Source: a virus. From it: 42,305 nt of DNA. The translations under genes and the position numbers were made by a program. How positions within the stretch are numbered: the first letter of the stretch is position 1; each line of letters begins with the position of its first letter. The stretch lies in the UHGV virus genome UHGV-0118819. One strand, 5' to 3'. The notes beneath the pieces are model-generated. The model was not told where the DNA came from, made no database searches, and saw only the letters and a list, made by a program, of their open reading frames with translations. Shown here one piece after another: positions 1-42,305 of the stretch.

Positions 1-155
1 TCACCGACATCATCTGCGAAAACTGCAAATACCTTCCAACGAAACGCTCCAGAAATAAACGCAAGCCAATCCCAAAAGAATCTGACGTAAAAACCTTCAA
101 CTACACGGCTCACCTGTGGGATATCCGGTGGCTAAGACATCGTGCGAGGAAATGA
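1..155 (+). CDS. ninE: NinE-like protein, C-terminal part (gene wraps across window ends; N-terminus at 42284-42305)
   Basis: Frame-3 [53 protein letters not shown] joins in frame with MRRQRRS at the window end; recalled similarity to lambda NinE. Confidence 0.7.
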
Positions 156-517
156 CAATGGATTATTCACAGTTAAGTGATTTTGAAATTAACGTGGCGG
201 TATTCGAAGCCATTCATAACGGATCACCGGATTACAAAGAAGGTGAGAATGGCGATATGGTGTTTGTCTCATTTGAGGGAGACATTGTAAACGGAGACGC
301 AGTTGAAGTAGAAGTTGAGCGCGGATCCTTTAACCCATGCGCAAACCCAGCAGACGCATGGCCGATTATTGAAAAATACAGGATTAGCATTATCAATCTC
401 GATGAAGACGAGTGGGGTGCACGCGGTGTGGCCTACTGTAAATCTAAGCGAGCTATACATGAAAATCCCCTCCGCGCCGCCATGATTGTCTTTCTCATGA
501 TGCAGAGAATCCAATAA
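152..517 (+). CDS. hypothetical nin-region protein (121 aa)
   Basis: ORF 116-517; ATG at 152 overlaps the ninE stop (ATGA); no family recognised. Confidence 0.6.
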
Positions 518-693
518 TGCTTAGCCCATCCCAATCCCTTCAATACCAGAAAGAAAGCGTCGAGCGGGCTTTAACGTGCGCTAACTGCGGTCAGAAGCTG
601 CATGTGCTGGAAGTTCACGTATGTGAGCACTGCTGCGCAGAACTGATGAGCGATCCGAATAGCTCAATGTACGAGGAAGAAGACGATGAGTGA
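517..693 (+). CDS. ninF: NinF-like small cysteine-rich protein (58 aa)
   Basis: Own translation [58 protein letters not shown]; below the 60-aa ORF-track threshold; start overlaps upstream stop (TAATG). Confidence 0.65.
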   Translation: MLSPSQSLQYQKESVERALTCANCGQKLHVLEVHVCEHCCAELMSDPNSSMYEEEDDE

Positions 694-955
694 TTTCTCT
701 GAGCTTATTTCCTTCAAAAAAGACAGAGAAGAAATGCGGACTGAATCTGTCTATTACGTTCAACACCGGAATAAACGCTCGGTGCTTGATCAGGAGCTGG
801 TTATTACCGGAGACCTGGCATTCAGAACATATAAGGCCAGCATGGAAATGAAGGATTTCCCTAAATGTGGTTCTGAAAGAGAAGCCGCGTTAAAGCTGGC
901 TGAGTGGATGCAGAGAATGGCTGCTGCAATTGAGAATTACTGGAGTGAACCATAA
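686..955 (+). CDS. hypothetical nin-region protein (89 aa)
   Basis: ORF with ATG overlapping ninF stop; tightly packed operon context. Confidence 0.6.
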   Translation: MSDFSELISFKKDREEMRTESVYYVQHRNKRSVLDQELVITGDLAFRTYKASMEMKDFPKCGSEREAALKLAEWMQRMAAAIENYWSEP

Positions 956-1245
956 TGGCTAACCTACGCAAAGAAGCACGCGGCAGAGAATGCCAGGTAC
1001 GTATTTACGGCGTATGCAATGGCAATCCTGAAACTACAGTTCTGGCACATTACCGGATGGCTGGAATTTGCGGAACGGGAATGAAGCCTGACGACCTGAT
1101 CGGCGCATGGGCTTGTAGCGCGTGTCACGATGAAATCGACCGACGCACCCATAACCTCGACAACAAAGACGCCAGACTTTACCACCTCGAAGGCGTGATC
1201 AGGACGCAGGCGGTATTGCTGAAGGAGGGGAAGGTTAAGTCATGA
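955..1245 (+). CDS. DUF1364/YbcO-like putative nuclease
   Basis: MANLRKEARGRECQVRIYGVCNGNPETTVLAH... with Cys/His-rich pattern typical of YbcO-like prophage proteins; sits upstream of rusA as in DLP12-type nin regions. Confidence 0.7.
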   Translation: MANLRKEARGRECQVRIYGVCNGNPETTVLAHYRMAGICGTGMKPDDLIGAWACSACHDEIDRRTHNLDNKDARLYHLEGVIRTQAVLLKEGKVKS

Positions 1246-1604
1246 ATGAATATCGGTTTGTGCTTCCATACCCGCCGTCGGTGAATACCTACTGGCGAAG
1301 AAGGGGAAGCCAATACTACATCAGCGATAAAGGCCAGAAATACCGAAAAGATGTACAGCAAATAATCCGCCAACTCAAGTTAGACATTTTCACCAAATCA
1401 CGACTCCGCATCAAAGTCATCGCAGACGTTCCAGACTCCCGCCGCCGCGACCTCGACAACATCCTGAAAGGTTTACTCGACTCCCTTATCCACGCCGGAT
1501 TTGCGGAAGACGACGAGCAATTCGATGACATTCGCGTAATTCGTGGTGTGAAAGTACCAGGCGGACGGCTTGGAATAAAAATCACCGAACTGGAGAACGT
1601 ATGA
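1242..1604 (+). CDS. rusA: Holliday junction resolvase RusA
   Basis: 120 aa, MNEYRFVLPYPPSVNTYW... with conserved acidic residues; ATGA overlap with upstream gene. Confidence 0.85.
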   Translation: MNEYRFVLPYPPSVNTYWRRRGSQYYISDKGQKYRKDVQQIIRQLKLDIFTKSRLRIKVIADVPDSRRRDLDNILKGLLDSLIHAGFAEDDEQFDDIRVIRGVKVPGGRLGIKITELENV

Positions 1605-1789
1605 ACGCCACAATTCAAACGATACCAGAGCTTCTTATCCAGACACGAGGCAATCAGACCGAAGTGGCGAGGATGCTTTCCTGCGCAAGAGGAACAGTGC
1701 TCAAGTACAACCGAGACAGCAAAGGCGAGCGTCACGTAATAGTTAACGGCGTCCTGATGGTCAAACAGGGTAAGAGGGGAAGACGATGA
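1601..1789 (+). CDS. ninH: NinH-like protein
   Basis: MNATIQTIPELLIQTRGNQTEVARMLSCARGTVLKYNRD... close to recalled lambda NinH; HTH-like. Confidence 0.8.
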   Translation: MNATIQTIPELLIQTRGNQTEVARMLSCARGTVLKYNRDSKGERHVIVNGVLMVKQGKRGRR

Positions 1790-2274
1790 GCATAAGAGAA
1801 CTAAACCTCACCAAAGAACAGCAAGATTGGCTGAATGGATGGCTTGAACTATGGGGCGCATGGGTTTATTCAGGTCGCCTGGAAAAGCGCATGAGCAGCG
1901 TAATAGCGAAGTTCATGGAGAGCGTAGAGCCGGGAAGAGTTATGACAAGGCCAATGTGCAATGATGATGATGGAATGTTGATTTCTCAGGTCGTCGATTC
2001 CGTCATGTACATTGACAAGAAAGCCTTTGGCATCCTCCTCAGCTACTACGCCCATGGATCTTCCAAGCACGCCATTGCATCTTACTATCATCGCGTCGCA
2101 AGACCTCGCAAGATGTTATGCCGGGGCGGCGGGCGCATTCAAAAACCATCGCTCGCAACCTGTCGACGGGAAGTTGACGAAATCCTTAATGCCTCGTTGT
2201 TTATGATTTACCCGGTTCTGGATAGTGCGTTTAAAAATCGGAAACGTGTAGAGAAAATTAAACATGTAGCATAG
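1786..2274 (+). CDS. Q: late gene antiterminator Q-like protein
   Basis: 162-aa ORF at the end of the nin region, immediately upstream of a TTGACA promoter, tRNAs and the lysis genes; assigned by position. Confidence 0.65.
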   Translation: MSIRELNLTKEQQDWLNGWLELWGAWVYSGRLEKRMSSVIAKFMESVEPGRVMTRPMCNDDDGMLISQVVDSVMYIDKKAFGILLSYYAHGSSKHAIASYYHRVARPRKMLCRGGGRIQKPSLATCRREVDEILNASLFMIYPVLDSAFKNRKRVEKIKHVA

Positions 2275-2280
2275 AACGTG

Positions 2281-2311
2281 TTGACATCATTGAACAAATG
2301 AGCAACAATAT
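2281..2311 (+). promoter_or_regulatory. candidate late promoter (pR'-like)
   Basis: Perfect -35 TTGACA at 2281-2286 directly after Q; -10 is weak (AACAAT/CAATAT). Confidence 0.3.
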
Positions 2312-2322
2312 TCGCATAAGCT

Positions 2323-2361
2323 GCCGTTAGTGACTCTTAAGTTGCAACGGTGGCTTTTTTT
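2323..2361 (+). terminator. candidate tR'-like terminator/short leader RNA end
   Basis: GCCGTT...AACGGT stem followed by GGC and a 7-T run (2355-2361). Confidence 0.35.
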
Positions 2362-2365
2362 ATTT

Positions 2366-2440
2366 GGGTCAGTCGTATAAAGGTCATTACGGAAGGCTGT
2401 TAACCTTCTTATCGTGGTTCGAGTCCACGCTGTCCCGCCA
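2366..2440 (+). tRNA. tRNA-like gene, anticodon GUU (Asn); possibly degenerate
   Basis: Hand-folded cloverleaf: perfect anticodon stem GAAGG/CCTTC, loop CTGTTAA, T-arm CGTGG-TTCGAGT-CCACG, 3' CCA; one mismatch each in acceptor and D stems. Confidence 0.5.
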
Positions 2441-2445
2441 AACAT

Positions 2446-2521
2446 GCTGGTTTAGCTCCAATGGTAGAGCAGTCGCCTTGTAAGCGAATGGGTAGCGGTT
2501 CAAGTCCGTTAACCAGCACCA
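2446..2521 (+). tRNA. tRNA-Thr (anticodon UGU)
   Basis: Hand-folded 76-nt cloverleaf: 7-bp acceptor stem GCTGGTT/AACCAGC, D-arm GCTC..GAGC with GG, anticodon loop CTTGTAA, T-loop TTCAAGT, encoded CCA. Confidence 0.8.
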
Positions 2522-2743
2522 TAACTGAGCCGTAGCCACTGGCTATCCTGAATTCATCATTGATAGTTGCGCTGCGGCCTTCTACACATGACCTTCGTGA
2601 AAGCGGGTGGCAGGAGGTTGCGCTAACAACCTCACGCCGTTTTGCCCGTGCATATCGGTCACGAACAAATCTGATTACTAAACACAGTAGCCTGGATTTG
2701 TTCTATCAGTAACCGACCATATTCCTAATTAAATAGAGCAAAT

Positions 2744-2757
2744 CCCCTTATTGGGGG
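2744..2757 (+). promoter_or_regulatory. sdi-like stem-loop upstream of S dual start
   Basis: CCCC-TTATT-GGGG hairpin immediately 5' of ATG AAG ATG (Met1/Met3), as in lambda S. Confidence 0.5.
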
Positions 2758-2763
2758 TAAGAC

Positions 2764-3087
2764 ATGAAGATGCCAGAAAAAAATGACCTGTTAGCCGCCA
2801 TTCTCGCGGCAAAGGAACAAGGCATCGGGGCAATCCTTGCGTTTGCAATGGCGTACCTTCGCGGCAGATATAATGGCGGTGCGTTTACAAAAACAGTAAT
2901 CGACGCAACGATGTGCGCCATTATCGCCTGGTTCATTCGTGACCTTCTCGACTTCGCCGGACTAAGTAGCAATCTCGCTTATATAACGAGCGTGTTTATC
3001 GGCTACATCGGTACTGACTCGATTGGTTCGCTTATCAAGCGCTTCGCTGCTAAAAAAGCCGGAGTAGAAGATGGTGGAAATCAATAA
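2764..3087 (+). CDS. S: holin S (class I, dual-start antiholin/holin)
   Basis: 107 aa, [39 protein letters not shown]... essentially the recalled lambda S sequence. Confidence 0.95.
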
Positions 3088-3547
3088 TCAACGTAAGGCG
3101 TTCCTCGATATGCTGGCGTGGTCAGAGGGAACTGATAACGGACGTCAGAAAACCAGAAATCATGGTTATGACGTCATTGTTGGCGGAGAGCTATTCACTG
3201 ATTACTCAGATCACCCTCGCAAACTTGTCACGCTAAACCCCAAACTCAAATCAACAGCTGCCGGACGCTACCAGCTTCTTTCCCGTTGGTGGGATGCCTA
3301 TCGTAAGCAGCTTGGCCTGAAAGACTTCTCTCCCAAAAGCCAGGACGCTGTGGCATTGCAGCAGATTAAAGAGCGTGGCGCTTTACCGATGATTGACCGC
3401 GGTGATATTCGTCAGGCTATTGATCGTTGCAGTAATATTTGGGCTTCATTGCCCGGTGCTGGTTACGGTCAGTATGAACACAAGATCGATAGTCTGATTG
3501 CCAAATTCAAAGAAGCTGGCGGGGTGGTTAATGAAACTTCGCTATAA
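3071..3547 (+). CDS. R: endolysin R (lytic transglycosylase)
   Basis: 158 aa, [42 protein letters not shown]... matches recalled lambda R. Confidence 0.95.
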
Positions 3548-3992
3548 GCTGGTTATTTCTGCTTTCCTCCTGACTTTATTCGGTTCTCTCGTCTGGTCAG
3601 CTAATCATTACCACAATAAAGCCATTGAATACAAAAAACAGCGCGACGAAAACGCTATGGCATTAGATTCGGCTATGGCGACGATCTCTGATATGCAGAA
3701 GCGTCAACGTGACGTAGCAGAACTCGATGCCAGATATACAAAGGAGCTTGCTGATGCTAACGCGACTATCGAAAGCCTCCGTGCTGATGTTTCTGCTGGT
3801 CGTAAGCGCCTGCAAGTCGCCGCCACCTGTGCAAAGTCAACGACCGGAGCCAGCAGCATGGGCGATGGAGAAAGCCCAGGACTTACAGCAGATGCTGAAC
3901 TCAATTATTACCGTCTCCGAAGTGGAATCGACAAGATAACCGCGCAGGTTAACTACCTGCAGGAGTACATCAGGACTCAGTGCCTGAAATAA
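3531..3992 (+). CDS. Rz: i-spanin Rz
   Basis: 153 aa from ATG 3531 ([14 protein letters not shown]... N-terminal TM, coiled-coil body); overlaps R end as in lambda. Confidence 0.9.
   Translation: MKLRYKLVISAFLLTLFGSLVWSANHYHNKAIEYKKQRDENAMALDSAMATISDMQKRQRDVAELDARYTKELADANATIESLRADVSAGRKRLQVAATCAKSTTGASSMGDGESPGLTADAELNYYRLRSGIDKITAQVNYLQEYIRTQCLK
3754..3939 (+). CDS. Rz1: o-spanin Rz1 (lipoprotein, embedded in Rz in +1 frame)
   Basis: AGGAG RBS 7 nt upstream of ATG 3754; MLTRLSKASVLMFLLVVSAC lipobox then proline-rich segment. Confidence 0.75.
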   Translation: MLTRLSKASVLMFLLVVSACKSPPPVQSQRPEPAAWAMEKAQDLQQMLNSIITVSEVESTR

Positions 3993-4024
3993 TTTTTTTG
4001 CAAATCACAAAGTCCATTTAATGA

Positions 4025-4049
4025 GCCTCGCGATGCGGGGCTTTTTTAT
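4025..4049 (+). terminator. intrinsic terminator after lysis cassette
   Basis: GCCTCGC-GAT-GCGGGGC stem followed by TTTTTTAT. Confidence 0.6.
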
Positions 4050-4190
4050 GTCCGCAGTAAACGCGCATCTCACGCGCATATTAACGAGAGCCTTTCAGTA
4101 AGCGAGCCTGAGAAATGCCGTTATAGGTGGCGACCTCTCTCGGGCGGCTTTTCTGTGAGACAGGCTCACTTTCTAAAAGGTAAAGACGCT

Positions 4191-4709
4191 ATGAATCATC
4201 AATTGGCTAATCTCGATTTCCGGGACATGGTGGTTGTTTCTGGTGATCGCGTGATCACAACCTCCCGCAAGGTAGCAGCTTACTTCGACAAGCAGCATCA
4301 CCACATCATTCAGAAAATCGAAAAGCTAGACTGTTCGGATGAATTTCTAACCAGCAACTTTTCGCGGGTTACCTATGAACACAAGGGTAATCAGTATGTT
4401 GAATATGAAATTTCCAAAGACGGCGCGATGTACATCATCATGTCGTTTACCGGCAAAAAAGCTGCCGCCATCAAAGAGGCGTTTATCAAAGCATTTAATT
4501 GGATGCGTGACAGGCTGATGGAGTTGGCTCACTCATACCAAAGAGAGCACAACGAGTTAATGCTGGAGTTCATGAAGGAAAAGGATGTTGCCAGTATGTC
4601 AGGACGCTTGCTGAACCGCTGGGGCAGGATCAAAAAACCGCAACTCATAGCAAGAATCGAAAGGCTTGAGCAGCAGGCGCAAATATCGATCCCCGGACTG
4701 CCAAAGTGA
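4191..4709 (+). CDS. Rha-family phage regulatory protein
   Basis: MNHQLANLDFRDMVVVSGDRVITTSRKVAAYFDKQHHHIIQKIEKL... typical Rha N-terminal domain; alternative GTG start at 4155. Confidence 0.75.
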   Translation: MNHQLANLDFRDMVVVSGDRVITTSRKVAAYFDKQHHHIIQKIEKLDCSDEFLTSNFSRVTYEHKGNQYVEYEISKDGAMYIIMSFTGKKAAAIKEAFIKAFNWMRDRLMELAHSYQREHNELMLEFMKEKDVASMSGRLLNRWGRIKKPQLIARIERLEQQAQISIPGLPK

Positions 4710-4717
4710 CCATTCCA

Positions 4718-4739
4718 AAGCCCATCTACTGGTGGGCTT
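4718..4739 (+). promoter_or_regulatory. perfect 7-bp stem hairpin after Rha stop (no U-tract)
   Basis: AAGCCCA-tctactgg-TGGGCTT. Confidence 0.35.
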
Positions 4740-5131
4740 GATAATGAAACCGTGATTTACATCCCTCACAATCCAGGTATGTAAAAGCTGGATCATGCGA
4801 GAACGGATTTAACTAAATCTGTGCGCCACCAGTTAACGGCAGTACCACGAAACAACCCAAGCCAGTAAGTGGGGAAATAACACTGGCAGCCACTGAAAGA
4901 TGAACCTCCTGCATTATGGCAAAAAAGATTCTTTGTGGTGGCGGACTGATGGAAAGACATCGGTTATTGCAGAGACCATTCAATGAGTGGTCTCGACAAT
5001 GGCTTATACCCTACACGGGATAACTTAACTGATATCCCCACAAGCGGATAAAGAGGTCCCTCAATGTCAGGAATCTACTTTTAGTCCTAGTAATGATGAA
5101 CTAGATATCAGTTGAGTCGCTTGGGTGGTGA

Positions 5132-5368
5132 TTACGATTCTGCTTCAAACTCAGAAATTAGTTGATGAACACGTTCAGTATATGATGGGTTAGAACCTAG
5201 AAACTCTTCCACTGTCTGAATGGTTTCATCACCCTCCCATTCAAAATGGCTCACAGGTGACGAATGACCAGCCCTGACTTGGTAGGAGCCATTGTCCAAT
5301 TTGTCCAGGAATATATAAGTTTCATTATCATGACCTGTATTTCGGTAAAAAATTTGCTTTGAGTTCAT
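5132..5368 (-). CDS. hypothetical acidic protein (78 aa), AT-rich, divergent from terS
   Basis: ORF with GAGGA RBS; only 24 bp from terS start on opposite strand; looks lower in GC than neighbours. Confidence 0.6.
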   Translation of the reverse strand: MNSKQIFYRNTGHDNETYIFLDKLDNGSYQVRAGHSSPVSHFEWEGDETIQTVEEFLGSNPSYTERVHQLISEFEAES

Positions 5369-5392
5369 TAAAGAAATCCTCTAGAGAAAACT

Positions 5393-5944
5393 ATGGCACT
5401 CACCGACAAACAAGAGATGTTCTGTCGCGAGTACCTCATCGATTTAAACGCCACACAAGCGGCTATTCGGGCGGGGTACAGCGCAAAGACAGCTAACCGT
5501 ACCGCATCCGAAAACCTGTCAAAACCTGACATACAATTCAGAATCGCCGAACTGAAAGCGCAACGCAATGATCTTGTTGGTATTAATGCAGAATATGTAC
5601 TTAATCGCCTTATTGAAATCGACCAGATGGATGTGCTCGACATTCTCCTGCAAAACGGTGAGCTAAAGCCCATTAAAGACTGGCCTAAGGTATGGCGCAC
5701 AACGCTATCAGGAATGGATGTCGTGGAGATAGTATCCGCAGATAGCGCCGCACTTCTGAAGAAAATCAAATGGCCTGATAAGGTTAAAAACCTTGAGTTG
5801 CTCGGGCGTCATGTTTCTGTTCAGGCGTTTAAAGACAATGTCAAAAATGAAGTGACTGGTGCTGACGGAGGACCAGTCAGAACAGAAATTACCAACTTAA
5901 CGCCGGAGCAGGCTGCAGAAGCGTATAAAAAAATGATGGGCTAA
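5393..5944 (+). CDS. terminase small subunit
   Basis: [30 protein letters not shown]... characteristic small-terminase N-terminal DNA-binding motif. Confidence 0.85.
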
Positions 5945-5946
5945 GT

Positions 5947-7569
5947 ATGCCGTTACCATTTCCCTTCGATTTTAAACATCCTGATTACCAGATGGTTTTT
6001 GAATGGCGGATGGAACGCTTACAGCGCATTCGCCAGAACCCTGAAATATTGCCAGCACTAAAACAGTTTTACCGGACCAACCCGGCTCAGTTCATCATCG
6101 ACTGGGGCATGACAACGGACCCGCGTAATATTGATTATGGCCTGCCGGTGACCATTCCGTTTTTACTCTTCCCTAAGCAGGAGGAGTGGATCCACTGGAT
6201 TATGGAACGCTGGGGTAATCGGGAGAATGGTATTACCGAAAAATCCCGTGAAATGGGGCTCAGTTGGACCGCGATCGGACTGGCCTGCTCGCTTTGTCTC
6301 TTCAACAAAGAAATGGTTATCGGTTTCGGCTCCCGTAAAGAGGAATACGTCGACAGCACCGGTGACCCGAAAGCATTGTTCTGGAAGGCGCGCAAGTTCG
6401 TGGAAACACTACCTGTAGAGTTTCGCGGTTCGTGGAGCGAGAAGAAGCACGCGCCATATATGCGTGTTGAGTTTCCTGAAACTGGTGCCGTTATCAAAGG
6501 CGAGGCTGGCGATAATATTGGTCGTGGTGACCGTACCACGCTTTATCTGGTTGATGAGGCTGCATTCCTTCAGCGTCCTCTGCTGATTGATGCGGCGTTG
6601 TCACAAACGACGCGTTGCCGTATTGACCTGAGTTCAGTTAACGGCATGGCGAACCCGTTCGCTCAGAAGCGTCATGGCGGGAAGATACCGGTATTCACAT
6701 TCCACTGGCGGGATGATCCTCGCAAGGATGAAGAGTGGTATCGCAGGGAATGCGAGAAAATCGATAATCCGGTGGTGGTGGCACAGGAACTTGACCTGAA
6801 CTACAGCGCATCAGCGGAAGGCGTCCTGATTCCATCCGAATGGGTACAGGCTGCCGTTGATGCACATATCAAACTGGGGATCCAGCCAACAGGCAAACGA
6901 CTTGGCGCGATGGATGTCGCCGACGAAGGCAGGGACAAAAATGCCTTTTCCACCCGTCATGGCTTCCTCCTGGAGAATGTGCGGGAATGGTCCGGTGTGG
7001 GCAGCGACATTTATCAGTCCGTCGAGAAGGTCTTCGGTTTTTGCGAACAGGACAACCTCGAAGAGTTTCGCTTTGATGAGGACGGGCTGGGCGCTGGCGT
7101 TCGCGGCGATGCACGCGCTATCAACGAACAGCGTAACGCTGCGCGTCGACCGTCAATACTCGCTACACCGTTTCGCGGTAGCGGCGCGGTGTTTGATCCG
7201 GACGACGAAGCGGTGCGCGGTGACAACGGGCAAGCCGCACGTCTGAACAAGGACTTCTTCGCTAACGCCAAAGCCCAGAGCTGGTGGCGGTTACGTAAAC
7301 TTTTTCAGAATACCTGGCGCGCCGTGGTTGAAGGTATGGCTTACAACCCGGACGAAATCATCTCAATCAGCAGTGGCATGGCACTCAAAGATAAACTCAT
7401 CATCGAGCTTTCGCAGCCGACCTATTCCATTAATGGTGTGGGAAAAATCGTTATTGATAAACAGCCTGATGGAACCCGGTCGCCAAACCTTGCCGACTCG
7501 GTGATGATCAGCTACGCGCCAATGAATTCAGCCCTGAACATCTGGGAGCTGCTAGGGAGACAGGCCTGA
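5947..7569 (+). CDS. terminase large subunit
   Basis: 540-aa ORF directly after terS and before portal; acidic motifs (LYLVDEAAF) consistent with ATPase/nuclease. Confidence 0.8.
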
Positions 7570-9035
7570 TGGCACGAAACAAACAAGCCCTGCGGAGAAC
7601 TGCGCAGGCCACCGCTGATGGCTATGAGAACTTTGTCGCCCGCGTGGGAATGCAGACGCCTAACCAGCACTCAGCATCGACCTACCGGGCTAACTTCACC
7701 AGTCGCAACCGCATGCTGGTGGAATGGTCCTATCGTTCGTCCTGGATCATCGGCGAAGCGGTCGATGCTATCCCGGATGATATGACCCGCAAAGGCATTC
7801 GCATCACTTCGGAAATTGATGCAAAAGATCGCGGCATTCTCGAATCACAACTGGATGAGTTGCAAATCTGGGATGCGCTGAACGACGTGCTGAAATGGTC
7901 GCGTCTCTACGGCGGCGCGGTGGGTTTCATCATGATTGAGGGGCAGGCACCAATGACCCCGCTGAGGCTCGAAACCATTGGAGAAGGCAAGTTTAAGGGC
8001 GTTCTCCCACTCGACCGCTGGATGATTAACCCGGTGCTGACCCGCCGCATTAAAGATATGGGGCCGGATCTCGGCAAACCTGAGTTTTACGATGTGGTGA
8101 CCACAGCAACGGGAATTCCTGCCTGGCGCATCCATCACAGCCGCCTGATTCGCTTCGATGGCGTCACGCTGCCATTCCAGCAGAAGATGACCGAAAACGA
8201 ATGGGGAATGTCGGTTGTAGAGCGAATCTGGGATCGGCTTACTGCGTTCGACAGCGCCACTCTCGGCGCGGCTCAGCTGGTCTACAAAGCGCATCTGCGC
8301 ACCTACAGCGTGGAGAAGCTGCGCGAGATTATCGCGCTTGGTGGCCCAGCGTTCGAAGCGTTGCTGAAGAACATCGACCTGATCCGCCAGTTCCAGAGCA
8401 ATGAAGGCATGACGCTCATGGACTCGCGGGATAAGTTCGAAACCCACCAGTACAGCTTCAGTGGTCTGGATGACATTCTTTCGCAGTTCGCTGAGCAGAT
8501 AAGCGGTGCCGTTGGTATCCCGCTGGTGCGCCTTTTCGGGCAGTCCCCGAAAGGCTTCTCTACCGGTGACGCAGACCTCGCCAACTATTACGACCGGGTG
8601 AGCTCGTTGCAGGAACGCCGCTTACGGCTGCCGATGCGTCGGATACTGGACATCATGCATCGTTCGGAGCTTGGCAAGCCGCTGCCGGACGATTTCACGT
8701 TTGAGTTTAACCCGCTCTGGCAAATGTCTGACGTTGACCGCTCAACGGTGGCCGTAAATACCACCACCGCGATCAGCACCGCGCTGGGCGACGGATTGAT
8801 GACGCGTAAGGCGGCAATGACCGACCTACGCGAAAACTCTGATGTCACCGGCATCGGGGCATCTATTACCGACGAGGATATCGAGAATGCCGAAGACGAA
8901 GCGCCGCCAGGCATCGGCGAACTTGACGACAAACCGCCAGAGCCGCCAGGCGGAGATCCGATATCGAACGAGCCTACGGCAGATAGCGCGGGCGGTCGGG
9001 GACATCGTAAATGGTCGCTACGATGGTTCAAATGA
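7569..9035 (+). CDS. portal protein
   Basis: 488-aa ORF following terL with ATGA-type overlap; position and size. Confidence 0.8.
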   Translation: MARNKQALRRTAQATADGYENFVARVGMQTPNQHSASTYRANFTSRNRMLVEWSYRSSWIIGEAVDAIPDDMTRKGIRITSEIDAKDRGILESQLDELQIWDALNDVLKWSRLYGGAVGFIMIEGQAPMTPLRLETIGEGKFKGVLPLDRWMINPVLTRRIKDMGPDLGKPEFYDVVTTATGIPAWRIHHSRLIRFDGVTLPFQQKMTENEWGMSVVERIWDRLTAFDSATLGAAQLVYKAHLRTYSVEKLREIIALGGPAFEALLKNIDLIRQFQSNEGMTLMDSRDKFETHQYSFSGLDDILSQFAEQISGAVGIPLVRLFGQSPKGFSTGDADLANYYDRVSSLQERRLRLPMRRILDIMHRSELGKPLPDDFTFEFNPLWQMSDVDRSTVAVNTTTAISTALGDGLMTRKAAMTDLRENSDVTGIGASITDEDIENAEDEAPPGIGELDDKPPEPPGGDPISNEPTADSAGGRGHRKWSLRWFK

Positions 9036-9660
9036 CAGTATCACGGAAATTATTGAGGCGCTGGAACGCTACAGTGAAATCATCACCCCCTGGGCGACAA
9101 AGGTAGCTGAGAACTTCACCGCAGACATAGCGCGCCAGAATGAAAAGCAGTGGCGTCAGCACAGCCGGAATATCAGCTCAGAGCTGCGCAACATGGTCGA
9201 CCGCGCTCCGGTAGGCCAGGTGATGAAATCCATCGTCGCCGAGCAAATTAAGTACATCAAATCGCTGCCTCTTGAGGCCGCCGATCGGGTGTATGACATT
9301 CAGAACAAGGCCATCGAGGCCGTTGTGTCTGGTGGCCGCGCTGAACCATTCGCGAAAGAGATAGCAGCGTCCGGTGACGTGTCACGCTCACGAGCGAACC
9401 TTATCGCCCGTACCGAGCTTGGACGTGCAACCGGCGCGCTGGATCAGGCGCGTGCGCTGTCAATCGGCTCGAATGGTTATATCTGGCGTACAGCCGAAGA
9501 TGGCGACGTCCGGCATTCTCATCGGGAGATGGAAGGTAAGTTTGTCGAATGGGGCAAACCTCCAACGCTTGATGGCATGACCGGTCACGCTGGCGAGCTC
9601 CCGAATTGTCGCTGTTATAAAGAAATCGTTTTTCCCAACCCTCATTCTTATCTCGCCTGA
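8887..9660 (+). CDS. head morphogenesis protein (Mu F / SPP1 gp7-like)
   Basis: ORF 8842-9660; GAGGA RBS before ATG 8887; about 150 bp out-of-frame overlap with portal 3' end. Confidence 0.75.
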   Translation: MPKTKRRQASANLTTNRQSRQAEIRYRTSLRQIARAVGDIVNGRYDGSNDSITEIIEALERYSEIITPWATKVAENFTADIARQNEKQWRQHSRNISSELRNMVDRAPVGQVMKSIVAEQIKYIKSLPLEAADRVYDIQNKAIEAVVSGGRAEPFAKEIAASGDVSRSRANLIARTELGRATGALDQARALSIGSNGYIWRTAEDGDVRHSHREMEGKFVEWGKPPTLDGMTGHAGELPNCRCYKEIVFPNPHSYLA

Positions 9661-9674
9661 ATCGCAGGTAAACC

Positions 9675-10895
9675 ATGAAATATTTTTTCAATACCAGGCT
9701 GGGGGAAACCCGCTATCAGCTGGCTGACGGCTCGCTGCTGTGCAAAGACGTGCCGATAGGTCGAACGGGTAAGCAGCTCTACGGCTCTGCCGATCTGCCA
9801 AACCTCAAACCCGACAAGCTCGGTGAGATAGTCGTAACGCGTTCTCCTGAGCAGGTATTCCATCCGGCCACGCTCGCCTCATTCGAAGGGATGAGCATCA
9901 CGATCCTGCATCCTGAAGATGAAAACGGGAATGTGCGGCTGGTAAATCCCGAGAACTGGAAAGAGCTTGCTGTCGGGCACCTCCAGAATGTCCGGCGCGG
10001 GACGGGTGAGCAGTCTGATTTGATGCTGGCTGACCTTATCGTCAAAGACGAAAACGCCATTCAGCTTATCGAAGATGGCCTGCGTGAAGTGTCGTGCGGC
10101 TATGACGCGGAGTACGAGCAGACCGAGCCAGGTAAAGCCGAGCAGGTCGATATTACCGGAAACCATGTGGCTCTTGTCCCCAAAGGCAGAGCCGGAAATC
10201 GTTGTGCAATTGGAGACAGAGACACAATGGCAAATCAAAAGAAAAACTGGTGGAACCGCATGCGTGCAGCCATCAAGACAGGAGATGCCGACACCATGAA
10301 CGAACTGGTGGAGTCGGCTCCCGCATCGGTTACAGGAGATGAGGGGGATTTGCCGCAGGGCGTTAATCTCAACATCAACCTGTCCCCGCAGCAACCACTA
10401 CCGGACAAAGCACCAGAGATGGGTGGAGGTCCAACCGGCGACAGTGATGATGACCTCAAAACATTACTGAAAGCCCTGCTGGCTAAGCTGGAAGGAAATG
10501 CGACGGGCGATAACGACAATAAGCCTGACGATAATCCGACCGGTGACGGCGAGGACGATGAAGAGGAAACCACGATTACTGGTGACTCAGCCTGGCGTGC
10601 CGAAGTTATCGTTCCGGGTATCGATCTGAGCCGTAAGATGAAACCGACCGCGTTCAAACGCGAGGTTCTGGCTTCCGCAGATAAAACGCTGGTTCGCCAG
10701 ATAGTCGGTGATGCGGATATCCGCAAATTGCCGAAACAATCGGTCGACATGGCGTTTAATGCCGTGTCTGAGATTGCCAAAGGGCGAAACACCCGCGCCA
10801 CCACCGGCGATGCACAGCGCCCAAACATGGGCATGACCAGTATCGCTTCCCTGAACAAACAAAACGCTGAATTCTGGGCAAACCGTAAAGGGTAA
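9675..10895 (+). CDS. scaffold/prohead protease-like protein (DUF2213-like) with acidic low-complexity region
   Basis: 406-aa ORF between morphogenesis gene and capsid genes; D/E-rich repeats TGDSDDD...GDGEDDEEE. Confidence 0.6.
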   Translation: MKYFFNTRLGETRYQLADGSLLCKDVPIGRTGKQLYGSADLPNLKPDKLGEIVVTRSPEQVFHPATLASFEGMSITILHPEDENGNVRLVNPENWKELAVGHLQNVRRGTGEQSDLMLADLIVKDENAIQLIEDGLREVSCGYDAEYEQTEPGKAEQVDITGNHVALVPKGRAGNRCAIGDRDTMANQKKNWWNRMRAAIKTGDADTMNELVESAPASVTGDEGDLPQGVNLNINLSPQQPLPDKAPEMGGGPTGDSDDDLKTLLKALLAKLEGNATGDNDNKPDDNPTGDGEDDEEETTITGDSAWRAEVIVPGIDLSRKMKPTAFKREVLASADKTLVRQIVGDADIRKLPKQSVDMAFNAVSEIAKGRNTRATTGDAQRPNMGMTSIASLNKQNAEFWANRKG

Positions 10896-10898
10896 AAA

Positions 10899-11405
10899 AT
10901 GAATAATGTATTTCTGTACCGGATGCCTGTTGGCATTGCCGGGGCTGTCTCTCGCCCGCAGGACTTAACCGTCGAACCGGTGGTCCTTAAATCCGATAAC
11001 GCCTTCGCTGCCTATGGGCTGGCTGGTAAATACGATGATGACGGTTTTTTCGTGCCGCTGGCAGATGGTGATACCGCAGACAAGGTGAAGGGGATCTATG
11101 TGCGCCCTTATCCGACCACTTCGCAGCCGGACATGGTTCGCCAGGTGGGGAGTGGCAAGAACTTCCCGGGCGACGCAATGAAGCGTGGCTACGTGACCGT
11201 TAATCTCGGTTCTGATTTTGATGCCAGCACCATCAAAAAAGGCGACCCGGTATACGTTGTCGTCTCCACTGATGAATCCATCAAAGTGCCGCTGGGTGGA
11301 TTCATGGCCACGTCAGTCAGTGGCAAAAACGTGGTGCTGACCAACGCTGAATTCACAGGTGCCGGTGATGCTAACGGCAATGCAGAAATTTCCTGGAAGA
11401 TTTAA
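10899..11405 (+). CDS. head structural protein (decoration/cement-like), hypothetical
   Basis: 168-aa ORF immediately upstream of major capsid gene. Confidence 0.5.
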   Translation: MNNVFLYRMPVGIAGAVSRPQDLTVEPVVLKSDNAFAAYGLAGKYDDDGFFVPLADGDTADKVKGIYVRPYPTTSQPDMVRQVGSGKNFPGDAMKRGYVTVNLGSDFDASTIKKGDPVYVVVSTDESIKVPLGGFMATSVSGKNVVLTNAEFTGAGDANGNAEISWKI

Positions 11406-11416
11406 GGAACAGACGA

Positions 11417-12358
11417 ATGATTACTTTTGATCAGGCAACCGTTGACAGCTCTGGTGCCTTTCTCATCGGGGAGCTGGAACGACTCGACCAGACGCTGAAC
11501 CTGCCACTGGTGGGGTACACCTGGACCCGCGATATCCAACTGCGTGAAGATGTCTCCATCGCAGATGACATTTCCAGCTGGACGAATACCAGCTTCGCCG
11601 CTGCGGGTACTGGCGCAAATCCGAATGGCAAAAACTGGGTAGGCAAAGACTCAACCGCTATTGCTGGCGTGAACGTGGATATCGGCAAATCCGGTAACCC
11701 GCTGAACCTGTGGGGGATGGAACTTGGCTGGACGGTCATAGAATTGCAGGCTGCTCAGCAGGTCGGACGCCCGATTGATACGCAGAAGTATGACGGGATG
11801 CAACTGAAATGGCAGATGGATAACGATGAACAGGTGTATGTTGGCGATTCCGCATTAAACCTGAAAGGCCTTGTTACCCTGGACGGCGTGCCTGTCAACA
11901 ACGCTGCCAAAACGTGGGCAACCTCAACACCGGACGAAATCCGCGCAAGCATTAACCAGGTGCTGTCTGATGCGTGGGCCGCTTCCGGTTACTCTGTGGT
12001 TCCGCGTGATTTGCTGATCCCGCCTGAGCAGTTTGCTCTGTTGTCCAGCATCATCGTTTCATCTGCGGGTAACCAGTCCCTGTTGACGTACCTTCAGACC
12101 AACACCATCAGCTATCACCAGAACGGTGTTCCGCTGAATATCCGCGCGGTTAAATGGCTGAAAGGCCGTGGTGTGGGGAATAAGGATCGCATGGTTGCGT
12201 ACACCAACGATAAAAAATACGTCCGCTACCCGCTGGTTCCGCTTCAGAGCGTGCCAGTGCAGTATCGCGGTCTGTATCAGATCGTCACTTACTACGGCAA
12301 GCTGGGTGCAGTCGAGCCAGTGTATAAAGAAACTCTGTCCTATGTGGACGGTATCTGA
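11417..12358 (+). CDS. major capsid protein
   Basis: 313-aa ORF in capsid position, followed by a GC hairpin. Confidence 0.8.
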   Translation: MITFDQATVDSSGAFLIGELERLDQTLNLPLVGYTWTRDIQLREDVSIADDISSWTNTSFAAAGTGANPNGKNWVGKDSTAIAGVNVDIGKSGNPLNLWGMELGWTVIELQAAQQVGRPIDTQKYDGMQLKWQMDNDEQVYVGDSALNLKGLVTLDGVPVNNAAKTWATSTPDEIRASINQVLSDAWAASGYSVVPRDLLIPPEQFALLSSIIVSSAGNQSLLTYLQTNTISYHQNGVPLNIRAVKWLKGRGVGNKDRMVAYTNDKKYVRYPLVPLQSVPVQYRGLYQIVTYYGKLGAVEPVYKETLSYVDGI

Positions 12359-12368
12359 TAACCAGAAT

Positions 12369-12384
12369 GGCCCCGAAAGGGGCC
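12369..12384 (+). promoter_or_regulatory. GC hairpin downstream of major capsid gene
   Basis: GGCCCC-GAAA-GGGGCC stem-loop with GNRA-type loop right after the capsid stop. Confidence 0.5.
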
Positions 12385-12398
12385 TGAAGGAAACTGAA

Positions 12399-12767
12399 AT
12401 GGCGAAAGAAAAGCTGGTTACCATCCATGTTCACACCCCGTTTACGCTGACGCTCGGCGATCAGTCAAAACAGGAGTTTGGCCGGGGACGGCATAACGTA
12501 CCGGAAGAGGTCGCGTCGCACTGGTTCACCCAGGCGCACTCTGAGCTTTCCGAAAGCGTGATTAGCGACACCGATGATCTGCAACCCATTATCGACGGCC
12601 TGCAAGCGCAGATTGCCGACAAAGATAAGCTGATTGCCGATCTGAAAGATGCATTGCTCAAACTGCAGGAGCAGAACGACAGCCTGCAGGCGCAGATTAC
12701 TGCCGCCCGGACTGGCGGTAATGGGGCTAAAGATGCCAAAGAATCAAAGTCTGCCAGCGGTAAGTGA
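12399..12767 (+). CDS. hypothetical coiled-coil protein (122 aa)
   Basis: ATG at 12399 with AGGAA RBS; upstream part of ORF 12168-12767 rejected because it overlaps the capsid gene. Confidence 0.55.
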
Positions 12768-13140
12768 TTTTCGCCGCGACTTCCCGCAGTTTGCTGACCC
12801 GGCAAAATATCCCGACGCCCAAATCGGGTTCCGTCTGAATCTGGCCGATGAACTGCTGAGTGAAAACGTCACCGGCAAAAAGTTGTTTCCGTACTTTGCC
12901 GGATTGTTCGTTGCGCACTACATGACGCTCTGGGCGGCAGACAGCAGAGCGATGCTGGCTGGTGGTCCGGGCGGTTCAACCAATGGTGTTCAGTCCTCAA
13001 AGTCCGTGGATAAGGTAAGCGTCAGCTATGACACCAGCGCGACGCTGAATCCTGATGCAGGTTTCTGGAATAACACCCGATATGGCGCTGAATTTTATCA
13101 GTTGATCACGATGTTCGGTGCAGGCGGTCGCCAGCTATGA
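12733..13140 (+). CDS. head-tail connector-like protein (DUF4054-like), start uncertain
   Basis: ORF 12649-13140; internal ATGs at 12721 and 12733. Confidence 0.5.
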
Positions 13141-13691
13141 GTTTCAAAAGCGGTGTAACAACGAGGGTGGATAACGCTAAGGCCATTCTGGATGCGCTCA
13201 GGTCGTTAACCAAAAAAGATGTGCTGGTCGGCATCCCTTCGGAAGACAGCGGGCGGGATGATGTTCCGTTTGGTAATGCGGGCATCGGTTACCTCAACGA
13301 ATACGGCTCACCAGAGCAGAACATCCCGCCACGACCTCACCTGGTCCCCGGCGTTAAATCGGTAGAAGAACAGACGTTGCCGCAGCTCAAAACAGCGGCG
13401 CAGGCTGCGCTTGATGGAAATGCGGCGGGGGCGGAAAGAGCACTCAACCGCGCCGGAACGCTGGCCGCTAATGGCGTCAGGCGTTACATGACTATTACCG
13501 GCTTTACGCCGCTTGCTGACAGCACTGTTGAAGCCCGCGCACGTCGAGGGCGCAAAGGGGCGAAAGCTGAGCTTGCCCGACGCGCTGCTGGCGAGTCACC
13601 CGGAACCGATCTGGTGAAACCGCTAATTGACACCGGACAGTACCGCAGAGCTATTACCCATGTAGTGAGGGATAAAGATGCCGACTCTTGA
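13137..13691 (+). CDS. hypothetical virion protein
   Basis: ORF in head-tail joining region, ATGA overlap with upstream gene. Confidence 0.55.
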
Positions 13692-14067
13692 TGTAACAGA
13701 CGTGCTTTTTGACCCCGATTTTTGCGACTTCAACCTGTGGGTAACGCGTCGCGTGCAAACGGTGGACGATGACGGGATCGGCAGTGACAGCGAAGTTAAA
13801 ACGCAGTTTGCCGGAGTTGTTACCGTTGACCGCTCCCTGGAGAACCGCCGTATGCAGTCCGGGCAAGTTATCAGTGGCGCGATTCTTATCGTGACAACTG
13901 AGCGGCTGACACAGGGGCAGACTGGCCGTGATGCAGATATCGTGACGTATCAGGGCCGTGATTATCGTGTGACTTTCGTCGACCCGTATACAGCGTATGG
14001 TGCCGGATTCGTTCAGGCGCATTGTGAGTTGATGCCGTTTGATGGGGGAATTCCGGTTGAGCAATAA
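13678..14067 (+). CDS. hypothetical virion protein
   Basis: ORF in head-tail joining region. Confidence 0.55.
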   Translation: MPTLDVTDVLFDPDFCDFNLWVTRRVQTVDDDGIGSDSEVKTQFAGVVTVDRSLENRRMQSGQVISGAILIVTTERLTQGQTGRDADIVTYQGRDYRVTFVDPYTAYGAGFVQAHCELMPFDGGIPVEQ

Positions 14068-14605
14068 CACCAGCACAGAGCGCGGATGGTTAATACCAAC
14101 CAGTGGCGATCCGGATTATGACGAAGCGCTCGACAGGCTGTTAAGCCAGTGGATGCGTAACGTTTCCGGTCTGTCTGCCGGGGTGGTTCGTCCGCGCTGG
14201 CAGAAAGAGCAGCCGCCACTGCTACCGGTTGAAACGAACTGGTGTGCGTTTGGGGTTATCGGATGGTCAGGTGATGACAGTCCGGCATTCACCAGACAGA
14301 CCGATGATGGCTCTCAGCTCTGGCGGCATGAAACGATTGAGTGTATGGCTTCGTTTTATGGTCCGGCGGGGATGGTGTATGCGTCCCGGTTTCGTGACGG
14401 TATATCTGTACCGCAGAACAATGCAGCACTGAATGCGCTGGGGCTGTCTCTTGGCGATTACACAGGTCTGACTCCCTTCCCTGAACTTATTAATCAGCAA
14501 TGGGTCCGCCGCTACGATATGACGGTGCGTCTGCGCCGGAAGGTTGTGCGCGAGTACGGTATTAAATCGCTGGTGGAAGCACCAGTCATCTTTTTCGGAG
14601 ATTAA
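14039..14605 (+). CDS. hypothetical virion protein (start uncertain)
   Basis: ORF preceding sheath gene; overlaps upstream ORF by about 29 bp. Confidence 0.5.
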   Translation: MMGEFRLSNNTSTERGWLIPTSGDPDYDEALDRLLSQWMRNVSGLSAGVVRPRWQKEQPPLLPVETNWCAFGVIGWSGDDSPAFTRQTDDGSQLWRHETIECMASFYGPAGMVYASRFRDGISVPQNNAALNALGLSLGDYTGLTPFPELINQQWVRRYDMTVRLRRKVVREYGIKSLVEAPVIFFGD

Positions 14606-14608
14606 GCT

Positions 14609-15754
14609 ATGGCACAGGGCTTGCCTGTATCAAACGTTGTTAATGTTGATGTGATCATGTCGCCGCGTGCAGCATCAGGGCGAAATTTTGGTGCATTACT
14701 CATTCTCGGCCCGTCCACAATCATTCCGGTAAGTGAGCGCATTCGCCGTTATTCTGCCGCGGAAGATATTGGAAAAGATTTTGGCGTGGAATCACCAGAA
14801 TATAAAGCTGCGCAGGTGTTTTTCTCACAATCACCGAAACCTCAGGAGGTTTTTGTTGGTCGTTGGGTGAAAACGAAGGGAGACAGCGAACAGGCCACGC
14901 CTGAGACGCTGGAGCAGGCTGTGAATGCCATGCTTGATTATACTTCATGGTATGGGCTGGGGATTGCAGACGATGCAGATATTCCGGATGCAGACTGGCT
15001 GAAAGTGGCTGCGGCGATCGAATCCTCTTCTGTAAGCCGTATTCTGGCGATTACGACAAGCGATGAGAAATGCCTGCAGACTGCATCCAGCGATGATTTG
15101 GCATCAAAACTGAAAACCGCCGGATATTCACGCAGTTTTATTCAATATTCATCGGGTAATAAATACGCTGCGTTATCTGCATTTGGCCGGGCATTCACGG
15201 TTAATTTCAATGGCAGTAATACCGCGATTACGCTCAAGTTTAAGCAGGAGCCGGGTGTCGGGTATGAAACACTGACAGTCAGCCAGGCATCGGCACTTGA
15301 TGCAAAAAACTGCAATGTGTTCGTGTACTACCAGAATGATACAGCTATCCTCCAGCAGGGAGTGATGGCTAACGGCGATTTCTTTGATGAACGCCACGGC
15401 CTGGACTGGTTACAGAATTATGTGCAGACCAACCTCTATAACCTGCTTTATACCAGCACCACGAAAGTTCCCCAGACTGAAGCCGGTATTACCCGACTGT
15501 TATCAAATGTTGAAAAATCACTGGATCAGGCCGTTCAGAATGGACTGATTGCTCCGGGCGTATGGAACGGGGGCGACCTTGGCCAGTTGTCATCAGGTGA
15601 CACGCTGCCCAAAGGTTATTACGTATACGCCCAGCCGCTGGATGAACAGGCACAATCAGAACGTGAAGCCCGTAAGGCTCCGGTGATTCAGGCTGCAATA
15701 AAACTTGCAGGCGCGGTTCATTACGCTGACGTACAGATTAACGTTGTTCGCTAA
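14609..15754 (+). CDS. tail sheath protein (DUF3383-like)
   Basis: 381-aa ORF followed by tube, chaperone and tape measure genes (contractile-tail gene order). Confidence 0.7.
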
Positions 15755-15764
15755 GGGGAAGTGA

Positions 15765-16205
15765 ATGTCTACCTATTCTTTTATGGATGTCACTGCGACG
15801 CTGACCGGGCCGACCGGTTCGATTGACCTCGGGTACGGTTCTGCAAGTTCTGAAGAGGGGATTGTGGTTGCGATGGGCGGCCCTAAAAACACCATGACCA
15901 TCGGTTCTGATGGCGAAGTGATGCACAGTCTCCATGCAGATAAAAGCGGGACGATTACCGTTAACCTTCTGAAGACATCACCGACAAATAAAAAATTGTC
16001 GCTGGCGTATAACGCACAGAGCCAGTCTTCTGCCACATGGGGGAATAACGTTATTGTGATCCGAAACAAGGTCAGCGGCGACATCATCACGGCACGCAGT
16101 GTTGCGTTCCAGAAACAACCGGATAATGCCAACGCTAAAACCGGTAATACGATGCCGTGGGTGTTTGACTGCGGCAAGATTGACCAGGTTCTCGGGGAGT
16201 TTTAA
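15765..16205 (+). CDS. tail tube protein
   Basis: 146-aa ORF between sheath and chaperone. Confidence 0.7.
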   Translation: MSTYSFMDVTATLTGPTGSIDLGYGSASSEEGIVVAMGGPKNTMTIGSDGEVMHSLHADKSGTITVNLLKTSPTNKKLSLAYNAQSQSSATWGNNVIVIRNKVSGDIITARSVAFQKQPDNANAKTGNTMPWVFDCGKIDQVLGEF

Positions 16206-16208
16206 TAC

Positions 16209-16661
16209 ATGGAATTCGAAATCAAAGGCGTGAAATATCGCGCGGCAAAACTCAGCGTTTTTGATCAGCTGAAAGTGACCCGCAAACTTCTACCGGTGCT
16301 GGCAGGAATGATGTCAGATTTCGGGAGCATTCGCTCCCGTTTGCCTGCTGATGGCAAAATCGACACCGTGAAATTCGAGCAGTTAAAACCGGTGTTTGAA
16401 ACCATGCTCCCGCGTATCGCTGAGGAACTGTCTTCCCTGACCGAAGATGACACCAGTGCGATTATTCATCCCTGTCTTGCGGTGGTATCGCGGCGTCATA
16501 TGGACGGATGGGTTCCGGTATTTACCCAGGGCGAACTGATGTTTGATGATATTGACTTGCTGGTCATGCTGCATCTGGTGGCGCGGGTGGTCGCCGATTC
16601 GCTGGGAAATTTTTTGCCTACACCCCTTACCAGCACGACGCAGAGCCTGCAACAGGGCTGA
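16209..16661 (+). CDS. tail assembly chaperone (short form)
   Basis: 150-aa ORF immediately upstream of tape measure gene with slippery site near its 3' end. Confidence 0.7.
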   Translation: MEFEIKGVKYRAAKLSVFDQLKVTRKLLPVLAGMMSDFGSIRSRLPADGKIDTVKFEQLKPVFETMLPRIAEELSSLTEDDTSAIIHPCLAVVSRRHMDGWVPVFTQGELMFDDIDLLVMLHLVARVVADSLGNFLPTPLTSTTQSLQQG

Positions 16662-16849
16662 CGTTTAACAGCCTGCCGGACGGGCTGTCTTACCTTCTCA
16701 ATCCGGTTGACGCCGGGTTAATTCCTTATACAGCACTTAAAGATGGCTCTGTCGATTTGTACGACATTGCTCTCTTGAATGACCATCTGGCGGTAAAAGC
16801 GGATAACCAGCGGCGCATTGAGAAATGGAGAGAGGATAATGAACGCTGA
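16209..16849 (+). CDS. tail assembly chaperone, frameshift-extended fusion form (G/GT-like)
   Basis: 0-frame 16209 to slippery site joined to -1 frame ...KFFAYTPYQHDAEPATGLTFNSLPDGLSYLLNPVDAGLIPYTALKDGSVDLYDIALLNDHLAVKADNQRRIEKWREDNER*. Confidence 0.5.
16604..16613 (+). promoter_or_regulatory. programmed -1 ribosomal frameshift slippery site
   Basis: CTG GGA AAT TTT TTG: overlapping heptamers G GGA AAT and A AAT TTT; -1 frame stays open for about 80 codons to a TGA at 16847-16849. Confidence 0.55.
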
Positions 16850-18827
16850 AACTATTAAAGATTTCCTCGTCTCGCTTGGCTTCAGTGTGGATGATGCAGG
16901 AGCGAAAAAGTTCGGTTCTGTCCTCGCCGGTACAACTGCAAATGTCATCAAAATGGGGCTGGCTGTTGAAGGATCTGCGCTGTCCGTGGTGGCCTTCACG
17001 GCTAAGATCGCCTCCGGCCTGGATAATCTTTACTGGGCGTCACAGCGCACCGGCGCGACAGTCCAGGGAATTCAGTCTATTGGCTATGCGGTTTCGCAGG
17101 TTGGCGGCAGCGTGGACGCGGCGCGAACCTCTCTGGAAAGCCTCTCCCGGTTTGTTCGTAACAATCCCGGCGCGGAAGGCTTCCTGAATCGCCTGGGCGT
17201 ACAGACCCGTGATGCCAGCGGCAACATGCGCGACATGGCCGCTATCTTTACGGGTGTCGGACAGAAGCTCAGCAGCATGCCGTATTACCGGGCTAACCAG
17301 TATGCGCAGATGCTTGGCATTGACGAAAATACCCTCATGGCGATGCGCCGGGGTGTGGGTGATTTCTCCGGGCAGTACAGCGCAATGGCGAAAGCTATCG
17401 GCTTCAATGCTGACGAGGCGGCCAGAAGCTCCAACAAATTTATGACCTCCCTGCGTGAGTTTGGCGCGATGGCAGGCATGGCCCGTGACAAAATCGGCTC
17501 TAATCTTGCGGGTGGGCTTGCGGGTTCGCTGGACACTCTGCGCCGCCATATCCTGGACAACTTCCCGCGCATCGAGCAGACCCTGACGAAAGCCATAAAA
17601 GGCATTCTGGCGCTCGGGGATATTATCGGGCGGCTGTTCTTCAGACTGATTGAAGGAACATCAGGCCTCATCACCTGGTGGCAATCGCTGGATAAGCAAA
17701 CGCGGGAGCTCATCTCGCTGTTTGGCGCGCTGACGATTGCGCTGCGCATTCTGAACAGTACGTTCTGGATGTCGCCGATTGGCCTCATTACCGCGCTGGC
17801 GGCGGGGATTGCCCTTCTGTGGGAGGACTATCAGACCTGGAAGGAAGGCGGCGACAGCCTGATTGACTGGGGCAAGTGGAAGCCGGAGGTCGATGCCGCG
17901 CTGAAGATGGTTCGTGACCTGAAAGGGTCTGTTAATGAACTGGCGAAAGCGCTGGCGAAACTGCTCAATATTGACCCCAAATCATGGTCCCTGAAGTGGG
18001 ATTTCAGCAACTTCATCGACCAGATGGGCGAATTCAGCAAAATGCTGAACATGATCGCCGACCTGCTCAACGCTATCAAAGATGGCCGCTGGGCTGATGC
18101 CGTCAGCATCGGCAAACAGATACTTAATCAGGGCAGCGAAAATCCGTCAGCGATGCCGATGGTTACAGACAGCGCTAACAGTACTGCCGACTGGATTAAA
18201 GAGCACTGGGGATTCGATCCCCGCAGTGTGGGCCGGACGGTACGCGGCTGGTTTGGTGATGATGAGCCGGAACAATATGCACAGGCTACGAAACGAGGAG
18301 AACGGAATAACAATCCGGGAAACCTTAATTTTGCTGGTCAGGCAGGGGCTTCTCTTGAACGCCCGGGCGGGCGATTTGCCAGATTTGAAACTGCTTTTGA
18401 TGGATTACGGGCTCTTGCTCGTCAGTTAATGCTGTACGCCGGACGGGGAATAAACAGTGTGGAGAAAATTATCTCTACCTGGGCACCTGCGTCTGATAAT
18501 AACAACACAACTGCGTATATCAGGGCTGTATCGCAACGACTGGGAGTGGATCCCCGGGCTGCCCTGAATATGAGCGATCCGCAAACCATGTCAGCATTGA
18601 TGAGCAGCATTATCCAGCATGAAAATGGAAGAAATATCTATTCTCGAGAGCTGATTAATAAGGCTGCCGTGGCGGGAATTAGTGGCAAAATGACAGAGGT
18701 TAACCAGCAAAATACTTACCACATTTACGGTGGCGGAGATCCGCACGCTGTCGGTAATGAGGTTGCACGTCGGCAACAGTCTGCAAATGCTCAGGTCATG
18801 CGGAGTAATCAGGTGAGGGTGGGTTAG
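16839..18827 (+). CDS. tail tape measure protein
   Basis: About 660-aa helical protein after the chaperone; ATG at 16839 preferred over 16818. Confidence 0.85.
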   Translation: MNAETIKDFLVSLGFSVDDAGAKKFGSVLAGTTANVIKMGLAVEGSALSVVAFTAKIASGLDNLYWASQRTGATVQGIQSIGYAVSQVGGSVDAARTSLESLSRFVRNNPGAEGFLNRLGVQTRDASGNMRDMAAIFTGVGQKLSSMPYYRANQYAQMLGIDENTLMAMRRGVGDFSGQYSAMAKAIGFNADEAARSSNKFMTSLREFGAMAGMARDKIGSNLAGGLAGSLDTLRRHILDNFPRIEQTLTKAIKGILALGDIIGRLFFRLIEGTSGLITWWQSLDKQTRELISLFGALTIALRILNSTFWMSPIGLITALAAGIALLWEDYQTWKEGGDSLIDWGKWKPEVDAALKMVRDLKGSVNELAKALAKLLNIDPKSWSLKWDFSNFIDQMGEFSKMLNMIADLLNAIKDGRWADAVSIGKQILNQGSENPSAMPMVTDSANSTADWIKEHWGFDPRSVGRTVRGWFGDDEPEQYAQATKRGERNNNPGNLNFAGQAGASLERPGGRFARFETAFDGLRALARQLMLYAGRGINSVEKIISTWAPASDNNNTTAYIRAVSQRLGVDPRAALNMSDPQTMSALMSSIIQHENGRNIYSRELINKAAVAGISGKMTEVNQQNTYHIYGGGDPHAVGNEVARRQQSANAQVMRSNQVRVG

Positions 18828-19414
18828 TGGATATTCTCTCTACACTTTTTCATCAGCAGAGCAGAAAAATAGGAATGATTGTTCCCAGTGTTGTTATTTC
18901 AGAGAAGCATACAGATATGCTTGAAATAACAGAGCATCCGGTAGAGGTTGGGGCCGCTGTCGCTGATCATGCCTATAAAAAACCGTCAGAAGTGGTGATG
19001 GAGGTTGGTTTCGCCGGTGGCGGCGCATTGCTGGATTTTGCCAGTAATCTGACGGCTACCAGCCTGCTCGGCCTGAGTCCTCAGCAGACGTATCAGGAGC
19101 TACTGGATCTGCAGGAAAGCCGTATCCCCTTCGATGTGGTAACCGGTAAACGACTGTACAGCAACATGTTGATCCGGGCGCTGGAAGTGACGACGGACAA
19201 GACAACCGAAAACGTCCTGTCCGCCGTCCTCACCCTGAGGGAGGTCCTTATCTCCCGGACACAGCAGATTACCGTCGCGGATAAAACCAACATGAAGGAA
19301 GGGGCCAGCACGTCGGCGGTACAGAATAGCGGCAACAAAACCACAAAGCCTCCAGATACTTCACTGCTGAAAAGCATCACGGGTAACGTGGCGTCATTAC
19401 TGGGAGGCGGCTAA
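18827..19414 (+). CDS. tail/baseplate protein, hypothetical
   Basis: ORF between tape measure and baseplate genes. Confidence 0.55.
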   Translation: MDILSTLFHQQSRKIGMIVPSVVISEKHTDMLEITEHPVEVGAAVADHAYKKPSEVVMEVGFAGGGALLDFASNLTATSLLGLSPQQTYQELLDLQESRIPFDVVTGKRLYSNMLIRALEVTTDKTTENVLSAVLTLREVLISRTQQITVADKTNMKEGASTSAVQNSGNKTTKPPDTSLLKSITGNVASLLGGG

Positions 19415-19716
19415 TGATAATTCAGGAAATTCCGCTGACAGCGGACAACCAGCAGTTCAGCATCGTCCTGGGTGGTGTCACTTGGCAGATTAGCATCATA
19501 TGGCGCGATCTTTACTGGATTATGGACCTGCAGAACGACAGAGGGGAGCCGGTAATCTCCGGTATTCCTCTCGTCACTGGCGCTGATCTGCTGGCGCAGT
19601 ACGCCTGTATGGGGCTTGGTTTTAAGCTGGTGGTGGTCTGCGATGACAACACACAGGATTATCCCTCGAAAACTGATCTGGGTGGCCGCAGTCATTTACT
19701 GGTATCAACGGAGTAA
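19414..19716 (+). CDS. tail/baseplate protein, hypothetical
   Basis: 100-aa ORF, ATGA-coupled. Confidence 0.55.
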   Translation: MIIQEIPLTADNQQFSIVLGGVTWQISIIWRDLYWIMDLQNDRGEPVISGIPLVTGADLLAQYACMGLGFKLVVVCDDNTQDYPSKTDLGGRSHLLVSTE

Positions 19717-19718
19717 GC

Positions 19719-28810: not shown

Positions 28811-29155
28811 TTAGTCCTTGCGTAACTCGCTAATTCTTCTGTAAGTCTCTGGTGCTTTGTTTCCGTGTATCTTCATTTCAGACTTCAACAGAGCAACGAG
28901 AGAATCCCATTCGTTGAGGATGCCTTTGAATGCCGGAACGCGCTTTGCAACCTTGCCGAATGAATCTCTGATTTCTGGAATCTGCTCAACAAGTGCAACG
29001 CATCGTCGGAAATCTGCTGCGTCATGTGGAGCGCCGAAGTGATGACCATAGATATTCTTTTTCAGGCCACATGCGATTGAGGCAAGAGTTGCGCTACTGA
29101 TGCCGACATCGCCAGTCGATTGCCATTTCAAAACCTTCATAGCCAAATCTGACAT
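28811..29155 (-). CDS. hypothetical protein (114 aa) downstream of an intrinsic terminator
   Basis: ATG at 29155 with GGAGA RBS; ORF-track start 29182 would overlap the terminator. Confidence 0.55.
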   Translation of the reverse strand: MSDLAMKVLKWQSTGDVGISSATLASIACGLKKNIYGHHFGAPHDAADFRRCVALVEQIPEIRDSFGKVAKRVPAFKGILNEWDSLVALLKSEMKIHGNKAPETYRRISELRKD

Positions 29156-29169
29156 TTCTTGTCTCCAAT

Positions 29170-29190
29170 AAAAAACCGCCATCAGGCGGC
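29170..29190 (-). terminator. intrinsic terminator (leftward transcript)
   Basis: Minus strand GCCGCC-TGAT-GGCGG followed by TTTTTT. Confidence 0.6.
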
Positions 29191-29255
29191 TTGGTGTTCT
29201 TTCAGTTCTTCAAATCGAATATTGGTTACATTGTTTTCATATATGAATAAATAAA

Positions 29256-29435
29256 TTAGCTTTTTTCGTTGCCTTCGCGTTCTTTATTAATTTTGACAAA
29301 CTCGTTTTTACCACGCTCTCCAAATGCGTCTTTAGAGTCGTTGTATCCGCAATCGCAGCACACATAATCACCAGACCATCCACGCATTGTTTTTTCTTTT
29401 GCAATATTTCCAGAACCGCATTTTGGACAAGACAT
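29256..29435 (-). CDS. zinc-ribbon protein (59 aa)
   Basis: GGAGG RBS 7 nt before ATG 29435; CPKCGSG...CCDCG two CxxC pairs. Confidence 0.6.
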   Translation of the reverse strand: MSCPKCGSGNIAKEKTMRGWSGDYVCCDCGYNDSKDAFGERGKNEFVKINKEREGNEKS

Positions 29436-29531
29436 ATCACTACCTCCAAAGCATGAGTGAGATGACAACGTAACATTGATTGGAGATTAACAATAGATTG
29501 CTGATGTAAAAGATATGTATAAGCTTCGCTT

Positions 29532-30377
29532 TCAAAGTGGAGGCTCTGGTAGCGTCATCCAGTGTGACGGTTTCCACGACGCACCAGGAATTATCCACCC
29601 ATCATTAGCGTCAGGATGCCCCGGGATGTAAGTCGCCCATTTCATTCGCCAGTCACCTTTCCTGTCAAACTCCACGGCAACAAGAACGGCTGTTTTTGTA
29701 TCCGGCATTCGCTCACTACAGCTTATCCAACCATCCGGAGTTACCGGAGAGTTGCCCGATAGCGCGTTCTGCAGTCGCTCCAGCTTCACGTATTCCTGAA
29801 CCCTGTTTCCGTCGCATGCCTGAAGCCATTGCGCAGCCTTTTGCGCATCAGTGTGAAAGGCACAAGTGCGACCGTCATCAAATTGCATTTCGTAGAGGTC
29901 AGCAACTTGTTCAAACTGCGTATGTTGTGACTTGTAAGTTTGGCTTACAGGTTCGGCACCATGAAGCATGGCGTCGCTCCGCTCTATGCCATCCAGCGCG
30001 ATTCGCAGTGCCTGAATTGTGGTAGAGCTATCGTTTGGGGCTATTCCATATCGCTCGAATACAGCTAAATGGTTGCGCATAATCTCAGGCGTAAGCTCTT
30101 TGTAAGCATAAGCAAGAGGCTCTGATGCATTATCCGGCACAACCGACGCAGGCGCGGCAGCATAAACAGGAATAACGTCCGATTGCTCTTTATTGCTTTC
30201 ATCCGTCAAAGCCCAGAATAATTTTCCGGCCGGATGTTTGAAAATATAAGCAATTGGTTCTGCTTCCAGTGATGCCAGCGCAATTCGTGCAAGTTCCATT
30301 TGTTCGCCACGGGTAAGTACGTTATCGAGCGGATTTTTAATGAATAATTTGATACGTTCTTTGGTTATAGCGCTCAT
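29532..30377 (-). CDS. hypothetical early protein with DUF551-like C-terminal region
   Basis: ATG 30377 coupled to upstream stop; C-terminal PDGWISCSERMPD...WMTLPEPP pattern. Confidence 0.55.
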   Translation of the reverse strand: MSAITKERIKLFIKNPLDNVLTRGEQMELARIALASLEAEPIAYIFKHPAGKLFWALTDESNKEQSDVIPVYAAAPASVVPDNASEPLAYAYKELTPEIMRNHLAVFERYGIAPNDSSTTIQALRIALDGIERSDAMLHGAEPVSQTYKSQHTQFEQVADLYEMQFDDGRTCAFHTDAQKAAQWLQACDGNRVQEYVKLERLQNALSGNSPVTPDGWISCSERMPDTKTAVLVAVEFDRKGDWRMKWATYIPGHPDANDGWIIPGASWKPSHWMTLPEPPL

Positions 30378-30378
30378 A

Positions 30379-30939
30379 TCACTCTCCTTTGATGCGAATG
30401 CCAGCGGCTCGGATAGATTTCCATTGTTTCCACATTCGGTTGAAGTCTGTGCCTGATAAGGTTGCGTTACGGTATCCAGTTTCGGTGCGCAATCCTTCAA
30501 GCGTCGATTTGGAGATACAAATTGAATACATTACCCATGATTCAAACAAATCACGCTCACGGGCTTCGCAACTTTGCTTACTCATCTCTTCGATACGTTC
30601 AGCCATCGCAGCACACTCTTCAAAGTTGCTTAATGCTTTTCGCTCCCATTCGGCGCATTGTTTTCCAAGCTCTGCAATCAGCTTGTCTTTGCCTTCCAGC
30701 TCAACACGCAGCTTCCCTACCGTTAGCGCAATATCCTCGTTCTCCTGATCGCGGCGTTTTATGTATTGCTGGTTTCTTTCCCATTCATCCAACAATGCCA
30801 GCGCGATATCTGGCGAAAAGTGCTTCATAAAATCGTTAAGCGCATTAATTCGCTGATCGAAAGGCATTACAGGTGCTTCACCAGCAATTTTTGTTTTTTC
30901 AGCGATTTCACGAAGCTTTTGATAATCAATCTTGCTCAT
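30379..30939 (-). CDS. Ead/Ea22-like early protein (hypothetical)
   Basis: 186-aa coiled-coil protein in the ea region of the leftward operon. Confidence 0.5.
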   Translation of the reverse strand: MSKIDYQKLREIAEKTKIAGEAPVMPFDQRINALNDFMKHFSPDIALALLDEWERNQQYIKRRDQENEDIALTVGKLRVELEGKDKLIAELGKQCAEWERKALSNFEECAAMAERIEEMSKQSCEARERDLFESWVMYSICISKSTLEGLRTETGYRNATLSGTDFNRMWKQWKSIRAAGIRIKGE

Positions 30940-31493
30940 TGGATGACTCCTTTACGAAGCTGTTCGGCGATATCTTCGAGAACGCCATCAGAGAATGAGC
31001 GATCAAAATCGCCTTCCGGCGCATTAGCCATAAACTCAGTAGAGGTAAGGATCATCCGGGCAATATCCGCGGCGTTCTTCGCAGTATCATCAATAAAACC
31101 AGCTTTCCAGGCTGCCAACATTCTGTTCGCCACAAAATAAGCGCCTTCCTTGCGTGCTTCAGTCTTCCCTTCAGCCAGGAAAGCGTCGGTGGCTGGGGTG
31201 TCTGATTGCAGAGACTTTGCGCGATAGTCATTCCACCCTCTTGCATACATGGGATTAACTTGCACTCCATCTTTTACGCAATATGCCTGCCCTCCACGGT
31301 TGATAACCTCGATTTCGTCCATAGCGCCAGACTTCAGCCCCGCATTCTCCGCTGCCAGCGCCGCGCACTTGGCCTCCGCTTCAGCAAATTTACGCACCAG
31401 ATATTCAGCGTTTGTTTCGTTAACCTTTAAATCTCGTGGGATGCATTTACCTTTCAGAAATCCATCCATCTCAATTAGTGACATTTGTTTCAT
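30936..31493 (-). CDS. hypothetical early protein
   Basis: ATG 31493 coupled (ATGA) to upstream small ORF; ORF-track start 31511 is GTG. Confidence 0.55.
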
Positions 31494-31654
31494 TTCTTCC
31501 CACTCCGCCACATCGCATTCAGATATTTGTTGTCATTAACAGAACCGAAACTCTTTCTCTTAAGCAATTCCTCTCTCGATGGCATTGGCTTTACGCGTTG
31601 GCGAATAATCATTTCTGCCGGAAGAATGCCGGGATTGTATGCAAGTCCTCTCAT
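31490..31654 (-). CDS. small ORF (54 aa), translationally coupled
   Basis: Own translation [54 protein letters not shown]; ATGA overlaps at both ends; below ORF-track threshold. Confidence 0.35.
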
Positions 31655-31932
31655 GATTTACTCTCCACGAACTGGTCAACAGCCATGCTAAGTGACACAC
31701 CTAAAGTCTCGATATGTTGCTGAATATCCTGTAGCGTCTGCGCCTGAGATAACAGGATTTCACGGTTGCATAACTCTTTAACCAGATGCTCAAACTTGCT
31801 GTAATAACCGATACGACTTAGTGTTTCTTTGCCTGCATTCTCGCCTTCTTTGATAATTCCTCTTTCACTAAGAATCAGGTCGTGTTTGGTTCCGGTAATA
31901 ACGTATTTTCCGAGGTCGATGTTTAGATTCAT
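31651..31932 (-). CDS. hypothetical early protein (93 aa)
   Basis: ORF in leftward operon. Confidence 0.55.
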
Positions 31933-31948
31933 TGTTAATTACTCCATG

Positions 31949-32263
31949 TTAATTTATTCGTATGCCTGCTCTTTCTTCATCGAGTTTTTTTAGCTTGTAT
32001 CGCATAGCTCTTACTGAATAAATTGAGCGGCAGGTTGCAATTGCTATTTCTTCTGCTGAGAACTTACCGAAAAGTGATACTTCGGCTCTTGTCCAGCGTC
32101 TTCCACGAAGTCGGCTAACAATGTCAGCGCCAATCCTTGTTGCTTTCGCCATAACTGCTTTTTCAGTCCTTTCCAGTTTTTCAGCAATAACTTCAACTGG
32201 CATTGTCGCCGATACTTCGCGCAAGAAATCTACTTCCCATTTCTCCCATGGAGTCTTTTTCAT
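31949..32263 (-). CDS. hypothetical early protein (104 aa)
   Basis: ORF in leftward operon. Confidence 0.55.
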   Translation of the reverse strand: MKKTPWEKWEVDFLREVSATMPVEVIAEKLERTEKAVMAKATRIGADIVSRLRGRRWTRAEVSLFGKFSAEEIAIATCRSIYSVRAMRYKLKKLDEERAGIRIN

Positions 32264-32274
32264 AGGCGATACCG

Positions 32275-32763
32275 TTATTTGATAAGAAGTGAAGGTTTCC
32301 CAACCTTAAGTTGAGCACCGGGAATATTTATTCCTGCTTTTAGTTGGTGCTTGATTGCCAGTTTGTCGGCTTTAATTGTCGTTTCAAACTCAACGTATTC
32401 AGGAGGAAGGGCGCTTGAGTCGATGATTTCTACAGTTTCTGAGGGTTTGCGGATTGTTACCTGGTGAATACCTGCTCGAATATTTTTCTTGCCAACCATT
32501 TCAAGCGATGACGCTATATATGATTTGATGCTGTCAATCTTATTTTGAATTACTGCGGCTCGCTCATTCAGTGACTTTGCCTCTTCCTTGAGGCGTTCGG
32601 CATAACCAGATTCATTTTTAATGACGGAAAGAAGTTGTTCTATTTTATCGGTAAATTCTCCTTCCATGCCTTCTATTGTGTCAGCAATCATCTCTGGTTC
32701 TAAATCTGAATCCATCAATTTTGCGTATTCATTGGCAATTTCATATAGTTTGCTCACTGGCAA
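32275..32763 (-). CDS. Gp157-like/Gam-like protein associated with RecT (hypothetical)
   Basis: 162-aa ORF immediately downstream of RecT, partially overlapping. Confidence 0.45.
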   Translation of the reverse strand: MPVSKLYEIANEYAKLMDSDLEPEMIADTIEGMEGEFTDKIEQLLSVIKNESGYAERLKEEAKSLNERAAVIQNKIDSIKSYIASSLEMVGKKNIRAGIHQVTIRKPSETVEIIDSSALPPEYVEFETTIKADKLAIKHQLKAGINIPGAQLKVGKPSLLIK

Positions 32764-33652
32764 CCTCCAGTTTCGCTTTGCATTCTATGTAAATGGCTTG
32801 TATGTTCTGCTGCAATTTCATTCCAGATGTCAGGCGATATGCTTCTGCAAAATATCTCTTCAAATCATCCATGTTTTCAGCCTGAGCCATTTCATCACAA
32901 AGAAGTTGTGCTTTATCCGTTATTCCCTGCTGGCGTTTCCGTTCATCTTCGCGGATATCTTCCTCTGATTTGTGCGGCATAACTGGTTCAGTCCATACAC
33001 CTTCTTCTTCGTTTAGTACGTGAATAGCACTATCAAGACGTGATGCCTTAGGCCAATACTTGCTTGCACGCTTTACGACCGTCTTTCGCGCCATCTCATT
33101 CCAGTGATTTACCCATGGTCCTTTATCGCTGAATGCCGCCTTGCTTGTTTTCCTTACAGCCTCAATTTCAGCCAGACTCATCTCTTCCGTTAGATAATCA
33201 CCTGCTGGCGTCTTAACTGTGCAGTAAACACCAACGATATCGCCACGATCACCGAAGGCGTTGTATTTATGGGTTGGTGCTTTATCAAGTCCGTTTGACT
33301 CATAAGTATCGTTAGCATGAACAAGCTTTGCCTGACCCCATGAGATAACACCAGACTCCATTGCAATATGTAGCAATCCCATATAGCTGATATCAAGGCA
33401 CACCATGCCGTCGCGCGGAACCAGATAAGCCAGTTTGCTAGCCGGGTTTAAGGTGATGCCGATCGCCGCAACATTGATGATGGCGTTCTGTGCGCTGGTT
33501 GGATTTGCCAGTGCCGTTTTAGCCAGGTAATCATTTTTCTGGAAATACTGAATTGCAAACTGGCTTTCCTTAGCCCATGTCACCGTCTGTTCAGTCAATG
33601 CTCCGCAGAATAACTGCTCTTGCTGTTTAACGAATTCAACGATATTGCTCAT
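32741..33652 (-). CDS. recT: RecT-family single-strand annealing recombinase
   Basis: 303 aa with LAYLVPRDG and typical RecT core. Confidence 0.85.
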   Translation of the reverse strand: MSNIVEFVKQQEQLFCGALTEQTVTWAKESQFAIQYFQKNDYLAKTALANPTSAQNAIINVAAIGITLNPASKLAYLVPRDGMVCLDISYMGLLHIAMESGVISWGQAKLVHANDTYESNGLDKAPTHKYNAFGDRGDIVGVYCTVKTPAGDYLTEEMSLAEIEAVRKTSKAAFSDKGPWVNHWNEMARKTVVKRASKYWPKASRLDSAIHVLNEEEGVWTEPVMPHKSEEDIREDERKRQQGITDKAQLLCDEMAQAENMDDLKRYFAEAYRLTSGMKLQQNIQAIYIECKAKLEVASEQTI

Positions 33653-33960
33653 GCTGCTTCTCCAAAAATGTGTCTGCGTTTGAATATTGCGAAGGCATAT
33701 TCAGCCTTAACTCTTTCGGTTATTGCATCCCAGAACCATTCAGCGGCTTTTTCCTGATAGTTACAGTCATCATCTTCCAGCCAGTCGATAGCGTCCTTAG
33801 TGTGTTCATCTGGTTTATATGAGCGAAGCATTTCGCTTATTGGGTCGCAACGTTTGCAGAGGCGATCAACTTCACTGTTGATTCGTTCGTAATCTTCATC
33901 AGTAAAACTTGCGATTATTTGCGATATTTCACGCTTATCATTCAGAGTCAGAATCATCAT
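33649..33960 (-). CDS. hypothetical early protein (103 aa)
   Basis: ORF coupled to RecT start. Confidence 0.55.
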   Translation of the reverse strand: MMILTLNDKREISQIIASFTDEDYERINSEVDRLCKRCDPISEMLRSYKPDEHTKDAIDWLEDDDCNYQEKAAEWFWDAITERVKAEYAFAIFKRRHIFGEAA

Positions 33961-34041
33961 CTTTCTCCTGTTCTTTGTGCTGATTGAGCATTTTGTTCAT
34001 CTGACGAATGAACTCTTCGTCTGACCAGTTATCTGTAAAAC

Positions 34042-34194
34042 TCATTTCCTGCGATACCACGGAAGATTGATAGCTGATTTCATCGCTTTATTTGCTTCAA
34101 GCCACATTTTTGAATCACCAATAAATCTGGCTATTACTGCTTTGTTCTGTGCAGCACGAAGCATCTGGTGATTGATGGCTATTTCATTGCGCAT
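34042..34194 (-). CDS. Kil-like small protein (50 aa), tentative
   Basis: Own translation MRNEIAINHQMLRAAQNKAVIARFIGDSKMWLEANKAMKSAINLPWYRRK with GGAGG RBS; position after cIII and FIGD..KM motif recall lambda Kil. Confidence 0.4.
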   Translation of the reverse strand: MRNEIAINHQMLRAAQNKAVIARFIGDSKMWLEANKAMKSAINLPWYRRK

Positions 34195-34313
34195 AACGCC
34201 TCCAGTTGTTTCTTTGCTGCTCTGATTAATTGTTTAACTCGGCGTGATAATTCAGATTCGTGCGGGTAGAAAGCGGACATGACGCCGCTACCCGCGAGCT
34301 GAAAGTGCATCAT
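34179..34313 (-). CDS. cIII: CIII-like protein (protease inhibitor protecting CII)
   Basis: 44 aa from MMHFQLAGSGVMSAFYPHESELSRRVKQLIRAAKKQLEAL; resembles lambda CIII amphipathic helix; AAGGAG RBS. Confidence 0.7.
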   Translation of the reverse strand: MMHFQLAGSGVMSAFYPHESELSRRVKQLIRAAKKQLEALCAMK

Positions 34314-34377
34314 GGGTAACTCCTTATATTTGATTGCATAACGAAAACGCCTCTCGTGAAGCGTTATTGGTATGCAT

Positions 34378-34403
34378 ATAAAAAAGCCCTCACACTGGAG
34401 GGC
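34378..34403 (-). terminator. intrinsic terminator (tL1-like) upstream of cIII
   Basis: Minus strand GCCCTC-CAGTGT-GAGGGC followed by TTTTTTAT. Confidence 0.6.
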
Positions 34404-34465
34404 AAAGAAGATTTCCAATAATCAGAACAAGTCGACTCCTGTTTAGTTACGAGCGACATTGCTCC

Positions 34466-34493
34466 GTGTATTCACTCGTTGGAATGAATACAC
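34466..34493 (-). promoter_or_regulatory. perfect 9-bp stem hairpin just after the 156-aa gene
   Basis: GTGTATTCA-(10 nt loop)-TGAATACAC. Confidence 0.45.
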
Positions 34494-34507
34494 AGTGCTT
34501 ACTCGTA

Positions 34508-34978
34508 CTAATAAAATACCCAATTTTCTGTTTCTTGGTTGTGCCCAAAGTTATATTCAATATCTGGTGTTGATGTATCAATATTCTTCATCCCATCAAC
34601 AAGAGTTGATACAACAGCCAAATCTTGTTTGATTCTCATTAAATGGTATTTCTTCCGGCGCAATAAACTTTCAATGGCAAGTTTCTTCGTTGGGAATGCA
34701 AAAGATCTTTCTGCATTTTTTGCTACTTTCTTAATTGCATATCTATTTCTCCTTTGTTTCCATTCCTGTAACCACTGATTTGGTGCTGGTTTAAAATTAA
34801 CAATCCAATGCGCAGGAACCAACCATGCATAATGCTCTGTCTGATGAAAAGCTATATATTGAAGTGCGAATATTTTGATCCCATCTTCTTCAACTGTCGC
34901 CTGGAATCTCCAGAAAACAGGCATTCCATCATGTTCAGTTTCTGATTCAGGAAAAGGTACGCTCCATGATTTTGTCAT
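34508..34978 (-). CDS. hypothetical AT-rich protein (156 aa) in N-cIII interval (moron candidate)
   Basis: ORF between N-proximal gene and terminator; composition visibly more AT-rich than neighbours. Confidence 0.6.
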   Translation of the reverse strand: MTKSWSVPFPESETEHDGMPVFWRFQATVEEDGIKIFALQYIAFHQTEHYAWLVPAHWIVNFKPAPNQWLQEWKQRRNRYAIKKVAKNAERSFAFPTKKLAIESLLRRKKYHLMRIKQDLAVVSTLVDGMKNIDTSTPDIEYNFGHNQETENWVFY

Positions 34979-35040
34979 ATCTCACCTCAAATAAGTGGCT
35001 TGCTGCCAAAACAATGAACCATCCGGAAATTCCAGATAGT

Positions 35041-35268
35041 TCATAATTCACTCTTCAATACTTCCAACTTACTAATCGCCGATAGATATCCGCGCTGATA
35101 GGGCATCATCATTCCTTCGAGCTTGCCACTTCTTAACTCCTCCCTGAGCAATTGTATTGCTTGATCAATAACCTCTGCCTTAGCGTCCTTTATGGATTGC
35201 TTTCGGGGCTTTGCTTTCTGCTTTGGCAGATTTCTCAAGCATGATGGAATGTATGTCTGATTCATCAC
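35041..35268 (-). CDS. hypothetical small basic protein (75 aa)
   Basis: ORF directly downstream of N. Confidence 0.5.
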   Translation of the reverse strand: MMNQTYIPSCLRNLPKQKAKPRKQSIKDAKAEVIDQAIQLLREELRSGKLEGMMMPYQRGYLSAISKLEVLKSEL

Positions 35269-35541
35269 TTACCTCGCTGTCAGTTGTTTTGATTTCCGGT
35301 AGCCTGCCGCGTAAATGGCTACGTTTGGCAGGCAAATACTTCCACTGCATTCATCTGCCTTCTTGCAGCGAAGGCTTCCGAGTGATGCTGCTTTGTCTGC
35401 TCTGACGCAACCAGAGAGCTTTAGCGCAATTTTTCGTGCCAGTCGCTGCTCTTGCATTGCCTGTTCACGTTGAGCCTGTCTGCGTGCTCTGCGGCGATTT
35501 CTGGCGTTATCGTCAGCCAGATATGTAATGACTACTGTCAT
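35269..35541 (-). CDS. N: N-like antitermination protein
   Basis: 90 aa; arginine-rich motif DNARNRRRARRQAQREQ near N-terminus; first gene after nutL. Confidence 0.75.
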   Translation of the reverse strand: MTVVITYLADDNARNRRRARRQAQREQAMQEQRLARKIALKLSGCVRADKAASLGSLRCKKADECSGSICLPNVAIYAAGYRKSKQLTAR

Positions 35542-35649
35542 GTTGACCTCCGATGATTGACTTTGGCGGTGACGCGCCGGGTGCTTATCTTCCGGTTGCC
35601 GTCGTGCAGCTGCACTTCACGTCACCCCAAAGCCAACTACTCTTTGGTT

Positions 35650-35689
35650 CCCGCATTTCGGCGGGACAATCCCATCAATGTTAAAGAGC
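35650..35689 (-). promoter_or_regulatory. nutL (boxA + boxB)
   Basis: Minus strand GCTCTTTAACA, 13-nt spacer, boxB hairpin CCCGC-CGAAAT-GCGGG; identical to nutR. Confidence 0.7.
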
Positions 35690-35735
35690 CTGCCAATCTG
35701 TTCCGTTTGGCTACCAGCGTCCTGCTGATGGCTAA

Positions 35736-35764
35736 AGAATACTGTAGGTATTTTATTGTGTAAA
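35736..35764 (-). promoter_or_regulatory. candidate pL promoter
   Basis: Minus strand TTTACA - 17 bp - TATTCT overlapping OL operators; -10 context shared with pR. Confidence 0.4.
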
Positions 35765-35823
35765 TACCCAAGGTATTTATTTTTGGTGAAATAATGATAA
35801 GCAAATGAATACAAAGGATATTT
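35737..35823. promoter_or_regulatory. OL operators (17-bp partial palindromes, 2 clear + 1 weaker)
   Basis: GAATACTGTAGGTATTT (35737-35753), AAATACCCAAGGTATTT (35762-35778), GAATACAAAGGATATTT (35807-35823); consensus RAATACY-N3-RGTATTY. Confidence 0.55.
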
Positions 35824-35909
35824 ATTTTTTTCGGTGTCTGCTTGTTCAGTGCTTTTTATGCGGGATATGTGAAGTGGATCCCGATAGCTATTGCTGCCGG
35901 GATTATGGG

Positions 35910-36299
35910 TTAGTCAGCGAAGGTTAAGACGAGAATTACCTTAATGATGTCTGCTACAACAGACACGGCCATAGATAAACCAAAGACAATCCAAGCCATA
36001 GAGATGTCTTCACTACCATCGTATAGAGTTCCGTAATCACTGGTGTAAGGCGTAAATGTCGCGCCTTGATACAATAGGTATAAGCTTGATCCATAGAGGA
36101 TAAATGCAGATATCCCTTGTATTGCCATGATCACCAGAATCATGAAACGAGCTGATCTATGCGCCCAAGCCTGGCTTATTTTTTCTGATAGAGATTTCGC
36201 AATAAAAGCATGCGCTAAGCCGTAAATTGTCGAGATTGCCAACATCCCAAAAAAGCTTGCTATAGCGGTTCCAACCATAAGCGCCCCTTGCGTGATCAA
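35910..36299 (-). CDS. small multi-pass membrane protein co-transcribed with cI (rex-slot moron candidate)
   Basis: 129 aa with about 4 hydrophobic segments; TTG start overlapping cI stop (alternative ATG 21 nt downstream); ends just before OL. Confidence 0.65.
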   Translation of the reverse strand: MITQGALMVGTAIASFFGMLAISTIYGLAHAFIAKSLSEKISQAWAHRSARFMILVIMAIQGISAFILYGSSLYLLYQGATFTPYTSDYGTLYDGSEDISMAWIVFGLSMAVSVVADIIKVILVLTFAD

Positions 36300-37012
36300 A
36301 CCAGCCTTAGTTTTGTCTCAATTGCAACGCCTATAATCTTGCAGTTTCCATTGATTGGCACGAGAGGCCATGCAGGGTTAAGTCCCTTGAGGTATTTATT
36401 TCCGCCGTCGATTATCAGCTTCTTGAATGTTGCTTCGTTAGAGTCAGAAAGTTTTGCTATGACCAAGCTGCCGTTGATCGCCTCCCTTCCGGTATCGAAA
36501 AGAACGAATGTTCCCTCTGGAATGCTTAACCCAACCGGTGCCGTCATTGAATCACCTTCCACTTTAAGCCAAAACGCATTACCTTGAATATGCGCGTCAG
36601 ACTCAAGCCAAACATCTATGTCTTTAATGGTGTATGGTTCGCATGCTTCACACCACGAGCCAGCCTGGATACTGCTTAACACCGGATACCTCTTTCCTGC
36701 TCTGTATTCCCCTGCATACCTTACGTTGGCATCGCTCTTAAGGCTTTCTGCCTGTTCTGCAACCTTGGCAGCAATTGACTGGCTAAAATCAGCAATTGAG
36801 ACTTGCAACAATCGTGCAAAACCAGATGCAACCTCAACGTTTAGCGCATTTCTGCCATTAAGATAATGCCCTACCGCTCCTTGGGTGATACCCAGTTCAT
36901 CAGCGATTGAGTATTGGGTTATTCCCAATTCTTTCTTTTTTGACTCATACAAAGCCTTAAGCCGCTTAGCGTCTTCCAGCTGTTCTGTCGTCAGTGATTT
37001 TTTATTTTCCAT
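36296..37012 (-). CDS. cI: CI repressor (HTH + S24 autoprotease domain)
   Basis: 238 aa; N-terminal HTH LGITQYSIADELGITQGAVGHYLNG; C-terminal GDSM...K LexA-like motif. Confidence 0.9.
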   Translation of the reverse strand: MENKKSLTTEQLEDAKRLKALYESKKKELGITQYSIADELGITQGAVGHYLNGRNALNVEVASGFARLLQVSIADFSQSIAAKVAEQAESLKSDANVRYAGEYRAGKRYPVLSSIQAGSWCEACEPYTIKDIDVWLESDAHIQGNAFWLKVEGDSMTAPVGLSIPEGTFVLFDTGREAINGSLVIAKLSDSNEATFKKLIIDGGNKYLKGLNPAWPLVPINGNCKIIGVAIETKLRLV

Positions 37013-37046
37013 AGCTTAATTCTAATAGCTAAGGTACTTAAACTAA

Positions 37047-37088
37047 AAATACCCTGAGTATTGATTGCTTTGAATACCTGTAGTATTC
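37047..37088. promoter_or_regulatory. OR operators (two 17-bp sites)
   Basis: AAATACCCTGAGTATTG (37047-37063) and GAATACCTGTAGTATTC (37072-37088), same half-sites as OL. Confidence 0.55.
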
Positions 37089-37089
37089 T
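37061..37089 (+). promoter_or_regulatory. candidate pR promoter
   Basis: TTGATT (37061-66) - 17 bp - TATTCT (37084-89), overlapping OR2. Confidence 0.4.
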
Positions 37090-37118
37090 TTATTCATGGT
37101 TAATAACGGAGAGTGCAT

Positions 37119-37313
37119 ATGATTCGAATGACACTTGCCGATTACGCCAAAATCCATGGACAGGCTAAAGCAGCCAGTGACTTTGGTGTAATCCAGTGCG
37201 CTATCAGCAAGGCCATTCTGGCAGGCCGTAACATCATGGTTACGGTAAAGCCTGATGGCAGTGTGATTGGAGAGGAAGTTCGTCCTTTCCCAAGCAACAA
37301 GAAAAACAAATAG
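37119..37313 (+). CDS. cro: Cro repressor
   Basis: 64 aa [64 protein letters not shown]; close to recalled lambda Cro; GGAGAG RBS. Confidence 0.9.
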
Positions 37314-37319
37314 TAACAC

Positions 37320-37362
37320 CGCTCTTTAACAGTCATGGTCATCATTCCCGCCGAAATGCGGG
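37320..37362 (+). promoter_or_regulatory. nutR (boxA + boxB)
   Basis: CGCTCTTTAACA then CCCGC-CGAAAT-GCGGG hairpin, 7 nt after cro stop. Confidence 0.7.
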
Positions 37363-37370
37363 AATACAAC

Positions 37371-37388
37371 GCGCATAAGTTGATGCGC
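37371..37388 (+). terminator. tR1-like hairpin
   Basis: GCGCAT-AAGTTG-ATGCGC followed by a weak T-rich tail. Confidence 0.35.
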
Positions 37389-37421
37389 ATAACTTCTTAT
37401 TTGTTAAGGAAATACTTACAT

Positions 37422-37700
37422 ATGCAACTTACAAGTACTCGCAAGAAAGCGAATGCAATTACAAGCAACATCCTGAATCGAATTGCTGTACGTGGTCAGC
37501 GAAAGGTTGCCGACGCGTTAGGGATTAATGAATCGCAAATTTCGCGATGGAAAGACAGCTTCATCCCCAAAATGGGAATGCTTCTGGCTGTTCTTGAATG
37601 GGGTGTTGAAGACGAGGAGTTGGCGGAACTGGCTAAGAAAGTAGCCAGAATGCTGACAAAAGAAAAAGCCCCGAAGAACGGCGAATTCTTCGAGGCCTGA
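37422..37700 (+). CDS. cII: CII-like transcriptional activator
   Basis: 92 aa from ATG 37422 (AAGGA RBS); core ESQISRWKDSFIPKMGMLLAVLEWGVEDEELAELAKKVARMLT close to recalled lambda CII. Confidence 0.8.
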   Translation: MQLTSTRKKANAITSNILNRIAVRGQRKVADALGINESQISRWKDSFIPKMGMLLAVLEWGVEDEELAELAKKVARMLTKEKAPKNGEFFEA

Positions 37701-37734
37701 TGTAGAAAGACTGGATCAATCCACAGGAGTCATT

Positions 37735-37896
37735 ATGACAAAACGTCGTAAGAAATACCAGGAAAAAGAAGAGATTCGACACCCTGATTCACCTGAGGGA
37801 TTAGTGGTAGCCGCAGCAAATAACAGGGCGTTCGCAGAGCGCCTTGTTGGTGTTTACAGACTAGCCAAAGCAGGAGTGAAACATGGGCGTCGTTAA
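37735..37896 (+). CDS. small basic ORF (53 aa) between cII and O
   Basis: Own translation MTKRRKKYQEKEEIRHPDSPEGLVVAAANNRAFAERLVGVYRLAKAGVKHGRR; AGGAG RBS; below ORF-track threshold. Confidence 0.35.
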   Translation: MTKRRKKYQEKEEIRHPDSPEGLVVAAANNRAFAERLVGVYRLAKAGVKHGRR

Positions 37897-37945
37897 GTTA
37901 GCTGATTACAGGCATAACCCTGTACAACATCAGGAGGCATCCAGT

Positions 37946-38773
37946 ATGGGGTATGTCTCTATACACCGCCAGTTTATGGACAGCAGGCTCTATAAGGACT
38001 CTCAGGCAGTACATCTTTGGCTTCACTTAATCCTCAAGGCTAATCACGAATCTACTGTCGTCAATACGGATATCGGTCCGATAACTGTTGATCGCGGTCA
38101 GATGATAACTGGACGCCCGTCGCTGGTCAGAGAAACATTCATCCCCGACAACAAAGTTCGGAGCTTATTACGGACTTTTGAGTCGAAAGGGATGCTTAAT
38201 ATTTGCTCGATGGGGAAGAAATTTAGCCTGTTTACAATCGTTAAATATGACGATTTTCAGGCAAAAAATTGTCCAACGGTTGTCCAACGGTTGTCCAACG
38301 CAAACACCAGTAATGGCGCTGCTCTCAGCGGAGATTGTCCAACGGTTGTCCAACGATTGTCCATAAACAATAATATAAATAATATCTCTAATACTGACGT
38401 ATTAGAGAGTGCCACAGCAGACAAAAAGTCTGACAAGAAAAAACCTTCCGTCAGCTGTCAGGATGTTGTCGATGCTTACCACGAAATCCTTCCTGAAGCG
38501 CCAAGAATCCGCGCACTGAATGACAAGCGTAAAAACCAGATCCGAACGTTCTGGCGCAAAGCCGGAGTGATAACCCGCCAGCTTGACGGGCATGGGTTCA
38601 CGATGCAGGACTGGAGAAATTATTTGAGCTACGTAGGCGAAAATTGCCGATGGATGTTCGAAGAACGCCCAAACCATCAACGCGGAACCGTCTGGCACAA
38701 AAAGGGATTTGATTTCCTGCTTAACGACAATACCTACCTGAAAGTTCGTGAGGGTGAACACGATGACCGATAA
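37946..38773 (+). CDS. replication initiator (O-like) containing origin iterons
   Basis: ATG 37946 with AGGAGG RBS (ORF-track start 37883); iteron DNA translated as NCPTVVQRLSN...DCPTVVQRLSINNN. Confidence 0.7.
   Translation: MGYVSIHRQFMDSRLYKDSQAVHLWLHLILKANHESTVVNTDIGPITVDRGQMITGRPSLVRETFIPDNKVRSLLRTFESKGMLNICSMGKKFSLFTIVKYDDFQAKNCPTVVQRLSNANTSNGAALSGDCPTVVQRLSINNNINNISNTDVLESATADKKSDKKKPSVSCQDVVDAYHEILPEAPRIRALNDKRKNQIRTFWRKAGVITRQLDGHGFTMQDWRNYLSYVGENCRWMFEERPNHQRGTVWHKKGFDFLLNDNTYLKVREGEHDDR
38269..38410. repeat. origin of replication: six 11-bp iterons (TTGTCCAACGG) in two clusters plus AT-rich region
   Basis: Iterons at 38269-38301 and 38335-38367 followed by AATAATATAAATAATATCTCTAATA. 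Confidence 0.65.
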
Positions 38774-40199
38774 TTTTTATGCGCCGCCCCATAGCATCGA
38801 GGCAGAGCAGGCGGTGATTGGTGGATTGCTTCTGGATGATGACAGCAGTGAGCGCGTCCAGAAAGTTCTGGCGATGCTGAAGCCTGATTCATTTTACAGT
38901 CGACCACACAAAATCCTTTTCGAAGAAATAACCAGAATGCACCGTGAGCAAAAGCCAGTAGATGGCCTGACGCTTTTCGATGAACTGGAGCGTAAATCGT
39001 TAACGGCGTCTGTTGGCGGTTTTGCTTATATCGCTGAGATCGCAAAGAACACGCCAAGCGCAGCAAACATCGTTGCCTATGCAATGCAGGTTCGTGAAAC
39101 CGCAATGGAACGCTACGCCATCAACCGCATGACTGAAGCGACGGAATTGCTCTATTCCCGCAACGGAATGACTGCAACGCAGAAGTACGAAGCTATTCAG
39201 GCGATTTTCACGCAACTGACAGACCATGCAAAAACCGGATCGCGTCGCGGCCTTCGCTCATTTGGTGAGGTCATGGAAGACTGGGTTAGCGACCTTGAGA
39301 AGCGATTTGACCCGTCAGGCGAACAACGAGGAATGAGCACAGGGATCCCATCGCTGGACAGGATGCTGTCACCGAAAGGTCTGGTGAAAGGCTCTCTGTT
39401 TGTCATTGGCGCTCGCCCTAAGATGGGGAAAACGACGCTATACAGCCAGATGGCAATCAACTGCGCAGTGCATGAGAAAAAGCCCGCTCTGATGTTCAGC
39501 CTTGAAATGCCAGGTGATCAGATACTGGAAAAACTGGTAGGACAGAAGTCAGGTGTTAACCCGAATATTTTTTACCTTCCGGCGACAAATGACGCTGATG
39601 ACGGCTATCAGGGTGATTACGATGGTGACTTCAATAGGGCGATCGAAACAGCCAATCGCTTGAGTGAAATCGACCTGCTTTACATCGACGACACGCCGGG
39701 ATTATCTCTGGCTCAAATCGTCAGCGAAAGCCGTCGAATCAAGCGAGAAAAAGGATGTGTTGGGATGATTCTGGTCGATTACCTGACACTAATGGCCGCT
39801 GAGAAGGCCGATCGTAACGACCTTGCTTACGGCATGATCACCAAAGGACTGAAGAACCTTGCCAAAGAGCTTGATTGCGTTGTTGTGCTTCTGACGCAGC
39901 TTAACCGCGCACTGGAAAGCCGAACCAATAAACGCCCATTACCAAGTGACTCACGAGATACAGGGCAGATTGAACAGGATTGCGATTATTGGGTTGGGAT
40001 CCATCGTGAAGGTGCTTTTGATGACAGTGTTCCACCTGGTGAAACCGAACTAATCCTTCGTCTCAATCGTCATGGCAATACCGGTACGGTGTATTGCATT
40101 CAGGCAAATGGCGCTATTTATGACACAGACCAACAGTCTGCTGAAATTCGCCGCCGTGAACGCGAGGAACCGCAGTCCAAGAAGAAAGGAGGATTCTGA
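38763..40199 (+). CDS. replicative DNA helicase (DnaB-like)
   Basis: 478 aa from ATG 38763; Walker A GARPKMGKTT; DnaB-like N-terminal IEAEQAVIGGLLLD. Confidence 0.9.
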   Translation: MTDNFYAPPHSIEAEQAVIGGLLLDDDSSERVQKVLAMLKPDSFYSRPHKILFEEITRMHREQKPVDGLTLFDELERKSLTASVGGFAYIAEIAKNTPSAANIVAYAMQVRETAMERYAINRMTEATELLYSRNGMTATQKYEAIQAIFTQLTDHAKTGSRRGLRSFGEVMEDWVSDLEKRFDPSGEQRGMSTGIPSLDRMLSPKGLVKGSLFVIGARPKMGKTTLYSQMAINCAVHEKKPALMFSLEMPGDQILEKLVGQKSGVNPNIFYLPATNDADDGYQGDYDGDFNRAIETANRLSEIDLLYIDDTPGLSLAQIVSESRRIKREKGCVGMILVDYLTLMAAEKADRNDLAYGMITKGLKNLAKELDCVVVLLTQLNRALESRTNKRPLPSDSRDTGQIEQDCDYWVGIHREGAFDDSVPPGETELILRLNRHGNTGTVYCIQANGAIYDTDQQSAEIRRREREEPQSKKKGGF

Positions 40200-40227
40200 T
40201 GACCATCTACATCACTGAGCTAATAAC

Positions 40228-40257
40228 AGGCCTGCTGGTAATCGCAGGCCTTTTTAT
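40228..40257 (+). terminator. intrinsic terminator after helicase gene
   Basis: AGGCCTGC-(8 nt loop)-GCAGGCCT followed by TTTTTATTT. Confidence 0.7.
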
Positions 40258-40274
40258 TTGGTGGAGGGTAAATC

Positions 40275-40481
40275 GTGGCTGAGTTAATTTTCTCTGCATT
40301 GAGGCTTCTCGGTGCTATGTGGATGGTGGCGACGTTCATTGTGGTTGTCGGAAGTTTTGTCCGGTTGATAGGCGAAGGTAAAGACCTGGTGGGTGTGCTG
40401 TTCGGTAGCATTCTCCTGTGGGTGATTATCGGTGTTATGCCTGTCGCTGTAGCAAAAATGGCGTGGCGTTTTGTGAGTTGA
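40275..40481 (+). CDS. small two-pass membrane protein (68 aa)
   Basis: GTG start with GGAGGG RBS just after the terminator; two hydrophobic segments. Confidence 0.55.
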   Translation: MAELIFSALRLLGAMWMVATFIVVVGSFVRLIGEGKDLVGVLFGSILLWVIIGVMPVAVAKMAWRFVS

Positions 40482-40498
40482 ACTGAGGGTAAGTATCG

Positions 40499-40765
40499 AT
40501 GGACGAATCAAGAAAGCAGTTTGAAGAATGGTTTGAAAATTACACCGGATGTGATCCTAAAAATAAAATATACGCCAATATGGTTGAGATGTATTGGCAA
40601 GCGTGGCAGGCATCGCGAGCAGCTATCGAGATTGAGTGTTCTGGAGAAAGAGAGCGTGAGGCATTTTCTACCGATTTCGAGGATGGGGTTACATTTGGTT
40701 ATAACAACGCAATTAGTGAATGCGAAGGACGGATTCGCGCTGCTGGAGTCAAAGTGAAGGAGTGA
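40499..40765 (+). CDS. hypothetical nin-region protein (88 aa)
   Basis: ORF in nin region. Confidence 0.6.
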   Translation: MDESRKQFEEWFENYTGCDPKNKIYANMVEMYWQAWQASRAAIEIECSGEREREAFSTDFEDGVTFGYNNAISECEGRIRAAGVKVKE

Positions 40766-40769
40766 GTAT

Positions 40770-41024
40770 ATGCCATTTATAAAATTAACCATGCAATGCA
40801 GCATCTATCAGCCACCAAGCACAGGCGTGATAGAAAGCACCAGAAGTGCATATGAGCCCTTGTACGTTAACTCTGACAACATCGAAACCCTATTTGATGC
40901 CGGATTTACGATTGTAAGAATGGCAAGTGGTGAGCGGTTCGATGTTATTGAGAAACCAGAAGCTATTTTGGCGTTAATTAATCCATGCGTGCAGAAGGTG
41001 AGCCATGAGGAAACTAACGTTTGA
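40770..41024 (+). CDS. hypothetical nin-region protein (84 aa)
   Basis: ORF in nin region. Confidence 0.6.
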   Translation: MPFIKLTMQCSIYQPPSTGVIESTRSAYEPLYVNSDNIETLFDAGFTIVRMASGERFDVIEKPEAILALINPCVQKVSHEETNV

Positions 41025-41445
41025 ACTAAGAAGCCCCATTCATCAGCAGAACGCCATTCAAGCTATCCAGCAAATCCTTCCAGACCCAACCACACCAATC
41101 GTAGTAACCATTCAGGAACGCAACCGCAGCTTAGACCAAAACAGGAAGCTATGGGCCTGCTTAGGTGACGTCTCTCGTCAGGTTGAATGGCATGGTCGCT
41201 GGCTGGATGCAGAAAGCTGGAAGTGTGTGTTTACCGCAGCATTAAAGCAGCAGGATGTTGTTCCTAACCTTGCCGGGAATGGCTTTGTGGTAATAGGCCA
41301 GTCAACCAGCAGGATGCGTGTAGGCGAATTTGCGGAGCTATTAGAGCTTATACAGGCATTCGGTACAGAGCGTGGCGTTAAGTGGTCAGACGAAGCGAGA
41401 CTGGCTCTGGAGTGGAAAGCGAGATGGGGAGGTCGGGCTGCATGA
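41005..41445 (+). CDS. ninB: NinB (Orf) recombination mediator
   Basis: 146 aa MRKLTFELRSPIHQQNAIQAIQQILPDPTTPIVVTIQERNRSLDQNRKLWACLGDVSRQVEWHGRWLD... nearly identical to recalled lambda NinB. Confidence 0.9.
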   Translation: MRKLTFELRSPIHQQNAIQAIQQILPDPTTPIVVTIQERNRSLDQNRKLWACLGDVSRQVEWHGRWLDAESWKCVFTAALKQQDVVPNLAGNGFVVIGQSTSRMRVGEFAELLELIQAFGTERGVKWSDEARLALEWKARWGGRAA

Positions 41446-42287
41446 TAAATGTCGTTAGTTTCTCCGGTGGCAGGACGTCAGCATATTTGCTCTGGCTAAT
41501 GGAGCAAAAGCGACAGGCTGGTGAAGACGTGCATTACGTTTTCATGGATACAGGGGCAGAGCACCCTAAAACATATGAGTTCATCCGAAATATCGTCAGT
41601 AACTGGAAAATAGACTTACATTGCCTTCGTGTAATACCTAATCCAGAAATGGGGAAGGCCAGTAGTTATGAAGAGATAGGTGTCACTGATATTGGTCCAG
41701 ATCTTATACCGTGGAAAAGGATGTTGAATAAATACGGACATCCATATATCGGCGGTGCGTTCTGTACCGACAGAATGAAGTCTGTTCCATTCACCAAATA
41801 TTGTCAGGAAAAGTTTGGGAAAGGAAATTACATCACATGGCTTGGCATTCGCACAGATGAACCAAACAGGCTTAAAAGGGCTAATGGTTTTCGGTACCTG
41901 GCTGATATAAGCGATTTTGAAAAACAGGATGTGCTTGATTGGTGGAGTGGGCAGAAGTTTGATCTTGGCATACAGGAGCATCTTGGTAATTGTGTTTTCT
42001 GTATAAAAAAAAGTATGCAAAAGGTTGCGCTGGCAGCCATGGATGAACCAGAACTTGCAGATGCATTTATCAACATCCTTGATACAGAAATAAAAACAGG
42101 AAAGGAACCGGTTATGTATCGAGGGAATAATACACTTAAATCACTGATTGCCTTGTTTAGTGATATATCAAGAGATGAGTTAGCCTCAAGAATGACATCA
42201 ATGCGACAGTATGATTCAGGTTCGTGTTCTGAATCATGTGAAGCATTTTCATGTCAGCTTGGATTTTATTTTGAGGATGCGGCATGA
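41442..42287 (+). CDS. ninC: NinC-like protein, PAPS-reductase/PP-loop family
   Basis: 281 aa from ATG 41442 (ATGA overlap with ninB); MINVVSFSGGRTSAY PP-loop (SGG) motif. Confidence 0.85.
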   Translation: MINVVSFSGGRTSAYLLWLMEQKRQAGEDVHYVFMDTGAEHPKTYEFIRNIVSNWKIDLHCLRVIPNPEMGKASSYEEIGVTDIGPDLIPWKRMLNKYGHPYIGGAFCTDRMKSVPFTKYCQEKFGKGNYITWLGIRTDEPNRLKRANGFRYLADISDFEKQDVLDWWSGQKFDLGIQEHLGNCVFCIKKSMQKVALAAMDEPELADAFINILDTEIKTGKEPVMYRGNNTLKSLIALFSDISRDELASRMTSMRQYDSGSCSESCEAFSCQLGFYFEDAA

Positions 42288-42305
42288 GACGACAGCGACG
42301 AAGTA
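42284..42305 (+). CDS. ninE: NinE-like protein, N-terminal 7 codons (continues at position 1)
   Basis: ATG 42284 overlapping ninC stop; MRRQRRS then in-frame continuation across the window junction. Confidence 0.6.

What the first reader, a model, noticed from the sequence alone, without database searches (positions are those of the whole stretch)
2366..2521. Two tRNA genes in the late leader between Q and the holin, one possibly degenerate
A clean tRNA-Thr(UGU) (2446-2521) and an upstream tRNA-like sequence with anticodon GUU (2366-2440) that has mismatches in the acceptor and D stems lie between the Q-proximal promoter and S. This is the position where Stx phages carry ileZ-argN-argO, but no toxin cargo follows here. 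Phage tRNAs in this slot may tune late-gene translation.
Basis: seen in the sequence. Interest (0 to 1): 0.4.

Follow-up and report, generated by a model that had tools for sequence, protein, structure and literature searches.

The report
Phage 21-type tRNA-Asn/tRNA-Thr late-leader pair
Both tRNA genes are real and look functional, but they are the already-described phage 21/Sf6/HK446 tRNA-Asn/tRNA-Thr pair at the start of the late operon, and published experiments show this exact tRNA-Thr replaces a host tRNA that the rival phage P2's Old nuclease destroys.

Summary
ARAGORN and Rfam call tRNA-Asn(GUU) at 2366-2440 and tRNA-Thr(UGU) at 2446-2521. They lie after a Q21-type antiterminator gene, the PR' promoter and the tR' terminator, and 242 bp before holin S.

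The "degenerate" reading is not supported. In 19 distinct homologues, five tRNA-Asn stem pairs change on both sides. The U4·U69 and U13·U22 mismatches are kept in almost all variants. Both genes encode CCA and carry the expected identity nucleotides.

The 156-bp pair is 100% identical to phage 21. It is annotated in Sf6 and discussed for SfI and phage L. It occurs in 369 of 5426 complete E. coli genomes.

Two 2025-26 studies tested this same tRNA-Thr sequence, taken from phage 21 and from HK446. It resists P2 Old, a Toprim nuclease that cuts host tRNA-ThrU, and it restores cell viability or phage plating. Host tRNA-Asn(GUU) is also cut by Old and by PARIS AriB. The phage tRNA-Asn lacks their reported recognition motifs but has not been tested.

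Codon supplementation remains plausible: ACA is 2.6-fold enriched in late genes.

Verdict: already known; modest interest. The one new, testable idea is that tRNA-Asn is a second nuclease-resistant replacement tRNA.

The parts
1786..2274 (+). Late-gene antiterminator Q, phage 21 type (context; controls read-through into the tRNAs)
   Evidence: 162 aa. 95% identical to phage 21 Q. PHROG 943, Q-like antiterminator, E 9e-90. Matches solved Q21 structures 6P18 and 6JNX at E ~1e-107.
2281..2309 (+). PR' late promoter (TTGACA, 17 nt spacer, AACAAT)
   Evidence: Consensus scan gives 10 of 12 matches. Aligns with the annotated phage 21 promoter and the Sf6 PR'.
2316..2365 (+). Short leader RNA with the tR' intrinsic terminator (hairpin 2318-2356, U-run from 2355); equivalent to phage 21 'aRNA'
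   Evidence: RNA fold -20.2 kcal/mol, z = -6.1, 0 of 200 shuffles as stable, followed by U7. Corresponds to AJ237660 misc_RNA 4652-4701 and to the Sf6 qut/tR' annotation.
2366..2440 (+). tRNA-Asn(GUU) gene with encoded CCA, discriminator G73, and conserved U4.U69 and U13.U22 mismatches
   Evidence: ARAGORN. Rfam 55.3 bits. Cloverleaf-like minimum-energy fold. Covariation at pairs 5-68, 6-67, 7-66, 28-42 and 29-41. Identical in phage 21, Sf6 and HK446.
2441..2445 (+). 5-nt spacer AACAT between the two tRNAs
   Evidence: Read from the sequence. HK446 has AATAT here.
2446..2521 (+). tRNA-Thr(UGU) gene with encoded CCA, discriminator A73 and a conserved G27.A43 mismatch that leaves a 4-bp anticodon stem. 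Same sequence as 'tRNA-Thr21' and the HK446 tRNA-Thr
   Evidence: ARAGORN. Rfam 61.5 bits. Eight stem pairs change on both sides. 100% identical to phage 21 and HK446, whose tRNA-Thr was tested experimentally.
2522..2763 (+). Untranslated stretch between the tRNAs and holin S
   Evidence: Contains only a 50-aa TTG ORF with no Pfam hit and no Rfam match. About 97% identical in Sf6, HK446 and many lambdoid phages, where no gene is annotated.
2764..3992 (+). Lysis cassette S (2764-3087), R (3071-3547) and Rz (3498-3992): the first protein-coding genes of the late operon
   Evidence: Pfam PF05106 holin and PF03245 Rz. Matches Sf6 genes 60-63.

Best explanation
These are two functional phage tRNA genes, the known phage 21/Sf6/HK446 tRNA-Asn(GUU)-tRNA-Thr(UGU) cassette. 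They sit at the very start of the late operon, directly after the tR' terminator.

Inferred expression route: PR' transcripts stop at tR' unless Q21-type antitermination lets RNA polymerase read through. The two tRNAs are then cut out of the late transcript by host RNase P and 3' processing enzymes. CCA is already encoded.

Shown by others for the identical tRNA-Thr sequence: it decodes ACA and resists cleavage by the P2 prophage Old Toprim nuclease. [quoted passage not shown] The phage copy therefore replaces the destroyed host tRNA. Resistance comes from loss of the paired CNG motifs together with a shortened anticodon stem, which here is the conserved G27.A43 mismatch.

Inferred: tRNA-Asn does the same job for host tRNA-Asn(GUU), a secondary target of both P2 Old and PARIS AriB. 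It lacks both CNG motifs, U39 and U16.

The same tRNAs also raise decoding capacity for ACA. Every one of the 29 late genes contains ACA, and the host serves it with one low-abundance tRNA. The anti-nuclease and codon-supply roles are therefore two sides of one mechanism.
For: Gene status. Covariation: (cells paired 90% and 95%, against 33-49% for slid controls; 0 of 500 shuffles reach the covariation score). Identity nucleotides, read from the sequence: Asn has G34U35U36, G73 and CCA; Thr has G1-C72, C2-G71, G35U36, A73 and CCA. Identity to known elements: 100% to phage 21, identical tRNAs in HK446, annotated in Sf6 with PR', qut and tR', and described for SfI, Sf6, ST64T, PS3 and p21 (PMC3636060). 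Q-dependence: only PR' is predicted upstream, the terminator is strong, and Q is the 21 type. Function of Thr: PMC12445682 reports that phage 21 tRNA-Thr21 'also protected against P2-OLD', that it is not cleaved without ATP, that site 1 is almost completely resistant, and that it has a shorter anticodon stem plus C28U/G42A. The 2026 preprint reports that HK446 tRNA-Thr(UGU) restores plating of Old-sensitive HK97 and HK542 to near wild type. Targets: Old also cleaves host Asn(GUU); AriB cleaves Lys(UUU), Thr(UGU) and Asn(GUU), with determinants U39, N41 and U16. Motif table: host thrU and asnT have paired CNG and U36AAU39, while the window's Thr and Asn have neither and both have A16. The T5 tRNA-Thr and tRNA-Asn validated against PARIS also carry U39G. 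Other cargo in the same slot includes Gly(UCC), another top Old target. P1 carries the same Asn|Thr tandem. Codon demand: ACA is 13.6 per 1000 in late genes against 5.3 per 1000 in the host sample, odds ratio 2.6, p = 5e-10, and 29 of 29 late genes contain ACA.
Against: All rescue experiments expressed the tRNA from plasmids. Nobody has shown that the native late-operon copy protects a phage. Thr alone only partly suppresses Old toxicity and did not rescue lambda. HK446 also has a protein inhibitor, Oad2, that by itself explains its escape from Old. The main PARIS target, tRNA-Lys(UUU), is absent from the window and from all 124 slot arrays examined, so the pair cannot by itself bypass B185-type PARIS. 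The phage tRNA-Asn has never been tested. It is only 63% identical to asnT, so differences at three or four named positions are expected by chance. Klebsiella-type Asn variants regain the CNG motif. The tRNAs are made late, after Q, whereas Old can be triggered early. Q and the nin genes themselves contain ACA codons. This phage has a Mu-Gam-like protein, not lambda Gam, so it is not known to trigger Old. Phe(GAA) and Arg(UCU) cargo in sister arrays are not reported prime Old or AriB targets.
Confidence: 0.65

Rival explanations
1. Pure codon supplementation. The tRNAs only top up the host pool for codons the phage over-uses (ACA, AAU/AAC) during the burst of late protein synthesis. Nuclease resistance is incidental.
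For: ACA is 2.6-fold enriched and Asn codons 1.3-fold enriched in late genes against a 15,070-codon host sample. Other cargo in this slot (Gly-UCC, Arg-UCU, and Ile/Arg in 933W) matches the codons most over-represented in the phage: GGA odds ratio 2.3, AGA 5.2, AGG 4.0, ATA 2.5. The SfI paper found ACA at 17.3% against 7.1%. The phage L paper noted 24 of 25 Asn codons as AAC in its capsid gene.
Against: The major head gene here uses ACA once in 21 Thr codons, so the most expressed gene avoids the codon. Asn codons are not rare and E. coli K-12 has four tRNA-Asn genes (asnT, U, V, W; my own knowledge). The SfI authors found no Asn bias and called its role unclear. Overexpressed host tRNA-ThrU gave little or no protection while phage versions did, so sequence and not only dosage matters. 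The conserved G27.A43 mismatch is unexplained by dosage.
Confidence: 0.25
2. The upstream tRNA-Asn is a decaying pseudogene or tRNA-like relic, and only tRNA-Thr is functional.
For: It has two non-standard pairs (U4.U69, U13.U22), a 4-nt variable loop and a lower Rfam score than Thr. Its minimum-energy fold has low ensemble frequency and z = -1.7. Real decay does occur in this slot: the phage L second tRNA and the L037/L040 and L012 chimeras.
Against: It scores 55 bits, almost twice the gathering score. Five stem pairs show compensatory double changes across genera with 100% pairing in the anticodon stem. The mismatches are conserved rather than accumulating (17/19 and 19/19). The anticodon loop, T-loop, G18G19, G73 and CCA are intact. 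It is first in every array in which a tRNA was called (122 of 124), even when the partner tRNAs differ.
Confidence: 0.04
3. The tRNAs act mainly as RNA-processing signals. RNase P and RNase E cleavage would detach the late mRNA from its leader. Alternatively they act as lysogenic-conversion genes expressed by tR' read-through to benefit the host.
For: tRNA-Asn begins immediately after the U-run of tR', and the cassette junction lies at the T-run in phages with unrelated leaders. PR' is constitutively active in lysogens of related phages (abstract of PMC7547250).
Against: Lambda and many lambdoid phages express the same S-R-Rz genes without any tRNA in the leader. Conserved anticodons, identity elements and encoded CCA are not needed for a processing signal. 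The terminator is strong. No data bear on expression in lysogens.
Confidence: 0.05

Closest known systems
Phage 21 / Sf6 / HK446 / SfI / BTP1 late-leader tRNA-Asn(GUU)-tRNA-Thr(UGU) pair
   Same: The 156 bp are 100% identical to phage 21. Both tRNAs are identical in HK446 and in the Sf6 alignment. Same order, same 5-nt spacing, same position after tR' and before S. Q, PR' and the leader are also phage 21 type.
   Different: Nothing in the tRNAs themselves. The rest of the phage is different: a myovirus-type late region about 96% identical to vB_EcoM-611R5, where Sf6 is P22-like and HK446 is HK97-like. This shows the cassette travels as a mosaic module.
Stx-phage 933W ileZ-argN-argO tRNA cluster
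   Same: Same slot: Q, PR', qut, terminator, tRNAs, then downstream late genes. Same presumed Q-dependent expression.
   Different: Different tRNAs (Ile, Arg, Arg) with no sequence homology. 933W has an annotated putative tRNA promoter (pT) and stx cargo after the tRNAs. Here no separate promoter is predicted and no cargo follows.
Nuclease-resistant phage tRNAs of T5/T4/Bas phages (anti-PARIS, anti-Old, anti-retron Eco7)
   Same: They have the same anticodons as the targeted host tRNAs but altered cleavage-site nucleotides. T5 Thr and Asn carry U39G and weakened anticodon stems, like the window's U39G (Thr) and U39C (Asn). They rescue by replacing the host tRNA, not by inhibiting the nuclease.
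   Different: Those are lytic phages with large tRNA sets (25 annotated tRNA features in the fetched T5 region) expressed early or continuously. Here a temperate phage carries only two, placed behind the late terminator, and lacks tRNA-Lys(UUU).
Phage P1 tRNA-Asn / tRNA-Thr tandem in the ban operon
   Same: Same two isoacceptors in the same order with a 2-nt spacer, in a temperate coliphage. P1 Thr is 83% identical to the window's Thr.
   Different: P1 Asn is only 59% identical. The pair sits in a C1-repressed early operon, not the late leader. P1 Thr keeps the paired CNG motif and a full 5-bp stem, and P1 Asn keeps U39.

Membership tests
Canonical bacterial elongator tRNA (Rfam RF00005) | Covariance-model score above the curated gathering score; accepted by a dedicated tRNA finder | tested here: met
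   55.3 bits (Asn) and 61.5 bits (Thr) against 29. ARAGORN calls both.
Canonical bacterial elongator tRNA (Rfam RF00005) | Cloverleaf maintained by compensatory base changes among homologues | tested here: met
   Asn: pairs 5-68, 6-67, 7-66, 28-42 and 29-41 change on both sides; covariation score 0.198 against 0.066 for shuffles (0 of 500 reach it) and at most 0.064 for slid controls. Thr: 8 such pairs, 0.178 against 0.091. Caveat: the search patterns fixed part of the D arm and the anticodon loop.
Canonical bacterial elongator tRNA (Rfam RF00005) | Conserved tertiary nucleotides (U8, A14, G18G19, the T-loop) and a 3' CCA | tested here: met
   Both have U8, G18G19, GGTTC(G/A)A(G)T T-loops and encoded CCA. 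One exception: tRNA-Thr has C14 instead of A14.
Canonical bacterial elongator tRNA (Rfam RF00005) | Transcribed, processed and aminoacylated in cells | not testable with these tools
   The literature gives functional evidence only for the identical tRNA-Thr expressed from plasmids, where rescue by the library tRNA-Thr6 needed the UGU anticodon. There is nothing for tRNA-Asn.
tRNA-Asn identity set for E. coli AsnRS (G34, U35, U36, G73; from my knowledge of the identity literature) | Anticodon GUU and discriminator G73 | tested here: met
   The sequence reads CU-GUU-AA in the loop and ...CUGUCCC-G-CCA at the 3' end. The loop and G73 are the same as in asnT.
tRNA-Thr identity set for E. coli ThrRS (G1-C72, C2-G71, G35, U36; from my knowledge of the identity literature) | First two acceptor pairs and anticodon positions 35-36 | tested here: met
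   GCUGGUU pairs with AACCAGC, giving G1-C72 and C2-G71, both invariant in 20 variants. The anticodon is UGU and the discriminator is A73, as in thrU.
Phage 21-type late-leader tRNA cassette | Sequence identity to the phage 21/Sf6 tRNA pair, and location between tR' and the lysis genes | tested here: met
   100% identity over 156 bp to AJ237660. Matches the Sf6 annotation PR'-qut-tR'-tRNA-Asn-tRNA-Thr-holin. Present in 369 of 5426 E. coli genomes.
Nuclease-resistant counter-defence phage tRNA (anti-Old / anti-PARIS) | Same anticodon as a host tRNA that the nuclease depletes | tested here: met
   Thr(UGU) is the prime target of Old and a prime target of AriB. Asn(GUU) is a secondary target of both.
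Nuclease-resistant counter-defence phage tRNA (anti-Old / anti-PARIS) | Recognition or cleavage-site nucleotides altered relative to the host tRNA | tested here: met
   Thr has no CNG at 28-30 or 40-42, has G27.A43, U39G, A41G and A16. Asn has no CNG (A28-U42), U39C, C41U and A16. The hosts thrU and asnT have all the motifs. This is weak on its own because the tRNAs are 63-72% identical overall.
Nuclease-resistant counter-defence phage tRNA (anti-Old / anti-PARIS) | Demonstrated resistance to cleavage and rescue of cells or phage | not testable with these tools
   Reported in the literature for the identical tRNA-Thr: tRNA-Thr21 and the HK446 Thr. Not reported for the tRNA-Asn, nor for either gene in its native late-operon context.
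Stx-phage ileZ-argN-argO cluster | Homologous tRNA genes (Ile, Arg, Arg) in the Q-proximal slot | tested here: not met
   The slot is the same but the tRNA species differ. The similarity search with the pair listed no Stx-phage tRNA hits among the rows shown.

The most novel reading that the evidence does not exclude
The tRNA-Asn is not a spare or decaying gene. It would be the second half of a two-tRNA cassette that temperate enterobacterial phages (phage 21-like lambdoids, and independently P1) carry against Toprim anticodon-stem nucleases from rival P2/P4-type elements. P2 Old and PARIS AriB both hit host Thr(UGU) and Asn(GUU). On this reading the tRNA-Asn anticodon-stem changes (A28-U42 and C39, removing CNG and UAAU) make it cleavage-resistant, and its invariant U4.U69 and U13.U22 mismatches may contribute. 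Placing the pair at the head of the late operon would protect late protein synthesis, because all 29 late genes contain ACA and Asn codons. The slot would then be a general anti-tRNase cargo site that also captures Gly(UCC) from the host thrU-glyT operon.
Probability: 0.35. Interest if true: 0.5.

Novelty: already known. Interest (0 to 1): 0.3.

Why it matters
The genes themselves are ordinary, long-annotated features. They appear in the 2004 Sf6 genome record, in the phage 21 sequence, and in about 7% of complete E. coli genomes. Their interest comes from recent work showing that phage tRNAs are weapons in conflicts between mobile elements, and this exact tRNA-Thr is one of the tested examples against P2 Old.

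This analysis adds three points. First, the partner tRNA-Asn, whose role published papers call unclear, is under clear structural selection. Second, it corresponds to a host tRNA that both known Toprim tRNases cut. Third, it has lost their recognition motifs. Together these give a cheap, direct experiment.

If confirmed, it would explain why Asn and Thr travel together in lambdoid phages and in P1. It would also identify the Q-proximal tRNA slot as an anti-defence cargo site and not simply a codon-usage patch.

Tried and rejected
1. Degenerate tRNA-Asn: rejected on predictor scores and covariation.

2. A further RNA element in 2200-2800: an Rfam search at E<=1 found only the two tRNAs.

3. A separate tRNA promoter like pT of 933W: the consensus scan found only PR' and a weak site inside Q. 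A non-consensus promoter is not excluded.

4. Hidden cargo between the tRNAs and S or after Rz: the 50-aa ORF at 2560-2712 has no Pfam hit. ORF 4155-4709 is a Rha-like regulator. The small minus-strand ORFs in 4599-5769 have no hits.

5. The phage encoding its own tRNA-targeting or other defence system: none of ten unassigned ORFs (nine early-region, one late) hit PADLOC.

6. A lambda-Gam-type trigger of Old in this phage: only a Mu-Gam-like protein and a RecT-like protein were found, so sensitivity of this phage to Old is unknown.

7. A tRNA-Lys(UUU) that would complete an anti-PARIS set: absent from the window and from 124 slot arrays.

8. A literature search for expression data on BTP1 tRNAs returned unrelated papers. 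I found no northern or tRNA-seq data for the native cassette.

9. tRNAs as an attP or integration remnant: rejected because both are full-length with CCA and lie 25 kb from the integrase gene (27336-28496).

10. A genome-wide co-occurrence test of the cassette with P2 old or PARIS was not attempted, because the search tools list too few rows to cross-tabulate.

Full report
**1. Observation**

Rfam's tRNA model scores them 55.3 and 61.5 bits against a gathering score of 29. A permissive search of 2200-2800 finds nothing else.

It also shows one mismatch in the 'clean' second tRNA, G27.A43 at the top of the anticodon stem.

Both genes encode their 3' CCA. The Asn gene has G34U35U36 and discriminator G73. 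The Thr gene has G1-C72, C2-G71, G35U36 and A73. To my knowledge these are the identity sets used by E. coli AsnRS and ThrRS.

**2. Context**

- The ORF at 1786-2274 is a Q antiterminator of the phage 21 type. It is 95% identical to phage 21 Q, hits PHROG 943 and matches the solved Q21 structures 6P18 and 6JNX.
- A TTGACA/17 nt/AACAAT promoter lies at 2281-2309.
- The 50 nt at 2316-2365 fold into a -20.2 kcal/mol hairpin (z = -6.1) followed by seven U. This corresponds to the annotated 'aRNA' of phage 21 and the qut/tR' of Sf6.
- tRNA-Asn starts immediately after the U-run.
- After tRNA-Thr come 242 untranslated bases, then holin S, R and Rz.
- No promoter other than PR' is predicted upstream of the tRNAs.

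The expected expression route is therefore Q-dependent read-through of tR', followed by host processing. This is inferred, not shown.

**3. What it is**

The 156-bp pair is 100% identical to classical phage 21 (AJ237660). Both tRNAs are identical in HK446 and in the Sf6 alignment. The Sf6 genome record annotates PR', qut, tR', tRNA-Asn and tRNA-Thr as 'similar to phage 21'.

- 177 phage records match the region.
- 369 of 5426 complete E. coli genomes carry the pair, and it is annotated as tRNA-Thr/tRNA-Asn in nearly all the listed hits.
- The SfI genome paper states that the Asn(GUU)/Thr(UGU) tandem downstream of Q also occurs in Sf6, ST64T, PS3 and p21. It found an ACA bias and calls the role of tRNA-Asn unclear (PMC3636060).
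- The phage L paper says it is unknown whether the tRNAs are excised from late mRNA (PMC8022706).

The feature is therefore already known.

**4. Is the tRNA-Asn degenerate?**

I collected homologues from 119 viral contigs and 8 genome contigs. These gave 19 distinct tRNA-Asn sequences and 20 distinct tRNA-Thr sequences.

For tRNA-Asn:
- Pairs 5-68, 6-67, 7-66, 28-42 and 29-41 change on both sides while staying paired.
- The anticodon stem is 100% paired.
- The covariation score is 0.198, against 0.066 for shuffles (0 of 500 reach it) and at most 0.064 for slid controls.
- U4.U69 is retained in 17 of 19 sequences. The other two have G.U or U.G at that position.
- U13.U22 is retained in 19 of 19. 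This includes loci found with a pattern that did not fix the D arm.

tRNA-Thr has eight pairs with double changes, and G27.A43 is present in 19 of 20 sequences.

The mismatches are therefore conserved features of functional genes. Real decay does occur elsewhere in this slot. The phage L second 'tRNA-Leu(UAA)' is a shortened derivative of the Thr gene. ARAGORN rejects it and it does not fold as a cloverleaf.

**5. The slot is a cargo site**

In 124 arrays tRNA-Asn is first in every array where a tRNA was called. It is followed by:
- Thr in 97 arrays;
- Gly(UCC) in 7;
- Phe-Thr-Arg(UCU) in 6;
- other combinations in the remainder.

In HK446 the cassette follows a lambda-type Q and leader, and homology to the window begins exactly at the terminator's T-run. 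In Mixta and Phytobacter it follows other terminators. The cassette therefore moves as a mosaic module.

**6. Function: codon supply**

- Using 29 late ORFs (7067 codons) and 43 annotated host genes (15,070 codons), ACA is 13.6 against 5.3 per 1000 (odds ratio 2.6, p = 5e-10).
- Asn codons are 48.5 against 37.4 per 1000.
- All 29 late genes contain ACA.
- GGA, AGA, AGG and ATA are also enriched, matching the Gly(UCC), Arg(UCU) and Ile cargo seen elsewhere.
- Against this, the major head gene uses ACA once in 21 Thr codons, and Asn codons are not rare.

**7. Function: counter-defence**

Govande et al. 2025 (PMC12445682) showed how the P2 prophage Old nuclease kills during P2-lambda interference. 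[quoted passage not shown]
- Phage tRNA-Thr(UGU) genes rescue the cells.
- 'tRNA-Thr21' of phage 21 'also protected against P2-OLD' and resists cleavage.
- It has a shorter anticodon stem plus C28U/G42A.
- That sequence is the one in this window, and the shorter stem is the conserved G27.A43.

A 2026 preprint (10.64898/2026.07.10.737580) adds further data:
- The HK446 tRNA-Thr(UGU), again the same sequence, restores plating of Old-sensitive HK97 and HK542.
- Gly(UCC) is another strongly depleted Old target.
- Thr alone does not rescue lambda.
- HK446 also has a protein inhibitor, Oad2.

Host tRNA-Asn(GUU) is cleaved by Old more slowly than ThrU.

Belukhina et al. 2025 (PMC12409363) show that PARIS AriB cleaves E. 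coli Lys(UUU), Thr(UGU) and Asn(GUU) between nucleotides 40 and 41.
- The determinants are U36AAU39, N41 and U16.
- T5 Lys, Thr and Asn variants together neutralise PARIS.

My motif table shows:
- Host thrU and asnT carry both CNG motifs, U39 and U16.
- The window's Thr has none of them (GUCGC/GCGAA, UAAGCG, A16).
- The window's Asn also has none of them (GAAGG/CCUUC, UAACCU, A16).
- T5 Thr and Asn also have U39G.
- P1 carries the same Asn|Thr tandem.

**8. Weighing the evidence**

- That both are functional tRNA genes of the known cassette is nearly certain.
- That this tRNA-Thr can act as an Old-resistant replacement is published experimental fact. However, it comes from plasmid expression, so its native role from the late operon is inferred.
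- That tRNA-Asn is a second resistant replacement is my inference. It rests on target identity and on motif loss. Motif loss is weak evidence because the phage and host tRNAs are only 63% identical and Klebsiella-type variants regain CNG.
- No tRNA-Lys accompanies the pair, so it cannot defeat B185-type PARIS alone.
- This phage has a Mu-Gam-like protein rather than lambda Gam, so whether it triggers Old is unknown.
- Codon supply and nuclease replacement are not exclusive. Single-copy tRNAs that decode rare codons are also the easiest to deplete.

**9. Verdict**

The feature is already known. Interest is modest, with one concrete untested hypothesis about tRNA-Asn.

Noticed in passing
L108:~231-384 of the extracted stretch; also L012, L033, L079, L081, L090, L099, L129: In the 'Asn|Gly(UCC)' and 'Asn|Thr|Gly' arrays the second tRNA is a chimera. 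The 5' part of the phage tRNA-Thr is joined to the 3' part of host thrU, followed by 'TAT' and a glyT copy (98.7% identical to E. coli glyT; tyrU is missing). This looks like capture of host tRNA genes by recombination inside tRNA-Thr. In L012 the chimera has since decayed.
   Followed up: partly
L037 and L040 (tRNA-Asn position): The first two-thirds of tRNA-Asn is fused at the T-loop to the 3' end of the cargo tRNA-Gly (…GGTTCGATTCCCGCTACCCGCTCCA). This is a deletion chimera that ARAGORN no longer calls.
   Followed up: partly
L002:781-852 (Salmonella phage L cII-101): The gene annotated tRNA-Leu(TAA) is a 4-nt-shorter, roughly 80-89% identical derivative of the tRNA-Thr gene. ARAGORN rejects it and its minimum-energy fold is not a cloverleaf, so it is probably a decayed or anticodon-shifted copy.
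   Followed up: partly
window 2459 (position 14 of tRNA-Thr): tRNA-Thr has C14 (T14 in a few variants) where nearly all tRNAs have A14. Both phage tRNAs have A16 where the host tRNAs have U16, a position reported to matter for AriB binding.
   Followed up: no
L135:1425-1578 (phage P1): [quoted passage not shown] P1 Thr is 83% identical to the window's Thr, and P1 Asn only 59% identical to the window's Asn.
   Followed up: partly
L003:701-1020 and related Klebsiella-type loci: Klebsiella phages carry an expanded array, Asn|Phe(GAA)|Thr|Arg(UCU), sometimes with Gly(UCC), in the same Q-proximal slot. Their tRNA-Asn has C28-G42, which restores the CNG motif.
   Followed up: partly
window 2316-2365: The roughly 50-nt terminated PR' leader matches the phage 21 'aRNA'. 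In Stx phages the equivalent terminated transcript is a regulatory sRNA (StxS, PMC7547250). Whether this leader has a target was not examined.
   Followed up: no
L126 and L130: The identical E. coli-phage leader and tRNA cassette appears on contigs binned as Segatella copri and Collinsella metagenome-assembled genomes. This is most likely binning contamination and not a host-range signal.
   Followed up: no
window 3071-3547, 4155-4709, 32275-33652: The R-position ORF has no Pfam hit at E<=1e-3, although Sf6 annotates its counterpart as an endolysin. A Rha-like regulator ORF sits between Rz and small terminase. The recombination module is Mu-Gam-like plus RecT-like rather than lambda Gam/Bet/Exo.
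   Followed up: no

Follow-up and report, generated by a model that had tools for sequence, protein, structure and literature searches.

In lambdoid phages, accessory genes crowd the junction between lysis and packaging genes, defence, anti-defence and regulatory genes among them. In the Pfam description of PF09669, Rha is a phage regulatory protein of phi80 and P22, and phi80 rha follows the lysis genes in the late operon. In phi80, the late operon, which depends on Q, is broken by the reverse gene taiEcA; the gene is on in the lysogen and lowered when Q is expressed (PMC11364771). This 'noncontiguous operon' places an opposite-strand accessory gene between lysis and packaging genes, and TaiEcA itself is a defence protein of 26 kDa that is paired with an anti-defence gene (PMC11364771). 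Lambda bor is arranged in the same way. In P22, an RNA is made from the sense strand of the late operon: P22G, a 204-nt species from P22-infected cells (P22 nt 21,873-22,076, + strand), was detected at 374-488 RPM in infected samples only (Naaz et al. 2026, Noncoding RNA 12:21, PMC13397905). P22G accumulates as a discrete species, and also in vesicles, and another RNA, P22F, has an entry in Table 2 of the same paper (PMC13397905). The evidence for P22G comes from one small-RNA-seq study, and the RNA might be a mere decay fragment. Here we describe the corresponding interval of an E. coli prophage. We consider it probable, if only slightly, that the lambdoid late operon holds two accessory cargo slots at this place, split by conserved transcribed non-coding RNA segments.

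Organization of the lysis-packaging junction

The window is the whole stretch of viral DNA that was analysed (UHGV-0118819, 42,305 nucleotides), and the interval discussed here joins the lysis module to the packaging module in the lambdoid late operon of an E. coli prophage. It runs from the Rz terminator through a Rha gene, a non-coding stretch and a reverse 78-aa gene to terS (Table 1), and all the features listed in the initial annotation (Rz terminator, Rha gene, hairpin, non-coding stretch and 78-aa ORF) were found at their positions. The accessory, mosaic character ascribed there to the interval between lysis cassette and terminase is borne out by its relatives: ~200 phages and many E. 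coli genomes share the left flank (4000-4190) and the right flank (4710-5038) at 90-99% identity, and the gene in between varies.

The terminator after Rz is part of the conserved left flank of the slot, and the homologous site in HK106 is annotated as a rho-independent terminator. It is the sole site reported by a terminator scan of the + strand of the area, and it sits within the Q-antiterminated late operon. A consensus scan of positions 3900-5700 found no sigma-70 promoter-like sites on either strand. GC content shows a mild dip to 0.40-0.44 over 5000-5400, for a window average of 48.9%; 'AT-rich' is correct for the 78-aa ORF (39.7% GC), but the regional dip itself is only modest.

Table 1. 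Features of the interval between the lysis genes and terS (window positions)
Feature	Position	Strand	Description
Intrinsic terminator after Rz/Rz1	4023..4050	+	9-bp stem 4023-4043 with 6 G-C pairs, then TTTTTAT
rha leader	4085..4190	+	Long imperfect stem 4091-4110 / 4161-4180, covering the rha Shine-Dalgarno region
Rha-family regulator gene, 172 aa	4191..4709	+	Slot 1 cargo
Hairpin A	4718..4739	+	Directly 3' of the slot-gene stop codon
Block A'	4750..4826	+	Two small hairpins; fold z = -2.3
Near-invariant core	4836..4961	+	P22G homologue; mosaic junctions at both ends
Hairpin C	4962..5005	+	Strong stem-loop, 8 outer and 10 inner pairs
Conserved-block end	5006..5038	+	In most relatives the leader of a DUF2560 gene (hkbM / P22 ORF80)
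Junction remnant	5039..5131	.	Vestigial ribosome-binding site and 6-codon ORF, ATG 5064 to TAG 5084
78-aa acidic protein gene	5132..5368	-	Slot 2 cargo, antisense to the late operon
Divergent spacer (24 bp) and terS start codon	5369..5398	-	Candidate weak extended -10 TGcCATAGT, 5398-5390
Small terminase subunit terS (Terminase_2)	5393..5944	+	PF03592, E 7e-40; constant neighbour of the 78-aa gene

A Rha-family gene and its leader in slot 1

The gene in the first, variable slot had been assigned to the Rha family, and profile searches agree. Its product matches Phage_pRha (PF09669, E 1e-23, 84.1 bits, cut-off 29.9), ORF11CD3 (PF10549, E 9e-24, 83.9 bits, cut-off 25), TIGR02681 (76 bits vs a cut-off of 45.95) and PHROG 518 (E 2e-79), and all curated cut-offs for membership of the Rha family (PF09669, TIGR02681) are exceeded. 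The 172-aa ORF is also what PGAP calls in strain BY63. The protein shares the architecture of phi80 and P22 Rha (Phage_pRha plus ORF11CD3), and the gene has the same late-operon place after the lysis genes as phi80 rha. It differs from P22 ORF201 in length (172 vs 201 aa), and its leader has no match to the IHF consensus, the sole match in the window being at 27326. Elsewhere the same flanks enclose KilA-N genes (HK620, mEp234), a GIY-YIG gene (HK106), HNH genes or anti-CRISPR genes.

The rha leader contains a 20-nt inverted repeat (I1, 85% complementary) and folds at -38.9 kcal/mol (z = -2.2). P22F aligns to it over 4109-4179 with 52/69 positions identical; judged from this alignment, the leader is the homologue of P22F.

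A chain of conserved non-coding blocks behind slot 1

The next 422 bp (4710-5131) hold ORFs of just 55-65 aa, on the minus strand only and none with the signature of a coding sequence. They had been described as ~400 bp of non-coding DNA; the lack of a convincing ORF stands, but the stretch is in fact a chain of conserved blocks and the most conserved feature of the interval. Taken as a whole, its + strand folds with z = -5.1. The perfect 7-bp stem reported for hairpin A is present (9 bp with U-G and C-G pairs); it folds at -15.1 kcal/mol (z = -4.15, 0/200 shuffles as stable) and is kept behind differing upstream genes. Its natural variants C4723U and C4726U retain pairing on the + strand alone, via G-U wobbles. 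Hairpin C folds at -23.7 kcal/mol (z = -6.32), and its pairing is preserved by natural variation at alignment columns 152/168 (GU 37, AU 30, GC 1) and 156/164 (UG 64, UA 4). When hairpins A and C were tested as intrinsic terminators, both stems were present and neither was followed by a T-run, which rules out hairpin A as a canonical terminator. Block A' occurs in part of the family only: about half of the sampled copies have 8 nt instead (gap fraction 0.51 in 114 unique copies).

Across the alignment, 22 of 102 paired columns vary, vs 39 of 93 unpaired ones. Variant states in stems keep pairing in 15/25 cases when read as + strand vs 7/25 when read as minus strand, and G-U is the commonest state in 6 of 51 + strand pairs. 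In the covariation analysis, 99.7% of cells are paired and one pair shows a double change, a result reached in 43/500 shuffles of sequences that are very similar. An RNA structure with a conserved fold is consistent with these data, not proven by them.

The core stands out by its conservation. The viral copies were gathered with an exact 24-nt anchor (4918-4941), within which invariance carries no information; outside this anchor, column identity is 98-100% across 114 unique copies. The sequence is also found in phages P22, Sf6, HK620 and HK022, in E. coli HS and in 1120 of 5426 complete E. coli genomes (about a fifth), with 1096 of 1126 E. coli records at least 95% identical. A scan of species-representative genomes retrieved only the E. 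coli representative and metagenome-assembled bins, the latter probably contaminated, and so did not widen the taxonomic range. Diversity changes abruptly inside the shared element, from a pi of 0.096 (4830-4859) to 0.009 (4860-4889) in the same 25 sequences. Folded alone, the core shows no unusual stability (z = -0.43 for the + strand and -1.46 for the minus strand), so structure fails to explain why ~125 nt are nearly frozen, loops included. Rfam has no family that matches within 4710-5131, whether gathering thresholds are applied or E values up to 5 are allowed, and the whole window gives two tRNA matches only at gathering score.

P22G aligns to window positions 4816-4979 with 151/164 identical, and the likeness extends to the strand (late-operon sense) and to the place, directly after a rha-type slot gene. 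On this comparison, the core is a near-invariant transcribed RNA segment and the homologue of P22G, whose expression is known from P22 alone, the prophage here providing a sequence match. P22 differs in three ways: its core follows the rha stop codon directly, it lacks blocks A and A', and its first hairpin loop contains a 2-nt insertion. STnc6030, a non-coding RNA of the BTP1 transcriptome considered as a counterpart of the core, is located elsewhere, near the tailspike.

Individual blocks assort independently of one another: SPN3UB, S135 and CobraSix carry block A only, whereas mEp460, 2B8 and Ss-VASD carry block C only. Alternative inserts start exactly after 4961, three alternative left ends join at ~4836, and Sf6-type genomes carry whole genes inserted within the non-coding stretch. 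Homology with most relatives stops at 5038, and a DUF2560 gene comes next after the block in 67 of 92 loci; clustering of ORFs downstream of the core gave chiefly spurious antisense ORFs and was used only for the DUF2560 and terS-type counts. Annotated boundary sequences lie nearby in Sf6.

In the mechanism that we propose, the Rha gene would be bracketed by a conserved leader (the P22F-like stem over the Shine-Dalgarno sequence) and a conserved trailer composed of hairpin A, the P22G-like core of ~125 nt and hairpin C, the trailer being read on the + strand within the Q-antiterminated late transcript. Hairpins A and C most likely act as RNA-decay barriers and processing points, and would let the segment between and around them build up as a separate, stable RNA of ~200 nt, as P22G does. 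Because the blocks are common to all these phages and mosaic junctions fall exactly at their ends, they would act also as homology anchors for the swapping of cargo genes. Conserved anchors of this kind beside the slots provide a simple way of finding cargo genes in thousands of prophages. The ~125-nt block itself, nearly unchanged in P22, Sf6, HK620 and HK022 and in more than 1000 E. coli prophages, is transcribed and has neither an Rfam family nor an annotation; should it turn out to be a signal for processing, or an RNA with a regulatory role, late-gene control in model phages would have a widespread component that has been overlooked.

Alternative readings of the conserved stretch

The blocks could be functionless boundary or linker sequences, their shared allele homogenised by recombination among co-resident lambdoid prophages. 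Mosaic junctions at the block ends, the solitary occurrence of blocks A and C in some phages, the annotated boundary sequences near by in Sf6 and the non-significant covariation all agree with this. However, the fall in pi from 0.096 to 0.009 within the same element points to site-specific constraint and not to uniform homogenisation, the rate of variation at paired positions is about half that at unpaired ones and the hairpins have strong z-scores. We hold a linker without function to be unlikely. We give slightly less credit still to a trans-acting phage small RNA that is cut from the late transcript and serves as a sponge or regulator of host or phage mRNAs, perhaps via single-stranded ACCUCCU and an A-rich stretch at 4903-4927. 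Such a role would suit a P22G that is discrete, even in vesicles (PMC13397905), and a core whose invariance exceeds structural need, as expected with a partner that recognises sequence; an anti-Shine-Dalgarno-like CCUCC (4905-4909) is placed in a predicted internal loop, beside AAAAAAG. Yet variation in the core is highest in two places, of which the CCUCC patch is one (12/16 positions vary in 4902-4917), and the 57 translation-initiation regions of the window pair no better with the core (best -38.8 kcal/mol) than with shuffled cores (mean -39.0 kcal/mol). Moreover, the rest of the window contains neither a repeat of the core nor a sequence complementary to it, and the scans gave it neither a terminator-type 3' end nor a promoter of its own.

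In another reading, the core might encode at least one unannotated small protein. The + strand candidate is an ORF at 4900-4986 (MNLLHYGKKDSLWWRTDGKTS..., with a length of 21-28 aa that differs between mosaic variants), and the minus-strand candidate a hydrophobic peptide (MAASVISPLTGLGCF[V/A]VLP..., 19-26 aa) with a GTG start at 4893 and a GGAGG Shine-Dalgarno at 4909-4905. This GGAGG is perfect, several variants are synonymous in the minus-strand frame, and the junctions coincide with possible stops (TAA directly after 4961 in Sf6-type sequences, TAA in the 'TTACGG' left-end variants). Against this, a six-frame test on 26 distinct substitutions found no frame enriched for synonymous changes (p > 0.3): the best frame had 9/26 synonymous vs 29% expected (p = 0.34), which leaves the hydrophobic peptide without statistical support. 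The frames are also broken by natural variation, as ATG 4900 becomes ATA in 2 variants, the minus-strand GTG becomes GTA, T4917A (5 variants) kills ATG 4916 (to AAG) and makes a stop in the other + frame, and 1-2-nt insertions fall within the minus-strand frame in P22 and 4 other variants. Nothing is annotated here by PGAP or by phage depositors, and the scan found no minus-strand promoter; a small protein is accordingly quite improbable. The least credible reading, in our judgement hardly tenable, is that the non-coding stretch contains cos or pac, as the initial annotation had suggested. It does lie just upstream of terS, where some phages keep such sites. The stretch is conserved at 90-99% identity in the cos phages HK106, HK022 and mEp234 (~1 kb before the genome end) and in the pac phages P22, Sf6 and HK620. 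It co-occurs with cos terminases of the HK97 type and with pac terminases of the P22, Sf6 and Terminase_2 types, near-identical beside their unrelated terS genes and with no co-variation with terminase type. A sequence common to phages with unrelated terminases cannot be the packaging recognition site, and the whole genes inserted in it in Sf6-type genomes argue in the same direction. P22 pac lies within gene 3, and the SPP1-type (Terminase_2) pac covers the 5' end of terS and its upstream region. In this prophage, pac would be expected at the 5' end of terS or immediately before it, outside 4710-5131.

A rare reverse gene beside terS

In the reading that we prefer, with two cargo slots split by transcribed RNA segments, the second slot would be that of the 78-aa gene. 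The initial annotation had singled out this AT-rich, acidic ORF on the opposite strand, and several measures indicate that it is a real, rare, low-GC cargo gene. It encodes a protein of pI 4.59 with 14 acidic and 5 basic residues, it has a Shine-Dalgarno sequence (AGAGGA, 5382-5377) 8 nt ahead of its ATG, and its dN/dS of ~0.05 denotes purifying selection. Homologues are 60-81% identical and keep the length. They form a tiny, unannotated family (13 clusters among 5.8 billion proteins; 16 representatives among 1.84 billion), and of 5426 E. coli genomes 12 carry the gene, whereas no deposited phage genome does. E. coli strains BY63, Ecol_224 and GZ2408P are lysogens with this arrangement.

The ATG of the gene (5368) and that of terS (5393) leave just 24 bp between them, so any promoter must overlap terS, as had been foreseen. 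When four homologous loci were scanned with relaxed criteria, no promoter emerged for the 78-aa gene apart from a weak candidate extended -10 over the terS start codon, which came from comparing the sequences of the four loci and was missed by the consensus scan. No terminator-like site was found by scan on the minus strand downstream of the gene. In every context examined (loci L130-L137), the gene lies 24-28 bp from a divergent Terminase_2 terS, which is then followed by three different TerL/portal sets, that is, by different head-module backgrounds.

These properties can be set against those of lambdoid morons as defined by Juhala and Hendrix. The 78-aa gene agrees with them in its presence and absence among syntenic relatives (12 of 5426 genomes, vs 1120 for the adjacent core), in a GC content that deviates from that of the window (39.7% vs 48.9%) and in its insertion between genes of an operon; as for the promoter and terminator of their own that define morons, the scans gave the extended -10 as the sole candidate. 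The lambda morons bor and lom had both been placed near this junction; bor does lie there, and lom is not known to. The layout is also of the taiEcA type (a minus-strand gene inside the late operon, flanked by the Rz terminator and terS), and it is by arrangement that the 78-aa protein is likened to TaiEcA and Bor: it is 9 kDa in size, has no PADLOC match and no partner gene was detected. We conjecture that the gene is expressed in lysogens. From its slot just upstream of terS, it would be expressed on its own in the lysogen, and after induction it would be damped by head-on late transcription, with the logic of phi80 taiEcA.

Searches of Pfam, PHROGs, NCBIfam and PADLOC gave no match to the 78-aa protein, and no sequence relative was found in the PDB. 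The AlphaFold2 model (pLDDT 72) has four strands and a C-terminal helix pair, and fold searches returned generic sheet-plus-helix matches only. PUR / Whirly-like and polo-box-like folds likewise have four antiparallel strands followed by a C-terminal helix, as in the predicted model, and Borrelia Pur-alpha is of similar length. The family is unusually fixed beside one type of terS, which makes a packaging-related accessory role testable. We also put forward, as a tentative and rather doubtful proposition when its parts are taken jointly, that the core of ~125 nt, which P22-like and HK97-like lambdoid phages have in common, is a functional element in its own right and that the 78-aa protein may act on the Terminase_2 small subunit, for instance as a lysogen-made factor that hinders packaging by related incoming phages. 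Here the core may be an RNA or DNA site recognised sequence-specifically by a phage or host factor, and may be needed for expression of the late operon or for phage-host or phage-phage interaction.

Other prophages carry other small reverse genes in the same place (DUF6953, DUF2158/YodC and a 90-aa orphan); the 78-aa protein has no similarity to the DUF6953 protein or to the 90-aa protein. On the far side of the gene, strain HZ13 has a 41-aa ORF that starts at an ATG homologous to that of the junction remnant, and an inverted repeat (I11, 14 nt, 93% complementary) joins an arm at 5104-5117 to one at 5023-5036.

Gene exchange at the junction of the lysis and packaging modules

The window represents an E. 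coli lambdoid prophage, and the studied interval lies where its lysis and packaging modules meet (see table). Every feature that the initial annotation had read in this interval could be retraced: the Rz terminator is present, its stem followed by a T-run; the Rha-family gene gives Phage_pRha and ORF11CD3 matches and received an identical PGAP call in strain BY63; the perfect 7-bp stem of hairpin A can be extended to 9 bp; the ~400 bp described as lacking a convincing ORF hold none in 4710-5131; and the AT-rich, acidic 78-aa ORF (GC 39.7%, pI 4.59) starts 24 bp from the terS ATG. Neither Pfam nor NCBIfam has a match to the 540-aa large terminase, and its PGAP label differs between two genomes ('hypothetical' and 'TerL protein'). 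The closest deposited phages, vB_EcoM-606R2 and its relatives, are related (97% identity) from window position 5762 onward only. The +1-frame ORF embedded in Rz (3727-3939), which carries a lipobox-like LLVVSAC motif, is expected to be Rz1 (o-spanin). According to the phage L genome paper, phage Sf6 has the same tRNA-Asn/tRNA-Thr pair at the same position. In E. coli BY63, where the prophage is otherwise 99.5% identical, IS100 (istA/istB; 1113-2914 of the BY63 locus) lies between Rz and the Rha leader.

Features at and around the lysis-packaging junction (window coordinates)
Feature	Coordinates	Strand	Position or remark
Q-type antiterminator region			upstream of studied interval
tRNA-Asn (GTT) and tRNA-Thr (TGT)	2366-2521		between Q region and holin
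Lambda-family holin, lysozyme, Rz with embedded Rz1			upstream of studied interval
Rz terminator, stem	4023-4043
rha leader, long stem	4091-4110 with 4161-4180		covers rha Shine-Dalgarno region
Rha gene	4191-4709	+
Hairpin A	4718-4739
Block A'	4750-4826		optional
Core	~4836-4961
Hairpin C	4962-5005
Tail of hairpin C	to 5038
78-aa gene	5132-5368	-
Terminase_2 small subunit (terS)	5393-5944	+	downstream of studied interval
540-aa large terminase	5947-7569		downstream of terS
DUF1073 portal			downstream of studied interval, with terminase genes

Window 4000-5500 was compared with phage records and 5426 complete E. coli genomes. Matches were found in 226 phage records and 2640 of the genomes, the whole arrangement in only five genomes. 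The matches split into two pieces, 4000-4190 and 4710-5038, on either side of the Rha gene, and between these same flanks a KilA-N gene (HK620, mEp234), a GIY-YIG nuclease (HK106) or, in other phages, HNH or anti-CRISPR genes are found instead. Because the flanks hold different genes in other phages, Rha occupies a slot whose cargo can be swapped.

Homology to most relatives ends at 5038, after which most of them continue with a DUF2560 gene on the + strand (hkbM in HK620, ORF80 in P22). In the window, a vestigial start (6 codons, 5064-5084) and the reverse 78-aa gene take its place; in other prophages, the same place is occupied by other small reverse genes (DUF6953, DUF2158/YodC, a 90-aa orphan). 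A 14-nt inverted repeat (5023-5036/5104-5117, 93% complementary) spans the 5038 breakpoint, linking the end of the conserved blocks to the inserted 78-aa module, and may be the trace of a recombination event.

A near-invariant core matches a P22 small RNA

The non-coding stretch is a chain of blocks (A, A', core and C) that are found apart from each other in other phages. In 114 unique copies collected from viral contigs with a 24-nt anchor, core columns are 98-100% identical outside the anchor. An anchor-independent BLAST of 4830-4965 detected the core in 1120 of 5426 E. coli genomes, with at least 95% identity in 1096 of 1126 records, and PGAP had annotated nothing at the core in these genomes. 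Conservation is uneven within the core: 4859-4901 and 4918-4961 hardly change at all, 4836-4858 and 4902-4917 are variable, and 4902-4917 holds an anti-Shine-Dalgarno-like CCUCC. Both core ends are mosaic junctions: three alternative sequences join at ~4836, and at least three start after 4961, each leading into a different inserted gene (e.g. Sf6 gene 66). At the left junction, the minus strand at 4826-4833 reads ACTGGTGG, one mismatch from Chi (GCTGGTGG), and does so only in the 'CACCAGTT' allele. An exact 21-nt core word also occurs in metagenome-assembled 'genomes' labeled Cellvibrionaceae, Nanosynbacter, Bacillota and Collinsella (L140-L146), most likely because of contaminating enterobacterial phage contigs in these bins.

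No Rfam family matches the core. A text search for its sequence returned a single match, a 2026 small-RNA-seq study of P22 infection that lists ten phage RNAs (PMC13397905). One of these, P22G (P22 nt 21,873-22,076, + strand, 204 nt; 'downstream of ORF201, no known function'), is the same element, aligning to window 4816-4979 with 151 of 164 positions identical; another, P22F, aligns to the rha leader at 4109-4179 (52/69 identical). Folding supports + strand structure for the whole stretch (z = -5.1) and above all for hairpins A (z = -4.15) and C (z = -6.32). Across 68 unique sequences, the share of variable columns is half as large in paired (22/102) as in unpaired positions (39/93). Of 25 variant states in stems, 15 preserve the pair on the + strand, and only 7 would do so on the minus strand. 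The family is so uniform that it shows hardly any true covariation. By itself, the invariant core has no exceptional fold stability (z = -0.43), so that folding does not account for the almost complete conservation of its sequence.

Possible roles of the conserved blocks

Most probably, the late operon has two cargo slots here, with conserved, structured stretches of the late mRNA between them. The hairpins may act as decay barriers and processing points, which would account for the stability of P22G and P22F, and the shared blocks could serve as recombination anchors. Alternatively, the core might be a trans-acting small RNA, but the 57 translation-initiation regions of the window pair with it no better than shuffled controls. 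The blocks could also be pure linker sequence devoid of function.

A micro-peptide hidden in the core was weighed by classifying 26 distinct natural substitutions in 4838-4894 in six frames: no frame exceeded the expected synonymous rate (best frame 9/26 vs 29% expected, p = 0.34). Moreover, the + strand ATGs at 4900 and 4916 and the minus-strand GTG at 4893 are each missing in some natural variants, and five core variants, P22 included, carry 1-2-nt insertions. We therefore conclude that the core has no conserved ORF; at most, it may encode a dispensable micro-peptide. The suggestion of the initial annotation that the stretch may contain the cos/pac site is effectively excluded, since the element is common to cos (HK106, HK022, mEp234) and pac phages (P22, Sf6, HK620) with unrelated terminases. 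The parts are of known kinds (a Rha slot, cargo resembling a moron, and the P22G RNA listed in 2026). New relative to the one published report found, PMC13397905, are the wide distribution and near-invariance of the P22G-type core, the mosaic junctions at its ends, and an orphan 78-aa gene in fixed pairing with Terminase_2 terS genes.

A rare reverse gene paired with terS

The 78-aa family is tiny: a set of 5.8 billion proteins contains 13 clusters of it, and a set of 1.84 billion contains 16 representatives. Its homologues share 60-81% identity and the same length, and dN/dS between two members is 0.05, indicating that the ORF is a real gene. The protein has no match in Pfam, PHROG, NCBIfam or PADLOC and no relative in the PDB; the gene occurs in none of 50,697 deposited phage genomes and in 12 of the 5426 E. 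coli genomes. In all retrieved contexts with a visible neighbour, it lies 24-28 bp from, and divergent to, a Terminase_2 terS, followed by three different large-terminase/portal sets. Some copies are interrupted by an insertion sequence, and related terS genes also occur without the 78-aa gene, which is thus accessory to terS and not required.

A good Shine-Dalgarno (AGAGGA) lies 8 nt ahead of the ATG of the 78-aa gene. Scans for a consensus promoter or terminator found neither for this gene, and the only promoter candidate is a weak extended -10 overlapping the terS start codon. A studied precedent for this layout is phi80 taiEcA, which likewise lies in reverse orientation within a Q-dependent late operon; the lysogen expresses taiEcA, and expression of Q lowers its level (PMC11364771). 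By analogy, the 78-aa gene may be an accessory gene that is expressed in the lysogen and damped when late transcription converges on it.

In four loci with 78-aa genes that differ by up to 30% at the DNA level, the first ~100 nt of terS are almost the same. AATCG-containing motifs are repeated inside terS (5433-5622), together with a direct repeat (5542-5560/5603-5621, 79% identity, 61 nt apart) and an inverted pair (5439-5448/5613-5622). These repeats and the conserved terS start could relate to a candidate pac site of the SPP1 type.

Follow-up and report, generated by a model that had tools for sequence, protein, structure and literature searches.

Evidence for a maintained out-of-frame overlap between the portal and MuF-like head-morphogenesis genes in the virus genome UHGV-0118819 and related prophages

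Introduction

Do the portal gene and the head-morphogenesis gene that follows it in this virus genome share about 150 nucleotides in two reading frames, or is their overlap a product of a misplaced start codon or of a damaged sequence? The question was raised by an earlier note on UHGV virus genome UHGV-0118819, a stretch of 42,305 nucleotides that is called the window here. The note offered three options, namely a genuine overlap, an ambiguity of the start site, or an insertion or deletion in the region. In a survey of MuF proteins, muf genes are described only as 'immediately downstream' of portal genes (PMC5576092). A search on overlapping or overprinted portal genes retrieved no description of a portal/MuF overlap, and neither the description of Salmonella phage SEN34 (PMC5261728) nor the survey of MuF proteins (PMC5576092) mentions one. 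The comparison of homologous loci presented below indicates that the overlap is genuine, evolutionarily maintained and out of frame, with MuF begun at an internal site inside the portal gene. We put the probability of this reading at about 0.88.

Gene order and geometry of the overlap

The head module of the window is a run of genes on one strand, from the large terminase (TerL) over the portal and the MuF-like open reading frame (ORF) to a DUF2213 gene.

5947-7569, plus strand: ORF of the large terminase, without a Pfam match; 'terminase large subunit' is its name in homologous phage records
7569-9035, plus strand: portal gene, 488 aa, family Phage_portal_3/DUF1073 (PF06381, 353.6 bits, E=1.2e-105), stop codon TGA at 9033-9035
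8887-9660, plus strand: MuF-like minor head or head-morphogenesis gene, 257 aa (PF04233), best start ATG 8887
8887-9035, plus strand: dual-coding overlap, 149 nt, portal in frame 0 and MuF in the portal +1 frame
9675-10895, plus strand: DUF2213 protein (Pfam)

The portal passes the PF06381 threshold and is homologous to solved dodecameric portals, those of Pam3 (8hds, E=2e-35) and E217 (gp19, 8fvh, E=1.5e-13). The second gene matches PF04233 (Phage_Mu_F) with 68.0 bits against a cutoff of 29.6 bits (E=1.5e-18, residues 152-258 of the 272-aa ORF). It also lies directly 3' of the portal in the packaging module, the gene context by which MuF proteins are recognized in PMC5576092, and is thus assigned to the MuF or SPP1 gp7 type on domain and context. 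Its homologues are named 'phage head morphogenesis / minor capsid protein' in the source databases. The gene identities proposed from the letters alone were therefore right. The phages nearest to this region, with 83-93% identity, are Citrobacter phage Omnitron, Salmonella phage SEN34 (genus Brunovirus), Escherichia phage vB_EcoM-606R2 with its relatives, and Hafnia phage yong1.

The shared DNA codes for portal residues 440-488 and for MuF residues 1-49, plus two bases of MuF codon 50. The MuF frame is open from 8821, directly after a TGA at 8818-8820, and the ORF stop lies at 9658-9660. The earlier note had the frame open from 8842, which holds for the first ATG of the ORF but not for the limit of the frame. 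It had also seen an ATG at 8887 with a good ribosome-binding site about 150 bp before the portal stop; the distance is 149 nt, and the site is GAGGA with a spacer of 8 nt. In-frame start codons of the MuF frame are ATG 8842, ATG 8887 and TTG 8923. No ATG, GTG or TTG occurs in this frame of the window between 8923 and 9193, where the next start codon, an ATG, is found.

Conservation of the overlap in related loci

A total of 80 genomic loci encoding MuF relatives (46-99% identity) were compared, and the portal stop of each was mapped onto the MuF protein of the window. About 70 of the homologous prophage loci, from at least 24 genera and with a MuF identity of about 50-99%, have the long overlap. 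Most of them belong to the Enterobacterales, and Cupriavidus and Ralstonia are also present. Their portal stop maps to MuF residue 49-56 in nearly all cases, and to residue 61 in one Morganella locus. These overlaps measure 134-179 nt, MuF is always in the portal +1 frame, and no indel was found in the overlap across the set.

At the protein level, the part of MuF encoded upstream of the portal stop is well conserved. When the window is compared with SEN34, yong1, Omnitron and 606R2, the MuF-frame peptide RQAEIRYRTSLRQIARAVGDIVNGRYDGSNDS is nearly invariant, whereas the portal-frame peptide encoded by the same DNA is more variable. The pattern SRQAExxYRTSLRxIAxxVGDIVxGxYDGSNDS is kept in the MuF protein alignment down to 60% identity, in genera that include Xenorhabdus, Pantoea, Morganella, Providencia and Arsenophonus. 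The earlier note had named, as evidence against an overlap, homologue alignments in which MuF starts downstream of the portal stop. The alignments gave the opposite outcome, a conserved MuF N-terminus upstream of that stop.

The N-terminal helix region of MuF, AEIRYRTSLRQIARAVGDIV, sits within the overlap and is kept even in distant relatives with an overlap of just 4 nt. In Bosea and other Rhizobiales relatives, where these 4 nt are ATGA, the homologous helix reads, for example, RKAEVQYARQLRKVARHIGDLV. Since relatives without the long overlap still have this helix, the N-terminal segment is a bona fide part of MuF. The relatives concerned, Bosea sp. ASV33, Bosea sp. TAF32 and Rhizobiales bacterium 2SD (loci L075, L085 and L077), resemble the window in having homologous portal and MuF genes in the same order and a homologous MuF N-terminal helix at 46-50% identity. 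They differ from it in that the two genes share only the common ATGA with a frame relation of +2, the portal ends soon after a DDIxxAExxPP motif and lacks the LRWF tail described below, and MuF lacks the YDGS motif. Intermediate overlaps of 26-92 nt occur in a few other lineages, so that the lengths seen among relatives are 4, 26-29, 47-50, 68, 92 and about 150-165 nt.

The start codon of the MuF-like gene

The following features bear on the choice of the start codon.

8842-8844, plus strand: first ATG of the ORF, not the start; no Shine-Dalgarno (SD) sequence (dG +0.1), not conserved
8874-8878, plus strand: SD-like GAGGA, 8 nt upstream of ATG 8887, inside portal codons of the conserved TDEDI motif
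8923-8925, plus strand: alternative start TTG, chosen by the NCBI bacterial annotation (245-aa proteins), which would give an overlap of 113 nt

ATG 8842 was discarded as a start. Besides having no SD sequence, it is lost in 606R2, yong1 and Omnitron, and in 606R2 and yong1 the frame is interrupted by stops before 8887.

ATG 8887 is kept in all four of SEN34, 606R2, yong1 and Omnitron, and it is the sole candidate start in several loci. In yong1 and several other genomes, a stop codon stands immediately 5' of the equivalent ATG. The GAGGA duplex with the 3' end of 16S rRNA is estimated at about -5.9 kcal/mol, and a comparable SD sequence (about -6 kcal/mol) is kept in most loci; in 52 of 68 loci, the Glu codon that forms it is GAG. 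Five Photorhabdus loci (L072, L073, L074, L076 and L080) have GAA at the SD position and no ATG at the 8887 equivalent, and these loci use an ATG that lies five codons further upstream and has a strong SD sequence.

The portal codons at this point are informative. The 'AT' of ATG 8887 is supplied by the portal codon before Ala441, which reads AAT, GAT or CAT in 57/57 loci and never the C-ending synonym. Three Asp codons that flank it vary freely between GAC and GAT (35/32, 22/46 and 19/11). Three Yersinia loci have AGT at the start-supplying codon, which turns the start into GTG. This codon usage indicates that the SD sequence and the start codon are held in place at synonymous sites of the portal gene.

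The competing TTG 8923 has a weak SD sequence (-2.5 kcal/mol), and the equivalent position lacks a start codon in many loci. In one clade, a second ATG eight codons downstream has a stronger SD sequence (-10.2 kcal/mol). In view of this ATG and of the NCBI choice of TTG 8923, the exact start of MuF may differ between clades. On the comparative evidence, ATG 8887 is the best-supported start and probably the correct one, by a ratio of three or four to one, with TTG 8923 as the alternative. Depending on this choice the overlap measures 149 or 113 nt, hence at least 113 nt. The start-site ambiguity suspected in the earlier note is real in the databases, as described further below, but at this locus it narrows to 8887 versus 8923.

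Selection in the two reading frames

Column entropy was computed by codon position from 21 gap-free, non-identical sequences; in the overlap, portal position 1 corresponds to MuF position 3. Values are given in the order of portal positions 1/2/3.

8500-8886, plus strand: portal-only zone, 0.35/0.18/1.19, varying at portal third positions
8887-8949, plus strand: 5' zone of the overlap, 0.72/0.55/0.91 over the whole zone, a transition between two patterns
8950-9032, plus strand: core of the overlap, 0.68/0.21/0.29, the MuF pattern, with variation concentrated at MuF third positions
9036-9400, plus strand: MuF-only zone, 1.23/0.58/0.43, the MuF pattern

In sliding windows of 30 nt, the portal pattern lasts to about 8919, and between 8920 and 8949 the entropy is about 1.0 at all three codon positions, suggesting a linker in both proteins. 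The substitution pattern thus indicates selection mainly in the portal frame up to about 8919, in neither frame from 8920 to 8949, and mainly in the MuF frame from about 8950. As the pattern of 8887-8919 is that of the portal, MuF residues 1-11 show no independent constraint at the protein level. The core, which codes for MuF residues 22-49 (AEIRYRTSLRQIARAVGDIVNGRYDGS) and portal residues 461-488 (GGDPISNEPTADSAGGRGHRKWSLRWFK), has the lowest mean column entropy, with 0.39 versus 0.57 in the portal-only and 0.75 in the MuF-only zone. Judged from the alignment, this low total variability is the signature expected of a double constraint.

The C-terminal end of the portal carries a conserved DS...R...LRWF(K/Q/T) motif, and two elements of the core relate it to MuF codons.

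8982-8987, plus strand: portal Asp472-Ser473, the 'DS' of the motif, overlapping MuF Ile33
9019-9029, plus strand: nearly invariant 11-mer TACGATGGTTC, identical in 68 of 72 rows, two of which are the window

The 11-mer reads Tyr45-Asp46-Gly47-Se(r48) in MuF and (L)eu484-Arg485-Trp486-Phe487 in the portal. Its MuF codons are TAC in 72/72, GAT in 70/72 and GGT in 70/72 rows, again with the window counted twice. Among 70 non-identical loci, the frozen MuF codons are Tyr45 (TAC, 70/70), Asp46 (GAT, 68/70), Gly47 (GGT, 68/70) and Ile33 (ATA, 69/69). In the same sequences, the full set of synonymous codons is found at conserved Gly, Tyr and Asp residues elsewhere in MuF. The mean entropy of MuF third positions is 0.59 in the overlap, compared with 1.49 at 65 conserved control residues outside it, of which the lowest reaches 0.52. 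On the portal side, Asp472 (GAT, 70/70), Arg485 (CGA, 70/70) and Phe487 (TTC, 68/68) are frozen, with a mean control third-position entropy of 1.37, and Ser473 is AGC in 61 and AGT in 8 loci. Each of these frozen synonymous sites can be traced to a conserved residue in the other frame; a change of the MuF codon TAC to TAT, for example, would create a TGA in the portal. The codon counts thus reveal a portal-imposed constraint at MuF synonymous sites beneath the DS...LRWF tail.

In 69/69 loci, the portal frame stays open as far as its real stop. When the MuF protein of each locus was fixed and its synonymous codons were randomised, this was expected in about 9% of trials per locus. The difference implies that both frames are maintained by selection. 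Hence, two features that mark a functional dual-coding pair are present, as the frames are open beyond chance and purifying selection is seen in each of them. These results, together with the homologue alignments, speak for the first option of the earlier note, a genuine overlap.

Annotation in databases

The annotated lengths of MuF homologues include 257, 245/244, 202 and 176 aa, with others in the range of 176-257 aa, and this spread makes the ambiguity of the start site in the databases a real one. The GenBank records of SEN34, yong1, 606R2 and Mulock place the MuF start after the portal stop, for example at the equivalent of window position 9052 or 9130. The window has ATT at 9052 and so no start codon there. 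Compared with ATG 8887, these four records shorten MuF by 55-81 conserved residues, and the NCBI bacterial pipeline shortens it by 12. The GenBank records in question avoid the overlap by truncating MuF. As annotated, the overlap is 62 nt in Magia, 38 nt in EKP1 and absent in Mulock, SEN34 and yong1; none of the records inspected gives it in full.

Alternative explanations

Four other readings of the locus were weighed. The databases themselves suggest that MuF starts after the portal stop and that the open frame upstream is fortuitous, as the GenBank phage records begin the gene there and clusters of 202- and 176-aa proteins exist. Nevertheless, the window with its ATT at 9052 has no start codon to offer in the stretch after TTG 8923 and before ATG 9193. 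The residues that such a start would remove are among the most conserved of the family and are present in relatives without a long overlap. Moreover, the MuF-frame substitution pattern sets in 85 nt ahead of the portal stop, at about 8950. A start-site artefact is highly improbable. An indel or sequencing error, behind which the true state would be a portal-MuF fusion or a pair of non-overlapping genes, is extremely improbable, and this option of the earlier note was rejected. The alignment of the window to four independent phage genomes (SEN34, yong1, Omnitron and 606R2) has no gaps, about 70 loci show two intact ORFs in an identical frame relation, and the portal has a conserved C-terminal LRWF motif of its own. 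Four database proteins of 655-697 aa that contain both domains (P0121, P0125, P0127 and P0131) show that indels do occur in this stretch in some assemblies. However, all four are single-member entries and switch frame at four different points of the overlap, whereas the unfused forms are found in clusters of up to 178 member sequences. From their sequences, these proteins look like sporadic indels or assembly errors and not like the normal state.

The remaining two readings accept two intact frames or a real conservation signal but explain them otherwise. As MuF is in the +1 frame of the portal, a ribosome that slipped by +1 at any point of 8887-9035 would produce a fusion of about 696 aa, and a programmed +1 ribosomal frameshift could supply such a protein beside the two separate ones. 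Portal-MuF fusion genes are annotated in some actinobacteriophages, and SPP1 gp7, a MuF protein, binds the portal. Against a frameshift stands the variable stop context of the portal, with the termini LRWFK*, LRWFKR*, LRWF*, LRWFTGQR* and LRWFQRFGD*, which leaves programmed frameshifting unsupported. A search of the loci found neither a conserved slippery or stop context nor a stimulatory element. Around the MuF start and the portal stop, the predicted folding is no more stable than that of shuffled sequence (z = -0.78 and +1.56), so that no stable RNA structure is predicted, and the conserved SD sequence and ATG favour independent initiation. We regard a programmed frameshift as very unlikely. 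The same folding energies, no better than those of shuffled sequence, weaken the idea that an RNA structure or a protein-binding site, and not dual coding, accounts for the conservation of 8950-9032. The almost invariant 11-mer suits this idea, as does the fact that the block is the best-conserved DNA of the region in nearly all loci. Yet every frozen position is accounted for by a conserved amino acid in one of the frames, and the residual variation follows the codon periodicity of MuF; a nucleic-acid element as the explanation has very little to recommend it. A genuine, maintained overlap of two separately initiated genes is thus the reading followed below.

Proposed mechanism and origin

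Under a genuine overlap, the portal would be translated through to TGA 9033-9035. MuF would be made from its own initiation event on a late polycistronic mRNA, with ribosomes entering at the internal GAGGA, 8 nt before ATG 8887, within the segment that encodes the portal C-terminal 'TDEDIENAEDE', and reading on in the +1 frame. Ribosomes translating the portal would run across the MuF start site, and this traffic could keep the output of MuF well below that of the portal. SPP1 gp7, the one MuF protein that has been studied experimentally, binds the portal and is present in 1-2 copies per capsid (Jamet 2017, PMC5576092).

As to the origin, the last approximately 28 residues of the portal may be the younger frame, overprinted on the older N-terminal helix of MuF. 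Relatives have the helix without the overlap and do not have the LRWF tail, and for this reason the tail was probably overprinted on MuF. At the other end of the overlap, the first approximately 11 residues of MuF would overlie an older portal motif, DEDIxxAExxPP. The solved portals of Pam3 (8hds) and E217 (gp19, 8fvh) align only to portal residue 451 or earlier and leave the tail uncovered, and no solved structures of MuF homologues were found. AlphaFold2 predictions of both proteins from alignments of 24-25 sequences gave weak models (pLDDT 53.5 and 57.7). These models leave portal residues 444-488 without structure and place MuF residues 8-44 in a helix and YDGSNDS in a loop. Taken together, as weak hints, the uncovered tail and its predicted lack of structure fit a young, disordered extension of the portal.

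A joint scenario combines these elements, and we offer it tentatively, with odds of about one in three. The portal tail of about 28 residues (DS...LRWF) would have arisen de novo when the portal stop moved downstream into the +2 frame of the pre-existing MuF helix, and the tail could then have taken on a docking or regulatory role, for instance towards MuF, the scaffold or the terminase. The overrun MuF start would fix a low ratio of MuF to portal, and the graded overlaps of the relatives would be snapshots of the process.

Relevance

The main value of these results lies in annotation and in the study of overprinting. The evidence gives a defensible start for MuF, and the correction concerns homologues from 146 phage records as well as from prophages of at least 24 bacterial genera. 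At this locus, a long out-of-frame overlap of core virion genes has been sampled deeply, and each of the two frames constrains the other. The overlaps of the relatives, from 4 to about 165 nt, form a natural series in which the growth of an overlap by overprinting can be studied. Furthermore, the dual code allows point mutations that abolish one protein and leave the other unchanged, which could serve as tools for the function of the LRWF tail and of MuF.

Comparison with known systems

Out-of-frame overlaps are familiar from phages, such as D/E and A/B/K in phiX174, the lysis gene L over coat and replicase in MS2, and Rz/Rz1 in lambda. The portal/MuF pair resembles these cases in that one stretch of DNA encodes two proteins in two frames on a single strand, translation of the downstream gene would begin at an internal ribosome-binding site, selection leaves footprints in both frames, and one of them appears younger and codes for a low-complexity segment that is predicted to be disordered. 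In contrast to them, it is a terminal overlap of two adjacent, ancient structural genes and involves no small embedded accessory gene. Its two frames also show reciprocal dominance, with the portal frame prevailing in the 5' third and the MuF frame in the 3' half. Overlapping genes are the subject of reviews (PMC8227390; PMC7017920); 84% of viral overlaps are shorter than 50 nt, and longer ones occur (PMC7017920). With 149 nt, the portal/MuF overlap belongs to the long tail of this distribution.

With SPP1 gene 6/gene 7 and Mu H/F, the window shares a MuF-domain gene directly 3' of the portal in the packaging or head module. Unlike these systems as described in PMC5576092, it has 49 codons shared by the two genes and an extra DS...LRWF tail of the portal that is encoded within the MuF gene. 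Portal-MuF fusion proteins unite the same two domains in one polypeptide, but in this family they are sporadic, have a different junction in each case and are not the conserved state, whereas the window has two separate ORFs. Overall, the portal/MuF overlap is not a new mechanism or a new kind of system but a previously undescribed example of a known feature.

Neighbouring features

Two adjoining tRNA genes lie upstream of the packaging genes, and an open reading frame on the opposite strand covers the whole region in which the portal and MuF-like head-morphogenesis genes overlap.

Other features of the window
First-listed of the pair at 2366-2440 and 2446-2521, plus strand: tRNA-Asn (GTT)
Second-listed of the same pair, plus strand: tRNA-Thr (TGT)
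8588-9031, minus strand: antisense ORF of 147 aa

The antisense ORF probably exists as a side effect of the plus-strand sequence, which is constrained and poor in stops. The two ends of the portal gene contrast with each other. At its 5' end, the overlap with the large terminase gene is minimal and of a common type (7566-7572; position 7569 is both the last base of the terminase ORF and the first of the portal ATG), whereas 149 nt are shared at the other end.

Annotation of the MuF gene start

The GenBank/RefSeq entries for SEN34, yong1, vB_EcoM-606R2 and Klebsiella phage Mulock place the MuF gene start downstream of the portal stop, and 55-81 conserved N-terminal residues are thereby lost. 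In the NCBI bacterial annotation, the start is the TTG that corresponds to 8923, giving a protein of 245 aa.

MuF gene as annotated in phage records (locus coordinates; starts equivalent to window positions 9052 or 9130, or elsewhere after the portal stop)
L001: 2984-3592
L003: 2984-3592
L002: 3062-3592
L086: 1957-2505

Portal and MuF domains are joined in four single-member database proteins, P0121, P0125 and P0127 (696-697 aa) and P0131 (655 aa). The frame switch occurs at four different points, all within the overlap, and in P0131 two GA(T/C)ATCG repeats appear to have been joined by a deletion of 123 nt. Sporadic indels or errors of assembly probably account for these fusions.

Overlap in related genomes

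The enterobacterial-type module was also found in two records attributed to Flavobacteriia hosts, a contig of Chryseobacterium sp. 18061 (L054) and Elizabethkingia phage EKP1 (L088). Both have an overlap of identical length (149 nt) and the LRWF tail, the conserved C-terminal portal motif encoded inside it. L054 has a MuF protein of about 54% identity and lies near the Klebsiella/Enterobacter prophage clade. The attribution of both records to Flavobacteriia could reflect host misassignment or contamination.

Across relatives, the length of the overlap is graded (L050, L059, L082, L084, L063 and L038 versus L075 and L085 from Bosea and L077 from Rhizobiales bacterium 2SD).

Portal/MuF overlap length in relatives
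4 nt: Bosea, one further Rhizobiales genome
26-29 nt: Ochrobactrum, Chelatococcus
47-50 nt: Alkanindiges
68 nt: Oxalobacter
92 nt: Chitiniphilus
About 160 nt: Cupriavidus, Ralstonia

The Arsenophonus locus (L038) likewise has a 92-nt overlap; its portal stop comes early, and it lacks the LRWF tail present in its Enterobacterales relatives.

What the first reader, a model, noticed from the sequence alone, without database searches (positions are those of the whole stretch)
16604..16849. Unannotated programmed -1 frameshift producing an extended tail assembly chaperone
Near the 3' end of the chaperone gene the sequence CTG GGA AAT TTT TTG contains overlapping slippery heptamers (G GGA AAT and A AAT TTT). 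The -1 frame is then open for about 80 codons to a TGA at 16847-16849, overlapping the tape measure start. This is the conserved G/GT-type arrangement but is invisible in a simple ORF track.
Basis: partly seen in the sequence, partly recalled or inferred. Interest (0 to 1): 0.45.

Follow-up and report, generated by a model that had tools for sequence, protein, structure and literature searches.

The report
Tail chaperone -1 frameshift, real but ordinary
This phage's tail assembly chaperone gene very probably uses a conserved -1 ribosomal frameshift to make a longer second protein; this is a well-known phage trick that databases mislabel here as a separate small gene of unknown function.

Summary
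The chaperone gene (16209-16661, Pfam Phage_TAC_15) reads CTG GGA AAT TTT TTG at 16602-16616. The -1 frame is open from 16556 to a TGA at 16847-16849, overlapping the tape-measure ATG at 16839.

The -1 stretch is coding:
- It matches Pfam DUF6889 (E=9e-20).
- In 54 distinct related loci it has no stops, a constant length of 77-80 codons and third-position variation.
- It has no conserved canonical start codon.

Synonymous-site suppression is confined to the five slippery codons. Across distant relatives (Burkholderia, Acinetobacter, Bordetella, Ralstonia, Providencia and Edwardsiella phages) the only universal element is T_TTY at the Phe codon (16610-16613). A_AAT_TTT (16607-16613) is therefore the best candidate heptamer. 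I found no downstream stimulatory structure.

This is not new as a kind. It is the lambda G/GT arrangement, and homologues in Klebsiella phage Mulock and Burkholderia phage Magia already carry a "frameshift product" annotation. The nearest phage records leave the stretch empty. RefSeq calls it a stand-alone "DUF6889 family protein" with a CTG start, which is probably an annotation artefact.

No fusion protein has been shown experimentally.

The parts
14609..15754 (+). Tail sheath gene (context)
   Evidence: Pfam DUF3383 at E=5e-101 and phrog_205 'tail sheath'.
15765..16205 (+). Tail tube gene (context), immediately upstream of the chaperone
   Evidence: Pfam KPP10_Orf10 (called Phage_Tube_PhiTE) at E=7e-60.
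16209..16661 (+). Tail assembly chaperone, 0-frame product (150 aa), the short 'G-like' form
   Evidence: Pfam Phage_TAC_15 at 106 bits against a cutoff of 22. phrog_1688 'tail assembly chaperone' at E=2e-64.
16586..16590 (+). GGTGG, a candidate Shine-Dalgarno-like upstream stimulator (weak, unproven)
   Evidence: An SD-like motif ends 19 nt before the T-run in 33 of 54 relatives. It coincides with conserved Arg-Val-Val codons. It lies at or beyond the edge of the 6-17 nt range used by Sharma et al. 2014.
16604..16616 (+). Slippery run G_GGA_AAT_TTT_TTG. It holds three overlapping heptamers: G_GGA_AAT (16604-16610), A_AAT_TTT (16607-16613) and T_TTT_TTG (16610-16616)
   Evidence: These are the only codons in the gene with near-zero synonymous variation (L132 0.21, G133 0.14, N134 0, F135 0, codon 136 0). 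Codon counts in 54 relatives are GGA 50, AAT 51, TTT 54 and TTG 49.
16610..16613 (+). Universal core T_TTT: the Phe135 codon preceded by T. It is the most likely A-site shift codon
   Evidence: It is the only element shared by all relatives, including those distant relatives that have C_CCT_TTT, G_GGT_TTT, GAT_TTT or ACT_TTC.
16613..16849 (+). -1 frame extension (78 codons plus TGA). It forms the C-terminal 'T-like' part of the predicted 213-aa fusion ...SLGNF-FAYTPYQHD...REDNER
   Evidence: It shows coding periodicity, has no stops in relatives and has a constant length of 77-80 codons.
16724..16840 (+). DUF6889 domain (Pfam PF21829), fusion residues 173-211, read in the -1 frame
   Evidence: Pfam gives 70.6 bits against a cutoff of 23.9 (E=9e-20). 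phrog_4364 matches at E=1e-22.
16685..16849 (+). Position of RefSeq's stand-alone 54-aa 'DUF6889 family protein' call (CTG start), probably an annotation artefact
   Evidence: Mapped from NZ_CP093068 and other records. Conserved -1-frame residues such as P140 and P157 lie upstream of this start.
16839..18827 (+). Tape measure protein gene. Its ATG overlaps the end of the -1 ORF by 11 nt
   Evidence: phrog_2276 'tail length tape measure protein' at E=7e-282. The sequence reads ATGAACGCTGA.

Best explanation
A minority of ribosomes translating the tail assembly chaperone gene slip back one nucleotide on the run G_GGA_AAT_TTT_TTG. The slip most likely occurs with tRNA-Phe on UUU (16611-16613) in the A site and tRNA-Asn on AAU in the P site, that is, on the heptamer A_AAU_UUU. 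These ribosomes then read 78 further codons in the -1 frame to the TGA at 16847-16849. Two proteins with the same N-terminal chaperone domain result: an abundant 150-aa form and a rare 213-aa form ending in the DUF6889 domain. By analogy with lambda gpG/gpGT (inferred, not shown here), the shared domain would coat the tape measure protein, and the extension would recruit the tail tube protein, with the ratio fixed by slip efficiency. Shown here: the sequence anatomy, the coding status of the -1 frame, the conservation, the lack of an independent start and the lack of a downstream structure. Inferred: that slippage is ribosomal, which heptamer is used, the low efficiency and the role in assembly.
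For: - Gene order is sheath, tube, TAC, gap, tape measure, with Pfam Phage_TAC_15 on the 0-frame product.
- The -1 extension matches Pfam DUF6889 (E=9e-20) and phrog_4364.
- In 54 distinct loci from about 50 species at 46-85% identity, the -1 ORF always runs 60-65 codons past the 0-frame stop, while the +1 frame is usually short.
- Entropy at -1-frame codon position 3 is about twice that at positions 1 and 2, both after the 0-frame stop and inside the overlap zone. There are 0 stops in the -1 frame against 4-6 in the other frames.
- Residues P140, P157, G180, D183, L184, D192, N200 and W207 are invariant yet show synonymous variation.
- Synonymous suppression is confined to the five slippery codons.
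- All 54 loci keep T before TTT. GGA accompanies AAT in 50 of 51 loci.
- There is no conserved ATG, GTG or TTG. The first canonical start in -1 lies at extension codon 16-60 or is absent, and PGAP has to use CTG.
- tblastn with the fusion finds two pieces on 40 phage records, with the fusion largely covered (at least 80%) on 36 of them. The ten loci read in detail have slippery motifs at the homologous Phe codon.
- Sharma et al. 2014 place H_HH.U_UU.Y heptamers among the most efficient in E. coli, and find that cognate A-site re-pairing is the main rule.
- Homologues in phages Mulock and Magia are annotated as frameshift products.
Against: - No protein-level evidence exists for this family. 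No paper mentions DUF6889.
- There is no downstream hairpin or pseudoknot. The window z-score is -0.84, RNAalifold gives about 0 kcal/mol over 53 sequences, and Rfam has no hit. Efficiency is therefore probably low and unquantified.
- The heptamer cannot be assigned from sequence. Four close relatives lack A_AAT_TTT and keep only T_TTT_TTG/T. Edwardsiella phage ZHS has only the tetramer T_TTT.
- The structure prediction of the fusion was unusable (pLDDT 39.8), so the function of the extension rests on analogy alone.
Confidence: 0.87

Rival explanations
1. The -1 ORF is an independent small gene, the RefSeq 'DUF6889 family protein' of 54 aa. It would be initiated at CTG 16685, or reinitiated after termination of the chaperone ORF.
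For: PGAP annotates it this way in hundreds of E. coli genomes. Stand-alone calls of 43-78 aa populate the protein databases. The 0-frame stop overlaps a -1-frame Leu codon (CTGA), which superficially resembles a stop-start overlap.
Against: No ATG, GTG or TTG is conserved in the -1 ORF. Many relatives have their first canonical start only at extension codon 54-60, and one has none. The annotated CTG differs between records (16685 against 16673), and the Leu at that position is only 59% conserved. Conserved -1-frame residues (Y138, P140, P157, G159) and -1-frame periodicity begin directly after the T-run, upstream of every proposed start and of the 0-frame stop. The Leu codon overlapping the stop is TTA in several relatives, which is not an initiator. 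No promoter-like site lies in the gap.
Confidence: 0.04
2. The fusion is made by transcriptional slippage. RNA polymerase would add one extra U in the T6 run (16610-16615), giving an mRNA in which the two ORFs are in frame.
For: The T-run is the invariant element in close relatives (T6 or T7). A T7 DNA variant (L007, P0001) encodes exactly the in-frame 213-aa fusion. Poly-T tracts are also conserved in the chaperone genes of Vandenendeviridae and Andersonviridae.
Against: Bacterial transcriptional slippage is documented on runs of about 9 A or T (Atkins et al. 2016), whereas here there are 6. Distant homologues keep the arrangement with only TTTT (C_CCT_TTT A, GAT TTT A) or ACT TTC, which is too short for polymerase slippage but adequate for tRNA-Phe re-pairing. 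Synonymous constraint also covers GGA and AAT, upstream of the T-run, as expected for heptamer re-pairing.
Confidence: 0.06
3. The arrangement is a decayed gene: a frameshift mutation in an ancestrally single chaperone-DUF6889 ORF, with no fusion protein produced.
For: Some relatives are clearly damaged prophages, namely L015, L036 and an IS30 insertion in H31.
Against: The same two-frame layout, slippery motif and intact -1 ORF recur in more than 50 species and in plaque-forming or induced phages such as SEN34, YP3, 606R2, Mulock and Magia. Purifying selection acts on the -1 frame. Only one in-frame version was found among 684 homologues.
Confidence: 0.01

Closest known systems
Phage lambda gpG/gpGT tail assembly chaperone frameshift (Levin, Hendrix and Casjens 1993; Xu, Hendrix and Duda 2004, 2013, 2014; summarised in PMC5009743)
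   Same: Both have two overlapping ORFs between the major tail (tube) gene and the tape-measure gene. [quoted passage not shown] The extension has no start of its own. A low-efficiency shift is expected. My recollection (not stated in the passages read) is that lambda also has no known strong RNA stimulator.
   Different: No sequence similarity to gpG or gpT was tested or seen here; the domains are Phage_TAC_15 and DUF6889. The phage is a contractile-tailed myovirus. The likely shift codon is UUU (tRNA-Phe), not AAG (tRNA-Lys). Lambda's fusion protein, ratio and function are experimentally established, whereas here they are inferred.
Klebsiella phage Mulock CPT_Mulock_014/015 and Burkholderia phage Magia CPT_Magia_015/016, 'tape measure chaperone frameshift product' (GenBank MN098327, MT701587)
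   Same: These are true homologues, at 58% and 36% identity to the predicted fusion. Mulock has the identical GGGAAATTTTTTG run. Magia has C_CCT_TTT at the same Phe codon. Both are annotated as joined CDSs.
   Different: They are annotation-only calls. The Mulock genome announcement does not mention the frameshift, and there is no experimental support. The window's closest phage relatives (606R2, YP3, SEN34) lack the annotation.
TAC-N/TAC-NC -1 frameshift proposed for Pakpunavirus Adele, Vandenendeviridae and Andersonviridae (PMC12846349, 2025)
   Same: These are myoviruses in which a stretch upstream of the tape-measure gene is routinely mis-annotated as a hypothetical gene. The -1 frame is open in all genomes. 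The proposed slippery signal is an invariant GTTTTT poly-T motif. My recollection (not tested here) is that KPP10 belongs to this phage group, which would link it to the window's tube family, Pfam KPP10_Orf10.
   Different: tblastn with the fusion found no Pakpunavirus records at E<=1e-3, so homology of the chaperone itself is unverified. That extension is described as over 200 bp, and its motif context differs.
Phage P2 gpE/gpE+E' (myovirus chaperone frameshift; cited in PMC5009743)
   Same: It is a contractile-tailed phage with a -1 frameshift between the tube and tape-measure genes. My recollection (not checked here) is that P2 uses a T-rich slip site.
   Different: Different protein families are presumed, but this was not tested. 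P2's efficiency is reported as 2-3 fold higher than lambda's, whereas nothing has been measured here.

Membership tests
G/GT-type tail assembly chaperone with programmed frameshift (Xu, Hendrix and Duda 2004) | Two overlapping ORFs located between the major tail/tube gene and the tape measure gene | tested here: met
   Tube gene at 15765-16205, TAC at 16209-16661, -1 ORF ending at 16849, tape measure gene from 16839.
G/GT-type tail assembly chaperone with programmed frameshift (Xu, Hendrix and Duda 2004) | [quoted passage not shown] | tested here: met
   Three in-frame X_XXY_YYZ heptamers lie at 16604-16616, 15 codons before the stop. They are conserved, with suppressed synonymous change.
G/GT-type tail assembly chaperone with programmed frameshift (Xu, Hendrix and Duda 2004) | Downstream ORF lacks its own start and ribosome-binding site and is under protein-level selection | tested here: met
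   No conserved canonical start. Periodicity and invariant residues with synonymous variation. Pfam DUF6889 hit.
G/GT-type tail assembly chaperone with programmed frameshift (Xu, Hendrix and Duda 2004) | Arrangement conserved among divergent relatives | tested here: met
   54 distinct bacterial loci and 40 phage records across Enterobacterales, Burkholderia, Acinetobacter, Bordetella and Ralstonia.
G/GT-type tail assembly chaperone with programmed frameshift (Xu, Hendrix and Duda 2004) | Fusion protein actually produced at a low, fixed ratio to the short form | not testable with these tools
   This needs mass spectrometry, a western blot or a reporter assay. No literature exists on DUF6889.
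G/GT-type tail assembly chaperone with programmed frameshift (Xu, Hendrix and Duda 2004) | Both forms required for tail assembly and absent from virions, with the extension binding the tube protein | not testable with these tools
   Genetic and biochemical tests are required. The AF2 model was too poor to use (pLDDT 39.8), and there is no PDB relative.
Pfam Phage_TAC_15 (PF21822) | Score above the family gathering threshold | tested here: met
   106.1 bits against a cutoff of 22, covering residues 6-138.
Pfam DUF6889 (PF21829) | Score above the family gathering threshold | tested here: met
   70.6 bits against a cutoff of 23.9 on fusion residues 173-211, read in the -1 frame.
Stimulated -1 frameshift sites of the dnaX / IS911 / IS3 type | Downstream hairpin or pseudoknot starting 4-10 nt after the motif | tested here: not met
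   The first predicted stem starts 20 nt downstream. The z-score is -0.84. RNAalifold over 53 relatives gives -0.3 kcal/mol, and the mean per-sequence z is +0.24. Rfam has no hit.
Stimulated -1 frameshift sites of the dnaX / IS911 / IS3 type | [quoted passage not shown] | tested here: inconclusive
   [quoted passage not shown] It is present in 33 of 54 relatives but is confounded with conserved Arg-Val-Val codons.
Programmed transcriptional slippage sites | Homopolymer run of about 9 or more A or T | tested here: not met
   The run is T6, T7 in a few relatives and only T4 in distant homologues. The length criterion comes from PMC5009743.

The most novel reading that the evidence does not exclude
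In this clade the shift relies on an unusual structure-free signal: three consecutive overlapping heptamers (G_GGA_AAU_UUU_UUG) under joint synonymous selection. These would give the ribosome three successive chances to slip, or alternatively would act through RNA-polymerase slippage on the U-run. Either would set the chaperone ratio without any RNA stimulator. In addition, DUF6889 would define a previously unrecognised 'T-domain' family for a large group of myovirus tails.
Probability: 0.15. Interest if true: 0.4.

Novelty: new member of a known kind. Interest (0 to 1): 0.2.

Why it matters
The main value is for annotation. The evidence indicates that 'DUF6889 family protein' (formerly 'NTP pyrophosphohydrolase'), called in hundreds of enterobacterial genomes with CTG starts, is not a gene of its own. 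It is the frameshift-encoded C-terminal domain of a tail assembly chaperone. That assigns a function to a Pfam DUF and a PHROG of unknown function. It also gives a clean comparative dataset, with a universal T_TTY core at a Phe codon and no stimulatory structure, for studying low-level frameshifting without an RNA stimulator. It does not change what is known about phage tail assembly.

Tried and rejected
- Downstream stimulatory structure: I folded 100 nt and 121 nt around the site, ran RNAalifold on 53 relatives with per-sequence z-scores, and scanned Rfam at E<=1. Nothing was significant. An MFE pairing of upstream GGGUG with downstream CACCC would enclose the ribosome-occupied slip site, and its z-score was +0.29, so I rejected it.
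- Upstream SD-like stimulator: I counted motifs using the Sharma criteria. It is present, but its spacing is marginal and it is confounded with conserved codons, so I left it as a candidate.
- Structure of the fusion: AF2 on a 92-row alignment gave pLDDT 39.8, so I made no fold search. The PDB sequence search found nothing.
- Chance control using -1 extensions past the stops of all window ORFs was uninformative, because neighbouring genes often lie in the -1 frame.
- I first concluded that T_TTT_TTG alone was the site, from four close relatives that keep only that heptamer. I revised this after seeing distant phages with C_CCT_TTT, G_GGT_TTT, A_AAT_TTT without T6, or only T_TTT or T_TTC. The core is the Phe codon preceded by T.
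- Literature: no paper mentions DUF6889. The SEN34 and Mulock papers do not discuss the frameshift. Vladimirov et al. 2022 was not available.

Full report
**1. Observation.**
The window reads TCG CTG GGA AAT TTT TTG CCT in the frame of the ORF 16209-16661. A third overlapping heptamer, T_TTT_TTG at 16610-16616, was not listed.

- The 0-frame stop is TGA at 16659-16661.
- The -1 frame is open from 16556 to 16846 (97 codons, 78 after the shift) and stops at TGA 16847-16849.
- That stop lies inside the sequence ATGAACGCTGA, whose ATG (16839) starts the tape measure gene.
- The +1 frame closes after two codons.

**2. What the genes are.**
The neighbourhood is a myovirus tail module.

| Coordinates | Gene | Evidence |
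|---|---|---|
| 14609-15754 | sheath | DUF3383, phrog_205 |
| 15765-16205 | tube | KPP10_Orf10 |
| 16209-16661 | tail assembly chaperone | Pfam Phage_TAC_15, 106 bits; phrog_1688 |
| 16839-18827 | tape measure | phrog_2276 |
| 18827-20786 | baseplate proteins (three ORFs) | Dit_like, Pam3_gp18, weak E217_GP41 |

The window as a whole is a temperate phage genome. It carries a portal, a capsid protein, an integrase and a DnaB-like helicase.

The translated -1 extension is not junk. It matches Pfam DUF6889 (70.6 bits, E=9e-20) and phrog_4364.

**3. State of annotation.**
- The closest phage records are vB_EcoM-606R2 and its siblings at 98%, Yersinia phage YP3 at 84% and Salmonella phage SEN34 at 76%. 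All leave a 177-nt hole between the chaperone and the tape measure gene.
- RefSeq E. coli genomes carry this module in 315 of 5426 genomes. The genomes examined fill the hole with a stand-alone 54-58 aa CDS, mostly named 'DUF6889 family protein'. It begins at a CTG, which corresponds to window position 16685 or to 16673 in another record.
- Older records call the same CDS 'NTP pyrophosphohydrolase'.
- Two homologues do carry a joined 'tape measure chaperone frameshift product': Klebsiella phage Mulock at 58% identity to the predicted fusion, with the same GGGAAATTTTTTG, and Burkholderia phage Magia at 36%.
- No paper mentions DUF6889. The SEN34 and Mulock papers are silent on the frameshift.

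**4. Comparative test.**
A scan of one genome per species returned 62 loci at 46-85% chaperone identity. Of these, 54 are distinct and intact.

- *Length and openness.* In every one, the -1 frame runs 60-65 codons past the 0-frame stop, giving a total extension of 77-80 codons. The +1 frame is usually short.
- *Stops and identity.* Among 41 unique 78-codon extensions, the -1 frame has no stops, against 4.3 and 5.6 per sequence in the other frames. Mean amino-acid identity is 57% in the -1 frame and 35% in the others.
- *Codon periodicity.* Column entropy at -1-frame codon position 3 is about double that at positions 1 and 2. This holds after the 0-frame stop (0.78, 0.69, 1.40) and also inside the overlap zone between the slip site and that stop (0.94, 0.74, 1.35). 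Translation in the -1 frame therefore begins upstream of the chaperone's own stop.
- *Conserved residues.* P140, P157, G180, D183, L184, D192, N200 and W207 are invariant while their codons vary.
- *No independent start.* No canonical start codon is conserved. Many loci have their first ATG, GTG or TTG only at extension codon 54-60, and one locus has none. This rules out independent initiation as the general mode of expression.

**5. The slip site.**
Synonymous variation across the gene is typically 0.4-0.7. It collapses only at the codons CTG GGA AAT TTT TTG, with values of 0.21, 0.14, 0, 0 and 0. Codon counts in the 54 loci are as follows.

| Position | Codon counts |
|---|---|
| Leu | G-ending in 50 |
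| Gly | GGA 50 |
| Asn | AAT 51, with the other three also T-ending |
| Phe | TTT 54 |
| Next codon | TTG 49, TTT 4, TTC 1 |

The close relatives vary in an informative way.
- Seven loci lack G_GGA_AAT.
- Four lack A_AAT_TTT and keep only T_TTT_TTG or T_TTT_TTT.
- In two of those four, a -1-frame stop lies immediately before the T-run.

Distant phage homologues narrow the core further.

| Phage | Sequence at the homologous site |
|---|---|
| Magia, BgManors32, WC36-2 | C_CCT_TTT followed by A |
| Acinetobacter AbTJ | G_GGA_AAT_TTT followed by A (no T6) |
| Ralstonia PY059YO380 | G_GGT_TTT_TTC |
| Providencia PSTCR3 | T_TTT_TTT |
| Bordetella IFTN9 | GGA AAT ACT TTC |
| Edwardsiella ZHS | GAT TTT only |

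The single shared element is T_TTY at the Phe codon of the conserved N-L-G-x-F motif. In the window this is 16610-16613.

With that Phe codon in the A site, the window's heptamer is A_AAT_TTT. Sharma et al. 2014 found that cognate A-site re-pairing is the dominant rule in E. coli, and they place H_HH.U_UU.Y among the most efficient motifs. U_UU.U_UU.G is listed there as efficient only in the eukaryotic assay.

The predicted product is ...SLGNF-FAYTPYQHD... and is 213 aa long. A slip on T_TTT_TTG would instead give L at residue 136. The peptide just after the junction, F-[FY]-x-[RY]-[TA]-[PA]-Y, is recognisable even in most of the distant relatives.

**6. Stimulators.**
None was found downstream.
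- The first predicted stem starts 20 nt after the motif, and the z-score is -0.84.
- RNAalifold on 53 sequences gives essentially no structure, and per-sequence z-scores average +0.24.
- Rfam has no hit.
- There is no promoter in the gap, and the one terminator-like site is what chance would give.

An SD-like GGTGG (16586-16590) occurs in 33 of 54 loci. It coincides with conserved Arg-Val-Val codons and sits at the edge of the effective spacing range. It remains a candidate only.

**7. Rivals.**
- *Stand-alone gene or reinitiation.* This is contradicted by sections 4 and 5.
- *Transcriptional slippage on T6.* The documented length requirement is about 9 nucleotides. Distant homologues have only T4, and the synonymous constraint also covers GGA and AAT, upstream of the run. 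A Logan contig (L007, P0001) has T7 and an in-frame 213-aa fusion. This shows what a one-nucleotide change yields, but it may be a homopolymer sequencing error.
- *Pseudogene.* This is contradicted by the conservation across viable phages.

**8. Function.**
By analogy with lambda gpG/gpGT, the shared N-terminal domain would bind the tape measure protein and the DUF6889 extension would recruit the tube protein. This is inference only. The AF2 model was unusable (pLDDT 39.8), and there is no PDB relative by sequence.

**9. Verdict.**
The feature is a standard G/GT-type chaperone frameshift. It is already annotated in two homologues, and a similar frameshift was argued computationally in December 2025 for myoviruses that may be more distant relatives (Pakpunavirus Adele, GTTTTT motif). 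It is a new member of a known kind and of low interest.

The useful by-products are:
- the reassignment of DUF6889 and phrog_4364 as the frameshift-encoded domain;
- the recognition that the CTG-initiated RefSeq CDSs are probably artefacts;
- the definition of the universal T_TTY core.

Noticed in passing
L007:1888-1909 (Logan contig SRR23924998_45326), protein P0001: A near-identical prophage copy has T7 instead of T6 in the slippery run. The chaperone and DUF6889 are therefore fused in frame as one 213-aa ORF, and the cluster has 16 members. This could be a homopolymer sequencing or assembly error, or a natural fusion-only mutant. It is the only fused form among 684 homologues.
   Followed up: partly
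window 16685-16849; L004:1077-1241, L006:1065-1241: RefSeq/PGAP calls the -1 ORF as a separate 'DUF6889 family protein' using CTG starts that differ between records. Older GenBank entries name the same fragment 'NTP pyrophosphohydrolase'. That name has no support from any domain hit here.
   Followed up: yes
window 16657-16661 and the same position in L008-L069: In most of the relatives inspected by eye, the chaperone's 0-frame stop overlaps a conserved -1-frame Leu codon (CTGA, TTAA or TTAG). In most relatives, the 0-frame tail after the T-run is a constant 16 codons even though its sequence is poorly conserved. The reason for the fixed stop position is unexplained.
   Followed up: partly
L046 (Izhakiella australiensis), L036 (Enterobacter sp. 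R1), L015 (Apirhabdus apintestini): These three loci are exceptions to the pattern. In L046 the -1 frame stays open for 241 codons past the chaperone stop, apparently running on into the tape-measure region. In L036 the extension is cut to 22 codons. In L015 the chaperone ORF itself is broken at 47 aa. They are probably decaying prophages or assembly errors.
   Followed up: no
window 16839-18827: The C-terminal third of the tape measure protein (about residues 442-649) matches PHROGs annotated as endolysin or tail injection transglycosylase. RefSeq names the homologue 'lytic transglycosylase' or 'SLT domain-containing protein'. The tape measure therefore seems to carry a cell-wall-degrading domain. 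An in-frame TTG at 16818 precedes the ATG at 16839.
   Followed up: no
L019 (record titled Chryseobacterium sp. 18061) and L078 (Elizabethkingia phage EKP1): Two records attributed to Bacteroidota hosts carry this Enterobacterales-type module, at 69% (chaperone) and 55% (fusion) protein identity. EKP1 has the identical GGGAAATTTTTTG run, and L019 has GGAAATTTTTTG. This suggests contamination, host mis-assignment or recent transfer.
   Followed up: no
H31, NZ_CP125889.1 (E. coli EPSSH018), 1665327-1665876: In this genome the match to the chaperone region stops at 79% of the query, and the features under the match are the chaperone and an IS30-family transposase. The insertion element apparently disrupts the chaperone to tape-measure junction.
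   Followed up: no
window 27336-28496 (-), 38748-40199 (+): The window contains an integrase (Phage_integrase, E=1e-35) and a DnaB-like replicative helicase. It therefore looks like a complete temperate myophage of the SEN34 / vB_EcoM-606R2 type (SEN34 is classified in genus Brunovirus).
   Followed up: partly

Follow-up and report, generated by a model that had tools for sequence, protein, structure and literature searches.

The window analysed here is the whole 42,305-nt virus genome UHGV-0118819, which belongs to a mosaic lambdoid phage; its closest record, mEpX2, covers 53% of the early region. All genes near the locus lie on the minus strand, in the order N, a 75-aa ORF, a 156-aa ORF (gp45), a block homologous to the small RNA PreS, cIII and kil. 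The features from cI to kil, several of which are predicted, are as follows.

36296-37012, minus strand: cI
35910-36299, minus strand: 129-aa ORF for a probable membrane protein (PHROG 6534)
35269-35541, minus strand: N (PF25694)
35041-35268, minus strand: 75-aa ORF (PHROG 5305)
35014-35044, minus strand: 14-bp terminator-like hairpin followed by UGUUUUGG, overlapping the stop codon of the 75-aa ORF
34982-34988, minus strand: Shine-Dalgarno sequence GAGGTGA, read directly from the sequence, 6 nt upstream of the ATG of the 156-aa ORF
34508-34978, minus strand: 156-aa ORF with an ATG start, gp45 (PHROG 1636)
34466-34493, minus strand: RNA hairpin GUGUAUUCAUUC-CAAC-GAGUGAAUACAC with 9 perfect pairs, then U.G, U-A and C-G
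34380-34467, minus strand: PreS/LPR1 homologue, its 88-nt extent counted back from the U-tract
34424-34465, minus strand: PreS stem-loop 1, from fold prediction
34403-34430, minus strand: largely unpaired, U-rich seed UUGUUCUGAUUAUUGGAAAUCUUCUUUG, identical to that of lambda
34403-34380, minus strand: intrinsic terminator GCCCUC-CAGUGU-GAGGGC-U6 from a terminator scan, with a 6-bp GC stem and a 6-nt loop
34346-34365, minus strand: second terminator-like hairpin, AACGCUUCACGAGAGGCGUU then UUCGUU, about 30 nt upstream of cIII
34179-34316, minus strand: cIII (PF08134)
34042-34194, minus strand: kil (PF06301)

With N and cIII identified by their Pfam families on either side, the 156-aa ORF indeed occupies the N-cIII interval, where a first-pass annotation of this DNA had placed it. 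That annotation had also described the ORF as markedly AT-rich, and sliding-window analysis of G+C content agreed: at 36.3% G+C (GC3 28.7%) the ORF is the lowest 471-nt stretch of the window, compared to 49.0% on average (sd 4.8) for windows of this size and to 45.9% in the flanking early region. Only 0.1% of equal-sized intervals across the 42 kb are as low in G+C, and every one of them overlaps the ORF. Among seven homologous loci, the gp45-family gene was found to lie 3-10 G+C points below the flanks of its own phage in every lineage checked; because the homologues share this deviation, the AT bias is partly a family trait and does not prove recent transfer.

Judged by its sequence, the ORF is a long-known orphan gene, gp45 of HK97 or L0079 of 933W. 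The protein matches PHROG 1636 over its full length (E = 2.7e-112, residues 1-156 of 156), is 99.4% identical to HK97 gp45 (AAF31125) and is 100% identical not only to 933W L0079 but also to the proteins of BP-4795, Min27, Stx2-86 and many Stx1a phages. A megablast search found the region in 327 phage records, with 98.9% identity to HK97, whose GenBank record names the gene Gp45 and marks the tL2a-homologous terminator as "putative". By comparison, the ORF is absent from the Sakai prophage Sp5. The earlier statement that the ORF has no recognisable family therefore holds for Pfam, NCBIfam, PADLOC and PDB sequences, where searches found no relative, but not once the matches to PHROG 1636 and HK97 gp45 are considered. 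The PADLOC defence-system models gave only a chance-level match (Cas1_II, E = 0.018), no similarity to Ral or SieB was seen in Pfam, NCBIfam or PHROG, and a search of the literature for HK97 gp45, L0079 and phrog_1636 returned nothing relevant. Overall, the results neither back nor contradict the role in exclusion, anti-restriction or anti-defence that the first-pass annotation had suggested. A 79-aa antisense ORF inside the gene was dismissed, as it shows no conservation in the homologues.

Full-length homologues of gp45, with 55-85% identity, are encoded by prophages of several hosts, among them Cronobacter, Pectobacterium, Brenneria and Rosenbergiella. An alignment of homologues of 55-99% identity has 40 invariant columns, which indicates that the ORF encodes a genuine protein maintained by selection. 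When 1.8 billion representatives were searched with the family profile, 87 distant relatives were found and about 70 of 130-155 aa were added, all annotated as hypothetical, and a Pfam scan of 75 family members found no domain. Longer homologues, considered as possible clues from domain fusions, proved to be uninformative or low-complexity artefacts. In those contexts that could be read, the gene is located in early-left accessory regions near recombination genes and DNA methyltransferases, sometimes as the last gene before xis-int; the one exception is a metagenomic contig in which a gp45-family gene lies among structural genes. The divergent homologues, too, are found in early-left accessory regions directly behind intrinsic terminators, with a clear one in Cronobacter and Pectobacterium and a weaker terminator-like site in Brenneria. 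Relatives are also encoded by the virulent phages Pantoea LIET2 and Erwinia phiEa2809.

An AlphaFold2 model built on the 75-sequence alignment reached a pLDDT of 95.5 and a pTM of 0.82; it replaced a model from a shallow 22-sequence alignment, which had a pLDDT of 59 and was discarded. The model shows an alpha/beta protein in which residues 19-55 form a long antiparallel sheet of three strands and residues 98-130 a helix of 33 residues, together with short helices and a fourth strand. Neither a profile search of the PDB with the gp45 family nor a comparison of the predicted fold with solved PDB structures yielded a match, and no membrane segments were predicted in the ORF. Family members are basic (median pI 8.9), and their conserved Lys and Arg residues are concentrated at residues 75-117, a charge pattern that suggests binding to nucleic acid or to an acidic partner. 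Thus, gp45 represents an orphan amenable to testing, with a confident predicted structure and no solved structural relative, encoded in a slot used for anti-restriction and exclusion genes.

With regard to expression, no sigma-70-like promoter was found on the minus strand between 34978 and 35268 in a crude consensus scan, which a weak or activator-dependent promoter could escape. The single plausible promoter in the region, at 35736-35764, is located where pL is expected. In HK97, which has the same hairpin and terminator downstream of gp45 as the window, the gene follows N directly and starts 58 nt after it, whereas in the window the 75-aa ORF and the terminator-like hairpin at 35014-35044 lie in between. 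This hairpin is part of a module of N and the 75-aa ORF common to mEp213, mEpX2, ECP1 and phi367, rather than of the gp45 block, and may be a tL1-type site, the tL1 equivalent of this phage. The 75-aa ORF, directly after N, encodes a basic protein, for which no Pfam family was found.

Since no promoter of its own was found and a terminator-like hairpin lies upstream, gp45 would depend on pL and on read-through. It is most likely a delayed-early gene, read only when RNA polymerase modified by N passes through from pL. Ral of lambda and gp17 of P22 are comparable in that they occupy the same slot in the same orientation and are dispensable accessory genes dependent on pL and N, but neither shows sequence or family similarity to gp45. 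Moreover, phi367 carries ral and a gp45 homologue side by side, and the two are hence not alternatives to each other. Delayed-early expression would fit a role in the lytic cycle, such as counter-defence, host takeover or DNA transactions, and would fit exclusion by a prophage less well; the relatives in virulent phages point the same way. From position and charge, it is possible, though less likely than not, that gp45 binds nucleic acid or a host factor in counter-defence or host takeover, in the manner of Ral and gp17 from the same slot.

A different role, that of a superinfection-exclusion or abortive-infection gene expressed from the prophage like SieB or Nun, appears improbable for gp45. 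The slot does include exclusion genes in other phages, low G+C content is typical of prophage cargo, and the ORF is common in Stx prophages and among complete E. coli genomes. However, the ORF has no promoter-like site upstream and is co-oriented with pL behind N and a terminator-like hairpin, the protein has neither membrane segments nor a match to PADLOC models, and prophage exclusion would be meaningless in virulent phages such as LIET2 and phiEa2809. A lytic-cycle function of a delayed-early gp45 is the reading favoured by these observations.

The sequence downstream of gp45 has a separate identity. The block at 34378-34498 is identical at 120 of 123 positions to the ea10-ral intergenic region of lambda (NC_001416, ~33923-34045), and it differs by only 1 nt from the copies in the DE3 and CV601 lambda prophages; in lambda-type prophages it lies between ral and ea10. 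This region of lambda encodes the Hfq-dependent small RNA LPR1, renamed PreS (Silverman, Nashef, Bruner, Noy and Melamed, bioRxiv 10.1101/2024.10.31.621285), and is also covered in a 2025 review. In lambda, PreS is found only in the lytic cycle, as species of ~88 and ~68 nt, with the early-left terminator tL2a as its 3' end. By pairing upstream of the dnaN start codon, PreS exposes the ribosome-binding site and raises DnaN, and it represses alaS; loss of PreS leads to less lambda DNA replication and less spontaneous phage release (bioRxiv 10.1101/2024.10.31.621285).

On the strength of this near-identity, the block at 34378-34498 is a homologue of the lambda PreS (LPR1) locus. It combines homology to lambda, a tL2a-type 3' end, a seed matching dnaN and a position on the pL strand downstream of N. 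The 5' end in the window was estimated only from the published band sizes, which, with the RNA ending at ~34380, would place the start of the ~88-nt form at ~34467 and that of the ~68-nt form at ~34447. The sole substitution relative to lambda within the RNA body, at 34435, is located in a predicted bulge. Folding of the 121-nt block is much better than that of shuffled sequences (z = -4.55, with 0 of 200 shuffles as good), and its seed complements positions -48 to -16 of the E. coli K-12 dnaN leader, with a predicted duplex energy of -28.3 kcal/mol that was equalled by 1 of 1000 shuffled seeds. Strand, place in the pL operon downstream of N, seed, predicted fold and dnaN complementarity are thus all the same as for lambda PreS. 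The differences are that the upstream gene in the window is gp45 and not ral, that the downstream gene is cIII and not ea10, and that the terminator stem has 6 bp instead of 8 bp, with the U-tract directly after it. A scan against Rfam 15 found no matching model for the RNA block; a weak RyhB match (E = 3.2) reflects the terminator only. The EHEC prophage small RNAs AgvB, AsxR and HnrS were considered as the identity of the block and rejected, given their location in the late region.

The function of PreS in this phage can be proposed from its near-identity to lambda. During lytic growth, an RNA of ~88 nt would arise from the pL transcript and would bind Hfq through its terminator and U-tail. 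It would pair with the dnaA-dnaN mRNA immediately 5' of the dnaN AUG, opening the ribosome-binding site and raising the level of DnaN, the sliding clamp, which would aid phage DNA replication; it would presumably also repress alaS. For the annotation of this locus, the consequence is that structures previously read as bracketing the ORF correspond to a small RNA gene with a function, known from lambda, in reprogramming host DNA replication.

The first-pass annotation had called the terminator at 34378-34403 tL1-like. A canonical intrinsic terminator is indeed present there, but the tL1 label does not apply: two ORFs lie between N and this terminator, whose homologue in lambda is the one located between ral and ea10. 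By this homology, the terminator at 34380-34403 is the tL2a homologue and the putative Hfq-type 3' end of PreS. In HK97, H-19B, Cronobacter and SEN22, the second terminator-like hairpin, at 34346-34365, is conserved along with the cIII module; it may belong to the region that controls cIII translation. In H-19B, a gene similar to P22 gp17 lies between tL2a and the cIII leader hairpin (1257-1568 of the compared H-19B segment), and the hairpin stays beside cIII despite this insertion. The gp45 homologue of H-19B (~1600-2211 of the compared segment) is unannotated in the GenBank record.

Comparison with related phages showed where the gp45 and PreS sequences begin and end. The stretch conserved at 98-99% identity with HK97, H-19B and phi367 extends from the terminator to ~25 nt upstream of the ATG (~35007), a short leader that travels with the gene, and beyond ~35007 the alignment with these phages runs into unrelated sequence. 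The expectation of a variable accessory slot holding a discrete mosaic block was thus borne out, since this identity is maintained among phages with different flanks. Comparison with lambda splits the stretch again, ~10 nt 3' of the ORF stop codon (~34500), with lambda homology starting 5 nt before the hairpin at 34466-34493. The gene upstream of the block formed by this hairpin and PreS varies: it is ral in lambda and phage 21, where ral lies directly upstream, a Nun-like gene in 434, gp45 in HK97, 933W and the window, and an orf78-like gene in the P22-like phage ST104.

The prevalence of these sequences was surveyed by searching 5426 complete E. coli genomes with the ORF and the downstream block as query. 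The ~125-nt block from terminator to hairpin was present in 2238 genomes (~40%), mostly without an annotated feature, and the ORF and the block occurred together in 563 (~10%), so that about three quarters of the genomes with the block carry it without the ORF. The PreS block is present both in Stx-converting phages and in a large share of complete E. coli genomes, and in the records examined it is either unannotated or marked only as a terminator. Conversely, the gp45 homologues of Cronobacter, Pectobacterium and Brenneria come without the hairpin or PreS and have unrelated terminators instead. As each is widely found without the other, gp45 and PreS are independent modules, and a coupling between them, such as binding of gp45 to the hairpin, is unlikely. 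Accordingly, the locus very probably comprises two independent, adjoining modules of the pL operon, namely the PreS/LPR1 homologue (34378-34498) and the mosaic block of gp45 (34508-35007).

This distribution bears directly on the original proposal that the ORF, the hairpin and the terminator form a single acquired moron, in which the structures regulate or insulate an ORF with an exclusion or anti-restriction role. No stretch of the window is more AT-rich than the ORF, the three elements are contiguous and jointly conserved at 98-99% in HK97, 933W and this phage, and other phages carry ral, sieB, nun and gp17 in the slot, all of which would suit such a unit. But the supposed regulators belong to a PreS/tL2a module that is a small RNA gene in lambda and that usually occurs without the ORF, the distant gp45 homologues are associated with other terminators, and the ORF has neither a promoter of its own that could be found nor any resemblance to Ral or SieB. 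As a single unit, the moron is thus very improbable and largely refuted by the distribution data, and the role of the hairpin and terminator as bracketing regulators of the ORF fails with it. Morons are said to have been defined for HK97 and HK022 by Juhala et al. in 2000 (J Mol Biol 299:27). Like these morons, gp45 is an extra block between otherwise adjacent genes, with deviant composition and a terminator downstream. It differs in that no own promoter was detected, that the terminator is that of a separate small RNA module, and that expression probably occurs by read-through from pL. What stands of the moron claim is a discrete insertion, with block boundaries common to HK97, H-19B and phi367, and deviant composition; an own promoter and an own terminator do not, as the terminator is mostly present without the gene.

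Under the preferred reading of two adjoining modules, the 9-bp perfect inverted repeat at 34466-34493, which was confirmed, belongs to the PreS side. As minus-strand RNA it forms 12 bp, of which pairs 10-12 need a U.G that the plus strand does not allow. The hairpin is located immediately 5' of the inferred start of PreS, and it is PreS rather than the ORF that it accompanies. ST104 and SEN22, two Salmonella phages, keep the PreS body while the arms of the hairpin are quite different yet complementary, again with a strand-specific U.G. In a seven-sequence alignment, representing about three independent lineages, both partners have changed in 7 of the 12 pairs, and pairing is seen in 97.6% of cells; over the whole structure the proportion is 93%, compared to 37-48% once the partners are shifted by 1-3 columns. 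Arms that differ but remain complementary indicate selection on structure and not on a recognition sequence, and this covariation is good evidence that the hairpin is under selection as RNA.

The PreS preprint (bioRxiv 10.1101/2024.10.31.621285) makes no mention of the hairpin or of how the 5' end is formed. From its position, the hairpin putatively defines or protects the RNA ends where the upstream mRNA meets PreS, and could be either a processing signal or a 3' stabiliser of the upstream mRNA. A role of the repeat in DNA, as the binding site of a dimeric protein or as a recombination or mosaic-junction sequence, is very unlikely, for although no more than 5 nt separate the repeat from the left edge of the lambda-shared block, where mosaic joints fall, and its nine bp are perfectly palindromic on both strands, the U.G needed by pairs 10-12 is present only in the minus-strand transcript and the P22-like arms differ in sequence while staying complementary.

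The reported conservation of PreS is restricted to sequences of at least 92% identity (bioRxiv 10.1101/2024.10.31.621285). A diverged PreS-like block was found in ST104 and SEN22 between orf78, or a lectin-like gene, and gp17/c3, at the following positions.

568-706 of the compared ST104 segment: PreS-like block
560-700 of the compared SEN22 segment: PreS-like block

In these two phages, the hairpin and the terminator differ in sequence from those of the window but their structures are kept, and the seed region of the Salmonella versions is interrupted by an insertion of 14 nt. Their seeds are nevertheless predicted to pair with the dnaN leader from -53 to -17, when the E. coli target sequence, not that of Salmonella, is used; with this E. 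coli target, the pairing was equalled by 19 and 26 of 500 shuffles.

With respect to what was already available, the hairpin and terminator as structures are explained by the published work on PreS, and the gp45 gene has long been known. The structural selection on the 5' hairpin and the diverged PreS of P22-like phages, with its seed matching dnaN, seem to go beyond the PreS preprint. A combined picture, in which gp45 is an early effector with a new fold that binds nucleic acid or a host factor, for example in counter-defence, and has distant relatives in virulent phages of many Proteobacteria, the hairpin determines the processing or stability of PreS and frees it from the 3' end of any accessory mRNA located upstream, and P22-like phages possess a diverged PreS that targets dnaN, is put forward as tentative only and is rather unlikely to hold in all its parts.

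Several other ORFs and genes in the window were also observed. The 129-aa ORF at 35910-36299 (minus strand) overlaps the cI stop codon by 4 nt, in the position of rexA/rexB of lambda, and its product looks like a multi-pass membrane protein; with its PHROG 6534 assignment, it is a candidate exclusion gene expressed from the prophage. Downstream of kil, a further early-left ORF at 33649-33960 (minus strand) encodes an acidic protein of 103 aa that matches PHROG 3486 and no Pfam family. Two adjacent tRNA genes were identified on the plus strand, at 2366-2437 and 2446-2518 (Rfam, 55 and 61 bits), and this pair resembles the tRNA clusters located downstream of Q in Stx-type lambdoid phages.

What the first reader, a model, noticed from the sequence alone, without database searches (positions are those of the whole stretch)
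35910..36299. Multi-pass membrane protein translationally coupled to cI in the rex slot of the immunity region
Immediately downstream of cI on the same strand, with its start codon overlapping the cI stop and ending just before OL/pL, lies a 129-aa ORF with about four hydrophobic segments. This is the position occupied by rexA/rexB in lambda, that is, a gene expressed from pRM in lysogens. The gene appears AT-rich. Its start is non-canonical (TTG overlapping the cI stop; alternative ATG at 36278). It is unrelated by eye to RexB or SieB, so it may be an uncharacterised superinfection-exclusion or abortive-infection effector, possibly a membrane-depolarising one.
Basis: partly seen in the sequence, partly recalled or inferred. 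Interest (0 to 1): 0.7.

Follow-up and report, generated by a model that had tools for sequence, protein, structure and literature searches.

The report
HkaS: membrane protein behind phage repressor
A small, conserved three-pass membrane protein of unknown function (HkaS of phage HK620) sits directly behind the prophage repressor gene, in the spot where other phages keep anti-phage genes, so it is a reasonable but untested candidate for a new phage-exclusion protein.

Summary
The ORF is real. It is the annotated but uncharacterised gene hkaS of the HK620 immunity module (98-99% DNA identity; PHROG 6534, unknown function). It is under purifying selection (dN/dS 0.14-0.22) and was intact in 80 of 80 IMG/VR copies. 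It always lies 17-20 nt after a HK620-type cI and before OL/pL/N, including in homologues only 52-82% identical from Salmonella, Hafnia and metagenomes.

Two details of the finding are wrong. The conserved start is the ATG at 36278, which has its own Shine-Dalgarno sequence and gives 122 aa. The TTG that overlaps the cI stop is out of frame or blocked by a stop codon in many relatives. The protein has three transmembrane helices, not four (AlphaFold2 pLDDT 92.5), with predicted N-out/C-in topology.

It shows no sequence or fold similarity to RexB, SieA, SieB, a class I holin, PADLOC defence models or any PDB or BFVD entry. A profile search of 1.84 billion proteins found no remote homologues.

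The cI-to-OL slot is a documented cargo hotspot: rexAB in lambda, bstA in BTP1, other ORFs in Sf6 and BHUENT3, nothing in P22. A lysogen-expressed exclusion role is therefore plausible but unproven. This is an ordinary kind of feature, but the protein family is uncharacterised and widespread, in 146 of 5426 complete E. coli genomes.

The parts
36296..37012 (-). cI repressor (HTH_3 + Peptidase_S24), first gene of the operon
   Evidence: Pfam PF00717 E=5e-24 and PF01381 E=8e-10. 99-100% identical to the HK620/mEpX2 cI.
36284..36289 (-). Shine-Dalgarno sequence AAGGGG, 5 nt upstream of the hkaS ATG and inside the 17-nt cI-hkaS spacer
   Evidence: Read from the sequence. An AAGGA or AAGGGG motif 5-7 nt upstream of the ATG is present in all four divergent lineages.
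35910..36278 (-). hkaS coding sequence from the conserved ATG: 122 aa plus stop
   Evidence: PHROG 6534 E=6e-79, aligned to residues 8-129 of the 129-aa ORF. Annotated as hkaS in HK620. All homologues are 122 aa and begin with this ATG. dN/dS 0.14-0.22.
36297..36299 (-).
   Evidence: The frame is not conserved. An in-frame stop lies upstream of the ATG in L004-L006 and L008-L010. The spacer is 18-19 nt in 17 of 79 close copies.
36192..36275 (-). TM helix 1 (residues 2-29). No positive charge at the N-terminus. Conserved small-residue ladder G3/A5/[AG]7/S8/G11/A14
   Evidence: Kyte-Doolittle profile, AlphaFold2 helix, invariant columns.
36147..36191 (-). Predicted cytoplasmic loop with a short amphipathic helix (residues 30-44, LSEKISQAWAHRSAR; 3 K/R, 1 D/E). 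One of the best-conserved parts
   Evidence: Mean pairwise identity 0.76 and 8 of 15 columns invariant. Helix at 31-38.
36060..36158 (-). TM helix 2 (residues 41-73) with invariant Q54
36015..36059 (-). Predicted periplasmic loop (residues 74-88 of the 74-92 stretch), acidic and Tyr-rich, with a beta-hairpin. More variable between lineages
   Evidence: 0 K/R and 4 D/E in residues 74-92. Mean pairwise identity 0.52. Strands at 78-79 and 85-86.
35916..36014 (-). TM helix 3 (residues 89-121) with invariant D110 and K113 and the invariant C-terminal motif ILVLTFAD
35878..35903 (-). Stem-loop 7 nt after the hkaS stop codon. Probable operon-end terminator or 3'-stabilising hairpin; it has no U-tract
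   Evidence: MFE -15.3 kcal/mol, z=-3.1. Hairpins of different sequence lie at the same place in the Hafnia-type, Salmonella and metagenome lineages.
35807..35823 (-). Operator-consensus 17-mer AAATATCCTTTGTATTC, probably the true OL3. It lies inside the feature the HK620 record calls tIMM
   Evidence: The pattern AAATAYCNNNNGTATTY gave 6 hits against 0.14 expected, all in OL or OR. It is the best-conserved block of the spacer.
35729..35778 (-). OL2, OL1 and pL
   Evidence: Exact matches to the HK620 annotated features. Promoter-like site at 35764-35736.
35269..35541 (-). N antiterminator, the first pL gene, which marks the far side of the slot
   Evidence: Pfam N_peptide E=1e-15 and PHROG 271 E=4e-34.

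Best explanation
The feature is hkaS, a genuine 122-aa gene and the second and last gene of the cI (pRM/pRE) operon of the HK620-type immunity module. It starts at its own ATG and Shine-Dalgarno sequence 17 nt after the cI stop. Its product is a three-pass inner-membrane protein: N-terminus in the periplasm, a basic amphipathic loop in the cytoplasm, an acidic Tyr-rich loop in the periplasm, and the C-terminus in the cytoplasm. It is cargo (a 'moron') in the known cI-N hotspot and is made continuously in lysogens together with the repressor.

The most likely job is single-protein exclusion of superinfecting phages at the inner membrane. It would interfere with genome entry or with an inner-membrane host factor needed for entry, as P22 SieA does.

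Shown: gene reality, conservation, strict linkage to cI, the start codon, three TM helices, and absence of any known homologue.

Inferred: co-transcription with cI, topology, and the entire function.
For: Gene identity:
- 98.6-99% DNA identity to HK620, mEpX2, HK140, HK630 and Stx2c phages, where the gene is annotated hkaS or hypothetical.
- PHROG 6534, E=6e-79.

Selection:
- dN/dS 0.14-0.22 between lineages.
- 0.165 among 33 haplotypes, with only conservative amino-acid changes.
- 80 of 80 IMG/VR copies intact.

Linkage to cI:
- Every homologue (52-100% identical; Escherichia, Salmonella, Enterobacter, Hafnia, metagenomes) lies 17-20 nt after a HK620-type cI and before OL/N.
- The module travels with podovirus, siphovirus, Stx-phage and myovirus-type backbones.

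Operon structure:
- No promoter-like or terminator-like site between cI and hkaS.
- SD and ATG are conserved.
- A hairpin follows the stop in all four lineages.

Membrane protein:
- Kyte-Doolittle profile.
- AlphaFold2 pLDDT 92.5 with three long helices.
- Charge distribution of the loops.

Slot precedent:
- Lambda has rexAB here.
- BTP1 cI-bstA is one operon from a single TSS and BstA is a defence protein (PMC7067206, PMC8585504).
- The slot is a documented site of mosaicism and accessory loci.
- Homologous cI C-termini are followed by unrelated cargo in Sf6/Sf101 and BHUENT3, and by nothing in P22.

Inner-membrane exclusion precedent:
Against: - No functional data exist for any family member. 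Two literature searches naming hkaS, and others on HK620, mEpX2 and Stx2c, found nothing on this gene.
- No match to PADLOC defence models, or to SieA, SieB or RexB.
- The best-conserved parts face the cytoplasm: the loop at residues 30-44 and the C-terminal ADIxKxILVLTFAD. The periplasmic loop is less conserved. This does not obviously fit a protein whose main contact is with incoming phage parts in the periplasm.
- The gene is inactivated by a frameshift in phage HF4s and in a few bacterial copies, so it is dispensable for lytic growth. That is expected of a moron but says nothing about which accessory role it has.
- Strict linkage to one repressor type could reflect only the 17-nt physical linkage, or a function tied to that repressor.
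Confidence: 0.4

Rival explanations
1. Abortive-infection effector in the manner of RexB. HkaS forms or gates an ion-conducting oligomer in the inner membrane. Infection triggers it, it collapses membrane potential, and the infected cell dies or arrests before phage release.
For: - Same genomic slot as rexAB and bstA, both abortive-infection systems.
- Small polytopic membrane protein with invariant polar or charged residues inside TM helices (Q54, D110, K113).
- An invariant small-residue ladder in TM1 (G3, A5, [AG]7, S8, G11) of the type used for tight helix packing in oligomeric channels. The channel reading is inference from general knowledge.
- Same 3-TM N-out/C-in layout as class I holins (holin topology from general knowledge).
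Against: - No RexA-like sensor gene. The operon holds only cI and hkaS.
- No similarity to RexB (hhalign probability 0.7%) or to the P22 holin.
- Three TM helices against the four generally ascribed to RexB.
- No hydrophilic charged C-terminal tail of the holin type.
- A constitutively made pore-former with no partner would need a built-in trigger, for which there is no evidence.
- Fold searches gave only generic helical-bundle matches.
Confidence: 0.2
2. An accessory function that is not anti-phage. Examples: modulating a host inner-membrane protein (transporter, protease such as FtsH, envelope stress or cell-division factor) to improve lysogen fitness, or tuning prophage maintenance or induction of this particular immunity type.
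For: - The family is found only next to one repressor type, and its most conserved surfaces are cytoplasmic. This fits a conserved host or phage cytoplasmic or membrane partner rather than diverse invading phages.
- Known lysogen-expressed morons include non-defence genes such as lambda lom and bor.
- Sf6 gp38, in the same slot, is a secreted protein of unknown role.
Against: - The characterised cargo of this slot (rexAB, bstA) is anti-phage.
- HkaS evolves much faster than the adjacent cI (52-61% against 86-89% identity). This is more typical of conflict genes than of housekeeping modulators, though cI is itself unusually constrained.
Confidence: 0.3
3. A non-functional or spurious ORF kept only by hitch-hiking with cI.
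For: - Very narrow family. A profile search of 1.84 billion representatives returned two matches with E-value up to 0.001, a 122-aa homologue and a 44-aa fragment.
- Occasional frameshifted copies at homopolymer tracts.
- No annotation anywhere beyond 'hypothetical'.
Against: - dN/dS 0.14-0.22 with saturated synonymous divergence between lineages.
- 122-aa length, ATG and SD are preserved at 52% identity.
- 43 invariant columns in the seven-sequence alignment.
- 80 of 80 intact copies.
- A very confident AlphaFold2 model from only 7 sequences.
Confidence: 0.03

Closest known systems
hkaS of coliphage HK620 (GenBank AF335538, AAK28867; PHROG 6534)
   Same: It is the same gene. The region is 98.6% identical in DNA. 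The product is 122 aa from the same ATG. The position between cI and OL is the same. PHROG 6534 matches at E=6e-79.
   Different: Only a few conservative substitutions. The window carries the module on a different backbone: SEN34/vB_EcoM-689R2-like structural genes and mEpX2-like early genes. Neither hkaS nor PHROG 6534 has an assigned function.
Lambda RexB (with RexA), abortive-infection system in the cI operon
   Same: Same slot, downstream of cI and upstream of OL/pL. Small polytopic inner-membrane protein. Expected expression from pRM in lysogens.
   Different: No sequence relationship (hhalign probability 0.7%). Three predicted TM helices and 122 aa, against 144 aa and the four TM helices generally ascribed to RexB. 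No RexA-like partner gene. No internal promoter detected.
BstA of Salmonella prophage BTP1
   Same: A single accessory gene placed directly after cI and co-transcribed with it. It occupies the same cI-N hotspot and is a proven defence gene (PMC8585504, PMC7067206).
   Different: [quoted passage not shown] HkaS is a small integral membrane protein. No PADLOC defence model matches it.
P22 SieA (inner-membrane superinfection-exclusion protein)
   Same: A small prophage-expressed inner-membrane protein that acts alone. This is the mechanistic model favoured here, blocking DNA delivery across the inner membrane (PMC10883804).
   Different: No sequence similarity (hhalign probability 0.3%). sieA lies in the immI region with its own promoter, not behind the repressor. 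The target specificity of HkaS, if any, is unknown.
Sf6/Sf101 gp38 and the two ORFs behind cI in Enterobacter phage BHUENT3
   Same: Uncharacterised cargo in exactly the same slot, behind repressors 51-65% identical to this cI. BHUENT3 cI ends in the same ETKLRLV motif.
   Different: Unrelated proteins. Sf6 gp38 has an N-terminal signal peptide and looks secreted. BHUENT3 has a Cys-rich 127-aa ORF and a 109-aa C-tail-anchored ORF.

Membership tests
HkaS / PHROG 6534 | Significant full-length match to the family profile | tested here: met
   E=5.7e-79, profile positions 1-122 of 122 aligned to residues 8-129 of the 129-aa ORF. 97-98% protein identity to cluster representatives.
HkaS / PHROG 6534 | Position directly after a HK620-type cI and before OL/pL/N | tested here: met
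   Window. HK620 annotation. 79 of 79 IMG/VR loci that include upstream sequence. Divergent loci L004-L010.
cI-N hotspot accessory ('moron') gene | Co-oriented with cI, no intervening terminator or promoter, own ribosome-binding site, operon-end structure before OL | tested here: met
   17-nt spacer containing AAGGGG. No promoter-like or terminator-like site between the genes. Hairpin after the stop in four lineages.
cI-N hotspot accessory ('moron') gene | Variable, unrelated cargo between homologous flanks in related phages | tested here: met
   Lambda rexAB, P22 empty, Sf6/Sf101 gp38, BHUENT3 two ORFs, BTP1 bstA.
cI-N hotspot accessory ('moron') gene | Transcription in the lysogen | not testable with these tools
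   No expression data for this module were found in the literature searches.
RexB | Sequence homology to lambda RexB | tested here: not met
   hhalign probability 0.7%, 20 aligned columns. No Pfam or PHROG RexB hit.
RexB | Adjacent rexA-like sensor gene | tested here: not met
   Only cI and hkaS lie between OR and OL, in the window and in all related loci.
RexB | Four transmembrane segments | tested here: not met
   Three TM helices by hydropathy and AlphaFold2. The four-TM figure for RexB is from general knowledge.
SieA (P22-type) | Sequence homology to P22 SieA | tested here: not met
   hhalign probability 0.3%.
SieB (P22/lambda-type) | Sequence homology to P22 SieB | tested here: not met
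   hhalign probability 0.05%.
Class I holin | Sequence homology, a charged cytoplasmic C-terminal tail, and location in the lysis cassette | tested here: not met
   hhalign probability 0.45% against P22 gp13. The C-terminus is the hydrophobic ILVLTFAD. The gene is in the immunity region. Only the 3-TM count is shared.
Known anti-phage defence systems (PADLOC-DB 2.0) | Match to any defence-protein model | tested here: not met
   0 families at E<=10.
Superinfection exclusion or abortive infection (functional class) | Reduced plating or altered survival on phage challenge that depends on the gene | not testable with these tools
   Requires experiments. No published test was found.

The most novel reading that the evidence does not exclude
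HkaS is the founding member of a new family of single-protein phage-exclusion determinants in the inner membrane. It is made constitutively with the repressor and acts without a sensor partner, either by blocking genome entry or by collapsing the membrane on infection. It protects the roughly 3% of E. coli that carry HK620-immunity prophages, including prophages matching Stx2c-converting phages, against heteroimmune phages.
Probability: 0.45. Interest if true: 0.55.

Novelty: new member of a known kind. Interest (0 to 1): 0.35.

Why it matters
If HkaS excludes phages, it would add a compact, partner-less membrane protein to the known prophage defences. It would also give a third characterised cargo type for the cI-N hotspot, beside RexAB and BstA. 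It is common enough to affect phage typing and phage therapy host range in E. coli and Salmonella, and the spread of Stx phages. It occurs in 146 of 5426 complete E. coli genomes, and the same module is found in Stx2c-converting phage genomes. The family is small and well conserved and has a confident three-helix model, so it suits mechanistic work. If it has no anti-phage role, it is simply one more conserved prophage gene of unknown function.

Tried and rejected
- Pfam, NCBIfam and PADLOC gave no meaningful hit. The TssN and lnt matches are far below their cut-offs.
- A profile search of 1.84 billion representatives returned only a 122-aa homologue and a 44-aa fragment.
- A PDB sequence profile search returned nothing.
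- Foldseek against BFVD and PDB found nothing at E<=0.001.
- The AFDB50 fold library was unavailable.
- hhalign against RexB, SieA, SieB and the P22 holin was negative in each case.
- A scan of GTDB representative genomes found no copy.
- Literature searches for hkaS, HK620, mEpX2 and Stx2c found no functional study.
- TTG start rejected.
- The + strand 40-aa ORF at 35805-35927, annotated in HF4s, is rejected because its region is not conserved between lineages.
- The 65-aa ORF at 35617-35814, annotated in phi296, is rejected because it runs across OL/pL/nutL.
- The HK620 'tIMM' annotation is rejected as the terminator. It has no stem-loop and contains an operator-consensus site.

Full report
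**What is there.** The minus strand of the window carries the classic lambdoid immunity layout.
- OR1-3 lie at 37023-37088 and cI at 36296-37012.
- The ORF in question lies at 35910-36299.
- A stem-loop follows, then OL/pL at 35729-35823 and nutL at 35649-35690.
- An arginine-rich N antiterminator lies at 35269-35541.

The 1.4-kb stretch is 98.5-99.1% identical to the immunity region of HK620, HF4s, mEpX2, HK140, HK630, vB_EcoP_phi296/phi367 and two Stx2c-converting phages. In the HK620 record the ORF is the annotated gene hkaS, product 'unknown', 122 aa. The window itself is a mosaic. Its structural genes resemble vB_EcoM-689R2 and SEN34, and its early genes resemble mEpX2.

**It is a real gene.**
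- A search of 5.8 billion proteins found 12 clusters, spanning 52-100% identity.
- Every full-length homologue is exactly 122 aa, and 43 alignment columns are invariant.
- Where synonymous sites are not saturated, dN/dS is 0.14-0.22.
- Two Salmonella copies differ at dS 0.13 with dN 0.
- Among 33 haplotypes from IMG/VR, dN/dS is 0.165 and all 16 amino-acid polymorphisms are conservative.
- 80 of 80 IMG/VR copies are intact.
- The gene is present in 146 of 5426 complete E. coli genomes, always chromosomal.
- It also occurs in Salmonella, Enterobacter and Hafnia, and is named 'hypothetical protein' everywhere.
- A few copies are broken. HF4s has a 1-nt deletion in an A6 tract. Clusters P0006, P0007 and P0009 have out-of-frame N-terminal stretches.

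**Start codon.** The comparison rejects this.
- The window spacer is 17 nt (TCACGCAAGGGGCGCTT), with AAGGGG 5 nt before the ATG at 36278.
- In the 82%-identical lineage the spacer is 18 nt, so the cI TGA is in frame with hkaS.
- In the 61% lineage a TAA directly precedes the ATG.
- All lineages keep an AAGGA or AAGGGG motif 5-7 nt upstream of the ATG.
- Among near-identical copies the spacer is 17 nt in 62, 18 nt in 12 and 19 nt in 5.
- The PHROG profile also begins at the ATG.

Translation therefore starts at the ATG. Re-initiation by ribosomes terminating on cI is possible at this spacing but is not shown.

**The protein.**
- Hydropathy gives three peaks, not four.
- AlphaFold2 with only seven sequences gave mean pLDDT 92.5. 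It shows helices at 2-29, 41-73 and 89-121, a short amphipathic helix at 31-38, and a small beta-hairpin in the second loop.
- The N-terminus has no positive charge. Loop 1 has 3 K/R and 1 D/E. Loop 2 has 0 K/R and 4 D/E. By the positive-inside rule this gives N-out, loop 1 in the cytoplasm, loop 2 in the periplasm, and C-in. This is inference.
- Conservation is highest in the N-terminal half of TM1 with its small-residue ladder G3/A5/[AG]7/S8/G11 (0.73), the cytoplasmic loop LSxKISQAWxHRxARF (0.76) and the C-terminal ADIxKxILVLTFAD (0.75).
- Conservation is lowest in the cytoplasmic half of TM1 (0.42), the periplasmic half of TM3 (0.47) and the periplasmic loop (0.52).
- Q54, D110 and K113 are invariant polar or charged residues inside TM helices.
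- GC is 42%, the 8th percentile of the window. The surrounding early region is 38-47%, so this is unremarkable.

**No known relative.**
- Pfam, NCBIfam and PADLOC gave nothing meaningful.
- PHROG 6534 has no assigned function.
- A profile HMM search of 1.84 billion representatives returned only a 122-aa homologue and a 44-aa fragment.
- The PDB sequence search found nothing.
- Foldseek against BFVD and PDB found nothing at E<=0.001.
- Profile comparisons with lambda RexB, P22 SieA, P22 SieB and the P22 holin gave probabilities below 1%.

**Context and linkage.** In every locus recovered, the gene follows a HK620-type cI and precedes OL/pL/N. This includes loci where HkaS has diverged to 52-61% identity while cI stays at 86-89%. 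HkaS therefore evolves several times faster than its neighbour but is never separated from it.

The spacer between the hkaS stop and the operators is not conserved in sequence. Even so, each of four lineages has a hairpin there, and three of the four fold significantly better than shuffled sequence: z = -3.1, -3.9, -3.7 and -1.5. This fits an operon-end structure. No promoter-like or terminator-like site separates cI from hkaS.

The cI-to-OL slot is a recognised hotspot.
- Lambda carries rexAB there.
- BTP1 carries bstA. It is co-transcribed with cI from one TSS and is a proven abortive-infection gene (PMC7067206, PMC8585504).
- P22 has nothing there.
- Sf6 and Sf101 have a 134-aa secreted-looking protein overlapping the repressor stop.
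- Enterobacter phage BHUENT3 has a cI that is 65% identical and ends in the same ETKLRLV motif. It carries two unrelated ORFs.

**Mechanism.** What is shown: a conserved, selected, three-helix hydrophobic protein encoded as the distal gene of the repressor operon. What is inferred: it is made in lysogens and sits in the inner membrane.

From there I favour single-protein exclusion at the inner membrane, meaning interference with genome entry or with a membrane host factor used for entry. P22 SieA is the model (PMC10883804). I put this at about 0.4. A RexB-like depolarising abortive-infection effector is possible, at about 0.2. It is weakened by the absence of any sensor partner and any relationship to RexB or holins. 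A non-defence accessory or prophage-maintenance role is a serious alternative, at about 0.3. It is supported by the strict tie to one repressor type and by the fact that the most conserved surfaces face the cytoplasm. A spurious ORF is essentially excluded.

**Novelty and verdict.** The gene is known but uncharacterised. Its kind, a lysogen-expressed cargo gene in the cI-N hotspot, is well known. The start codon and TM count do not, and the function remains a hypothesis that a few simple experiments would settle. Interest is moderate to low (0.35). It would rise to about 0.55 if a partner-less membrane exclusion mechanism were demonstrated.

Noticed in passing
window 35807-35823 (-), compared with 35784-35800 and 35797-35827: A perfect operator-consensus 17-mer (AAATATCCTTTGTATTC) lies inside what the HK620 GenBank record calls the tIMM terminator. 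It is the best-conserved block of the hkaS-N spacer in all lineages. The site annotated as OL3 in HK620 (TTATCATTATTTCATCA) does not fit the operator consensus, and the 'tIMM' has no stem-loop. The HK620 OL3 and tIMM annotations are probably misplaced. The real hairpin is at 35878-35903.
   Followed up: partly
window 35805-35927 (+) and 35617-35814 (-): Two small ORFs annotated in related phage records: a 40-aa Cys-rich ORF in HF4s and a 65-aa ORF in phi296. Both overlap the hkaS 3' end, the spacer or the operator region. The region is not conserved between lineages or is occupied by OL/pL/nutL, so both look spurious.
   Followed up: partly
window 36179-36184 (A6) and 36249-36254 (T6), inside hkaS; L002 (HF4s): Homopolymer tracts inside hkaS coincide with the frameshifts seen in broken copies. 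HF4s lacks one A of the A6 tract. Protein clusters P0006, P0007 and P0009 are out of frame over the N-terminal stretch that spans the T6 and A6 tracts. These could be sequencing errors or genuine slippage-prone inactivation.
   Followed up: partly
L094 2108-2512 (Sf6 gene 38), L095 2109-2513 (Sf101 gp38), L093 2170-2886 (BHUENT3): Other uncharacterised cargo sits in the same slot behind related repressors. Sf6/Sf101 have a 134-aa protein with an N-terminal signal peptide whose ATG overlaps the repressor stop. BHUENT3 has a 127-aa Cys-rich (CPICG...CKNCG) ORF plus a 109-aa coiled-coil protein with a C-terminal TM anchor.
   Followed up: no
window 2366-2521 (+): Two adjacent phage-borne tRNA genes, tRNA-Asn(GTT) and tRNA-Thr(TGT).
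   Followed up: no
window 34508-34978 (-): A 156-aa ORF of unknown function (PHROG 1636, E=3e-112) in the pL operon downstream of N. It lies in the lowest-GC stretch among the 400-nt blocks profiled across 33001-39000 (37.5%). It is another possible accessory gene.
   Followed up: no
window 37335-37700 (+): The cII ORF as listed is 121 aa, but the CII PHROG profile aligns only from residue 30. The true start is probably the internal ATG (MQLTSTRKK...), giving about 93 aa as in HK620.
   Followed up: no
whole window: A mosaic temperate phage or prophage. Bases 3-25 kb resemble the tailed-phage structural module of vB_EcoM-689R2 and Salmonella phage SEN34. The early and immunity region resembles mEpX2 and HK620. 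The HK620 immunity module therefore travels with at least four virion types.
   Followed up: partly

Follow-up and report, generated by a model that had tools for sequence, protein, structure and literature searches.

The stretch of DNA analysed here (the window) comprises 42,305 nucleotides of the UHGV virus genome UHGV-0118819 and contains a gene for a replication initiator, the 3' end of which is overlapped by 11 nt by the reading frame of a DnaB-like replicative helicase (Table 1). No other ORF lies between the two, and a separate loader gene of the G39P kind is absent. Upstream of the initiator lie genes for a cI-like repressor, cro and cII and a conserved ORF of 53 aa, and the Pfam matches obtained in the region are to a Peptidase_S24/HTH_3 repressor, Cro, Phage_CII, DnaB and DnaB_C. 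This gene order agrees with that of phage Sf6 and with the cI-cro-cII-oop early-right context, and the genes around the initiator make up a lambdoid early-right operon.

Within the initiator gene, at nt 387-485 and directly after the part encoding the N-terminal domain, lie six head-to-tail units of 11 bp with the consensus TTGTCCAACGG, arranged as two triplets; direct reading of the sequence, repeat finding, a pattern search and TRF agreed on their positions. From the start of one cluster to that of the next is 66 bp (6 x 11), and an AT-rich tract begins within the last unit of the second. Thus the two clusters of three direct repeats and the AT-rich tract following them, which the original prediction had placed inside the initiator coding sequence, were all recovered. 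The prediction had also described the last copy of each cluster as degenerate. Both last copies do differ from the consensus, and that of cluster 2 retains only the first 7 nt of the unit, but the second copy of cluster 2 is off by one nucleotide as well.

Table 1. Features of the initiator-helicase locus in window coordinates.
Feature	Position	Strand	Sequence or basis
Replication initiator gene, 296 aa, O-like by position	37883..38773	+	ORF; PHROG 345
N-terminal domain coding region (aa 20-127), presumed iteron recognition	37940..38263	+	BLASTP to SPP1 G38P
Iteron cluster 1 (3 x 11 bp)	38269..38301	+	
Cluster 1, iteron 1	38269-38279	+	TTGTCCAACGG
Cluster 1, iteron 2	38280-38290	+	TTGTCCAACGG
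Cluster 1, iteron 3	38291-38301	+	TTGTCCAACGC
Inter-cluster spacer, 33 bp	38302..38334	+	
Iteron cluster 2 (3 x 11 bp)	38335..38367	+	Last unit overlaps AT-rich tract
Cluster 2, iteron 1	38335-38345	+	TTGTCCAACGG
Cluster 2, iteron 2	38346-38356	+	TTGTCCAACGA
Cluster 2, iteron 3	38357-38367	+	TTGTCCATAAA
AT-rich tract, presumed DNA-unwinding element	38362..38400	.	79% AT
Perfect 10-bp inverted repeat, 4-nt loop	38385-38394/38399-38408	.	TCTCTAATAC tgac GTATTAGAGA
C-terminal domain coding region, presumed helicase recruitment	38420..38770	+	Similarity to P22 gp18 C-terminus; helical model
DnaB-like replicative helicase gene	38763..40199	+	PF00772, PF03796

The array is the only one of its kind in the window. 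A pattern search allowing up to one mismatch found no further iteron copy in the 42 kb, and the four matches found elsewhere in the window with two mismatches correspond to chance level. TRF reported no other period-11 array with a score above 50 in the window, and 200 second-order Markov simulations of it did not once produce three exact 9-mers at 11-bp spacing. In each cluster the units begin in codon phases 2, 1 and 0, so that one and the same 11-mer is read as three different peptides (together NCPTVVQRLSN). This out-of-frame periodicity locates the iteron signal at the level of the DNA and not in a repeated peptide. Promoter-like matches inside the iterons (TGGACA-18-GACAAT, minus strand) equalled the background in shuffled sequence and were discarded as noise.

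The best 40-bp segment of the AT-rich tract is 82.5% AT, a value exceeded by no other segment of the two replication genes and ranking among the top 0.06% for the window. In the composition profile the GC fraction falls to 0.28 at 38350-38409, and this dip is all that is visible, the GC-skew profile around the locus having no informative switch. At the right edge of the tract there is a perfect inverted repeat of which the original prediction made no mention. As single-stranded DNA the resulting hairpin has a folding energy of -9.4 kcal/mol (z = -5.25), it is rated terminator-like on the minus strand, and no RNA family in Rfam matches the locus. The AT-rich tract is invariant between the window, Sf6 and phage ST160, and in ST160 the hairpin stem is kept with a single change in the loop.

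The initiator protein matches PHROG 345, 'replication initiation O-like', with E = 5.8e-85; its N-terminal part also matches PHROGs 2514 and 186, and PHROGs named 'DnaD-like helicase loader' are among the matches. Residues 20-127 align with residues 2-112 of SPP1 G38P (BLASTP E = 8e-13), and a tblastn match to SPP1 gene 38 concurs. In contrast, the initiator has no match to PF04492 (Phage_rep_O) at E <= 0.01, the family matched by both lambda O (5.7e-36) and P22 gp18 (6.9e-38), and BLASTP against lambda O gave E = 4.6, that is, no detectable similarity. No informative family was obtained from Pfam, in which DUF7376 stayed below threshold, or from NCBIfam, which gave no match, and a profile search of PDB sequences with the initiator returned nothing relevant. 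An AlphaFold2 model based on an alignment of 11 close homologs was poor (mean pLDDT 57.7), with values of 50-70 in the N-terminal domain, below 50 in a linker (aa 122-188) that is predicted to be disordered, and about 80 in a helical C-terminal domain. Foldseek found no significant match to this poor model in the PDB (best E = 0.47), and the winged-helix proteins that made up the weak top matches were not counted as evidence. The C-terminal domain has weak similarity to the C-terminus of P22 gp18 (E = 2e-4). Judged by these alignments, the N-terminal domain is related to SPP1 G38P and not to lambda O. The designation of the protein as an O-like initiator in the original prediction therefore stands for its position and role but not for the descent of its DNA-binding domain.

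Close relatives of the gene are found in Sf6 and a number of other phages. Over 891 bp it is 99% identical in nucleotide sequence to Sf6 gene 43, and the same figure applies to the O genes of HK75 and mEpX2; it is 99% identical also in Huey, HK633, HK106, mEp234, HK629, IME10 and others. The iterons align base for base with the annotated rep_origin of Sf6, in which the AT-rich tract and hairpin are identical, and iteron differences between the window and these phages are single nucleotides at unit positions 10-11 only. The virion genes of the window are of a different, myovirus-like type. GenBank record AF547987 (Sf6) places rep_origin 28385-28480 on exactly these repeats with the wording 'putative; repeat region reminiscent of the phage lambda origin; similar to phage HK620', and the record of phage L (MW013503) has a 'putative origin of replication' on that phage's own ATGTCCAACGG version, with the same layout. 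The feature is thus already known as a putative origin from the Sf6, HK620 and L records, and a search of the literature, by full text for the iteron sequence among other things, brought to light no experimental work on initiator binding or origin function with iterons of this type. With a homologous initiator carrying in-gene repeats, a DnaB-family helicase next to it and the early-right context, the window has the replication module of the HK022/Sf6/HK620 type, a module that we found in 372 of 5426 complete E. coli genomes.

One spacer and one cluster together make a 66-bp (22-aa) unit, the copy number of which varies among alleles. Genes with one (274 aa), two (296 aa) and three (318 aa) copies were found that are otherwise about 100% identical. 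Copy-number alleles occur among the IMG/VR loci (L069 and L067), the former on a 43-kb viral contig, and a one-cluster allele is present in S. flexneri 8401 beside an IS4 insertion, in what appears to be a degraded prophage. The isolated phages among the top matches listed have two clusters each.

The initiator has some 1600 homologs, and for those that we retrieved we recorded the sequence and layout of the units. In each of the retrieved genes, down to 30% amino acid identity, the corresponding part of the gene contains 3+3 units of 11 bp, the two clusters being set 66 bp from each other. The iterons are thus conserved in phages with homologous initiators, the opposite of what the original prediction had named as refuting it. 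The sequence of the unit changes in step with the N-terminal domain of the initiator: it is ATGTCCAACGG in L and ST160 (82% aa identity to the window initiator), TGTACCAGCAG / ATTACCAGCAA in HK022 / VT2-Sakai (66%), GTGCCAACAGA in Klebsiella phage phi6.1 (47%), TGTCCAGCCGA in Enterobacter phage CobraSix (42%) and TGCCAACAGAT / TGCCATCAAAG, also written TTGCCATCAAA, in Erwinia phage 59 (30%). This co-variation is as expected if iterons differing from those of lambda go with a distinct initiator specificity. Between the window and phage L, identity is 88-98% in the iteron and AT-rich region and 60-80% in the flanking N-terminal coding sequence. The core TGTCCAAC does not vary among 80 IMG/VR loci, in which changes are seen at unit positions 1, 10 and 11, these loci being mostly near-identical and so giving counts of alleles rather than a measure of diversity. 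Distant homologs that share the N-terminal domain alone also have in-gene tandem arrays of 11 bp directly after it, with about 5 units in Vibrio phage 1.085.O and at least 8, followed by an AT-rich run, in Staphylococcus phage SA537.

Comparison with the O gene of HK022 revealed a mosaic junction. Identity between the two is about 40-57% in the N-terminal domain and iterons and rises to about 100% from about 38363 rightward, a point inside the last iteron. Many E. coli prophages, those of O157:H7 strains included, match the window only from 38363 rightward (query position 214). The position of the junction indicates that the N-terminal domain with its iterons and the AT-rich tract with the C-terminal module are exchanged separately. 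Natural chimeras show the same partition (Table 2). Across these initiators, the iteron type goes with the N-terminal domain and the type of partner, helicase or loader, goes with the C-terminal domain.

Table 2. Domain combinations among phage initiators.
Initiator	N-terminal domain and iterons	C-terminal domain	Partner
Lambda O	PF04492; four 19-bp palindromic iterons	Lambda type	P
P22 gp18	PF04492; four such iterons, 20/24/23 spacing	Weakly like that of the window (E = 2e-4)	DnaB-like gp12
Window initiator	G38P-like; 2 x 3 x 11 bp	gp18-like	DnaB-like helicase
Erwinia 59	G38P-like; 2 x 3 x 11 bp	Lambda O type (70% identity, E = 6e-63)	Lambda P (PF06992)

Several lines of evidence suggest that the iteron region is very probably the vegetative (theta) origin of a lambdoid phage or prophage of the HK022/Sf6/HK620 'initiator + DnaB-like helicase' type. 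We base this reading on the spread of the units over the three codon phases, the recurrence of the 3+3 layout, the co-variation of unit and N-terminal domain, the location of the mosaic junction at the last iteron and the existence of the chimeras; the homology to G38P, the maximum of AT content beside the repeats and the annotations made by the curators of the Sf6 and phage L records point the same way.

Taking the observed anatomy, the repetition at DNA level, the co-variation with the N-terminal domain and the pairing of C-terminal domain with partner as a framework, and extrapolating from SPP1 and lambda for initiator binding, DNA melting, helicase loading and origin activity, we envisage that initiation might proceed as follows. 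Rightward early transcription from pR would supply the 296-aa initiator, the G38P-like N-terminal domain of which would bind the 11-bp units through their core TGTCCAAC. Since the units stand head to tail at about one helical turn, protomers would be aligned on about one face of the DNA, and the two arrays, 66 bp apart, would be gathered into a nucleoprotein complex; not all six units can be essential, since one-cluster alleles exist. On supercoiled DNA the complex would destabilise the adjoining AT-rich tract (38362-38400), and the C-terminal domain of the initiator would then bring the phage's own DnaB-like helicase to the opened DNA, after which host primase and Pol III would take over. The helicase-loading step is an extrapolation, since the SPP1 loader G39P is absent here. 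An origin placed in the stretch coding for the predicted disordered linker would leave the DNA signal free to evolve.

The initiator might instead bind the repeats mainly for purposes of control, whether by autoregulating the replication operon, by being titrated or handcuffed, or by blocking forks as at SPP1 oriR, with unwinding taking place elsewhere. G38P has been proposed to stall forks at oriR (PMC6316719), and a cluster number that ranges from 1 to 3 among alleles is what a dosage-type element would be expected to show. We nevertheless consider this improbable: the window has no second set of iterons, which leaves the array as the sole candidate binding site, and it is adjoined by the most AT-rich stretch of the replication genes, a pairing that is kept in homologs. 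Variation in whole 22-aa units is equally a feature of the view that the repeat is a duplicated linker peptide, present in 1-3 copies through unequal crossing-over and devoid of DNA function, and both the repeated peptide CPTVVQRLS(N/I) encoded by the 66-bp unit and the predicted disorder of the linker agree with it. However, the 11-bp periodicity is out of frame and yields three peptide readings per cluster, and homologs of 30-47% identity, as well as phages of Gram-positive hosts, show the same 3 x 11-bp grammar in sequences that are unrelated, which makes a purely peptide-level origin of the repeat very unlikely.

The mosaic junction with HK022/O157-type genes inside the last iteron could be taken to mean that the repeats serve mainly as a recombination 'boundary sequence' that helps lambdoid phages to swap replication modules. 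The same junction between the specificity module and the shared module would, though, result from selection for viable recombinants, and a boundary role leaves unexplained both the 11-bp grammar and its co-variation with the N-terminal domain; we give this explanation even less weight than the preceding one. That the units are bound by a host protein such as DnaA, and not by the phage initiator, is the alternative to which we assign almost no probability. In its favour we counted the sequence TTGTCCAAC, which we take to resemble loosely the DnaA box TTATCCACA with 3 mismatches. There is, however, no TTWTNCACA near the locus, the sole match in the window being at 163-171, and the units change with the phage N-terminal domain among phages of one host group, a change that a conserved host factor does not need. 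The reading of the units as DnaA boxes was rejected on these grounds.

The feature marks the probable replication origin of the prophage, which is useful for annotation and for phage-derived replicons, and it helps to predict which co-resident lambdoid prophages share a replication specificity and which differ. The value as a discovery is small, as the same DNA already carries a putative-origin annotation in public records. What the name 'O-like' hides is that the recognition domain and iteron grammar of a widespread enterobacterial module are of the SPP1 G38P and not of the lambda O lineage, and the chimeras represented by P22 gp18 and Erwinia phage 59, along with the one-, two- and three-cluster alleles, are ready material for relating initiator domains and iteron number to origin function. 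A broader proposal, which we put forward tentatively and regard as rather doubtful, is that tandem 11-bp arrays directly after a G38P-like domain might be a general, not yet formalised origin grammar of phages of Gram-negative and Gram-positive hosts, and that in the lambdoid group the 66-bp cluster would act as a copy-number cassette (3, 6 or 9 iterons) tuning origin strength or prophage competition. Such competition, if real, would be among co-resident prophages with a common initiator specificity.

Among well-studied systems, the window is to be compared with SPP1 and with lambda. G38P is the characterised origin-binding protein of SPP1 and binds the iterons ('AB boxes') of oriL, which lie inside gene 38 beside an AT-rich DUE; theta replication has been reconstituted in vitro on an oriL fragment of 356 bp (PMC5737612, PMC6316719). 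As in the window, the repeats of oriL are located in the gene just after the N-terminal domain and adjoin an AT-rich tract, and the partner helicase is of the DnaB family. The two systems differ in that the window lacks both a separate loader such as the G39P of SPP1 and a second site such as its oriR; in addition, the C-terminal domain of G38P is unrelated to that of the window initiator by BLASTP, and the sequences and arrangement of the repeats are different.

With lambda the window shares its genomic position (cro-cII-oop-initiator-partner), a mid-gene location, at the inter-domain linker, of what in the window is the probable origin, and a two-domain logic by which the N-terminus would read the iterons and the C-terminus would recruit the helicase or its loader. 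In lambda a palindrome stands to the right of the AT-rich tract, and the order of elements (iterons, AT-rich tract, palindrome) is common to both. The ori-lambda architecture with another iteron sequence, as originally predicted, is accordingly present in so far as in-gene iterons are followed by an AT-rich tract at the linker between domains. The description does not extend to the iterons themselves or to the protein family: the lambda and P22 origins have four approximately 19-bp iterons with internal dyad symmetry and spacings of 20/24/23 bp (20-nt units), in contrast to the contiguous 11-bp direct repeats of the window, the initiator of which lies outside PF04492 and is unlike lambda O by BLASTP. 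The partner likewise differs, being lambda P in the one case and a DnaB-like helicase in the other.

Natural domain chimeras of the initiator were found in two comparison phages. In Erwinia phage vB_EhrS_59, a G38P-like N-terminus with 11-bp iterons is joined to a lambda-O C-terminus (70% identity), and the partner of this initiator is lambda-P. In P22 gp18, the N-terminus is that of lambda O and goes with four 19-bp iterons, whereas the C-terminus shows weak similarity to that of the window initiator; the partner of gp18 is DnaB-like.

The number of iteron clusters is itself polymorphic. The repeated unit is 66 bp (22 aa), comprising one cluster and its spacer, and the two clusters of the window span 38269-38367. 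One, two or three clusters give initiator alleles of 274, 296 or 318 aa, respectively, in genes that are otherwise ~100% identical, and alleles of 277/299 aa are also present in Salmonella. Every isolated phage among the top matches listed carries two clusters.

We also observed in-gene tandem arrays with the window's 11-bp period in distant homologs that share the N-terminal domain only, located directly after that domain in a Staphylococcus and a Vibrio phage; no clear 11-bp array was seen in a third such homolog, that of Shewanella phage 3/49.

Features of the window and of comparison loci (L numbers; coordinates beside them are locus-internal)
Feature	Position	Strand	Remark
tRNA-Asn (GTT) and tRNA-Thr (TGT) genes	2366-2521	+	two, adjacent; near left end of window
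Strong terminator-like hairpin	37666-37698	-	end of cII
33-bp sequence ACTGGATCAATCCACAGGAGTCATTATGACAAA	37710-37742		adjoins terminator-like hairpin
Conserved 53-aa ORF	37735-37896		PHROG 1331 (unknown function)
Perfect 10-bp hairpin	38385-38408		right edge of AT-rich tract
Erwinia phage vB_EhrS_59 initiator	L008 838-1788		natural domain chimera
P22 gene 18	L010 22489-23304		natural domain chimera
Cluster-number alleles	L011/L012 1886-2050; L014 1886-1919; L067; L069		loci used
Vibrio phage 1.085.O array	L096 1213-1267		11-bp period, in-gene
Staphylococcus phage SA537ruMSSAST97 array	L098 1227-1329		at least 8 units, then AT-rich run

The virion half of the window (3089-25000) is similar to that of E. 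coli phages of the myovirus type, among them vB_EcoM-689R2 (95.6% identity), and to that of Salmonella SEN34. The replication module (37883-40199) is common, at 99% identity, to podoviruses such as Sf6 and to other members of the lambdoid group, including HK75, HK633 and mEpX2. This combination of a myovirus-like virion half and a widely shared replication module is typical lambdoid mosaicism.

Upstream of the initiator, the 33-bp sequence matches the conserved oop-promoter/'boundary sequence' described in lambdoid phages (PMC3349717). Taken with the minus-strand terminator-like hairpin, this match suggests an oop-like antisense RNA. The 53-aa ORF, which overlaps the initiator start by 14 nt, is the counterpart of Sf6 gene 42 and HK97 gp53; a 48-aa ORF (orf48) occupies the corresponding position in P22, HK022 and phage L.

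Finally, the perfect hairpin beside the AT-rich tract, followed by TATTATTTAT, scores as intrinsic-terminator-like on the minus strand and is a candidate origin element, terminator, or both. Minus-strand terminators are annotated in the phage L record just downstream of that phage's putative origin, the first of them at about the same position as the window hairpin.

Follow-up and report, generated by a model that had tools for sequence, protein, structure and literature searches.

The window analysed here, the whole 42,305-nucleotide stretch of the virus genome UHGV-0118819, derives from a mosaic lambdoid phage or prophage with an immunity and replication region of the HK620/mEpX2/HK140 type. 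The genes for antiterminator N (35269..35541; Pfam N_peptide, 1.1e-15) and cI (36296-37012) lie on the minus strand. The plus strand carries cro (37113-37313), cII (within 37335-37700), O (37883-38773) and a DnaB-type replicative helicase (38748..40199; Pfam DnaB_C 5e-60, DnaB 3.5e-31; phrog_19), which is the lambdoid "P" of the HK022/HK620 type and is annotated as P in both of these phages. The helicase gene is followed on the same strand by the 27-codon gene ninA (40199..40282), an ORF of 68 codons (40275..40481) and, next in the chain, a gene for a soluble protein of 88 aa (40499..40765; phrog_343) with its own GAGGG ribosome-binding site, which in relatives is not always found 3' of the 68-aa gene. 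NinB (41005-41445) and a NinC-like PAPS reductase (41382-42287) are encoded further downstream on the plus strand. An ORF of 84 aa in front of ninB (40770-41024, plus strand) matched phrog_8458 ("flagellar protein") and scored 23.9 bits against Pfam FlbD, just under the cutoff of 24.7, which is an odd annotation for a gene of the nin region. An Rfam scan of the entire window found only two adjacent tRNA genes far from the 68-aa ORF (2366-2518, plus strand; 61.5 and 55.3 bits) and gave no match in the region of the ORF.

A terminator scan placed a strong intrinsic terminator on the plus strand at 40228..40259. It consists of the hairpin AGGCCTGC-TGGTAATC-GCAGGCCT (40228-40251; 8 pairs, 6 of them G-C) and the T-run TTTTTATTT ending at 40259. 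Alignment with lambda (NC_001416) revealed an identical stem, loop and T-run between ren and ninB, and the same terminator bears the name tR2 in the annotation of HK620 and is entered as rho-independent in that of mEp235. Having the same hairpin and T-run in the same place between the replication genes or ren and the nin genes, the element is tR2. A preliminary description of this DNA had seen a helicase terminator directly in front of the 68-aa ORF; the terminator is indeed there, but it is lambda tR2 and lies inside ninA, not in an intergenic gap. The distance to the ORF, previously given as 18 bp, came close to the measured values of 15 nt from the last T and 23 nt from the stem to the GTG, and the alignment with lambda bore out that the junction is the site of ren, ninA and tR2 in that phage.

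The identical tR2 of lambda has been measured in vivo, with a maximal termination of about 0.9 (Li et al. 2016, PMC4824070). In the same study termination was full with an upstream stop codon 28 nt from the hairpin and below 10% with a stop at 5 nt. As the helicase stop codon of the window (TGA, 40197-40199) lies exactly 28 nt ahead of the first hairpin base, tR2 should be near full strength here as well. Relatives of the window displayed three substitutions in the stem, all of which still pair as G-U and are synonymous in ninA.

The gene that contains tR2, ninA (MTIYITELITGLLVIAGLFIWWRVNRG; plus strand), encodes a single hydrophobic helix. It matched phrog_5907 (E 5e-18) and is annotated as NinA in HK620, where tR2 is annotated inside it, and in HK630 and SPN9CC; Pfam, NCBIfam and PADLOC scans of the 27-aa NinA returned nothing. 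In lambda the NinA initiation site is active and "not weak", and NinA translation cuts termination at tR2 by only about 10% (PMC4824070). The ninA ATG overlaps the helicase stop (TGATG), and the ninA TGA (40280-40282) overlaps the start of the 68-aa ORF (GTGGCTGA), ending five bases downstream of the GTG. Helicase, ninA and the 68-aa ORF thus form an interlinked three-gene chain with overlapping stops and starts. All variants (GTGGCTGA, GTGGTTGA, GTGGTTAA, ATGGTTAA; ATGA with ninB in lambda) have the ninA stop overlapping the start of the next gene, and conservation of this overlap through five sequence variants suggests additional coupling of the two genes by termination and reinitiation. The junction of the window exemplifies the "chain of interlinked genes" described long ago, as the nin region was called by Kroger and Hobom (1982) according to the papers that cite them (PMC8022706, PMC4824070). 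In the predicted minimum free energy fold of the read-through RNA (40199-40290), the tR2 stem is lengthened and the first ninA codons pair with the GGAGGG stretch that serves the 68-aa gene. At -27.2 kcal/mol this fold has weak statistical support (z = -2.06; 3 of 200 shuffles as good), and translation of the 68-aa gene could, according to the model, hinge on ribosomes opening ninA.

The 68-aa ORF begins with the GTG at 40275 and ends with a TGA at 40479-40481 (plus strand). ORF, start codon and the Shine-Dalgarno sequence GGAGGG (40263..40268, plus strand), separated from the GTG by a 6-nt spacer, are all present as first described; relatives have GGAGAG or GGAGGG. The protein aligned over its full length with PHROG 1165 (E 2.2e-35), its residues 1-68 covering all 68 positions of the profile. 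It matched phrog_1165 only, so it does not belong to the NinA family, PHROG 5907. The exact protein is deposited in RefSeq as WP_157915250.1, "hypothetical protein". Other members of PHROG 1165 are HK022_58, orf70 of Stx2-converting phage 86, SPN9CC_0027 and gp58 of mEp213, and the protein is called "hypothetical" in HK022, HK75, Stx2-86 and SPN9CC. Relatives of the ORF were detected in 107 phage records (tblastn), 231 IMG/VR stretches and 200 protein clusters. The tR2/ninA segment was present in 2037 of 5426 complete E. coli genomes, and the segment together with the ORF, counted where at least 80% of a 283-nt query matched, in 539 of the 5426, the latter number referring to this allele group of the gene. 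Found in about a tenth of the complete E. coli genomes, many Shiga-toxin phages included, the family ranks among very common prophage proteins. The 68-aa ORF is a genuine, widely conserved gene of lambdoid phages.

Conservation of the reading frame among relatives, on which the preliminary description had made the ORF depend, was evaluated for 66 unique sequences from 94 loci. The frame comprised 68 codons without indels in 65 of the 66 unique regions; the exception is Salmonella phage 146851_sal5, with an altered C-terminus and an extension to 104 aa. One old H-19B sequence has an in-frame stop in the gene. The start always falls on codon 1, which reads GTG in two E. coli lineages and ATG in that of Salmonella; immediately before it the E. 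coli types have a stop codon, and the Salmonella ATG has no preceding stop. A shorter product starting at Met15 or Met17 was rejected, both methionines being absent in two of the three lineages, and the conserved start at codon 1 likewise speaks against it. The protein is annotated in truncated form, with 52-54 aa from an internal ATG, in mEp235, HK630 and Huey, and the gene is missing from the annotations of HK620 and H-19B. The conserved product to be annotated is the full 68 aa from the GTG, not the 52-54 aa of some GenBank records.

Between the three lineages (window, HK620 and SPN9CC types), codons 1-44 have a nucleotide identity of 51-57%, with hydropathy and key residues kept. Nei-Gojobori dN/dS ratios between lineages were 0.18-0.40 in the sense frame, the lowest of the six frames, compared with 0.48-2.0 in the others. 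Within the closest allele group the ratio was 0.5-0.7, and because of this high value constraint on individual residues appears to be loose in that group, the C-terminal third excepted. The same ratio, together with a codon-aligned antisense frame that is open for 76-100 codons in all lineages, could be taken to mean that the ORF is a non-functional by-product and that the DNA is conserved for some other reason, for instance because it holds an RNA element, a Rho-utilisation region or a gene on the antisense strand. However, length, start, hydropathy and key residues are retained at a DNA identity of only 51-57% between lineages, the sense frame has the lowest dN/dS, remote homologues exist at the protein level and the region has no Rfam match. 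An open antisense frame is moreover expected in an ORF poor in TTA, CTA and TCA codons. An antisense gene was therefore rejected as a candidate, and we regard the by-product explanation as a whole as very improbable.

The remote homologues were revealed by a profile search of 1.84 billion representative proteins, which yielded 26 clusters, including relatives of 63-66 aa at 25-33% identity. These share K10, W16, a VNxGxDP turn, W49, G53, P56, K61 and W64, and of these residues G53, P56 and W64 are invariant among members down to 25% identity. Two remote relatives were looked up in their genomic surroundings. One (P0203, locus L096) lies in the gene order cI-cro-cII-O-DnaC-like-...-homologue-...-NinX-NinF, the other (P0209, locus L095) in a RecT-containing gene string; the slot after the replication genes is thus common to at least one of the two. 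No convincing terminator was detected upstream of the remote homologues. Association with a terminator was therefore discarded as a trait of the family, the more so as Salmonella phage S9-5 has the gene without ninA/tR2, and the link to tR2 is not essential to the function of the 68-aa protein.

The junction is mosaic on both sides of tR2. The 84-nt ninA/tR2 segment (40199-40282 in the window; loci L001-L094) is nearly invariant behind 20 distinct upstream flanks, among them two kinds of DnaB-type helicase, ren of the lambda type, a primase/helicase and an 89-aa protein; on its 3' side stand alleles of the 68-aa gene whose DNA sequences diverge by up to 49%. In its behaviour the segment resembles a conserved junction, or a linker for recombination, within the lambdoid mosaic. 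In HK022 (locus L002, 1600-2340) an insertion of 0.7 kb inside ninA, which contains HK022_56 (a NinA-like peptide of 34 aa) and HK022_57 (203 aa), replaces the first third of the gene and leaves tR2 intact at the end of HK022_57. Replacement of the N-terminus of NinA in HK022, with the tR2 DNA kept, indicates that the terminator and not the peptide is the conserved element. In phage S9-5 (locus L092, about 1440-1510) ninA/tR2 is wholly absent, so that the ATG of the 68-aa gene directly follows the ribosome-binding site of the helicase. To judge from these comparisons, what is conserved at the junction is the terminator together with the ribosome-binding site, a unit that the 68-aa gene does not require. 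In phage vB_EcoP-720R6 (locus L086, about 1470-1500) the G-run after tR2 is 1 nt longer (GGGGGGGG), which breaks the ninA frame and leaves the 68-aa gene intact; either a genuine variant or a sequencing error in the homopolymer could account for this.

A further joint lies within the 68-aa gene. Its last 24 codons are far closer between lineages than its first 44 (dS of 0.47 versus 1.6 for the window and HK620), and the comparison of the window with the HK620 type (L001) gave 81-86% identity for codons 45-68 and about 55% for codons 1-44. One protein (P0188) is a clean natural recombinant in which a helix 1 of the window type is joined at the GKD turn to a helix 2 of the HK620 type. This contrast along the gene and the recombinant together place a mosaic joint at the hairpin turn of the encoded protein.

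Two hydrophobic segments had been noted in the 68-aa protein, and both were recovered as Kyte-Doolittle means over 19 residues of 2.26 (residues 11-29) and 2.54 (residues 41-59). The protein comprises a first transmembrane segment at about residues 11-31, the turn GEGKD (33-37), a second transmembrane segment at about residues 39-60 and the tail AKMAWRFVS. AlphaFold2, run on a family alignment of 14 sequences, predicted a helical hairpin with helices at residues 2-33 and 38-67 around the turn EGKD (mean pLDDT 91, pTM 0.69). The protein accordingly has the two hydrophobic helices of membrane-spanning length and the short turn of a membrane hairpin. Outside the net-neutral turn, positive residues are found at K/R10 before helix 1 and at K61 and R65 after helix 2. 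We infer that the product is probably an inner-membrane helical hairpin with both ends in the cytoplasm; cytoplasmic ends are favoured by the pattern of these few charges and by topological compatibility with natural NinA fusions, which are possible only if the C-terminus of NinA and the N-terminus of the 68-aa protein share a side of the membrane. Conservation is highest in helix 2, including G53 and P56, and in the AK-x-x-W tail, the pattern expected of a surface that binds another membrane protein. A Foldseek search of the model against BFVD (viral) and PDB retrieved nothing below E 0.9, and the hits above this value were generic helical hairpins such as ATP-synthase c subunits.

Class II holins are likewise proteins of about 70 aa with two helices and an N-in, C-in topology, and by size and two-helix architecture the 68-aa protein resembles S21-type pinholins. 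A role as a holin- or pinholin-like protein of lysis timing is nevertheless hard to credit. The protein matched no holin of Pfam or PHROG, its C-terminal tail has just 9 residues with a charge of +2 and is not of the long, highly charged kind, and the gene lies in the early operon between helicase and ninB, not in a late lysis cassette, with no endolysin or spanin gene adjacent.

The natural fusions come from Salmonella prophages, in which at least four different in-frame variants that join NinA to the 68-aa protein were found (93-94 aa; P0162, P0164, P0166 and P0169; locus L097, 2501-2785). They arise by small indels just after the tR2 T-run, one of them, a 2-nt insertion, being indexed in 55 blocks of the collection. 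Along with the stop-start overlap in all variants and compatible topologies (a positive C-terminus of NinA, K10 just before the first helix of the 68-aa protein), the fusions would fit a model in which NinA with its one helix and the 68-aa protein with its two are subunits of a three-helix membrane unit, kept at a fixed ratio by translational coupling, the pair being the functional entity. We think this unlikely, as either partner occurs without the other: lambda and about three quarters of the tR2-carrying E. coli genomes have NinA and not the 68-aa gene, and the 68-aa gene lacks NinA in S9-5 and the remote homologues. Moreover, HK022 has lost the NinA N-terminus and kept only the tR2 DNA, and the fusions may be mere frameshifts in decaying prophages. 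AlphaFold modelling of a natural fusion, meant to show any packing of the NinA helix against the hairpin, resulted in a pLDDT of only 58.6.

The position of the gene bears on when the protein would be made. A plain consensus scan of 39500-41500, which weak or non-sigma-70 sites may escape, found no sigma-70-like promoter, compared with 2.5 expected by chance. In the absence of a local promoter-like site, the 68-aa gene would depend on pR transcripts that pass both tR1 and tR2. The window has both N, the antiterminator required to read through tR1 and tR2 and 98% identical to that of HK620, and nutR, located between cro and cII (37320..37364, plus strand) with boxA CGCTCTTTAA at 37320-37329 and a boxB-like hairpin TTCCCGC-CGAAAT-GCGGGAA at 37345-37364; it matched the annotated HK620 nutR region at 65 of 66 nt, with one mismatch. 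N antitermination is therefore the obvious route past tR2. With an efficient tR2 upstream, these sequence data agree with the earlier proposal that expression relies on terminator read-through or N antitermination, and expression of the gene is most likely delayed-early and N-dependent, not lysogenic.

This timing weighs on the function first suggested for the protein, that of an exclusion factor or toxin, here taken as a protein that the prophage would express to the benefit of the lysogen, acting in superinfection exclusion, in abortive infection or as a membrane toxin. Small membrane proteins of this kind, such as SieB, HK97 gp15 and the Hok-type toxins, are common in temperate phages, and the 68-aa protein is small and very hydrophobic, has two transmembrane helices and is encoded by an accessory and mosaic gene. 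However, the gene lies in the pR operon past tR1 and tR2, which lysogens keep repressed, the consensus scan of 39500-41500 turned up no promoter-like site around it, and it is translationally chained to the replication genes, in a position common to one of the two remote homologues examined. Scans of the protein gave no match in Pfam or NCBIfam and none in PADLOC at E <= 1, and no antisense or antitoxin partner is evident. Type I toxins of the Hok/Gef or TisB-like kind have a single helix in about 30-50 aa, their own promoter and an antisense RNA; the 68-aa protein has two helices and no Pfam match, and no promoter was found for its gene. We obtained no evidence in support of an exclusion factor or toxin. 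As the position of the gene is silent in lysogens, a role as lysogen-protecting exclusion factor or toxin of a toxin-antitoxin pair is unlikely, and we give this explanation little weight.

Elsewhere in the window, a very hydrophobic ORF of 129 aa with several predicted membrane helices (35910-36299, minus strand) abuts the end of cI, in the slot of lambda rex or HK620 hkaS; it had no match in Pfam. Its orientation, the same as that of cI, makes it a stronger candidate for a lysogen-expressed membrane protein than the 68-aa gene is.

The anatomy of the junction as corrected here comprises a terminator, tR2, within ninA, three overlapping genes, and a 68-aa gene under constraint at the protein level. 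The explanation that we favour, and hold to be reasonably probable though well short of certain, is that the 68-aa gene is an accessory lambdoid nin gene, a link in an N-dependent chain, that encodes a membrane-hairpin factor of lytic growth. In the order helicase, ninA, orf68, it would be the third link on the early rightward transcript from pR and would be expressed only when RNA polymerase passes tR2. This would be efficient once N has modified the polymerase at nutR, in the delayed-early lytic phase, and would otherwise remain at a basal level of roughly 10%. Translation would start at the GTG from the gene's own GGAGGG and would probably benefit from ribosomes that terminate on ninA five bases past the GTG. 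The protein would act in the infected cell, not in the lysogen, and most likely by helix-helix binding to another inner-membrane protein through the conserved helix 2 and the K-x-x-W tail.

The gene is dispensable, since lambda lacks it and has ninB directly after tR2. Only 539 of the 2037 E. coli genomes with the tR2/ninA segment carry this allele group of the gene, and the whole nin region of lambda can be deleted (PMC10695390). Literature searches on ninA in lambdoid phages, transmembrane proteins of the nin region and small membrane proteins of lambdoid phages yielded no function for the family. Our best guess, made with low confidence and by analogy, is an early membrane factor that resembles Imm of T4 or modulates the host. 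A more elaborate version, in which ribosomes on ninA tune read-through of tR2 and feed the GTG of the 68-aa gene, so that a terminator-gated, coupled pair forms a three-helix unit acting early in lytic growth, for example by blocking entry of superinfecting DNA, as Imm does in T4, or by modulating a host membrane protein, seems to us quite doubtful.

Imm of T4 is an early, small inner-membrane protein of superinfection immunity with two helices. The 68-aa protein would be like it in kind only, as a small protein with two predicted transmembrane helices made early in lytic infection; the two had no sequence or fold match, and the comparison is one of analogy, not of membership. Ren of lambda is a non-essential protein whose gene likewise lies between the replication genes and ninB, but it differs from the 68-aa protein in having 96 aa, in being encoded upstream of tR2 and in having no predicted membrane helices, and family searches revealed no similarity between the two. 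Both ren and the 68-aa gene are present in H-19B and in many E. coli prophages. By sequence comparison the 68-aa ORF is neither ren nor ninA and represents a separate family that lambda lacks.

The tR2/ninA junction of lambda has the same hairpin and T-run as the window, the same ninA ORF and the same overlap of the ninA stop with the next start; in HK620, tR2 and ninA are annotated by Clark et al. The two junctions differ in their flanks. The upstream gene is ren in lambda and the DnaB-type helicase in the window, and the gene after ninA is ninB in lambda, whereas the window has three extra small genes (68, 88 and 84 aa) between tR2 and ninB. The closest counterpart of the window ORF is PHROG 1165 with WP_157915250.1, which has the same length of 68 aa and the same position after ninA/tR2 and is the same family. 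The ORF is thus an ordinary member of an already catalogued family of hypothetical proteins, with nothing to suggest a new kind of system.
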